A stretch of DNA of 32,531 bases from a virus (Duplodnaviria > Heunggongvirae > Uroviricota > Caudoviricetes). Shown here in pieces: positions 1 through 32,531 of the stretch. A model generated the notes under the pieces. The model was not told where the DNA came from. It did no database searches and saw only the letters and a program-made list of their open reading frames with translations. The translations under genes were made by a program, and so were the position numbers. The first letter of the stretch is position 1. Each line of letters opens with the position of its first letter. The DNA lies in IMG/VR virus record IMGVR_UViG_2909246061_000005, one strand, 5' to 3'.

Positions 1-234
1 ATGAAATCAAAAGACACCCTAAAGTGGTTCCCTGCGCAGCTTCCTGAAGTAAGAATTATCCTAGGGGATGCTGTAGTGGAAGTAGCAAAACAGGGAAGAC
101 CTATCAATACCAGAACATTGCTTGATTACATTGAAGGAAACATAAAGAAAAAATCATGGCTGGATAACAAAGAATTATTACAAACAGCGATATCAGTTCT
201 TAAAGACAACCAAAATTTAAATGGTAAAATGTAA
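1..234 (+). CDS. ynaE: YnaE/YdfK-family small prophage protein
   Basis: Complete 77-aa ORF (ATG at 1, stop at 232-234) immediately upstream of pin, the same position and length as ynaE in Rac; sequence identity is recalled, not searched. Confidence 0.45.
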   Translation: MKSKDTLKWFPAQLPEVRIILGDAVVEVAKQGRPINTRTLLDYIEGNIKKKSWLDNKELLQTAISVLKDNQNLNGKM

Positions 235-550
235 TATAATAAACTTACTTTTTTATCATTTTTCCACTTTAACAACATTTTGCTCCACTTTTCCACGACC
301 AAACAACTTGAAATCTGGTTAAAATAACACGCAACACTATTCTTCTTCCTTGAGTCCGCCCGGAACTCGAAAAACAAACCGAGTTAAAGCCATTTTTCAC
401 AAAATCGATTTTGGGTCTCACCAAAATTACGGGGTTGCATACGCATTCGTTTATTTTCGAACGTGTACATACAAATATGCACAAAAATAATCATAATTAT
501 TTTCTGAGATGCATTATGATATGAACACCAATTTCGTATAGAGTCTCACT

Positions 551-1141
551 ATGTCTCAAATTTTTGCTTACTGTCGGATATCAACGCTGGATCAGACCAC
601 CGAAAATCAACGCCGGGAAATCGAAAGTGCAGGTTTTAAAATCAAACCTCAGCAAATAATCGAAGAACACATTAGTGGCTCAGCAGCAACCAGTGAGCGT
701 CCTGGTTTTAACCGGTTGCTTGCTCGCCTGAAATGTGGTGATCAATTGATTGTGACAAAACTGGATCGCCTTGGTTGTAATGCAATGGATATCAGGAAAA
801 CAGTGGAACAACTGACCGAAACAGGTATCAGAGTGCATTGCTTAGCATTGGGGGGCATTGACCTGACCAGTCCAACAGGAAAAATGATGATGCAAGTAAT
901 TTCAGCAGTCGCTGAATTTGAACGAGACCTTTTACTTGAACGCACTCATTCCGGGATAGTAAGAGCCCGCGGCGCAGGGAAACGTTTTGGTCGACCACCT
1001 GTGTTAAATGAAGAACAGAAACAGGTGGTATTCGAACGAATTAAGTCAGGTGTAAGTATAAGTGCCATTGCCCGGGAATTCAAAACCTCGCGGCAAACCA
1101 TTTTAAGAGCCAAAGCAAAACTTCAGACACCTGACATATAA
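551..1141 (+). CDS. pinR: Serine recombinase / DNA invertase (Pin/Hin/Gin family)
   Basis: 196 aa; N-terminal catalytic motif YCRISTLDQ with the active-site Ser, C-terminal HTH; ATG start; adjacent to tfa/stf. Confidence 0.85.
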
Positions 1142-1238
1142 AAAATAATCTCGGTGTGAGATGCTTTACGTCTTCCAAGCCCCCTTCCTTGCCGTAAATG
1201 GAAAGATACATCTAATTATAGAATTTATATGTTTTACC

Positions 1239-1814
1239 CTACGGCAGTGCTGGCCATTCAATATCCTGTGAAGTTGACGTATCAACACGGTTCAGCAATA
1301 CCCGATACTTTTTCCATGCTTCCAGCAACGAGATTTCTTCCTCCGTTGCAATTTCCAGATCTGCAGCATCCTGAAGCGGCGCAATATGCTCACTGGCTAC
1401 CTGCATTAGGTTGTTTTTTGTTTCTTCCGCCTCCCGGATCCGGAACAGTTTTTCTGCTTCCGTATCCTTCACCCAGGCTGTGCCGTTCCACTTCTGAAAC
1501 TCCCCTTCCGGCGATAACCAGGTAACATTTTCCGGTAACGGACCGAGTTCAGAAATAAATAACGCGTCGCCGGAAGCCACGTCATAAACCGTTTTACCCC
1601 GATGATCTTCAACGAGATGCCACGATGCCTCATCACTGTTGAAAACAGCCACGAAGCCTGCCGGAATATCTGGCGGTGCAATATCGGTACTGTTTGCTGG
1701 CAGACCTGTATGAGGCGGAATATATGCATCACCTTCACCAATAAATTCATTAGTTCCGGCCAGCAGATTATAAATTGTTATGGTCCGTGGTTGTTCACTC
1801 ATTCTGAATACCAT
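1239..1814 (-). CDS. tfaR: Tail fibre assembly protein (Tfa chaperone)
   Basis: 191 aa, begins [21 protein letters not shown] as in Tfa proteins; start codon overlaps the stf stop by 1 nt (TAATG). Confidence 0.85.
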
Positions 1815-4800
1815 TATGCAAGCCTCACAATATAGTTAAATGCGATGTTTTTGACGGTGTTTTCCGCGTTACCAGCAGCGTTAACGGTGATGGTGTGTCC
1901 ATGTGAGCCAATCGCAACGGAGTGCGTATGAGCACCAATACCGACAGTATGTGCATGTGCGCCTGCGCTTGCAGCAGTGCCGGACAGCGAGTGGGTATGA
2001 GCACCATCTGATGATGTCTTCCCTGCATTACGAGTCTGGCCACTACCGCTTGTTGTGCTCATAATCCCCGCGCTTAGATTTGAAATCGCGGTATAACCAT
2101 TAGGGAAAATGCTCGTGTTCGTGCCACCAAATGCACCGGAACTCTTGTGTTGGTGCGCACCGGCACTATTTGCAGTCCCGCTAATACTATGGGTATGCGC
2201 CCCGGTGTTATTCGTGGATTTGGTTCCGTAATCAAACGACGATGTGTTTTTCGTCCCCAAATCCGTACTGGATGCGCTGGCGCTGTGGGTGTGCGATTTA
2301 ATGCCGTCCTGTTCCTGAGATAATACGGCTCGACCACTGGCAGGTTTGCCCTTAATCGTCCAGCCACGCATATCAGGGATCACGCCTGACGGATAAGCGG
2401 CTGCAAGTTTTGGGTAGGCAGATTTGTCAAAAGTCTGCCCCTGCATCAGGGCATAACCAGACGGAACGGTATCTGATGGCCACGGGATTGGTGCACCGAC
2501 TGGATAAAACTCTGCAGGAGGATGAGCCGAGGTGTAAAGCTGCGCCCAACCACTTTCAAAACCATAACCGTCTCTTGAAGAACGGTAGAACAGACCACCA
2601 TTTCTGTAATGCGCCTTCATCTGCAAGGTCCGGCAACTTCCGACTCCGGTATAGAAGTTAACCAGAATATAGCTGTCGCCAGAGCGGGTGACATTGTAAG
2701 CGCCTGATTCGGCATTCCATGGAACGCCCCCATCCGCATCGGCATACGCATCCGTTGCTCTTCTGGCAAAAGCAGCCACATGCGCGGCGGTTAAAGTGAT
2801 ATCAGTAGAACCATCAAATGGAACACCGGATATTTTTCTTGCAGTCTGAAGTTTTGTAGCAGTTGCAGCATTACCAGTGGTGTTCTGATTACCCGTAGTG
2901 TTTACACCTGGAAGGTTAATATTTGCAGAACCGTCGAAAACAACTCCACCGATAGATCTTGCCGTCTGCAATTTCGTGGCTGTACTTGCATTACCATTCA
3001 ATGAACCAGTTAATCCACCTGTAACAGACAACGGACCTGAAACTGTTCCTCCGGTTGTTGGCAGTGCTCCAATATCTAACGGCGTCGGTTTCTGATGTGT
3101 GCTATACATCGTATAAACAACACCATCGGTAACGCTGGAAGGCTTACTCGCTGAATATGTTGGCGATGTATAAATAGAAACTGTCGCATTTGCAGTACAA
3201 TCCCAATGGATATTTACACGAGTCGCATAATTGCCAATCTCAACGTAAATATCATATGTATCGCCGGATGTGTTGATCCAGGCGAAATTCGTTAATCCGA
3301 CGGCTGTACGCTTCCACAAAGCCCCGGTAATTCCTTTGGGGTTTCCATTGCCTGCTCGTAGAACCAGTTCTGAAATGCCTGCCTGATGTGGGGAACCGAC
3401 GTTGTAACCAGCGCCACCAATCAATGCGATGTAAACGATGGAACTCGCTTGTGGCATGGTAACCGTAGCCAGTTTGAACCACCCAGCCCCGCCAGAGAAA
3501 GACATCGTTACTGAATTTAAAGTACCAATATCTTTCGGCGTTAATGTTATATCCGCAGTCAGTGCTTTTCCGTTAACTTTTCGGTTAGATGGCACCCTGC
3601 TATTCGCATTGTCATTGGCTGCTTTAACTGCTTTTGGCGTTGCGGCCAGCGATTCACTGGTGCTATCAACAGCACTGCTAAGTTTCACAACACCTTTAGT
3701 TGTAAGGCTTGCGTCTTCCATCGCAACTGCACCGGCAATCTCTTCAGCACGATCAGCAGCAGCTTCCGCACGGGTCGCAGCGGATTCAGCAGCAGTTTTG
3801 CTCTGAGATGCTGCCGTCGCACTGCCTGCCGCCTCTGTTGCTTTCGTGGATGCCGTCGTGGCGCTGCCCTTCGCTGCTGACGCCTGTCTGGTCGCCTCAT
3901 CTTTTGAAGCAGACGCAGATGATGCCGATGACGCTGCCGAACTGGCGGACGATGCGGCTGCCGTTTTTGAGGATTCTGCACGGGTTTCCGACGCTTTCGC
4001 ATTCGTTTCGGATGTCTTCGCTGCGGAAGCAGACCTCGCTGCTGCGCTGGCCTGTACAGCGGCTTCGCCAGCCTTCGTTGTGGCTGTTGAAGCGGACGAT
4101 GCAGCACTTTCTGCCGATTTTCCGGCGGCGGTGGCACTGGCTGAGGCCTGCCCGGCACTTGTTGACGCGGCACTGGCAGACGACGCAGCCGCTGTTTTTG
4201 AGCCTGCCGCAGCTGAGGCACTCTGTCCCGCTGCCGTTTCAGAAGCCTTGGCGTTCGTCTCGGACGTTTTTGCCGCCTTCGCAGAATTTGCTGCCGCCGT
4301 TGCCGAGGAAGCGGCACTACTGGCGCTTGATGATGCGTTCGTTTCTGATGATTTTGCCGCCTCTTTTGAAGCCGACGCATCCCGTGCTGAAGTGGCTGCT
4401 TCTGACGCTTTCGTGGTCGCGGTGGATGCAGAAGTGGCTGCTGATTGTTGTGACGCTGCCGCATTCGTTTCTGACGTTTTCGCCGCAGCGGCACTGGTAG
4501 CCGCCGCGCTTTTTGAGGACTCTGCAGCGGCAGCACTTTTTGATGCCTCAGAGGCTTTTGCTGATGCCGTTCCTGCGCTGGAAAAAGCCTCCTGAGCCGA
4601 CGTCGCGGCCTGTCCGGCTGACGTGCTGGCTGCACGTGCTGAGCCTGCAGCATCAGTCGCATGGGTTGCCGCCTCACGGGCAGATGTGCTGGCATCACTG
4701 GCTGACTTCTTCGCGGCTGCCGTGTTCTGTGCCACTGCGGACGCGTTACGCGCCACCTCTTCCACCATCAGTTCAAAACGTCGCAATGCCTCCGGACGGG

Positions 4801-5092
4801 CATCATCCTCCGTCATGGCACCGAGAAAATCATTCAGCGTACCGGGTTGAGAATCTTCATACACGGTGATGGTCCCGGCATGTGACGGCGGGAATCCCTC
4901 CACCAACAGAATAACGCTGTACTGACCGTACTCAACGTCCATGCTGTAACGCCCGGCTTCATCTGGATTTTCTGAGGCCAGCGTGTTCACCACCACCGTG
5001 GTGCTGTTACGTTTTGCTTTCAGCTGGATTGTGCAGTTCTGTACCGGTTTTCCTGTGCCGTCTTTCAGTACACCTGAAATCTTTACTGCCAT
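1814..5092 (-). CDS. stfR: Side tail fibre protein (Stf)
   Basis: Begins [20 protein letters not shown] at the ATG at 5092 (the track's GTG at 5098 adds 2 codons); SD GGGGTG upstream; long Ala/Ser/Thr-rich repeat region; His-rich HxH repeats and conserved [12 protein letters not shown]-terminus. Confidence 0.85.
3697..4747 (-). repeat. In-frame low-complexity tandem repeats (Ala/Ser/Thr-rich, recurring KTSETNA and SASxA motifs) inside stf
   Basis: Protein residues about 115-465 are repetitive; the repeat creates long spurious ORFs in other frames on both strands. Confidence 0.8.
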
Positions 5093-5100
5093 ATTCACCC

Positions 5101-5130
5101 CACAAAAAAGCCCGCCTGAACCGGCGGGCT
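5101..5130 (-). terminator. Intrinsic terminator-like hairpin about 10 nt upstream of the stf RBS
   Basis: Minus strand reads AGCCCGCC-GGTTCA-GGCGGGCT followed by TTTTTT, then GTGGGGTGAAT-ATG of stf. Confidence 0.5.
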
Positions 5131-5159
5131 GTCATAACACTGTGTTAAGTGATCATGTG

Positions 5160-5336
5160 TTACTCCTGAGTTTTCCAGCCCATAGCCTTCCAGTTGTCAA
5201 CTTCATCAGGATGAACATTAGCGATAGTTGGTGCGCCGGGAAACATCTGATAATCGGTCACCATAACCACTAACTCAATTTGCGTTTTTTGTGCGGCTTC
5301 ACGCTGTGCTCTTTGCTCTTTAGTTAATCCGGCCAT
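5160..5336 (-). CDS. Small hypothetical protein (58 aa) between the capsid-like gene and stf
   Basis: ATG at 5336 preceded by GGGGGG (short 3-nt spacing); translation MAGLTKEQRAQREAAQKTQIELVVMVTDYQMFPGAPTIANVHPDEVDNWKAMGWKTQE has balanced composition; bracketed by two terminator-like hairpins; absent from the ORF track because it is under 60 aa. Confidence 0.3.
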   Translation of the reverse strand: MAGLTKEQRAQREAAQKTQIELVVMVTDYQMFPGAPTIANVHPDEVDNWKAMGWKTQE

Positions 5337-5347
5337 ATGCCCCCCAT

Positions 5348-5368
5348 TAAAAATGGGGCCGAAGCCCC
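5348..5368 (-). terminator. Intrinsic terminator-like hairpin downstream of the capsid-like gene
   Basis: Minus strand reads GGGGC-TTCG-GCCCC followed by ATTTTTA, about 10 nt after the stop at 5379. Confidence 0.45.
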
Positions 5369-5378
5369 GTTTGAATGT

Positions 5379-6518
5379 TTAACCAAGAATCAGACAACCA
5401 TGTGCCGGCTTCACTGATGAAACACCCCATGCCAGTCCAACTTCATAGCGCACCTGGCGATACTGACGATACAGTGCAATCTGGAACGTAATCCCTGAAA
5501 TCGGGTCCGTAACATTCATTACATCATCAGCATTATCGCCACCTTCCGGCATTGCCGGAGTACGGGATGCCAGCAGAAACGCGTTGCGATCAAACGCCAT
5601 ATTTGCCGTAAAGGCCCCAACAACTGTGATGGCAGTATCATCGGCCAGATCCTGACGCAGTCCGGGCGCTGCAAGAGTAATCAGATTGCTGGTCGCTGCT
5701 GCCACAACATACTTATTCGGATCACCAGCGAACGTAACAATCTGACCTGCAGAAATACTCCCCGAACCAGTATCAATGGAAATAAGAACATCGCCTTCTT
5801 TTTTCTCTCCATTCACGAGATAACCAGTTGCAGCAACCTTTGGCGCTCGTTTCACACCTGCCGAACTGTGAATATTGAATCCCTCCAGACGCCCCAACAC
5901 GCCCTCACGCAGTAGCTGTTCAGTGCCGGATTCATTCACTTTAAACAATACAGACTGTTTTCCGCGCAAATTAGCAATGGCAGTGGAGCCAAGCACCATC
6001 TGCAGATCGGTTGTCGGTGCGCCGTTATCCTCCAGAACCTGACGAGCCAGAGCAGCATCAGAAAGATCATCTTTAACACCAAACGGCGTTGTCCCTGCGG
6101 TTCCCACGGCGCGGGAAGCACCGAAATACAACGCACCAAGATCAGCCTCAACCTCGTTTGCAAGGGCGCGAAAAGCCTGCTTGAACTGATCAGCCAGAAT
6201 GGTGTTGTAAGTCCCTGAAGGGCCAAGAGCCAGTTGTTCTTCACCATTCCATTTAACCGGTGCCATTTTGGATTTAGTAATTTTTACATCAACAGTGCCA
6301 ATATTTTGATCACCGGTATTCGGAGCTGACGGCCCCGGTACGATATCTTCGGTTTTCGCCTCAGGCGCAACTGGCGCGGTTACCGTCTGATCTTTTGCTG
6401 CGGCGTCAGCTTTTGCGTTTTTTGCTACCGCAGGGATAAAACCTACCTGCTCACGGGATACAACATCCAGGGCGGTATAAATAGTCGGGATCAACCCGGT
6501 CAGGGTATTTCCAGCCAT
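5379..6518 (-). CDS. Putative major capsid (coat) protein, P22-coat-like family
   Basis: 379 aa from the ATG at 6518 (SD TAAGGAA 9 nt upstream; the track's start at 6590 lacks an RBS and would overlap the ParB-like gene). Local matches by eye to recalled P22 coat (AFRALANEVEADLG vs AARKLANNVELKVA; C-terminal ISGITFQIALY.. vs ISTLSGLCRIALWYG). Homology not verified. Confidence 0.45.
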   Translation of the reverse strand: MAGNTLTGLIPTIYTALDVVSREQVGFIPAVAKNAKADAAAKDQTVTAPVAPEAKTEDIVPGPSAPNTGDQNIGTVDVKITKSKMAPVKWNGEEQLALGPSGTYNTILADQFKQAFRALANEVEADLGALYFGASRAVGTAGTTPFGVKDDLSDAALARQVLEDNGAPTTDLQMVLGSTAIANLRGKQSVLFKVNESGTEQLLREGVLGRLEGFNIHSSAGVKRAPKVAATGYLVNGEKKEGDVLISIDTGSGSISAGQIVTFAGDPNKYVVAAATSNLITLAAPGLRQDLADDTAITVVGAFTANMAFDRNAFLLASRTPAMPEGGDNADDVMNVTDPISGITFQIALYRQYRQVRYEVGLAWGVSSVKPAHGCLILG

Positions 6519-6570
6519 AATTAAATATTCCTTAAAAATTTGCGTAATTGTGAATAGATGGAGTAATGAG

Positions 6571-6933
6571 CTATCCAGCCCTGACAGCATTGATTAGGTC
6601 CGACAGCTCCATCCGCAACAGATCTTCATCCCAGCCAGCATTCATCGGCAGGCGATTATCTGCCAGGCGGTACGCCTTTTTCTGCTCATCCGTCAGGCCA
6701 GACAGAACAATGACCGGAACAGAATCCATTTTGAGCATTTCAGCCGCCATAACACGACCGTGACCCGCAATAATTTCGCCCTTTTCGTCAATCAGCACCG
6801 GATTAGTCCAGCCGAATTGCTTAATACTTTCTACCAGTTGTGCCACCTGCTCAGGGCTGTGCGTCCTGGCGTTGTGCGCATACGGTGACAATTCTTGTAA
6901 TGGGCGATAGACTATCTTTAATTTCTCGCTCAT
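6571..6933 (-). CDS. ynaK: ParB-like nuclease domain protein (N-terminal domain only)
   Basis: 120 aa with ParB N-terminal-like motifs (GHGRVMAA, LADNRL); sits next to trkG as ynaK does in Rac; short length suggests truncation. Confidence 0.6.
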   Translation of the reverse strand: MSEKLKIVYRPLQELSPYAHNARTHSPEQVAQLVESIKQFGWTNPVLIDEKGEIIAGHGRVMAAEMLKMDSVPVIVLSGLTDEQKKAYRLADNRLPMNAGWDEDLLRMELSDLINAVRAG

Positions 6934-7070
6934 ACAGCCTTGCTTTATGAATAAAACGCACCCCAGCAGCCAGTGCTACTGGGGACGGAGGGGTTGCTGG
7001 TAAAGTTAGGTATTGGATCAATGAGTGAGTCAACATAATATTAAACTCACAATTATAAATTAGCCATATA

Positions 7071-8528
7071 TTAGGAGCGCCAAAAAAAACCTGAAAACAA
7101 TATAATAACAGGATAAATTTCAAGGCGACCAAGAATCATAGCTATGCACATTAAACATTTTGCAATGTCATTAAGCACTCCGAATGACGATGCAGTAGCC
7201 CCAAAACCTAATCCCATATTATTAATACATGCAGCCACTGTTGCAAATGATGTAAGAAAATCATATCCCATACCATTTAACACCAGTATAAAAAACACCG
7301 TGAAGAGAGTATAAAGAAAAAAGAAACTCCATACAGACCTCATTACACGATCTGTAACTATCTTCCCTCCTACATTTACACTCAACAACGCTCTGGGATG
7401 AGAAAGCTGATTTATCTCGTGTTTGCTTTGTTTGAAAAGTATAAGAAATCGAAGTGACTTAATTCCACCACAAGTTGAACCTATACATCCCCCAAAGAAA
7501 CTTGACAACAGCAAAAACACTATCGTGTGCGTGGGCCAACTTGCATAATCCTGCGTAGCTAAACCATTATCAGTGAGCATGGAGCTGGCAAGAAAAAACG
7601 AATGAATAAAACTTCCATGCAAGTCATACATACCTATATGCCAGACCTGGAAAGAGGTAACAATGATCACCCCTAAGGCTATTAACAGAAAGAAACGAAG
7701 TTCAATATCTCTGATTAAAGGTTTTATCGTTTTCCTGCTAATAACAATATACCAAAGAGTGAAGTTGAAAGCCGATAGCAGGGAAAAAGAACCAGCCACC
7801 AGCTCAACCAAATAGTTATTAAAATATCCGATACTCTCGCTATGAGTTGAGAAACCACCAAGCGAAACTGTGGAAATCCCGTGACAAATAGCATCAAACA
7901 AAGGCATTCCTGCAAGTCTATAACAGACAATACAAGCAATACCTAATAAAGAATAAGTTATCCACAGTGTCCGTGACGTATCGGCCAGGCGGGGAGTGAG
8001 TTTGTCATCCTTAAATGGCCCCGGCATTTCTGACTGATAAAGCTTTGCACCACCAATACCCAATAATGGCAATACAGCAACCGCCAGAACAATAACTCCT
8101 AAACCACCTATAAAATTTAACTGTGACCGATAGTACAAATATGCCCGAGGTAATGAACTAACATCATCAATTACAGTTGCTCCTGTTGTTGTTATTCCAG
8201 AAACCCCTTCAAACAGAGCATCAATGAACGTTAAATTAAGTTCTGAGTCAATCCATAAAGGGAATGCACTAATAACAGAAAACAAAATCCAAAACATTAC
8301 AATTATAATAAACCCATCACGGGTACGTAATTGAATGCCAGATTTCTTAGTTGTATACCACGCTCCGCCACCAATGCAAAAAAATATAACGAAAGTTATA
8401 AAGAAAACGAACAGGCTTTTTTCTTTATAAAACAATGCTACAACCATTGGTGGCAACATTGAAAGACTATAGAGCCAAACCAGGAACCCACACATATGAG
8501 TAACAACTCTTACATGAGATGTATTCAT
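7071..8528 (-). CDS. trkG: Trk-system potassium uptake protein TrkG
   Basis: 485 aa from the ATG at 8528 (MNTSHVRVVTHMCGF..); polytopic membrane protein; the track's TTG start adds 6 codons. Confidence 0.9.
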   Translation of the reverse strand: MNTSHVRVVTHMCGFLVWLYSLSMLPPMVVALFYKEKSLFVFFITFVIFFCIGGGAWYTTKKSGIQLRTRDGFIIIVMFWILFSVISAFPLWIDSELNLTFIDALFEGVSGITTTGATVIDDVSSLPRAYLYYRSQLNFIGGLGVIVLAVAVLPLLGIGGAKLYQSEMPGPFKDDKLTPRLADTSRTLWITYSLLGIACIVCYRLAGMPLFDAICHGISTVSLGGFSTHSESIGYFNNYLVELVAGSFSLLSAFNFTLWYIVISRKTIKPLIRDIELRFFLLIALGVIIVTSFQVWHIGMYDLHGSFIHSFFLASSMLTDNGLATQDYASWPTHTIVFLLLSSFFGGCIGSTCGGIKSLRFLILFKQSKHEINQLSHPRALLSVNVGGKIVTDRVMRSVWSFFFLYTLFTVFFILVLNGMGYDFLTSFATVAACINNMGLGFGATASSFGVLNDIAKCLMCIAMILGRLEIYPVIILFSGFFWRS

Positions 8529-8665
8529 ATCTAAATATTCTTTCAATTATAACCACCTTGCTGCAATATTATGATTATACTGTATAAAATTTAACTCCTC
8601 TTAGATCTTACTTCACTGTTCCTTATGAAACAATCATCAAAATGAATCATATTGTAGTTAAGATT

Positions 8666-9130
8666 TTACTTTAAACACTGCTCGGTTATGTATTGCTGAG
8701 CACCTTCAAGTTGGGCCTGCATCATTACCAGTCGTTCCCGGAGGGTGAAATAATCCCGTTCAGCGGTGTCTGCCAGTCGGGGGGAGGCTGCATTATCCAC
8801 GCCGGAGGCGGTGGTGGCTTCACGCACTGACTGACAGACTGCTTTGATGTGCAACCGACGACGACCAGCGGCAACATCATCACGCAGAACATCATTTTCA
8901 GCTTTCGCATCAGCTAACTCCTTCGTGTATTTTGCATCGAGCGCAGCAACATCACGCTGACGCATCTGCATGTCAGTAATTGCCGCGTTCGCCAGCTTCA
9001 GTTCTCTGGCATTTTTGTCGCGCTGTTCTTTGTAGGCGATGGCGTTATCACGGTAATGATTAACACCCCATGACAGGCAGACGACGATGCAGATAACCAG
9101 AGCGGAGATAATCGCGGTTACTCTGTTCAT
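8666..9130 (-). CDS. rzpR: Rz-like i-spanin
   Basis: Start [12 protein letters not shown] at the ATG at 9130, overlapping the endolysin stop (ATGA); N-terminal TM segment and coiled-coil periplasmic domain. Confidence 0.85.
8725..8910 (-). CDS. rzoR: Rz1-like o-spanin lipoprotein, embedded in Rz in the +1 frame
   Basis: 61 aa, lipobox VVVGC, proline-rich stretch ([15 protein letters not shown]); fully nested within Rz. Confidence 0.8.
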
Positions 9131-9624
9131 TGCTGACCCCACAAACAGATTTCACGCTCAATCTCACGACGAGTCATGAGACCTTTCCATTGCTTACCGC
9201 CAGCATATGTCCAGCGACGTAGCTGATCACATGCGCCTTTGATATCGCCCTGGTTTATTTTGCGAAGAAGCGTCGATGTTCTGAAATTGCCAGCACCCAC
9301 GTTGTAAACGAATGAGTAAAGAGCGCCGCGCGTTGTTTCCGGTATATCGACTTTGATGTACGGGTTAATTTGTCTGGCGACCGTGGCAAGGTCTTTATTC
9401 AAGAGTGTTTTGCATTCTGCTTTGGTATACGTTTTACCGAGCATGATGTCTTTTCCTGTATGCCCGTGACATACAGTCCATACACCAACAATATCTTTGT
9501 ATGGTATGTAGCTGACACCTTCCAGACCATCGTTACCACTTGGGCCAGTGATTAACACTGATGCTATAGCAATTGCTCCGCCACCAATAGCAGCAGCAAC
9601 GACTTTTCGTAATGATGGAGGCAT
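9127..9624 (-). CDS. SAR endolysin (phage-21 R-type lysozyme)
   Basis: 165 aa; N-terminal Gly/Ala-rich signal-anchor-release segment ([16 protein letters not shown]) followed by a lysozyme domain; recalled near-identity to R21. Confidence 0.9.
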
Positions 9625-9839
9625 TATTCACCTCTCGCAGCCTTGCGCTTATCTTCTTTAATCTTGAAATAAAGGTTTGTCAGGTACGTCAGCAGGCCAA
9701 ATACCAGACTACCCAGCACACCGATTGCAGCCCACTGTGACGGAGTTACTCTATCGAGCAACTGTAAAAACCAGTAGCCAGCACTGCCTGCGGAGGTGCC
9801 GTAGGCAATGCCTGTTGAAATTTTGTCCATGGATTTCAT
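9624..9839 (-). CDS. Pinholin (S21-type class II holin) with dual-start motif MKSM
   Basis: 71 aa from the ATG at 9839 ([23 protein letters not shown]..); strong SD GGAGGTGA upstream; second in-frame Met at codon 4; stop overlaps the endolysin start (TAATG). The track's GTG at 9896 lacks an RBS. Confidence 0.85.
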
Positions 9840-18325: not shown

Positions 18326-19603
18326 CTATGGTTTTTTATTAGAATCTTCGCCACTAAATAAATTATAATAAATTGATTTTATTAGATATCTGTCAGAATC
18401 TATATGGTCAGCACGAGTAGCATGCTCTAATGTTTCAAATGCTAGGGTTTGTGCGGCTTCAGCAAAAATTCCAGGCCAACCCTTACTCAGCATCGACAGT
18501 CCTTTAAGTACCCTTATCTGAATTTCCCTCATACTGGCACCATCGCGCGCAACAGGTGAGAAAAAGTCTTCAAGTAGATCGTTATTCTGAAGTGGTGCAA
18601 CATGTACAGAAGGATATTTCACTTCTATTTCATCAGATTTATTCTGCGCGTAAGCGGAAAGTATACGTACACCTCTGCCAATGACATCAATGGCGGTTCC
18701 AGGATCGTTCACTGCGGGGGAAAGGGCTCGGCAGGCTATTTCGGCCATGACGCTAAGACAAAATCGGGGGTCCTGAGCAAATGAACGTACATCCGAGACA
18801 ATAATCGTCTCAAGTAAATCGGTGCTGATTGATGACTCCTGGCCCTGACTCAGGTACAAAACTGGCGTGGACGGATGTATGAAACTGCCCGGCTGCGCCA
18901 CGAGGTATACATGACGGGGATCATTGGTCAGCAGCTTGCTGAGTTTCACCATATCAACATATTCAACATAGCCAATCTTTTTCGGATAAACTGCAACCGT
19001 TCCTTTCGGCTGTTCATTGTTCTCAAGCCATGGATATCCGCCGAGACAGGGATTTCTTGCTCTCGCAATAAATGTTTCGATGGCCGCCTGTTCTACTTTT
19101 GCCGTTGTCTCACCAACCCTCCCCAGAGAGGTCAAATGCTGTATCCAGCGAAGCAATGTGATGAGGATTAAGGCAATGACAACCAGTGTTACAATGAATA
19201 AAATGACTCTCCCCCTTTCTCCATAAGCTCCCATATTGAGGGCAATAATCCCTACCAGACTGAAGAGAAAAGAACCGATGAAGGTGGCCAGTACATTTTG
19301 TGTGGTGACGTCTTCAACAACTAAACGAGTAGCTCTGGGAGTCACATTAGTAGTGGCTGAACCGTAGGCTGTGACCATGATGCTCAGCGAAAATGTGGTC
19401 ACTGCCAGCATACTCGATGCCAGTATGTTCAGAATGTTATCGACTGCTTCCGCACCAACCTTCACGGAAACCGACTCAGGTATCATTGATTTAAAAAGAA
19501 TTGATAAAAGGGCCGTTATTATTGCGACAATTGCGAATAACGTTGCCCTGAACCATAGTTTTTTAAATGTCTGCTTCAGCATCCATTTCCAGCGTGAAAT
19601 CAT
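18326..19603 (-). CDS. DUF2254-like membrane protein
   Basis: 425 aa from the ATG at 19603 (SD GAGGGAA); the track start at 19618 lacks an RBS; N-terminal multi-TM region plus soluble C-terminal domain; family call is recalled. Confidence 0.6.
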   Translation of the reverse strand: MISRWKWMLKQTFKKLWFRATLFAIVAIITALLSILFKSMIPESVSVKVGAEAVDNILNILASSMLAVTTFSLSIMVTAYGSATTNVTPRATRLVVEDVTTQNVLATFIGSFLFSLVGIIALNMGAYGERGRVILFIVTLVVIALILITLLRWIQHLTSLGRVGETTAKVEQAAIETFIARARNPCLGGYPWLENNEQPKGTVAVYPKKIGYVEYVDMVKLSKLLTNDPRHVYLVAQPGSFIHPSTPVLYLSQGQESSISTDLLETIIVSDVRSFAQDPRFCLSVMAEIACRALSPAVNDPGTAIDVIGRGVRILSAYAQNKSDEIEVKYPSVHVAPLQNNDLLEDFFSPVARDGASMREIQIRVLKGLSMLSKGWPGIFAEAAQTLAFETLEHATRADHIDSDRYLIKSIYYNLFSGEDSNKKP

Positions 19604-19666
19604 TCTGCATTCCCTCATATTGCAGCCGGGATAAATAAATGCCGCCTCTGTGGCGGCATGTTGCTG

Positions 19667-21670
19667 TTAACGAACCAGATGCAGGAAGTGCAGGTGTTTT
19701 TCGTACTGGTCCAGTATGTCATTAATCAGCTGTTCCTGATTCCAGCCCATTACATCATAATTTTGGCCGCCCTCTTTGAGATAGACTTCAGCGCGATAAT
19801 ATCGATGTTGTTCACTCTGCTGCTCATCATTATCCAGCGCAGCGAGCGCGAAGGTCGGTGAGTTATACCCGCGAAGCCTCACTTCATATATATAATTCAG
19901 CTCGTTGCCCAAATCGACTTCAAGGCGAATACGATCCTCGGCGGCGTCACTGATGTGGCTTATCGTTCCCTGCTTGTTAAGTTCCTCCTGAACCAGCGTC
20001 ATGGCGGGTTGGATAATGTCGTCCATAAAACGTTTCACAAGAGAGCGCTTCGGCAAATACGCGATATTGCGTAACCTTCTCTGCCAGGGAATTGGGTTAC
20101 GTGCAGCCGTAGGAGCAATAGTCGCCATGCTAAGGCTTTCACGCTTGGTCAAATCCCGACGCAGGGCTTTTAACAGTCCGTATATGGATATTAATAAGAT
20201 AACTGAGAAGGGCAATGCACTCGCTATCGTTACGGTTTGCAACGCACTCAGCCCCCCTGCGATCAGCAGGGCAATAGCAACAACGCCCATGAGCGATGCC
20301 CAGAAAATTCGCTGCCAGACGGGCGTGTTTGCCACCCCACCTGATGCCAGAGTATCCACAACCATTGCCCCCGAATCAGCAGACGTTACAAAGAAGACGA
20401 TGACCATCGCCATTGCAATGAATGACAGCACGGAAGAGAACGGGAAATGCTCCAGGAAATTAAACAGGGCAAGCGCAACATCCTGCTGAACGGTATTGGC
20501 GAGGTCAGTGGCGCCCTGGTTCATGATGAGATAGATGGCGCTGTTTCCAAACACCGTCATCCACATGAGCGTAAAGCCGGCGGGAACAAACAACACGCCA
20601 GTCACGAACTCACGAATTGTCCTGCCGCGGGAAACGCGTGCAATGAACATACCTACAAACGGCGACCATGAAAGCCACCATCCCCAGTATAATAATGTCC
20701 AGCCCCCCAGCCAGTTGCTCGACTTGGGTTCATACGCGTAAAGGTTGAACGTTTTACTCACCAGTTCCGACAGATAACCACCCGTATTTTCCACAAATGA
20801 CTTCAGCAGAAGCACAGTGGGACCCAGGCACAAGACCAGCGCCAGGAGCAACACCGCCAGGCCCAGATTAAGCTCAGACAGGATGCGTATTCCCTTGTCC
20901 AGGCCGGACACCACCGAAATCGTCGCTAACCCCGTGATGACCACGATCAAAATGACCTGTACCGTTTCATTGATGGGCACGCCGAAAAGATGGTTCAAAC
21001 CGGCATTCACCTGCAATACACCGTAACCCAGCGATGTTGCAACGCCAAAGACAGTGCCTATCACGGCGAAGATATCAACCGCGTGGCCTATAGGCCCGTA
21101 AATGCGATCGCCGATAATGGGATAGAGCGCAGAACGCAGCGTTAAAGGCAGACCGTGACGGTAACTGAAAAAGGCCAGAATCAGCGCCACGATGGCATAA
21201 ATTGCCCATGCGTGCAGACCCCAGTGGAAGAACGTCAGGCGCATGGCTTCCTTCGCTGCCGCAACGGTCTCTGGAGTGCCGACAGGTGGCGAAAGATAAT
21301 GCATCACAGGTTCGGCAACGCCAAAGAACATCAGGCCGATCCCCATCCCTGCCGAAAAAAGCATCGCGAACCAGGAGTGGTAGCTGAAATCAGGCTGCGC
21401 ATGATCTGGGCCCAGCTTTATATCACCGTAACGTGAGAGTCCAAGGAACGTGACGCTCAGTAAAATCAGGGCCACAGCAAGTATGTAGAACCAGCTGGCA
21501 TTCGTGAAGATTTGTTGCTGAAGTAGTTTAAAATTTTTGTCGGCGACATCCGGGAATACGGCGGCAAAGGCGACAAGAAGGAAAATTAGCAAAGCAGATG
21601 TAAAGAATACCGCTTTGTTAATCTGGCTTGTAGACTTCTTTGGGGTTGTATCATTTTCACTCATAATCAT
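19667..21670 (-). CDS. BCCT-family transporter, BetT-like (choline/betaine type)
   Basis: 667 aa; WTLLYWGWWLSWSPFVGMFIARVSRGRTIREFV and C-terminal INDILDQYEKHLHFLHL parallel recalled E. coli BetT motifs. Confidence 0.85.
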   Translation of the reverse strand: MIMSENDTTPKKSTSQINKAVFFTSALLIFLLVAFAAVFPDVADKNFKLLQQQIFTNASWFYILAVALILLSVTFLGLSRYGDIKLGPDHAQPDFSYHSWFAMLFSAGMGIGLMFFGVAEPVMHYLSPPVGTPETVAAAKEAMRLTFFHWGLHAWAIYAIVALILAFFSYRHGLPLTLRSALYPIIGDRIYGPIGHAVDIFAVIGTVFGVATSLGYGVLQVNAGLNHLFGVPINETVQVILIVVITGLATISVVSGLDKGIRILSELNLGLAVLLLALVLCLGPTVLLLKSFVENTGGYLSELVSKTFNLYAYEPKSSNWLGGWTLLYWGWWLSWSPFVGMFIARVSRGRTIREFVTGVLFVPAGFTLMWMTVFGNSAIYLIMNQGATDLANTVQQDVALALFNFLEHFPFSSVLSFIAMAMVIVFFVTSADSGAMVVDTLASGGVANTPVWQRIFWASLMGVVAIALLIAGGLSALQTVTIASALPFSVILLISIYGLLKALRRDLTKRESLSMATIAPTAARNPIPWQRRLRNIAYLPKRSLVKRFMDDIIQPAMTLVQEELNKQGTISHISDAAEDRIRLEVDLGNELNYIYEVRLRGYNSPTFALAALDNDEQQSEQHRYYRAEVYLKEGGQNYDVMGWNQEQLINDILDQYEKHLHFLHLVR

Positions 21671-21912
21671 TTATTCCATTAATTAAATCCGCACTGGATA
21701 GAAGGTACTACCTCTCACAGAGTAGCAAAGTTCAACTGGCTATGCGGGGTTAATCGGAATGCATGGTGGAATGAGTGCCGATACAAATCATCCTATATTA
21801 TAAGGAGTTTTAAGTTACTCAGCCTGCCAATTACTGGGGCATTTAATTTGTATGATCTGTATCAAAGCTGGGATATAAGTTAAGTGAAGTATATTAGGCA
21901 CGAATTACCAGC

Positions 21913-21936
21913 GTCTGCTCTTGGCACAAAGCGGAC
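21913..21936. repeat. Conserved hairpin copy 3 (GTCTGCT-CTTGGCACAA-AGCGGAC)
   Basis: About 23/26 identity with copy 2 in the same orientation; upstream of the BCCT gene. Confidence 0.6.
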
Positions 21937-22004
21937 AACCACGCTAGCTCTACCCTGTGCCACAAAATGTCAATTTGCATCTGAACTAATGCACTTTAAT
22001 CTCG

Positions 22005-22427
22005 TCACTTCAATAAATACCGAACATCCCCCTGATAAAACGACAATATGCGCTGCATAACTTCGCTCTTCCGGCACTCGCGACAGATTATGTTTAGGCG
22101 ACTGTCGTAGCGACGTATTTCTCCGTCAGGTAATGACCAGATAAGGTCCGGATCAACCACAACCGGTTTCTTCAGCTTTGCCCTCGATAATTTTTTGCGG
22201 GCATTTTGCCAGTCTTTACGAGCCTGTTCAGACGGGAATAACCCGTAGCCAGAATTGTATACATCGCCACTGGCAACCAGCTCTCTGGCCAGAACGCTCA
22301 TCAGATATCTTGTTGCCCCAGTTTTAGCTTCCAGTTGTCGTAACGTCTCGCGCCCACTCTGGCGTACGAGTTCAAGAACCTGCCCTTTAATTTTTTCCCG
22401 CTCTTCTTGTGTAAAAACTTTTGCCAC
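22005..22427 (-). CDS. Hypothetical phage protein (140 aa) downstream of the replication initiator
   Basis: GTG start with strong SD AGGAGG at 4-nt spacing; basic, no Walker motif, so not a DnaC-type helicase loader. Confidence 0.5.
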   Translation of the reverse strand: MAKVFTQEEREKIKGQVLELVRQSGRETLRQLEAKTGATRYLMSVLARELVASGDVYNSGYGLFPSEQARKDWQNARKKLSRAKLKKPVVVDPDLIWSLPDGEIRRYDSRLNIICRECRKSEVMQRILSFYQGDVRYLLK

Positions 22428-22467
22428 AAGCCCTCCTGAAAATTACCTCATGACCAGAAATTAACAC

Positions 22468-23544
22468 TTACCCCCTGAAGCCCGGCGGAATTTCGTTATC
22501 CGGTTCAGAAATATGATTCACACAACGCTGGTTGTTCGTGCCGCTTACCGGGAGCAACCAGGGGTTCTCAAAATTCCGGTCCGGTCCAAAAAACGTCGTC
22601 GCTCGCTGAACAAATTCCGTTCCCGTTTTCCCGGTAGCCGCCAAGTATCTTGCGTAACGCCTCACGCCATCCAGCATGGCCTCTGGTGGCACCCCCTCGC
22701 GTAATCTGGCCTTCCAGGCACTGAAAGCGGATTTCTTCGGGTTTGCCCCAGCACGCAACGGGTACTCCCGCCAGACCTGTTCGAACACATCCGGATAATC
22801 CACTCGTCCCACAGACTGCCCGGTGTTTTCCGGGACTACCCGATCGGCTTCCCGCTGAATGGCGGAATCGGCTTCAGGCTGCTGCAGTTGGTGTGATTGC
22901 TCCGCCCTTGCGGTCATCACCTGCTGCACAGCGCCCGAATCGGCTTTCAGCGCATACGCTGAATCGGCTTCCGGTGTCGTGCCTGCTGGCTGACCAAGAT
23001 TGACGGTCTGAACATCCCCTGCCTGGTTCGTGGCGTTTTTTACGCCATGGACCATAGTGTTTTGATCTTCTTGATCTGTATCTTTATCTGTATCTTTATC
23101 TGTCGTGACTCGTCGTGACATGTGCGTGACATTTCGTGACGCGCCGTGACAATCGCCATTTTGTTCCCGCTTTCTTTCCCTCTCTCGCTGCGCCCTCTTG
23201 CGCTCTGCAGGAGATTTTGCGGTTTGCGAAATATTGCCGTTGTCCTCTTTAAGCACCTGGCGTTTTTCCCATCCAGTGATTAAATCACCATCAAGTACCC
23301 GCCCCTGCATCGTCTGCAAAATTGAATCAATTACCTCTTCTGTCACGTCGAGCGCACTTGCCAAATCTTCTGTCGTGACATCAATGTGACCTCGCGTGAC
23401 ATTTCGTGACGCGCTCACCAGGAGGTGGATATACACTGCCATCACTGTTGCAATTGGCTGTCCTGACACCCTGGCAATTGTTCGCCACTTAGGGTCATTT
23501 GGCATGTCATGCCATAATCTGAGCCAGGCGTTAGCCATACTCAC
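22468..23544 (-). CDS. Replication initiation protein (lambda O-like organisation; YdaU position)
   Basis: 358 aa; iteron arrays lie inside the coding sequence as in lambda O/ori; acidic DKDTDKDTD linker; start is the GTG at 23544 or the ATG at 23538. Confidence 0.6.
   Translation of the reverse strand: MSMANAWLRLWHDMPNDPKWRTIARVSGQPIATVMAVYIHLLVSASRNVTRGHIDVTTEDLASALDVTEEVIDSILQTMQGRVLDGDLITGWEKRQVLKEDNGNISQTAKSPAERKRAQRERERKREQNGDCHGASRNVTHMSRRVTTDKDTDKDTDQEDQNTMVHGVKNATNQAGDVQTVNLGQPAGTTPEADSAYALKADSGAVQQVMTARAEQSHQLQQPEADSAIQREADRVVPENTGQSVGRVDYPDVFEQVWREYPLRAGANPKKSAFSAWKARLREGVPPEAMLDGVRRYARYLAATGKTGTEFVQRATTFFGPDRNFENPWLLPVSGTNNQRCVNHISEPDNEIPPGFRG
23069..23150. repeat. Candidate origin iterons: 5 x CGTGAC at about 10-bp phasing, preceded by TATCTTTATCTG tandem repeats
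   Basis: CGTGAC at 23104, 23114, 23125, 23135, 23145; the 21-mer GCGTGACATTTCGTGACGCGC at 23124-23144 recurs at 23394-23414. Confidence 0.6.
23341..23414. repeat. Second iteron cluster (4 direct xGTGAC copies plus 1 inverted)
   Basis: GTCACG at 23343; CGTGAC at 23374, 23395, 23405; TGTGAC at 23385. Confidence 0.55.
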
Positions 23545-23609
23545 CTCTTTTGATACCGAATCTTTTTACTCACAAATTGCCGGAAGTGATCCGGTATGAA
23601 TATTGCGAG

Positions 23610-24035
23610 TCAATGCACAGCCACAATATTTCCTGCAGGGCCACCACGATTCATCTGGTTGAAACCAGCGATCGCCACTGCGACAAAATCATCAGCGTCT
23701 CTCACCAGTCGTTCCCGCGTCTCCACTAGTTCCCGAAAATAGGCTGAGCTATGGCTGCGCATTCGGGCCACCAGCAGAGGTGGCATTGCTTTTTCGATAG
23801 CTGGTAACAACGCCTGAATTTTTTCAACTGCATCAGGGGTGTCTTTCTCTACCCAGCGGAAAATTTTCTGGGTATTGCGAGCCAGGGCTTCCGGATGGCT
23901 GTCGTCATACAGTTCTGGGAACGTCATACCCAGTTCAAAATAAGCCCTGGTTATTTCAGCTGCCGGAACTTTTTCACCGTCCGGATGCGCCCAGGCATTC
24001 ATCGCCATGCGGATGTGTTCATGCTTGATTTTCAT
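23610..24035 (-). CDS. ydaT: YdaT-like protein
   Basis: 141 aa, in the Rac ydaT position (K-12 ydaT is about 140 aa) downstream of the Cro-like gene; overlaps it by 17 nt. Confidence 0.55.
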   Translation of the reverse strand: MKIKHEHIRMAMNAWAHPDGEKVPAAEITRAYFELGMTFPELYDDSHPEALARNTQKIFRWVEKDTPDAVEKIQALLPAIEKAMPPLLVARMRSHSSAYFRELVETRERLVRDADDFVAVAIAGFNQMNRGGPAGNIVAVH

Positions 24036-24300
24036 GAATCAAGCTCCTAGAAAGTGGTTGTGTTAACATTTTGGTATCTTCCAGCTCGGGCCAAATATTC
24101 ATCCAATCAAAAGGCCTTAGTTGCTGACGTGTAACTTCACCATTACTGGCTCGCTCAATAAGGACACATAACGATGCCCCTAACACTTGACCTTTACTCA
24201 ATGCCTTTCTTAGATAACCGATGCTGGTACCACACTCGCATGCAAACATACGCTGTTCATCTGACGAAAGAGAATTGAGAAATATTCTTAATTCTTCCAT
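24019..24300 (-). CDS. ydaS: YdaS-like Cro-type HTH protein
   Basis: 93 aa, first gene of the rightward-equivalent early operon, divergent from the repressor; HTH-like segment GTSIGYLRKALSKGQ. Confidence 0.55.
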   Translation of the reverse strand: MEELRIFLNSLSSDEQRMFACECGTSIGYLRKALSKGQVLGASLCVLIERASNGEVTRQQLRPFDWMNIWPELEDTKMLTQPLSRSLIHENQA

Positions 24301-24329
24301 AGCTACTCCTTAGTAAACACAGCAAAGAA

Positions 24330-24406
24330 TACCCATAGGTAAACAAAAGTCAATACCCACAGGTTGTTTACCTTGCAGTAATCGCATCTATTATTTACCT
24401 ATGGAC
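24330..24406. promoter_or_regulatory. Operator-like palindromes in the divergent promoter region (TACCCATAGGTA; TACCCACAGGTT; TACCTATGG)
   Basis: Three related 12-bp (half-)palindromes between the Cro-like and repressor genes; the third overlaps the repressor ATG. Confidence 0.6.
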
Positions 24407-24820
24407 AAATATGAATTTAGACGACAGCAACTCATCAAAATTCGTGATGAGAAATGCGATGGTAAAGCGGTTAACGTGGCCAGAAAGATCGGGCGCGAGC
24501 CTTCTTATGTATCAAGAATGTTGTACCCAGAGGGGAAAAAGGGAAAAAAACGGATCGCTGATGATATGGTGGAGATTATCGAAGAGTCCTTTGGGTTACC
24601 CCGGGGATGGATGGATGGTATCGTTTCATCATCAACGAACACAGCCTCCAGTTATGAAACAAGGGTTCTAACGCCACGACAACGTATTTTTTTAGATCTC
24701 TTAGACGAACTGCCAGAAAGTGAAGCGGATAACTTATTAAAAACTCTTGAAGAGAAAAAACAGTATTACAATATGATCTACGAAGAAATCCGTAAAAAGA
24801 AAGCACAAAACGCATCATAG
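24401..24820 (+). CDS. Prophage repressor-like HTH protein (RacR position)
   Basis: 139 aa; HTH (GKAVNVARKIGREPSYVSRML); divergent from the Cro-like gene; flanked on both sides by the same palindromic motif. Confidence 0.6.
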   Translation: MDKYEFRRQQLIKIRDEKCDGKAVNVARKIGREPSYVSRMLYPEGKKGKKRIADDMVEIIEESFGLPRGWMDGIVSSSTNTASSYETRVLTPRQRIFLDLLDELPESEADNLLKTLEEKKQYYNMIYEEIRKKKAQNAS

Positions 24821-24862
24821 CTCACCAAACAACTAGTCACCAGTTAAGACACCGCAAAAAGT

Positions 24863-24899
24863 TACCCATGGGTATTTACTTTTTAAATACCTATGGGTA
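24863..24899. promoter_or_regulatory. Second operator-like set downstream of the repressor gene (perfect palindrome TACCCATGGGTA and TACCTATGGGTA)
   Basis: TACCCATGGGTA at 24863-24874 is a perfect 12-bp palindrome; TACCTATGGGTA at 24888-24899. Confidence 0.6.
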
Positions 24900-25074
24900 T
24901 CCTTCTTTTCATACCAACCCACCCCGCCCCACAGAATGCAGGGCAATACTTCGAGTTACCAGGCAGTGGTCAGGGGTTAAGTAGCCAGCCCGAGGCGTAA
25001 GAACATGACGGCGGGATTCAAATTTTGCAGTGCAGCAGTTAGTTCCGCCACCCGGCGTTAAGGGGAGAGATAAG

Positions 25075-25209
25075 ATGGTGCATTACGAAGTAGTTCAGTA
25101 TTTGATGGATTGTTGCGGTATCACTTACAACCAGGCTGTGCAGGCTTTACGCAGCAACGACTGGGATCTCTGGCAGGCAGAAGTCGCTATACGTAGCAAC
25201 AAGATGTGA
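25075..25209 (+). CDS. ydaG: Small protein, 44 aa (YdaG-like)
   Basis: ATG with SD GGGGAGAG; length matches Rac ydaG; not in the ORF track. Confidence 0.4.
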   Translation: MVHYEVVQYLMDCCGITYNQAVQALRSNDWDLWQAEVAIRSNKM

Positions 25210-25219
25210 GATTCGCAAA

Positions 25220-25375
25220 ATGCAAAAAATCGACCTCGGCAACAACGAATCCCTGGTGTGCGGCGTGTTCCCCAACCAGGATGGAACGTTCACTGCCATG
25301 ACGTATACCAAAAGCAAAACATTTAAAACCGAAACTGGTGCGCGCCGATGGTTGGAGAAGCACACAGTAAGCTAA
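25220..25375 (+). CDS. ydaF: Small protein, 51 aa (YdaF-like)
   Basis: ATG at 25220; length matches Rac ydaF; 3' end overlaps the sieB 3' end (convergent); weak RBS. Confidence 0.35.
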   Translation: MQKIDLGNNESLVCGVFPNQDGTFTAMTYTKSKTFKTETGARRWLEKHTVS

Positions 25376-25860
25376 CGATTAAAACGTCTACTCCTTCTGT
25401 TCCAGAATAACTTCATAAAATGGGAGTATTTTTCGGTGACGAGATAATAAGAACAGTTTGCGCTATCACTCTGATGTTGAATGATGCCCTTCCGTTCTAA
25501 TTTTTTCATAACCGGGTTACGGCAAGGAGAAGTGATAATAAGATTTCCTGTTTTAAGGAAATTTTTAAATACAGCGATTTCTTTCTCAGATAAACGAAGC
25601 AATACTCGTTGCTCTGGTAGTAATGAATAATGCTTTTGAATATGTGCTCGCAATCTTGAGAAGGAAATGGCGACCACGAAAGAAAAGGCAAAAACGATAA
25701 TCTGAAAGAGCCAAGGTATTTCAGTATAAGCATTGAATGCGACAGTAAACTCTTTCGGTATCAGCCAGAGAGTGAGACCAAAAATGATAATCGTATACAT
25801 AAGTCTTTCGAGTGGCTCGTTAGCAAAAAGTTTCAACAATGGAGTAAATACATCCAACAT
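25372..25860 (-). CDS. sieB: Superinfection exclusion protein B
   Basis: 162 aa from the ATG at 25860 (MLDVFTPLLKLFANEPLE..), membrane segments; the track's longer ORF has an N-terminal extension. Confidence 0.8.
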   Translation of the reverse strand: MLDVFTPLLKLFANEPLERLMYTIIIFGLTLWLIPKEFTVAFNAYTEIPWLFQIIVFAFSFVVAISFSRLRAHIQKHYSLLPEQRVLLRLSEKEIAVFKNFLKTGNLIITSPCRNPVMKKLERKGIIQHQSDSANCSYYLVTEKYSHFMKLFWNRRSRRFNR

Positions 25861-26301
25861 ATCAATAACTCTCAACTGTAAGGGTATTGAAATGTTAACA
25901 CAAGCTCTCGCTGTAGGGGTATAGCCGAGACCACCGAAGCCCGGAGGTGGTGAAATAAAACCGGGCACAACACGAAGGCGCATTTCCGATATCCATAAAG
26001 AGTCGGTCTTGTCTGTTAAATTTAAATGGTGGGAGTGCGCCTCCGGTTGTAAATAACGACATTGCTGTGTGTAGTCCTGGCGGCATCAGTTTTTTTCTTG
26101 AAGTTCGGCTGATGTCCGCCCTTTTTAAAGTGAATTTTGTGATGCGGTGAATGCGGCTAAGCGCACGTGGCACAGTTAAAAGTCATGTTAGTCCTTATTG
26201 GTTTGGGTGGGAAAGCCGACTGTAATTGTTAACTGGTTGCAGTCACCTGGAGGCACCAGGCACCGCATCAACAAAGTTCATTTGTAAAAATGGAGATAAT
26301 T

Positions 26302-26523
26302 ATGATTGCACATCACTTCGGAACTGATGAAATACCACGTCAGTGTGTGACTCCTGGCGATTATGTTCTTCATGAAGGCCGGACATATATTGCCTCGGCA
26401 AACAATATTAAAAAGCGAAAACTATATATTCGTAACCTGACCACAAAAACATGCATTACTGACCGCATGATTAAAGTCTTCCTCGGTCGTGATGGTTTAC
26501 CTGTAAAGGCGGAGTCATGGTGA
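26302..26523 (+). CDS. kilR: KilR, FtsZ-targeting cell-division inhibitor
   Basis: 73 aa from [21 protein letters not shown]..; matches recalled Rac KilR. Confidence 0.8.
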
Positions 26524-26693
26524 TGACTAAGAAAATAAAATGTGCTTACCACCTTTGCAAAAAAGACGTTGAAGAAAGCAAAGCTATTGAAAGAATGCTT
26601 CACTTCATGCACGGGATTTTATCAAAAGACGAACCGAGAAAATATTGCAGTGAAGCTTGTGCCGAAAAAGACCAGATGGCACATGAACTTTAA
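26523..26693 (+). CDS. ydaE: YdaE-like small Cys-rich protein (56 aa)
   Basis: [30 protein letters not shown]; start overlaps the kilR stop (TGATG); an in-frame ATG at 26517 is an alternative start. Confidence 0.6.
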   Translation: MTKKIKCAYHLCKKDVEESKAIERMLHFMHGILSKDEPRKYCSEACAEKDQMAHEL

Positions 26694-26767
26694 TTAATTG
26701 ACTATTCGAAACTGAATTTATGCCAGAAATGGCAGGTATTCGCTCAACCTTAATTAAGGAGAAAAAC

Positions 26768-27043
26768 ATGATTACCAATTATGAAGCCACTGTTGTAACT
26801 ACCGATGACATTGTTCACGAGGTGAATCTGGAAGGAAAGCGCATTGGCTACGTAATTAAAACAGAAAATAAAGAAACCCCATTCACTGTGGTTGATATCG
26901 ATGGTCCATCAGGCAACGTAAAAACACTTGATGAAGGTGTCAAAAAAATGTGCCTGGTGCATATCGGAAAGAATCTGCCCGCAGAAAAAAAAGCCGAATT
27001 TCTGGCAACTCTAATTGCAATGAAATTAAAAGGTGAAATCTGA
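26768..27043 (+). CDS. racC: RacC
   Basis: 91 aa from MITNYEATVV.. with SD AAGGAG; the track's ORF has a 16-codon extension. Confidence 0.75.
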   Translation: MITNYEATVVTTDDIVHEVNLEGKRIGYVIKTENKETPFTVVDIDGPSGNVKTLDEGVKKMCLVHIGKNLPAEKKAEFLATLIAMKLKGEI

Positions 27044-27050
27044 AAGAAAT

Positions 27051-27071
27051 AGCCTGCGTATGGCGCAGGCT
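27051..27071 (+). other. Stable hairpin between racC and recE (AGCCTGCG-TATGG-CGCAGGCT)
   Basis: Perfect 8-bp stem; no T-run follows on the + strand. Confidence 0.4.
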
Positions 27072-27144
27072 ATGAACAGTGTGTATCCGGCAAGATCATT
27101 CACTGAACAAAACGAATTTTAATCTGAGTTGAGGTTAAAAAACA

Positions 27145-32531: not shown

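Follow-up and report, generated by a model that had tools for sequence, protein, structure and literature searches.

How does a lambdoid prophage come to carry a lone capsid-like gene and a small open reading frame (ORF) next to its tail fibre gene, with a terminator-like hairpin after each of them? We addressed this question for a 32,531-nt stretch of Escherichia coli DNA (hereafter, the window). A preliminary description of the window had reported a 379-aa gene, a 58-aa ORF, stf and two hairpins, all on the minus strand, and we recovered the same layout with the same coordinates. The region contains the following features:

5379-6518, minus strand: predicted major capsid protein gene, full length, 379 aa (ATG at 6518, TAA at 5379; AAGGA 10 nt upstream)
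5349-5368, minus strand: hairpin 1 with its U tract (stem-loop 5355-5368), GGGGC-UUCG-GCCCC then A-UUUUU, between the capsid stop codon and the Shine-Dalgarno sequence of ORF58
5160-5336, minus strand: ORF58, conserved small gene, 58 aa (GGGGGG Shine-Dalgarno; phrog_1514, 3.5e-43, full length)
5104-5130, minus strand: hairpin 2 with its U tract (stem-loop 5109-5130), AGCCCGCC-GGUUCA-GGCGGGCU then UUUUU; the T-run ends 11 nt before the stf ATG
1814-5092, minus strand: stf, side tail fibre, 1092 aa (ATG at 5092; Pfam phage_tail_N, 1e-71, and Collar; RefSeq annotation)
1239-1814, minus strand: tfa, downstream of stf

The mechanical ORF list puts the start of stf at a GTG at 5098.

The window runs from ydfK on one side to intR on the other and is a complete Rac-type cryptic prophage of E. 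coli. The chromosomal Rac locus of NZ_CP032237.1 is 100% identical to it. In this locus uspF-ynaM-ydfK-pinR...recE are annotated, and the window ends in a 411-aa integrase ORF; the element is bounded by chromosomal genes on the uspF/ydfK side and by intR. The ydfK/ynaE-uspF-ompN neighbourhood at one end and intR at the other correspond to the Rac location. The Rac signature genes recE, racC, kilR, sieB, trkG, ynaK, an stfR-type stf, tfaR and pinR are also present (RefSeq annotation of the identical locus, compared with K-12). Rac is a mosaic from which many structural genes are gone, and half of it is missing in more than 50% of strains (PMC5700373). Here the int/xis-side genes, replication genes, a Q-like gene, lysis genes, the capsid gene and stf/tfa are all still in the element. 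The preliminary description had noted the absence of terminase, portal, scaffold and tail-shaft genes from the region. This held for the whole 32.5-kb element: it contains no terminase, portal, scaffold, connector or tail-shaft genes, and none is contiguous with it. An intact prophage would carry terminase, portal, scaffold, connectors, tail tube, tape measure and tip genes; none of these is there, and the element cannot build particles.

The 379-aa protein had been called capsid-like, with its fold proposed as the test, and sequence and structure comparisons agree with this assignment. The protein scores 47.8 bits against Pfam P22_CoatProtein (PF11651, cut-off 24) and matches phrog_283, 'major head protein', over its full length (2e-136); RefSeq names the same CDS 'P22 phage major capsid protein family protein'. 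A PDB search with the single sequence gave only a spurious match (0.37), and a shallow 16-sequence profile gave none. The family profile built on a 70-sequence alignment (representatives 35-57% identical) found the capsid proteins 8e16 (3e-10) and 8zdh (1e-5). Likewise, the AlphaFold pLDDT was 30 on a shallow alignment, and the AF2 model based on the 70 sequences reached a pLDDT of 92.1 and a pTM of 0.89. The best Foldseek match of this model is the P22 gp5 procapsid protein 8i1v_A (E 7e-19, TM 0.70), and its top 17 matches are all coat proteins of P22, CUS-3 or Sf6, with TM up to 0.70. Overall, Pfam, PHROG, profile search and the AF2 model with Foldseek identify the predicted product as a major capsid protein of the P22-coat type with an HK97 fold. 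The likeness to the P22 gp5 family (HK97 fold with an inserted domain; P22, CUS-3, Sf6) consists of the above-threshold Pfam score and TM values of 0.65-0.70; in contrast, sequence identity is only ~14%, the window protein has 379 aa versus 430 aa, and its gene comes from a siphovirus-type lambdoid module rather than a P22-like podovirus. The head genes also differ from those of lambda in being of the P22-coat and not the lambda E/D type. Closer relatives exist: the major head protein of phage HK639 is 75% identical to the window protein, and in HK639 and in full Rac-type modules the homologues sit between a DUF6651 scaffold-position gene and ORF58 with the connectors.

We compared the region with these full modules. 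In complete Rac-type relatives, which share the backbone of the window, the order is ParB-TerS-TerL-portal-head protein-scaffold-major capsid protein (MCP)-ORF58-connectors-tail genes-J-lom-stf. The prophage of strain L73 has the full module, itself broken by IS elements, and carries identical accessions for the capsid protein (WP_000918487.1), ORF58 (WP_000908084.1, also in CP66-6 and 3PT), tfaR and pinR, together with one identical TolA-like protein. ON470581 and ON470595 have the same module order as L73, and the ON4705xx capsid protein is 99.7% identical to that of the window; these 'phages' are prophages predicted from clinical isolates, with viability not proven (10.1101/2022.06.29.498070). 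HK639, a viable lambdoid phage, has the genes from TerS to the major tail protein in the same order, with scaffold, MCP, hairpin, ORF58 and connectors. All of these keep terminase, portal, head protein, scaffold, connectors and tail genes, whereas the window is without them all. The missing morphogenesis genes fall into two intervals of the relatives that are deleted in the window, at the following positions:

6571-6933, minus strand: ynaK', N-terminal ParB-domain fragment, cut at junction A and followed by 4 new codons (VRAG) and a stop
6584/6585, minus strand: deletion junction A, ParB codon ~116 joined 66 nt upstream of the capsid ATG; TG microhomology
5146-5156, minus strand: start of the next head-operon gene, 11 nt (ATGATCACTTA), coding in relatives for a 131-aa connector/adaptor-like protein and cut by junction B (alignments with 606R9, 3PT and L73)
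5145/5146, minus strand: deletion junction B, joined 11 nt past the lom stop codon; TA microhomology

At junction A, alignment with ON470581 (positions 2561 to 9903) gives a loss of ~7.34 kb, which comprised the ParB C-terminus, two hypothetical genes, TerS, TerL, portal (DUF4055), a head morphogenesis protein and the scaffold (DUF6651). The ParB-like protein of intact relatives has 263 aa. The remaining ynaK' matches Pfam ParB_N (2.6e-7) and positions 3-116 of 217 of the phrog_620 profile, aligns with 606R9 parB and K-12 ynaK, and is flagged by RefSeq as 'incomplete, missing C-terminus'. At junction B, ~13.28 kb are gone relative to L73 (19767..6489 of its record), with four connector genes, tail tube, ydaY/G-T chaperones, tape measure, M, L, K, I, J and lom. 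Megablast breaks coincide with junction A to the base and fall at window position 5147 near junction B. Both junctions are resolved to the base, and on either side the sequence runs collinear with intact relatives, in the same order and orientation. What remains between them is an island of 1.44 kb: the native capsid leader (66 nt), the capsid gene, its 3' hairpin, ORF58 and the first 11 nt of the gene that follows. An insertion of the MCP-ORF58 island was considered and rejected because the flanks keep the intact order and because both the 66-nt native leader and the 11 nt of the native downstream gene have been kept. The orphan state of the capsid gene is explained by these two deletions and is nothing special in itself.

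Overall, the window is very probably a Rac-type lambdoid E. coli prophage at an intermediate stage of decay, in which two deletions left the capsid gene and ORF58 behind. The order of events that we infer starts from an ancestral late operon with a complete module (ParB, TerS, TerL, portal, head protein, scaffold, MCP, ORF58, connectors, tail genes, J, lom, stf and tfa). Two illegitimate-recombination deletions, each at 2 nt of microhomology, would then have taken ~7.3 kb that preceded the capsid gene and ~13.3 kb that followed ORF58, leaving the 1.44-kb island fused to the ParB fragment on one side and to the lom-stf hairpin and stf on the other.

A comparison with Rac of K-12 (trkG-ynaK-ydaY-ynaA/tmpR-lomR'::IS5-stfR-tfaR-pinR) fits such decay. 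The two elements share chromosomal locus, flanks and backbone (recE, racC, kilR, sieB, trkG, a ynaK fragment, stf, tfa, pinR and ydfK/ynaE), both are defective through loss of morphogenesis genes, and both have the identical lom-stf hairpin right before stf. However, their deletion end-points differ. In K-12, ynaK is joined to the tail chaperone gene ydaY, a tape-measure fragment and lomR are kept, and the capsid gene is entirely lost. Q and most of the lysis cassette are likewise missing from K-12, where rzpR is a pseudogene, while the window keeps MCP, ORF58, the Q-like gene and holin/endolysin/Rz/Rz1. The immunity region and the cargo (TolA-like genes and a 7-kb island in the window) are different as well.

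The retained genes could also suggest a helper-dependent satellite, with its own capsid protein and tail fibre and with terminase, portal and tail borrowed from a co-resident or infecting helper. Capsid-forming phage-inducible islands (cf-PICIs) encode packaging and capsid functions as a coherent set, with only the tails missing. The window resembles them, by their published descriptions, in being a chromosomal element with a capsid gene and without a full set of virion genes, and its int/xis-side, replication, Q-like and lysis genes, MCP and stf/tfa would suit such a lifestyle. However, cf-PICIs have their own small terminase, portal and head-tail connectors besides the capsid protein; of such a set only MCP and ORF58 remain here, the capsid protein being a lone deletion remnant. 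Small terminase, portal, scaffold and head-tail connectors are lacking, the usual pac/cos neighbourhood (TerS region) is deleted, both junctions are simple deletions of an ordinary phage module, and 32.5 kb with 7 kb of cargo is unlike known satellite organisation. We consider a satellite extremely unlikely.

The preliminary description had further seen the capsid gene and ORF58 as wedged between terminators, with expression of stf requiring read-through. Both hairpins consist of a G+C-rich stem-loop followed by a U tract and are predicted intrinsic terminators. A terminator scan recovered both, among 12 sites in 4800-13000 (6.9 +/- 2.8 in shuffled sequences). Hairpin 1 folds with -12.2 kcal/mol (z -1.8), by energy alone only modestly above chance. 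Its sequence is identical in 606R9/3PT, the GGGGC-UUCG-GCCCC hairpin lies 3' of the capsid gene in L73, ON470581/ON470595 and the HK639 head module, and the same stem-loop occupies this place, within different flanks, in HK639 and Klebsiella phage 5 LV-2017. For this hairpin, conservation in relatives is a stronger argument than folding energy, and it points to a native element of the head operon. With its 5-bp stem, hairpin 1 may serve chiefly to stabilise mRNA or to terminate transcription in part. ORF58 behind it is likewise native: it always comes next after a capsid gene of this type, with homologues in HK639_07 (61 aa) and in a Klebsiella phage gene with an internal EQQ repeat.

Hairpin 2 folds with -19.1 kcal/mol (z -2.6), so stf does lie directly downstream of a strong terminator-like hairpin, as had been described. 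An identical hairpin is found in K-12 between lomR and stfR. The lambda version differs by a single G-U change in the stem and in its loop. In lambda and K-12 Rac the hairpin stands at the same distance from stf as here, and the lambda lom-stf (orf-401) hairpin, with the stf ribosome-binding site and start after it, matches the window almost base for base. By sequence, hairpin 2 is the lom-stf intergenic terminator-like hairpin of lambdoid phages. A literature search for a described lom-stf terminator of lambda yielded nothing specific. Neither hairpin, then, is peculiar to this element: hairpin 1 is also found behind the capsid gene in full-module relatives including the viable HK639, and hairpin 2 stands at the same spacing in lambda and K-12 Rac. 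Since both derive from the parent module, the flanking 'terminators' are best read as inherited parts of a lambdoid late operon.

The upstream part of this operon is formed by the following features:

12110-12652, minus strand: Q-like late antiterminator gene, full length, 180 aa (Pfam DUF1133, 2.5e-107)
11999-12109, minus strand: putative late promoter region and first terminator, a tR'-like hairpin AAAAAAACCGC-UUAAU-GCGGUUUUUUU
8666-9839, minus strand: lysis cassette, all intact (holin 9624-9839; endolysin RrrD 9127-9624; Rz 8666-9130; embedded Rz1 8725-8910)
7071-8528, minus strand: trkG cargo gene, between the lysis cassette and ynaK' (annotation)

The Q-like protein matches phrog_753, 'anti-termination protein Q-like' (2e-79), is 94% identical over 180/180 aa to the Q of a relative, and is borderline against Phage_antitermQ (26.1 bits, cut-off 26); a PDB search returned no sequence relative. 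Given DUF1133, the borderline Phage_antitermQ score and the lack of a relative in the PDB, it is not demonstrably of the Q-lambda or the Q21 type. Assignment to the Q21 family was dropped, as the literature offered no link between DUF1133 and Q21 and the PDB no sequence relative. About 80 nt 3' of Q are conserved with the relative 683R6, and beyond them each element has a separate hairpin; that of the window folds with -19.7 kcal/mol (z -5.6) and is followed by a T-run. The comparison yielded no assignable promoter or Q-binding element. The lysis genes have the same lengths as in relatives (RefSeq annotation) and match Pfam Phage_lysis (4e-53) and holin PHROGs; the Rz1 translation shows a VVGC lipobox and a Pro-rich tail. 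The Q-like gene and lysis cassette had been described as intact, and all are indeed full length.

The Q-family gene lies immediately upstream of the late genes, and from holin to tfa all genes, lysis and structural, are on the minus strand, which is the arrangement of a lambdoid Q-antiterminated late operon. As in the pR'-Q system of lambda, the late genes follow, on one strand, a Q-like gene and a putative short terminated leader. In the standard lambdoid design, as outlined in 10.1101/651190, the Q-modified polymerase passes internal terminators, so read-through before stf would be ordinary behaviour rather than a special requirement of this element. A further terminator-like hairpin belongs to trkG (6961-6984, -22.5 kcal/mol, z -4.6). 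A polymerase from the late promoter, once Q-modified, would normally read through such an operon. If Q is made, holin, endolysin and spanins, and then the capsid protein, ORF58 and Stf/Tfa, could be expressed. Between the early genes and Q sits the 7-kb cargo island, whose four antisense genes are included in it; this island may interfere with expression of Q. Judged from its gene content, lysis by the element without particles is plausible.

How common is the orphan state? The same nine of 5426 complete E. coli genomes carry both junction A and junction B: ECCWS199, EC21Z-063, 2017.11.01CC, JSMCR1, ET896, PKF8, PSS-10, LR-27 and E3. These nine were independently assembled, from different hosts and in different laboratories, and both junctions are identical in all of them, which makes an assembly or annotation artefact a practically negligible explanation. 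Strain CP66-6 was rejected as a carrier of junction A; it has a different, in-frame ParB::MCP fusion. Among the 5426 genomes the capsid gene is present in 747 and the matching TerL in 753, their co-occurrence being inferred from these like totals and not genome by genome. With nine two-junction genomes versus 747 capsid carriers, the orphan state accounts for ~1% of carriers. All nine genomes have perfectly intact copies of the capsid ORF, its Shine-Dalgarno sequence and ORF58, which fits neutral decay only if the deletions are recent.

Could this intactness instead reflect domestication? A host might keep MCP, with or without ORF58, against incoming related phages whose Q trans-activates the resident late operon; incoming capsids could be poisoned or mis-sized, or the protein could serve as sensor or decoy for a defence system. 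The ORF and ribosome-binding site show no damage and do not differ from functional copies, the gene lies in a predicted Q-dependent operon with intact Q-like and lysis genes, and several independent deletions end near it. However, the allele is confined to 9/5426 genomes, a scan for a promoter-like site of its own on the minus strand between 5093 and 6590 found none, and the gene has not diverged from phage copies as a long independent life would suggest. Moreover, independent alleles destroy the capsid gene by truncation, fusion or frameshift (ParB::MCP(13-379), TerS::MCP, another N-terminal fusion and a frameshift). Together with the loss in K-12, these damaged alleles give no sign of selection for intactness, and we regard domestication as very unlikely. 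A related idea is that the orphan capsid protein, possibly with ORF58, is expressed through its own Q or that of a superinfecting or co-resident phage and co-assembles, scaffold-less, with incoming coat protein. If true, the protein would act in defence, as a capsid poison or a decoy, or would give rise to chimeric capsids; with the allele rare and damaged versions in other strains, we hold it to be highly improbable. The capsid gene is probably intact because the deletions are recent and missed it by chance, rather than because it does something in its own right. We take the arrangement to reflect neutral prophage decay rather than a designed unit, a real but ordinary feature.

Defective prophages and temperate phages exchange genes, and rescue is known for Rac genes and lambda. 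The island might accordingly have no function in situ and act as a recombination reservoir, rescued by infecting relatives through homologous recombination and so feeding phage mosaicism. The capsid gene is 99-100% identical to those of hundreds of resident prophages, and Rac carries recE/recT-type recombination genes. However, this would be a consequence of any prophage remnant and does not explain the arrangement; as an explanation it seems unlikely.

The kind of feature described here is already known, and the window adds one more allele to the known series of Rac mosaics. For annotators and prophage-prediction tools it carries a warning that a signature of capsid, tail fibre and lysis genes does not equal a viable phage. 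Terminator-like hairpins beside ribosome-binding sites in such remnants would be inherited late-operon punctuation, not new regulation. For lambdoid prophages, the element offers a clean, base-resolved case of how microhomology deletions strip the virion genes while lysis, tail fibre and cargo genes stay.

The stretch at 5000-8600 is 100% identical to chromosomal loci in several complete E. coli genomes. In NZ_CP032237.1, the annotation leads from the flanking uspF-ynaM-ydfK into pinR-tfaR-stf-ORF58-'P22 phage major capsid protein family protein'-ynaK(partial)-trkG, then Rz-RrrD-holin-TolA-like (two genes)-DUF1133-DUF1364-DUF1367-(7-kb cargo)-DUF977 and, further on, ydaT-like, sieB-kilR-ydaE-racC-recE; a 411-aa integrase ORF closes the window. 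In K-12 MG1655, the feature 'cryptic prophage Rac' shows the same gene arrangement (trkG-ynaK-ydaY-ynaA-lomR'::IS5-stfR-tfaR-pinR-ynaE). Judged by position and signature genes, the element is the Rac cryptic prophage locus. The gene in the repressor position (24401-24820, plus strand, opposite the ydaS/ydaT-like genes) encodes 139 aa with no Pfam match; its product is not K-12 RacR, so the immunity region of this Rac variant differs. The whole 32.5 kb lacks terminase, portal, scaffold, connector and tail-shaft genes, which bears out the absences reported in the preliminary description, and since chromosomal genes directly adjoin the element, no morphogenesis genes lie contiguous with it. An intact prophage and a capsid-forming satellite are both ruled out, as packaging genes were tested for and are absent.

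In the capsid-stf region, a 379-aa capsid gene (MCP), a 58-aa small gene (ORF58) and stf remain of the late module, with two hairpins and two deletion joins (junctions A and B) among them.

Features of the capsid-stf region
6585/6584, minus strand: junction A, ParB ...AATGCTG joined to TCAGGGCTGG...; TG common to both sides
6518 (ATG) to 5379 (TAA), minus strand: MCP, ORF of 379 aa; AAGGA 10 nt upstream
5368-5355, minus strand: hairpin 1, GGGGC-UUCG-GCCCC; AUUUUU next
5336-5160, minus strand: ORF58, 58 aa; ribosome-binding site GGGGGG upstream
5146/5145, minus strand: junction B, ATGATCACTTA joined to ACACAGTG...; TA common to both sides
5130-5109, minus strand: hairpin 2, AGCCCGCC-GGUUCA-GGCGGGCU; then UUUUU
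5092, minus strand: stf start; GGGGTG precedes

A consensus terminator scan recovered both hairpins (12 sites in 4800-13000 versus 6.9 ± 2.8 in shuffles), and hairpin 1 folds at –12.2 kcal/mol (z –1.8), hairpin 2 at –19.1 kcal/mol (z –2.6). Reading the ORFs and ribosome-binding sites and scanning and folding the hairpins put all of them where they had been described, so that observation was accurate.

The 379-aa protein scores 47.8 bits against Pfam P22_CoatProtein (cut-off 24), aligns over its whole length with PHROG 283 'major head protein' (2e-136) and shares 75% identity with the HK639 major head protein. HK639, a viable lambdoid phage, is the sole proven phage among the relatives compared; the records labelled 'phage' under ON4705xx are prophages predicted in clinical isolates (10.1101/2022.06.29.498070). 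PDB searches with the single sequence and with a shallow profile returned nothing, and an AlphaFold model from 16 close homologues reached a pLDDT of only 30. A deeper profile of 70 representatives at 35-57% identity matched solved major capsid proteins (8e16, 3e-10; 8zdh, 1e-5), and AlphaFold on this alignment gave pLDDT 92.1 and pTM 0.89. The top 17 Foldseek matches of the model in the PDB were all P22, CUS-3 and Sf6 coat proteins (best E 7e-19, TM up to 0.70). Sequence, predicted fold and synteny thus agree that the gene, earlier called capsid-like, encodes a capsid protein of the P22-coat/HK97 family.

In relatives, the full late module runs trkG, ParB (263 aa), two hypothetical genes, TerS, TerL, portal (DUF4055), head protein, DUF6651 (in the scaffold position), MCP, ORF58, four small connector-type genes, tail tube, ydaY, tape measure, M, L, K, I, J, lom, stf and tfa. 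Strain L73 carries it on the window's backbone, with identical protein accessions for MCP, ORF58, tfaR and pinR and one identical TolA-like protein. At junction A, TCAGGGCTGG... corresponds to sequence that relatives carry 66 nt ahead of the capsid start codon; the loss is 7341 bp as measured in ON470581 (positions 2562-9902), and the cut ParB frame gains four codons before a stop at 6571. At junction B, ATGATCACTTA is the opening 11 nt of the gene that follows ORF58, and ACACAGTG... starts 11 nt past the lom stop codon in K-12 and L73; the loss, measured in L73, is 13,279 bp. Independent megablast breaks (6585 and 5147) fall on the same bases. Insertion of MCP-ORF58 is disfavoured, since gene order and orientation on either side are those of the intact module; a pair of deletions is the far more parsimonious origin of the orphan state. 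In L73 (NZ_CP033378.1, 24613-39228), this Rac backbone with its complete head and tail module is inactivated another way: IS3-family copies sit in TerS, in TerL and around Rz, and a TolA-like gene contains an IS66 element.

Sequence comparison shows both hairpins to be inherited parts of the late operon. Hairpin 1 is identical in full-module relatives, and GGGGC-UUCG-GCCCC also follows the capsid gene in HK639 and Klebsiella phage 5 LV-2017, where the flanking bases differ and T-rich sequence and the ribosome-binding site of ORF58 come next; behind a highly expressed capsid gene, it is most likely a partial terminator or 3' stabiliser. The ORF58 homologue of the Klebsiella phage (4181-4519) is 112 aa long, its conserved N- and C-terminal parts separated by a long perfect (CAGGAACAG)n = (EQQ)n repeat; evidently the middle of this type of small protein can vary. 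Hairpin 2 with the stf ribosome-binding site and start equals the K-12 lomR-stfR spacer base for base and comes close to identity with the lambda lom-orf401 spacer, where the stem has one G-U change and the loop differs. A terminator-like hairpin close to the stf ribosome-binding site is therefore a normal lambdoid arrangement: the layout of a gene wedged between terminators is present, but it is not special to this element.

At least five terminator-like hairpins were found by scan and folding between the Q-like gene and stf (11999-12030, 9948-9965, 6961-6984, 5355-5368 and 5109-5130). Read-through of terminators before and within late genes by Q-modified polymerase is textbook lambdoid behaviour (10.1101/651190; 10.1101/2023.05.14.540688). 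The hairpin at 6961-6984 (minus; –22.5 kcal/mol, z –4.6), directly after trkG and 28 nt ahead of the start of the ParB fragment ynaK', is a predicted further barrier that probably came with the trkG cargo.

The Q-like protein (12110-12652) matches Pfam DUF1133 (2.5e-107), Phage_antitermQ at the borderline and PHROG 753 'Q-like'. It has no sequence relative at E ≤ 0.01 among solved structures, though the PDB holds Q-lambda and Q21 complexes, so homology assigns it to no class (lambda, 21 or 82). As proposed earlier, this gene and the lysis cassette are intact: the Q-like protein is full length, with 94% identity to a relative's copy, and holin, RrrD endolysin, Rz and embedded Rz1 (VVGC lipobox) have the lengths seen in relatives. 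Some 80 nt past the Q-like stop are conserved; beyond them comes a strong hairpin with a T-run that differs from element to element. No promoter or Q-binding element was recognised. Because these genes are intact and morphogenesis genes are absent, cell lysis without particles is possible. Between the replication genes and the DUF1367-YbcO-Q block lies a 7-kb cargo island (14328-21670), four genes of which are antisense to early transcription and may impair Q production after induction. Its content is non-phage (DUF1971, MFS transporter, gamma-glutamylcyclotransferase, LysR regulator, DUF2254, BCCT transporter), and ON470595 carries other cargo at that position (kinase fragment, FtsH-like protein, S8 peptidase). 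Tandem lipoprotein genes (10091-10486 and 10637-11065, minus; lipoboxes VAGC and IIGC) with a TolA C-terminal domain (Pfam 1e-14 and 2e-23; phrog_5772) sit between the Q-like gene's terminator and holin, where relatives have tRNA-Thr/tRNA-Gly. One is a partial tolA pseudogene in RefSeq, yet an open 142-aa ORF. These lipoproteins might imitate TolA domain III, for example excluding Tol-dependent phages or colicins.

We searched 5426 complete E. coli genomes with 121-nt probes across each junction. Full-length matches to both probes came from exactly the same nine genomes. At a coverage of ≥80%, 747 genomes had the capsid gene, most of them with ≥99% identity; TerL of the same module was present in 753; the orphan allele thus makes up ~1% of capsid-gene carriers, as computed from totals and not a per-genome cross-table. 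Other alleles are damaged independently. In CP66-6, stf is gone and the capsid gene is part of an in-frame ParB(1-139)::MCP(13-379) fusion; AH62 has a frameshifted capsid gene, and 3PT retains scaffold-MCP-ORF58-adaptor followed by sitA; K-12 has lost the capsid gene entirely. Database proteins include a TerS N-terminus::MCP fusion and another with an unrelated N-terminal segment. These three fusions and an internal 19-aa duplication are the chimeric capsid genes created by other Rac decay alleles (NZ_CP053723.1, 7300-7520; proteins P0004, P0006, P0107 and P0001). Rac is mosaic, with half of it lost in more than half of strains and stfR, tfaR and pinR retained in >85% (PMC5700373). Neither the 5426 genomes nor the other damaged alleles gave any sign of selection for an intact orphan capsid gene, and we read the probe counts and the independent damage as pointing to neutral decay.

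Overall, the double-deletion allele itself is probably undescribed; the decay behind it is well known. The only non-trivial reading remaining is that the scaffold-less capsid protein would interfere with related phages upon trans-activation of the late operon, which we consider very improbable.

Follow-up and report, generated by a model that had tools for sequence, protein, structure and literature searches.

The placement of a replication origin inside the gene of its own initiator is textbook knowledge for phage lambda, whose iterons are 19 bp long, and the binding sites of the SPP1 protein G38P (oriL) also lie inside its own gene 38. The origin of lambdoid phages, which comprises iterons and an AT-rich tract, occupies the central part of gene O (PMC7466680). 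Among 314 lambdoid phages surveyed recently, 34 have an O homologue only, and such initiator-only replication was described as "not yet understood" (Zheng, Casjens, Davidson, Amundsen, & Smith, 2025, Genome Res; PMC12315714); phage Tritos, to which we return below, belongs to the phage set of that study. Phage LLS has a single initiator gene with neither helicase nor loader, and the Rac prophage of E. coli K-12 carries ydaU-ydaV-ydaW and the oriJ region. The domesticated protein DopC combines an O-like N-terminal domain with a "DnaT C-terminal motif," recognized by HHpred against 2ru8 (Brezellec et al., 2017, Genome Biol Evol; PMC5509034), so a phage-initiator N-terminal domain combined with a DnaT-like end is not new to the literature. 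For the initiator family treated here, no described origin was found in the literature.

The locus lies in a 32.5-kb window (the whole stretch of DNA analyzed) with a cryptic E. coli prophage of the Rac type, which is defective and lacks terminase, portal, and most tail genes. Its best overall explanation, to which we give a probability of roughly 0.6, would be a Rac-type prophage origin situated inside its own initiator gene and dependent on host loading of the helicase. Judged from the sequence, the layout is the logic of lambda O and ori-lambda plus an added second array. As in lambda, the candidate origin occupies the initiator gene between the parts for DNA binding and for partner binding, direct repeats are followed by an AT-rich tract, and a pR transcript would run through it. 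Unlike lambda, the repeated words have a 6-bp core and a period of 10–11 bp, a second array is embedded in the code for the DNA-binding domain, and no P gene follows the initiator.

The initiator and its domains

Both arrays are contained in a minus-strand ORF (22468–23544) whose likely start is the ATG at 23538 (Table 1); amino acids are numbered here along the longest ORF, which has a GTG start at 23544 and 358 codons. A linker connects its N-terminal domain to a helical C-terminal one, after which comes a short tail. The protein matches PHROG 3729 ("replication initiation protein") over its full length (E = 2e-257) and, weakly, PHROG 4880 and 5968 ("replisome organizer"), and NCBI names members of its cluster "phage replisome organizer." Searched with the initiator, Pfam returned no match at E ≤ 0.01; in the N-terminal domain, Phage_rep_org_N (PF09681) aligned over profile positions 1–119 of 121, at E = 0.0096 and 16.4 bits, below the cut-off of 23.3. 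In sequence, the likeness to SPP1 G38P, whose N-terminal domain is of the replisome-organizer type, is remote and sub-threshold in Pfam. G38P differs in acting alongside G39P as loader and G40P as helicase. The initiator does not belong to the lambda O family: Phage_rep_O, HTH_36, and Phg_2220_C gave no match to it even at E ≤ 5. In the same Pfam search, the O protein of LLS matched HTH_36 and Phg_2220_C. LLS O thus joins a lambda-O-type N-terminal domain (HTH_36) to Phg_2220_C, in contrast to the replisome-organizer-like N-terminal domain and different helical C-terminal domain of the window's initiator.

An AlphaFold2 model of the N-terminal domain (mean pLDDT 79) features helices at residues 18–27, 31–47, 58–65, and 69–79, followed by a hairpin at 80–90. 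A Foldseek search of the PDB with this model gave nothing significant, the best matches being winged helices of the CAP and MarR types at E ~0.6, and the domain is for this reason called winged-helix-like only. We presume it to be the origin-binding domain that reads the iterons. The C-terminal helical domain is common to initiators with other N-terminal domains. Its model stems from a shallow alignment of 12 rows, from which seven rows had first been removed; searches with domain fragments return mainly partial E. coli proteins and frameshifted fragments.

Table 1. Features of the initiator locus, in coordinates of the window
Feature	Position	Strand	Description
140-aa gene, DUF977 ("LygF"/"Ren-like")	22005–22427	−	Next gene downstream of the initiator
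Initiator gene	22468–23538	−	PGAP CDS WP_001262352.1, 356 aa
DnaT-type tail, RCVNHISEPDNEIPPGFRG-COOH	22471–22527	−	BLASTP match to E. coli DnaT
C-terminal helical domain	22591–22791	−	~aa 252–318
Palindrome	23024–23054		13-bp arms, 85% complementary, 5-nt loop
AT-rich tract	23056–23103		71% AT; coding strand 71% purine; two GATC sites
Array 1 (array B of the family survey)	23104–23150		Five CGTGAC words, interdomain linker
N-terminal domain, winged-helix-like	23260–23538	−	~aa 3–95
Single inverted word, GTCACG on the + strand	23342–23347	+	27 bp from array 2
Array 2 (array A of the family survey)	23374–23410		Four words: three exact CGTGAC, one TGTGAC
pR-like promoter, predicted	24326–24353	−	Consensus scan only, 9/12 matches

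Two arrays of one word

The original prediction described five CGTGAC repeats phased at about 10 bp and a second array, sharing a 21-mer, about 270 bp away, and both observations hold. On the plus strand, the words of array 1 begin at 23104, 23114, 23125, 23135, and 23145 (spacings 10, 11, 10, and 10 bp), and those of array 2 at 23374, 23395, and 23405 with the one-base variant at 23385 (spacings 11, 10, and 10 bp). The 21-mer GCGTGACATTTCGTGACGCGC is identical at 23124–23144 and 23394–23414, an offset of exactly 270 bp, and the 11-mer TCTGTCGTGAC at 23099 recurs at 23369. On both strands together the window has 19 copies of CGTGAC, compared with 11.6 expected from shuffles, and nine of these fall within 307 bp, compared with 0.11 expected (Poisson P = 5e-15, or ~5e-11 after correction for position). 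The proposal that the repeats encode an acidic DKDTD linker needs one correction. The DKDTD peptide comes from the 12-bp unit TCTTTATCTGTA, present in three tandem copies at 23069–23104; the CGTGAC words of array 1 encode CHGASRNVTHMSRRVT, a single DNA word being read in all three frames. We presume that the initiator binds the origin chiefly at these five words, which sit between the N-terminal and C-terminal domains. Array 2 encodes residues 45–57 (ASRNVTRGHIDVT), a segment that closes helix 1 and continues into the loop or strand ahead of helix 2. From the sequence features assembled here, identification of the origin and its iterons as such is very probably correct.

Comparison across the family places these arrays under selection at the DNA level. 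In a survey of 59 related loci from Gamma-, Beta-, and Alphaproteobacteria and Acidobacteria, arrays occur at the same two positions of the gene; the repeats are thus not absent from homologous initiator genes, an outcome that would have spoken against the original prediction. The linker array has three to seven words and is always directly followed by an AT tract, and array 2 lies +86 to +117 nt past the DPKW codon in most loci. The core word differs by clade (GTCACG, GTAACG, CGAACG, or GCAACG), and the same hexamer is repeated at both positions in 46 of the 59 loci, such that word sharing amounts to 78% within a locus versus 13% between clades. Among E. coli-type loci, 79 of 83 retain all five words of array 1. 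The inverted word, at +149, is conserved in many clade-1 loci, and the Val codon that overlaps it is GTG in 100%. Codon use is similarly rigid within array 2: TCA 96%, GTC 100%, ACG 100%, GGT 100%, and CAC 100%. In 23 clade-1 genes from different genera, four- to six-fold degenerate codons inside the words are represented by one codon in 91–100% of cases, versus 25–60% for equally conserved residues outside them (Mann–Whitney P = 1.5e-5). Frozen synonymous codons and co-variation of the words together indicate sites that are conserved as DNA and evolve jointly with the N-terminal domain. The peptide encoded by array 2 could also face selection as protein, and it is the codon signal alone that separates the two constraints.

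Two phages with only part of the protein in common fit this assignment. Pseudomonas phage P7869 has the N-terminal domain alone in common with the window (69.5% amino acid identity) and keeps both arrays; Shigella phage 75/02 Stx has only the C-terminal half in common and possesses no such word cluster. Since the word of array 2 is written inside the code for the DNA-binding domain, a change in specificity would have to alter site and protein at the same nucleotides. The family is also a clear case in which selection on the DNA prevails over codon choice inside a protein domain. The lambda O/ori logic recognized in the original prediction gains support from the family-wide arrays, their co-variation, the frozen codons, and the AT tract.

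What array 2 would do is less clear-cut. Most likely it supplies further sites for loading the initiator or forms a loop with array 1, and it may in addition feed back on transcription of the initiator gene. A competing view would put it outside the origin altogether, as an operator-like element for autoregulation of the initiator gene or as a means of origin pairing that limits copy number. Array 2 is indeed ~220 bp from array 1, has no AT tract of its own, is accompanied by an inverted copy, and must be crossed by the pR-like transcript. Its distance to array 1 also varies among loci from ~190 to ~330 bp, which leaves no constant helical phasing between the two. Yet word, phasing, and orientation are as in array 1, and the words of the two arrays switch in step. 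A precedent exists in Stx phages 933W and P27, whose extra distal iterons, to which we liken the second array, are needed for replication (PMC7466680). An operator function, moreover, is compatible with an origin role as well. On balance, a place for array 2 outside the origin is doubtful.

A candidate unwinding element

Immediately adjoining array 1, the AT-rich tract takes in the three 12-bp units and encodes TDKDTDKDTDQEDQ. Its nearest-neighbor stability is −43.4 kcal/mol per 40 bp, compared with a mean of −54.5 (SD 4.4), making it the least stable 40-bp window of the initiator gene. Copy number of the 12-bp unit ranges from 1 to 5, and CAGATAAAGATAAAGA-like tracts directly follow the linker array in clades that use different words. 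By its composition, stability, and position the tract is likely the unwinding element. On the side away from the iterons it is bordered by the small palindrome. Among 49 related loci, a perfect stem of at least 7 bp occurs at this position in 22% compared with 2% of controls (Mann–Whitney P = 6e-7). With its co-evolving pair of arrays, AT tract, and palindrome, the family has a clear anatomy open to testing.

The predicted pR-like promoter precedes the cro-like, CII/YdaT-like, and initiator genes, and its transcript would cross both arrays. A promoter-like match on the plus strand (23126–23153) is composed of the repeat words and stands at chance level, and was disregarded. No DnaA box with one mismatch or fewer is found near the origin, leaving a plasmid-like, DnaA-assisted scheme without sequence support. 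A scan of 21.8–25.0 kb against Rfam matched no RNA family on either strand.

The DnaT-type tail and its possible role in helicase loading

The initiator ends in a DnaT-type tail, ...SEPDNEIPPGFRG. BLASTP aligns it to residues 155–179 of E. coli DnaT, the restart protein of the host (primosomal protein I), with 15 of 25 positions identical (E = 1e-7), the DnaT counterpart of RCVNHISEPDNEIPPGFRG being RDVNTVSEPDSQIPPGFRG, and the initiator and host DnaT have the motif ...SEPDxxIPPGFRG in common. The likeness is confined to this segment. Beyond the last 20–25 residues no match to DnaT is found, nor is there one to Pfam DnaT (PF17948), and sequence matches to the PDB entries of DnaT (6aep, 2ru8, and 9zbt_D) are restricted to the tail. 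The N-terminal oligomerization domain of DnaT is not present in the initiator, as BLASTP and PDB searches align the tail only, and profile–profile comparison of the helical domain with the three-helix, single-stranded DNA (ssDNA)-binding bundle of DnaT gives a probability of 2%, such that homology is unsupported. Apart from lacking the DnaT N-terminal domain, the initiator would be sequence-specific and origin-bound, unlike DnaT, which is bound to fork structures. A further parallel with DnaT is that in relatives the initiator gene lies directly upstream of a DnaC-family gene.

The same tail is found on K-12 YdaU and on the lone O protein of LLS, which ends ...DTKIPEGFRG. It occurs on at least four unrelated types of N-terminal domain: replisome-organizer-like, lambda-O-like, DUF1376/YdaU, and the gp15 type of 75/02 Stx. 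In 80 IMG/VR loci, IPPGFRG directly precedes the stop codon of an ORF; 40 of these have a DnaC-like gene and 40 do not, and tblastn detected a P-like, DnaB-like, or primase–helicase gene in none of the 80. Some loader-less relatives are devoid of the tail. Such a tail may be a possible way for these phages to manage without a helicase loader of their own. Its occurrence only beside DnaC-like genes or where a partner gene is absent opens the loader-less question to simple experiments. DopC differs from the arrangement in the window in being chromosomal, without iterons, and paired with the lambda-P-like DopE; the window retains intact iterons and has no partner gene.

From these comparisons of repeats and their conservation, of co-variation with the N-terminal domain, of the AT tract, and of a tail in a locus without loader gene, we infer a scheme of binding, melting, and loading. 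The winged-helix-like domain would bind the 6-bp core GTCACG, and one word per helical turn would align the copies on one face of the DNA. Sites would be provided by the five words of the linker and by the four direct words and one inverted word ~270 bp upstream in the code for the DNA-binding domain. Initiator assembled on the linker array would then melt the adjoining AT tract, bounded by the small palindrome. No phage loader would be needed if the tail, or the helical domain preceding it, engages the host DnaB–DnaC loading system; in relatives with the same C-terminus, a phage-encoded DnaC paralogue would be used instead. That the initiator uses host DnaC specifically through its tail is a tentative proposal with somewhat less than an even chance. 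A bolder and rather doubtful generalization would make D-x-x-I-P-x-G-F-R-G-COOH a portable adaptor that joins origin-bound or fork-bound proteins to DnaC-family loaders. If it were true, "O-only" lambdoid phages would load DnaB with host DnaC alone, and the chromosomal dnaT-dnaC operon would descend from a phage initiator–loader pair. The tail also bears on the role of the last 20 residues of DnaT and on the ancestry of its operon.

Helicase loading could also proceed from the same origin by a route other than recognition of the tail by DnaC. In one version, the DnaT-like C-terminus would bind host PriA or cover the melted strand, and the restart primosome (PriA–PriB–DnaT–DnaC) would load DnaB; in another, the initiator touches DnaB itself, as plasmid Rep proteins do. 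A cryo-EM study of 2026 saw the C-terminal domain of DnaT on PriA and on ssDNA and proposed its N-terminal domain, which the initiator lacks, for DnaB/DnaC recruitment. Yet the match to DnaT consists of the tail alone, without the DNA-binding three-helix bundle, and in half of the loci the tail stands beside dnaC-like genes, never beside other partner types. This pattern is more easily reconciled with a DnaC-family loader as partner than with PriA. Taken together, the primosome route and direct contact with DnaB are rather unlikely.

A loader-less module

Genes of the DnaC-like, lambda-P-like, DnaB-like, and primase–helicase types are all absent from the 32.5-kb window by tblastn as well as by annotation, in agreement with the earlier reading that no P- or DnaC-type loader follows the initiator. 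Regions of 11.6 kb from Tritos and Evi and the whole LLS genome likewise gave no tblastn match to any of the four. In Tritos, whose genome is complete, the sets of morphogenesis and lysis genes are full, and the initiator is the only annotated replication gene. Tritos, phage Evi (within its replication region), and vB_Eco phage records all have the initiator followed by the DUF977 gene. Presence of the loader-less form in Tritos and Evi identifies it as the known but unexplained "O-only" module. Of 77 IMG/VR loci whose N-terminal domain is identical, 68 share this junction; in eight of the 77, the initiator and DUF977 genes are separated by one for a DnaC-like protein (248 aa, 80% identity to K-12 YdaV) and one for DUF1627. 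Elsewhere, this N-terminal domain is joined to other C-termini, and the partner is then a DnaB-like helicase or a lambda-P-like, DnaC/IstB-like, or primase–helicase protein.

The eight loci raise the possibility of decay, in which initiator, dnaC-like, DUF1627, and DUF977 genes would be ancestral, a deletion of ~1.5 kb would have removed the loader, and the origin would be a relic. The 40-bp intergenic gap of the window loosely resembles the two junctions and could be a deletion scar, and the prophage is missing most of its morphogenesis genes. Against decay, the complete Tritos genome, phage Evi, the vB_Eco records, and most IMG/VR loci share the loader-less junction. The initiator ORF is undamaged, with every word in place, and 222 E. 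coli records match the surrounding 3.2-kb region at 99% identity or better. Initiator-only modules, moreover, are frequent among lambdoids, including laboratory-grown phage LLS. A decayed module is accordingly improbable, and the loader-less form is probably more than the product of decay; of the two options once offered for it, an incomplete module or a noncanonical partner, the first probably does not suffice. As the prophage is defective, the origin may no longer be used in this particular element. Scarcely credible is the notion that the repeats are chance or a by-product of protein-level repeats without function in DNA: although the two arrays encode similar peptides (ASRNVT...VTT) conserved in the family, a cluster this dense, with a 10–11-bp period that is not a multiple of three, words in three frames, synonymous codons frozen inside words only, and joint word switches at both sites, is not what protein repeats would produce.

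The K-12 Rac prophage resembles the window in setting. It has in common with the window the prophage family, the ttcA attachment site, and flanks with recET, kilR, and sieB. YdaU ends ...SLPDSAIPPGFRG and has a TNKDTDKD linker, and ydaW corresponds to the DUF977 gene. The differences concern the DnaC-like YdaV that follows ydaU, the immunity region (racR in K-12, a 139-aa repressor in the window), and YdaU itself, which has an unrelated DUF1376 N-terminal domain and whose gene carries GATGTTCAA-like repeats. The comparison with ydaU-ydaV that had been suggested at the outset therefore leads to a different initiator family, with the tail alone in common at the C-terminus; as a homologue, ydaU was rejected, the common parts being this tail and a DKD-type linker only.

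The gene downstream of the initiator does encode a 140-aa protein, as originally described, and Pfam identifies it as DUF977 (PF06163; E = 2.2e-28, 99.4 bits against a cut-off of 22.1, residues 1–135). We considered it as a loader substitute and rejected it: DUF977 co-occurs with DnaC-like loaders in relatives. In sibling loci, phage 75/02 Stx, and K-12 (as ydaW), its gene comes behind those for DnaC-like and DUF1627 proteins. Being found downstream of such loaders, the protein is not the missing partner, and a noncanonical partner, if there is one, is not this one. It also belongs to PHROG 142.

Arrays of repeats in the initiator gene

The two repeat arrays of the original prediction are real, and both lie, together with a set of 12-bp tandem units, inside the minus-strand ORF of the initiator. 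Nine of the 19 CGTGAC copies of the window fall within 307 bp, against an expectation of 0.11 (Poisson P = 5e-15), and a 21-mer and an 11-mer each recur without mismatch at a 270-bp offset. On the coding strand, array 1, the linker array, reads GAT TGT CAC GGC GCG TCA CGA AAT GTC ACG CAC ATG TCA CGA CGA GTC ACG ACA GAT, so that the word, here GTCACG, is read in all three reading frames. The proposal that the CGTGAC repeats and the adjacent tandem repeat together encode the DKDTD linker applies to the 12-bp units (GATAAAGATACA on the coding strand, encoding DKDT) and not to the words. Among 83 E. coli-type loci, this unit occurs in one to five copies, giving initiators of 354–370 aa with a constant number of words.

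Features of the window around the initiator gene
Feature	Position	Strand	Details
Cargo island	14352-21664		between DUF977 and nin-like genes
Initiator ORF	22468-23544	-	contains both arrays and the 12-bp units
Palindrome	23024-23054		13-bp arms, 5-nt loop; directly beyond AT tract
AT tract	23056-23103		71% AT; purines 71% of coding strand
GATC (Dam) sites	23064, 23073		9 bp apart, in AT tract
12-bp units	23069-23104		three tandem copies
Array 1, CGTGAC	23104, 23114, 23125, 23135, 23145	+	five words
Inverted word	23342		single copy
Array 2, CGTGAC	23374, 23395, 23405	+	with TGTGAC at 23385
Initiator start, ATG	23538	-	PGAP
Longest-ORF start, GTG	23544	-	within Shine-Dalgarno-like AAGAGGTGAGT
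Immunity region	23610-24820		repressor opposite cro- and CII-like genes

Selection on DNA across relatives

Three natural domain swaps answer whether the repeats are functional DNA. Escherichia phage vB_EcoS-689R5 carries the same gene (98.6% aa identity) with every word present. Pseudomonas phage P7869 has only the N-terminal domain in common (69.5% aa identity, aa 3–140), followed by a different C-terminus and a primase-helicase gene, and retains, as DNA sequence, both arrays along with the inverted word. Gp15 of Shigella phage 75/02 Stx, having only the C-terminal half in common (63%), shows no such word cluster.

The arrays are likewise present in the homologous initiator genes of more distant relatives. 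A survey with the N-terminal domain profile, restricted to one genome per species, yielded 64 loci from Gamma-, Beta- and Alphaproteobacteria and Acidobacteria, most of which have a hexamer at a 10–11 bp period in two places, +86 to +117 and about +300 to +390 nt after a conserved DPKW codon. The word itself varies: GTCACG in 23 loci, CGAACG or GAACGC in 16, GTAACG in 6 and GCAACG in 1. The same word occupies both places in 46 of 59 loci, a sharing of 78% within a locus versus 13% between clades; both arrays therefore change in concert. Paired changes are visible even in the protein alignment, with ASRNVTRGH accompanying SRNVT...DKD in one clade and ASNATERGRT accompanying NATERNRT...DKD in another. 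In 23 genes of clade 1, four- to sixfold degenerate codons within the words are nearly invariant (GCG 91%, TCA 96%, GTC 100%, ACG 100%, GGT 100%, GTC 100%, ACG 95%, GTG 100%), whereas the commonest codon reaches only 25–60% at equally conserved residues outside them (Mann–Whitney P = 1.5e-5). Such a codon freeze, confined to the words, indicates selection on the DNA and not on the protein alone. Individual arrangements differ at the edges of the family: in a Lysobacter locus the gene opens with five CGTCAC words and has three inverted copies near +340, one distant relative (L127) is missing array 2, and in another (L144) both strands carry ACTACG as the word.

Whatever the clade, the linker array leads directly into a purine-rich tract of type CAGATAAAGATAAAGA. 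In the window, no other 40-bp stretch of the gene is less stable than this AT tract (−43.4 versus a mean of −54.5 ± 4.4 kcal/mol). Its two GATC sites are possible SeqA/Dam control points of the predicted origin. At the position of the palindrome, hairpin-capable repeats of unrelated sequence are enriched among related loci (P = 6e-7), 22% of which have a perfect stem of at least 7 bp, compared to 2% of control windows. No DnaA boxes were found near the predicted origin, and Rfam gave no match in the region. In published lambdoid origins, iterons and an AT-rich tract lie midway along the initiator gene (PMC7466680), an anatomy that the module in the window matches. Judged by sequence, two co-evolving arrays, the AT tract and the palindrome within an initiator gene form an origin-like module, and the original analogy to the lambda O/ori logic was essentially right, given the array co-variation, the codon freeze and the AT tract in relatives. 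The feature is probably an origin within an initiator gene, a well-known kind; a second array inside the coding sequence of the DNA-binding domain, family-wide, goes beyond the ordinary form.

The initiator and its DnaT-type tail

Translation likely starts at the ATG called by PGAP. The initiator has no Pfam match at E ≤ 0.01. PHROG 3729 (“replication initiation protein”) aligns end to end, and further PHROGs divide the protein into an N-terminal part (~aa 1–165) and a C-terminal part (~aa 200–358). Cluster members are listed by NCBI as “phage replisome organizer” or, for a single protein, “DnaT-like ssDNA-binding domain-containing protein”. At a lenient threshold, residues 1–135 can be aligned with the whole Phage_rep_org_N profile, scoring below the cut-off. 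Their AF2 model (mean pLDDT 79) shows the helix-strand-helix-helix-hairpin order of a winged helix; Foldseek with this model retrieved winged-helix regulators only, none significant. In the model, array 2 codes for the end of helix 1 and the next loop and strand (aa 45–57), and the inverted word for the turn preceding the third helix.

Behind this one N-terminal domain, the C-termini of the 64 survey loci vary and are modular. The next gene is DnaB-like in six loci, lambda-P-like in four, DnaC/IstB-like in three, a primase-helicase in three (plus P7869), and DUF6475 or of unknown kind in the remainder. The C-terminal motif follows the partner type, as with ...NFxKVxEGKY before DnaB-like genes.

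The last 19–25 residues of the window's initiator, RCVNHISEPDNEIPPGFRG, correspond to the C-terminal end of E. coli DnaT, RDVNTVSEPDSQIPPGFRG (BLASTP E = 1e-7). NCBIfam and PDB sequence matches to DnaT are limited to this stretch. The helical domain ahead of it is not demonstrably DnaT-like: hhalign gives a probability of 2%, Foldseek finds nothing, and Pfam DnaT does not match. The comparison with K-12 Rac revealed the same tail on YdaU (DUF1376), followed by DnaC-like YdaV; it also occurs on 75/02 Stx gp15, again before a DnaC-like loader, and on the lone O protein of phage LLS (...DTKIPEGFRG). The N-terminal domains of YdaU (3620–4477 in its locus), LLS O (HTH_36 + Phg_2220_C; gene 44, 34213–35067), gp15 and the window's initiator are unrelated, yet all four proteins end in D-x-x-I-P-x-G-F-R-G, like host DnaT (1979–2518 in the dnaT locus). 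The host dnaT-dnaC operon has its genes in the same order as the phages, where a DnaC-like gene comes after the initiator. The DnaT C-terminal motif had been noted earlier on an O-like protein, DopC (PMC5509034).

In IMG/VR, a scan for ORFs with IPPGFRG-stop at their end returned at least 120 stretches. Among the matches listed, 80 were analyzed as loci; in these, the tail sits on at least four unrelated N-terminal types, next to a DnaC-like gene (33), DUF977 (29) or another gene (6), a DnaC-like gene is present anywhere in the examined locus in 40 and lacking in 40, and no P-like, DnaB-like or primase-helicase gene accompanies the tail. Across the genome set, the full tail (I-P-x-G-F-R-G) is confined to Enterobacterales, the same order in which dnaC was domesticated from phage (PMC5109545). 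Some Enterobacterales relatives have neither loader gene nor tail (L088, L090, L092, L108); several end in acidic ...LD-x-x-DW-like motifs, and in the Pseudomonas locus L110 a similar motif accompanies a lambda-P-like gene.

A plausible mechanism would have the N-terminal domain bind one word in each helical turn, the complex on array 1 open the AT tract, array 2 supply extra or looping sites, perhaps with transcription feedback, and the C-terminus recruit the DnaB-DnaC of the host. Of these steps recruitment is the weakest, because in preprimosome structures from 2026 the DnaT C-terminal domain sits on PriA and ssDNA, with the N-terminal domain suggested for DnaB/DnaC recruitment, and because DnaT residues 154–179 add to the cooperativity of ssDNA binding. 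By the same evidence, a PriA- or ssDNA-based route for the tail is a serious rival to DnaC recruitment. Linking the DnaT-type tail with loader-less lambdoid modules goes beyond the ordinary, and with it a question recently posed as open can be tested directly.

The missing loader and the prophage setting

As predicted, no loader gene follows the initiator: tblastn of the window, of 11.6-kb regions from Tritos and Evi and of the complete LLS genome retrieved nothing resembling a DnaC, P, DnaB or primase-helicase gene. Zheng et al. (2025, PMC12315714) report modules with an O homologue only for LLS, grown in their study on K-12, and for 34 of 314 lambdoid phages. The junction to the neighboring 140-aa gene, with its 40-bp gap, could be a deletion scar; against this, the same loader-less junction occurs in the complete Tritos genome, phage Evi and three vB_Eco phage records. 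Tritos has full morphogenesis and lysis gene sets, with this initiator as its sole annotated replication gene.

The neighbor is DUF977 (also annotated “LygF”; PHROG “Ren-like”). Among 77 IMG/VR loci whose N-terminal domain is identical, it immediately follows the initiator in 68. In eight others, two genes intervene, as in 75/02 Stx: one is DnaC-like (248 aa, with 80% identity to K-12 YdaV), the other DUF1627; the K-12 order is ydaU-ydaV-ydaW. DUF977 is thus a regular neighbor also where a DnaC-like gene is present, which rules it out as a loader replacement.

The window is E. coli chromosome (100% identity to NZ_AP025220.2), and a 3.2-kb query around the initiator is at least 80% covered in 414 complete genomes. 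Annotation of NZ_AP025220.2 places a Rac-type prophage at ttcA with intR, xisR, recET, racC, kilR and sieB. After the repressor come cro-like and YdaT/CII-like genes, the 356-aa “hypothetical protein”, DUF977, a cargo island, and genes of nin-like and lysis type. On its left side, the window carries trkG, a capsid-family gene, a tail fibre gene and pinR, and no annotated terminase, portal or tail shaft genes, so the prophage is defective, like K-12 Rac. Unlike that of K-12 Rac, its immunity region has a 139-aa repressor (PHROG 5736; weak DicA-like C-terminus) facing 93-aa cro/YdaS-like and 141-aa YdaT/CII-like genes. Phage Tritos has immunity genes of equal sizes and order beside the same replication module. 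The cargo island, devoid of phage functions, encodes DUF1971, an MFS transporter, a gamma-glutamylcyclotransferase, a LysR regulator, DUF2254 and a BCCT (BetT-like) transporter.

Follow-up and report, generated by a model that had tools for sequence, protein, structure and literature searches.

In CP-933P, the PaaR2, YdaS and YdaT proteins were shown experimentally to form a CI/Cro/CII-like trio, with OR and OL sites and a leaderless repressor gene (PMC8630535). In the Rac prophage of K-12, where the corresponding genes are racR, ydaS and ydaT, toxic early genes have to be silenced by the repressor (PMC5700373, PMC9638921, PMC11879457). Footprinting and reporter assays exist for both of these switches, RacR and PaaR2/YdaS, which are analogous to the one described here (PMC9638921, PMC8630535). 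The 933W repressor has three OR and two OL sites (PMC3317979), the same numbers as found here.

The 32,531 nucleotides analysed (the window) make up a defective Rac-type prophage of E. coli. Being defective, it may carry switch parts that are decaying. An identical stretch in E. coli 2017.11.01CC is annotated with intR, xisR, rcbA, ralR, recT, recE, racC, ydaE, kilR, sieB and ydaF, then with a ‘phage protein’, a 139-aa ‘hypothetical protein’ (the current annotation of the repressor described below), a ‘transcriptional regulator’ and a ‘toxin YdaT family protein’, and for the remainder with a replication gene, cargo genes, lysis genes and trkG. No antirepressor gene is annotated in this identical record. 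The 1.8-kb immunity region was found at a coverage of at least 80% in 793 of 5,426 complete E. coli genomes (~15%).

The genomic position and flanks (sieB, ydaF, ydaG, kilR, recET, intR) are identical to those of RacR-YdaS-YdaT in K-12 Rac, which also has the layout of two promoters plus PL and a YdaT box at the start of ydaT. The earlier note had called the locus a Rac variant; this holds for the gene context, which is that of Rac, but not for the repressor, which has no RacR homology. The lambda CI/Cro switch is alike in its divergent repressor and cro genes, in three operators between PR and PRM, in a repressor mRNA that is predicted to be leaderless here, in the reuse of the operator type at a second promoter (that of the early-left operon) and in a gene for a CII-type activator downstream of cro. 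It differs in its dyad (17 bp, against 12-14 bp for TACC-N4-GGTA here) and in having three OL sites, against two here, which lie ~0.5 kb from OR. In contrast to lambda, the repressor here is without an S24 autocleavage domain, and YdaS-type and YdaT-type proteins are the counterparts of Cro and CII. DicA/DicC of the prophage Qin shares a short (135-aa) non-cleavable repressor with a related C-terminal module, and an operator pair that brackets the promoter for ydfABC-dicF-dicB, the operon downstream, whereas its DNA-binding domain and operator sequence are unrelated to those of the window.

In the functional phages mEp043 and CharmingMan the recognition helix is that of the window’s repressor and the OR and OL layout is identical, with TACC-N4-GGTA sites at the same OR offsets and as a PL pair. 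The mEp043 Cro is homologous (73% identical). Its CI has 228 aa and an S24/LexA-type C-terminal domain, unlike the 139-aa repressor, and mEp043 is a viable phage with CII and replication modules different from those of the window. In gene order and in its YdaS/YdaT partners the locus is nearest to the RacR and PaaR2 switches, and in specificity it is nearest to mEp043. Two other systems were considered for the same specificity and rejected. The CP-933P operators are different in sequence (consensus half-site GTTTAGTAA), and the repressor gene there heads a toxin-antitoxin operon. The 933W operator spans 15 bp and has another consensus, and the 933W repressor is of the S24 type, unlike the 139-aa repressor.

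The searchable literature, which excludes most subscription journals, yielded no published description of the operator or repressor of the window and no operator analysis for mEp043. Queries with the 12-mers, the mEp043 operators and the protein accessions returned only unrelated primer matches or nothing.

Palindromic sites and predicted promoters in the window

A working consensus of TACC-N4-GGTA was used, with (T)TACC-N4-GGTA(A) as the fuller dyad. A PWM was built solely from the sites of more distant relatives, and ranks were taken among the 32,516 window positions. The locus set consisted of 25 genome loci encoding the conserved N-terminal domain, the phages mEp043 and CharmingMan, and four close or short-form relative loci. 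The genera sampled in these 25 loci were Yersinia, Arsenophonus, Edwardsiella, Klebsiella, Brenneria, Pantoea, Leclercia, Atlantibacter, Aeromonas and Ferrovum, with a Hydrogenophilaceae genome in addition. The motif comparison covered 29 related loci from Enterobacterales, Aeromonas, two Betaproteobacteria and the two phages. Offsets of sites are given from the repressor ATG, and mismatches are counted against the perfect palindrome. The putative operators, promoters and neighbouring features are as follows.

24330-24341: putative operator OR1, TACCCATAGGTA, in the PR spacer and the first bases of the PR -10; 8 of 8 consensus bases, 1 mismatch; PWM score 21.3, rank 1 in the window; at -71
24354-24365: putative operator OR2, TACCCACAGGTT, abutting the PR -35 hexamer; 3 mismatches; PWM score 12.4, rank 4; at -47, a family-conserved position
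24369-24380: putative operator OR3, TACCTTGCAGTA, overlapping the PRM -35; 7 of 8 consensus bases, with one G-to-A departure; PWM score 9.6, rank 6; at -32
24396-24407: candidate fourth site or half-site of uncertain status, TACCTATGGACA, spanning the repressor ATG at 24401; 3 mismatches
24863-24874: putative operator OL2, TACCCATGGGTA, immediately upstream of the PL -35; a perfect palindrome and exact match; PWM score 20.1, rank 2
24888-24899: putative operator OL1, TACCTATGGGTA, within the spacer of PL and reaching two bases into the -10; 1 mismatch; PWM score 19.2, rank 3
24326-24353, minus strand: PR-like promoter, TTGACT (24353-24348), 16 nt, TATTCT (24331-24326); 9/12 in the consensus scan
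24367-24394, plus strand: PRM-like promoter, TTTACC, 16 nt, TATTAT; 9/12 in the consensus scan
24875-24903, plus strand: predicted PL, TTTACT (24875-24880), 17 nt, TATCCT (24898-24903)
24401-24820, plus strand: 139-aa repressor; phrog_5736 ‘transcriptional regulator’, E 4e-70
24019-24300, minus strand: 93-aa Cro-like (YdaS-type) protein; Pfam YdaS_toxin, E 9e-6, under the curated cut-off; phrog_35
23610-24035, minus strand: 141-aa YdaT/CII-like protein; Pfam YdaT_toxin, E 7e-10; phrog_163, CII-like activator
24025-24042: YdaT box, TTGATT-N6-AATCAA, overlapping the start codon of the ydaT-like gene
24910: mosaic junction (blastn against NC_000913.3), 7 nt after the predicted PL -10

At no more than one mismatch, TACCCATGGGTA gave three matches in 32.5 kb, all of them within the 570-bp stretch 24330-24899. 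The number expected by shuffling was 0.06, and none of 100 shuffles attained three matches, which rules out a chance origin of the three strong sites. The palindrome motif is real and non-random. At three mismatches, 12 matches were found in the window against 10.6 expected; since this is the chance level, the degenerate copies at 24354 and 24396 need evidence beyond the sequence match. OR1-OR3 and OL1-OL2 together take five of the six top PWM scores in the window. The copies at 24330, 24354, 24396, 24863 and 24888 had all been named in the earlier note and are present. Its list was incomplete, OR3 at the conserved -32 having been missed, and its set of three upstream copies was partly right: 24330 and 24354 are at conserved positions, whereas 24396 is not family-conserved and the third OR site is 24369-24380.

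Three of the sites overlap the PR- and PRM-like hexamers between the divergent repressor and cro genes. PR would transcribe the replication genes as well as the cro-like and ydaT-like genes. The junction GGTATTGAC at PR is conserved among relatives, and a Shine-Dalgarno sequence, AAGGAG, precedes the cro-like ATG. The 141-aa product of the ydaT-like gene is 33% identical to K-12 YdaT. Its box is an exact match to the published YdaT site of CP-933P (PMC9986795), is close to the K-12 YdaT site (PMC11879457), and is the sole stretch of the immunity region that can still be aligned with K-12 Rac.

The PRM -10 ends 6 nt before the ATG at 24401. Relatives have a -10-like hexamer (tagaat, taaaat or similar) equally far from the ATG, without a Shine-Dalgarno sequence. 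This spacing and the lack of a Shine-Dalgarno sequence predict a repressor mRNA without a leader. Leaderless mRNAs have been reported for lambda cI and paaR2 (PMC8630535) and for racR (PMC9638921).

The predicted PL has weak hexamers (8 of 12 consensus bases) and was not listed by the promoter scan. Its position was set by alignment with relatives that carry TTGACn/17-18/TATATT there. In these relatives a -35-like hexamer always follows directly after the first downstream site, and the TA of the GGTA of the OL1 site always opens a TAnnnT hexamer, 17-18 nt past the -35-like hexamer. This register is conserved across 27 loci, the window included, all of which have the pair of sites 3' of the repressor gene, 24-26 bp apart. 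At the sequence level, the pair at 24863 and 24888 brackets the -35 and overlaps the -10. The PL layouts of K-12 Rac, phage Tritos and Qin match that of the window. PL would drive the ydaG-like gene, ydaF, a DicF-like sRNA, kilR and recET. A search of the conserved PL leader (24908-25074) for a structured RNA or known RNA family gave no Rfam match and a folding z of -0.18.

Two palindromes so close together can also be read as the arms of one hairpin, and the downstream pair (24863-24899) would then be primarily an intrinsic terminator of the repressor transcript. The scan returned a 16-pair stem (5 pairs being G-C) with a 5-nt loop and a T-rich tail, TCCTTCTTTT, the stem lying 43 nt past the repressor stop codon. 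RNA folding gave -22.9 kcal/mol (z = -6.4), but any two palindrome copies make a hairpin by construction. Central-base changes in the close relative L031 preserve the pairing, whereas among the 27 loci between 0 and 4 of the 4 N4-N4 positions pair, and the hairpins range in energy from -5 to -24 kcal/mol. Nor is the T tract kept: the 10 nt that follow hold 4 T in L031 and 1 T in L033. The pair is found 460-2500 bp from the repressor ATG, often past other genes, and yet its -35/-10 register is fixed; in K-12 Rac, Tritos and Qin the operator pairs are non-identical and the promoter layout is the same. A primary role in termination was therefore considered quite improbable, and the pair was taken as the putative OL of PL. 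This particular OL copy may have a secondary role as a terminator.

Conservation of the motif in related loci

TACC-N4-GGTA was found upstream of the repressor ATG at -72/-73, -47/-48 and -32/-33 in almost all relatives. The 145 kb of related loci contained 97 perfect sites, with 2.2 expected, and 91 of the 97 belonged either to the downstream pair or to one of the three conserved positions upstream. The earlier note had accepted that its reading would fall if the motif were not conserved in related immunity regions, and it withstood this comparison. Counting the window, the equivalent of OR1 was present in 30 loci (at -71 to -75), that of OR2 in 24 and that of OR3 in 31. The OR2-equivalent site typically ends in GGTT, with TCAA just before it. 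Information content was 1.7-2.0 bits at seven of the eight TACC/GGTA positions and 1.16 bits at the final A, the position where OR2 has T; the central N4 held no more than 0.6 bits. In the close relatives L031 and L033 the half-sites are kept while N4 and the spacers vary, and L031 has a perfect TACCTTATGGTA at the OR3 position.

The copy at 24396-24407 has to be weighed against this pattern. It could be a working operator, instead of or besides 24369-24380, that blocks PRM at its start site, as has been reported for the RacR operator O3. Its PWM rank is 8 of 32,516, with a chance of ~2-3% that such a score would occur somewhere in a 100-bp spacer; the score itself is 6.7, against 19-21 for the strong sites. 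With its flank the left half reads ATTTACC, exactly as in OR3, and the copy is conserved in the E. coli relatives L031 and L032. This left half, however, is TACC only in the closest E. coli relatives and TACT in the Salmonella locus L033, and beyond these close relatives from E. coli and Salmonella no half-site is present there. The right half, GACA, matches two of four bases and is dictated by the Met-Asp-Lys codons ATG GAC AAA. Sites that overlap the repressor ATG are present in K-12 Rac (PMC9638921) and in Tritos. A working operator at 24396-24407 was judged unlikely, though worth keeping in mind, and OR3 at 24369-24380 was kept as the third OR site.

S24-type and short repressors share the recognition helix EPSYVSRMLY with a conservation of 90% or more, and the motif was found beside repressors with S24-type and with short C-termini alike. 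TACC-N4-GGTA is absent where the recognition helix differs, as in Tritos, K-12 Rac, Qin and L030. The last is a distant relative (33% identity) with a different recognition helix, in which the motif was not found. Tritos, K-12 Rac and Qin each have a motif of their own in the same architecture.

The repressor and its natural exchanges

In the AlphaFold2 model of the 139-aa repressor (pLDDT 86) the N-terminal domain is helical, and helices 23-30 and 34-40 form a helix-turn-helix at residues 23-40. This helix-turn-helix domain (~1-75) is joined by a disordered linker (77-87) to a C-terminal DicA-type helical module (92-138), which in the model consists of two helices only. Foldseek gave the Salmonella phage SPC32H Rep (a short repressor) and XRE-type proteins as best matches; these were weak, none of them at E ≤ 0.001. 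A sequence search of solved structures returned only insignificant winged-helix (ADAR Z-alpha) matches at E ~0.08, which were disregarded.

Over residues 1-86 the protein shares 65% identity with the N-terminus of mEp043 CI, the DNA-binding end of an annotated phage repressor. The same residues are 60-82% identical to many S24/LexA-type Enterobacterales repressors of 220-242 aa. By alignment, the 139-aa repressor follows the signature of the mEp043-type CI domain, MDKYE..RR..L..IRD..C.GKA..VAR.I.REPSYVSRMLYPEGKKGKKRIADDM, and a 50-residue helical module stands in place of the S24 part of its relatives. Residues 89-134 match the DicA C-terminus (residues 84-129) with 33% identity over 46 residues (BLASTP E 1e-7). 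The match to NCBIfam NF007257 (DicA) has an E of 2.8e-5, far under the full-length cut-off, and is partial, as expected. The CI of Tritos has this C-terminal module in common with the 139-aa repressor and has a different N-terminus.

Two assignments of the repressor were ruled out. It matched no Pfam family, the S24 peptidase (PF00717) included, and with the C-terminal S24 peptidase domain absent it does not belong to the LexA/S24-type cleavable CI class. Because a DicA-type helical C-terminus takes the place of that domain, the repressor is predicted not to undergo SOS cleavage. Membership of the RacR family was ruled out by lack of homology (no detectable similarity to K-12 RacR; best BLASTP E-value 2.3) and by an operator motif different from TTAGGC-N3-GCCTAA.

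Natural exchanges of the binding domain were seen by comparison with K-12 Rac, Tritos and Qin. From the mosaic junction rightwards, 24910-27531 is 99.6% identical to K-12 Rac, and leftwards of 24910 the sequences diverge. Just before the junction K-12 has a RacR-type pair: ATTAGGCataGCCTAT is followed by a TTGACA -35 that overlaps the last T of the site, and the second RacR-type site, ATTAGGCattACCTAT, runs into TATAGT. This pair agrees with the published RacR operator consensus (PMC9638921). Tritos is homologous over 21947-24047 (96%, up to just beyond the YdaT box), 24704-24819 (76%, the C-terminal module of the repressor) and 24917-25066 (89%). Only 24048-24703, with cro, OR and the DNA-binding domain, and 24820-24916, with OL/PL, are replaced relative to Tritos, which has its own dyad, TGAAC...GTACA, in both patches. 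Qin has the same layout around dicA. The comparison of K-12 Rac, Tritos and the window is a clean natural example in which binding domain, OR, Cro and OL were exchanged together, leaving the putative oligomerisation module and the transcribed leader in place.

The Cro-like gene is divergent from the repressor gene, and its homologue adjoins the repressor in 24 of the 29 related loci. Co-occurrence with the motif alone therefore cannot separate the two proteins, and the sites might be recognised only by the Cro-like YdaS homologue or by another factor, with the 139-aa protein binding elsewhere or nowhere. Five Klebsiella loci (L009, L011, L013-L015), in which no Cro-like homologue was found, nevertheless keep the -73 and -33 sites next to the repressor. 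The downstream pair is kept in four of them (not L013), and the ORF listing of L013 (at least 40 aa) is without a Cro-like candidate. The YdaT homologue has its own, distinct box, and relative to Tritos the N-terminal domain of the repressor was replaced together with both operator patches. Recognition by Cro or another factor to the exclusion of the repressor was considered extremely improbable. Compared across loci, the conservation of the motif, the natural swaps, the negative cases and the cro-less cases together tie it to the predicted DNA-binding domain of the repressor.

The predicted switch and its immunity type

The motif copies are very probably the operators of a lambdoid immunity switch in this defective Rac-type prophage, with the 139-aa repressor as their predicted ligand. 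The lambda-like OR/OL arrangement proposed in the earlier note is supported by the conserved positions, the promoter context and the co-variation with the binding domain, and would make the switch functionally of the standard lambdoid OR/OL type. The helix-turn-helix at the N-terminus of this CI-type repressor would recognise (T)TACC-N4-GGTA(A). Bound at OR1/OR2 and OL1/OL2, the repressor would hold both early operons off. Besides the replication genes, the rightward operon would comprise the homologues of ydaS (cro-like) and ydaT (CII-like), and the leftward one ydaG/ydaF, the DicF-like sRNA, kilR and recET. OR3 would give negative autoregulation. We infer protein binding, promoter activity, the order of occupancy and any looping or cooperativity in this scheme, and likewise Cro binding, for which the Cro-like protein probably uses the same sites.

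Immunity specificity was stated in the earlier note to be a property of this Rac variant, but it is not peculiar to it, being common to mEp043-type phages. As a tentative proposal, towards which we lean somewhat sceptically, the TACC-N4-GGTA specificity, the binding domain and Cro may form a cassette that circulates from E. coli to Betaproteobacteria with interchangeable C-terminal modules. The Rac-type form, present in ~15% of complete E. coli genomes and with a DicA-type, non-cleavable C-terminus, would then provide permanent, SOS-insensitive immunity against mEp043-type phages and would also be needed to silence kilR and the ydaS/ydaT-like genes.

The ordinary on/off design is already known, and the general understanding of such switches is unchanged by this result. 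What is provided is an operator map, with five predicted sites and three predicted promoters, for an uncharacterised immunity type that replaces racR-ydaS-ydaT. The 139-aa protein is the predicted master repressor of kilR, recET and the ydaS/ydaT-like genes, and may therefore be essential in carrier strains, like RacR in K-12. The points of modest interest are that the repressor is a domain-swapped and probably non-inducible one, for which insensitivity to SOS-induced cleavage is predicted, and that carriers would have cross-immunity with mEp043-type phages.

Putative operators of K-12 Rac, Tritos and Klebsiella loci

Operator-type dyads were located in K-12 Rac and Tritos at the following positions.

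K-12 Rac (L002, NC_000913.3), about 2625-2680 (-): two RacR-type dyads, ATTAGGCataGCCTAT and ATTAGGCattACCTAT, flanking TTGACA/TATAGT just 3' of racR
Tritos (L004), 2356-2429: operator dyads of its own TGAACttttaGTACAT type, at OR
Tritos (L004), 2914-2957: dyads of the same type, at PL

The K-12 Rac pair around TTGACA/TATAGT is an apparent OL/PL. In the portions of the RacR papers available, RacR sites are placed only within and beside the racR-ydaS spacer. In Tritos the dyad occurs three times at OR, where the third copy overlaps the start codon (ATG) of cI, and twice at PL with a 24-bp spacing. The 7-bp cro-cI spacer annotated for this phage is probably a mis-called start.

Five Klebsiella loci (L009, L011 and L013-L015) encode S24-type repressors that share the DNA-binding domain of the 139-aa repressor, and the sites at -73 and -33 are retained. 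The downstream operator pair was retained in four of the five, the exception being L013. OR2 is missing from these loci and no Cro-like homologue was found there; the ORF listing of L013 contained no candidate ORF of at least 40 aa. The Klebsiella repressors may be orphans in degraded prophages.

Within the window, the fifth-ranked match to the operator matrix derived from relatives' sites (score 10.7) was TACCAACAGGTG at 31306-31317, 10 bp inside intR; this match is probably due to chance.

YdaT box, PL leader and RNAs of the early-left region

24025-24042: perfect YdaT box, TTGATTcatgaaAATCAA, spanning the start codon (24035) of the CII-like ydaT-like gene
26066-26121 (+): DicF-like RNA, 39.1 bits (gathering score 48)
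26123-26309 (+): STnc100-like RNA, 35.5 bits (gathering score 47)

The YdaT box is identical to the published CP-933P YdaT site (PMC9986795), and no other stretch of the window's immunity region could still be aligned with K-12 Rac. The box is likely to be the CII-type establishment element.

The PL leader (24908-25074, ccacccaccccgccccacagaa...) is 89-99% conserved across K-12 Rac, Tritos and the window prophage, although their immunity types differ. It had no Rfam match and its folding energy was ordinary (z = -0.18); it may act in antitermination, for instance as a nut-like element. Both RNA matches, each under its gathering score, are located between sieB and kilR, a region in which the K-12 annotation places the sRNA KilS.

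Non-phage cargo was observed at about 14300-21700, between the replication module and the prophage late-gene remnants, comprising an MFS transporter, a gamma-glutamylcyclotransferase, a LysR regulator, a DUF2254 protein and a BCCT transporter.

Possible frameshifted repressor alleles

G/A homopolymer runs are present inside the repressor gene (about 24533-24551). Four rare database proteins (P0015-P0018, 1-4 members each) start at an alternative-frame ATG at 24411 and, once past about residue 47, continue in the frame of the repressor. They represent either frameshifted repressor alleles or sequencing errors. Repressor alleles of this type would be without the helix-turn-helix.
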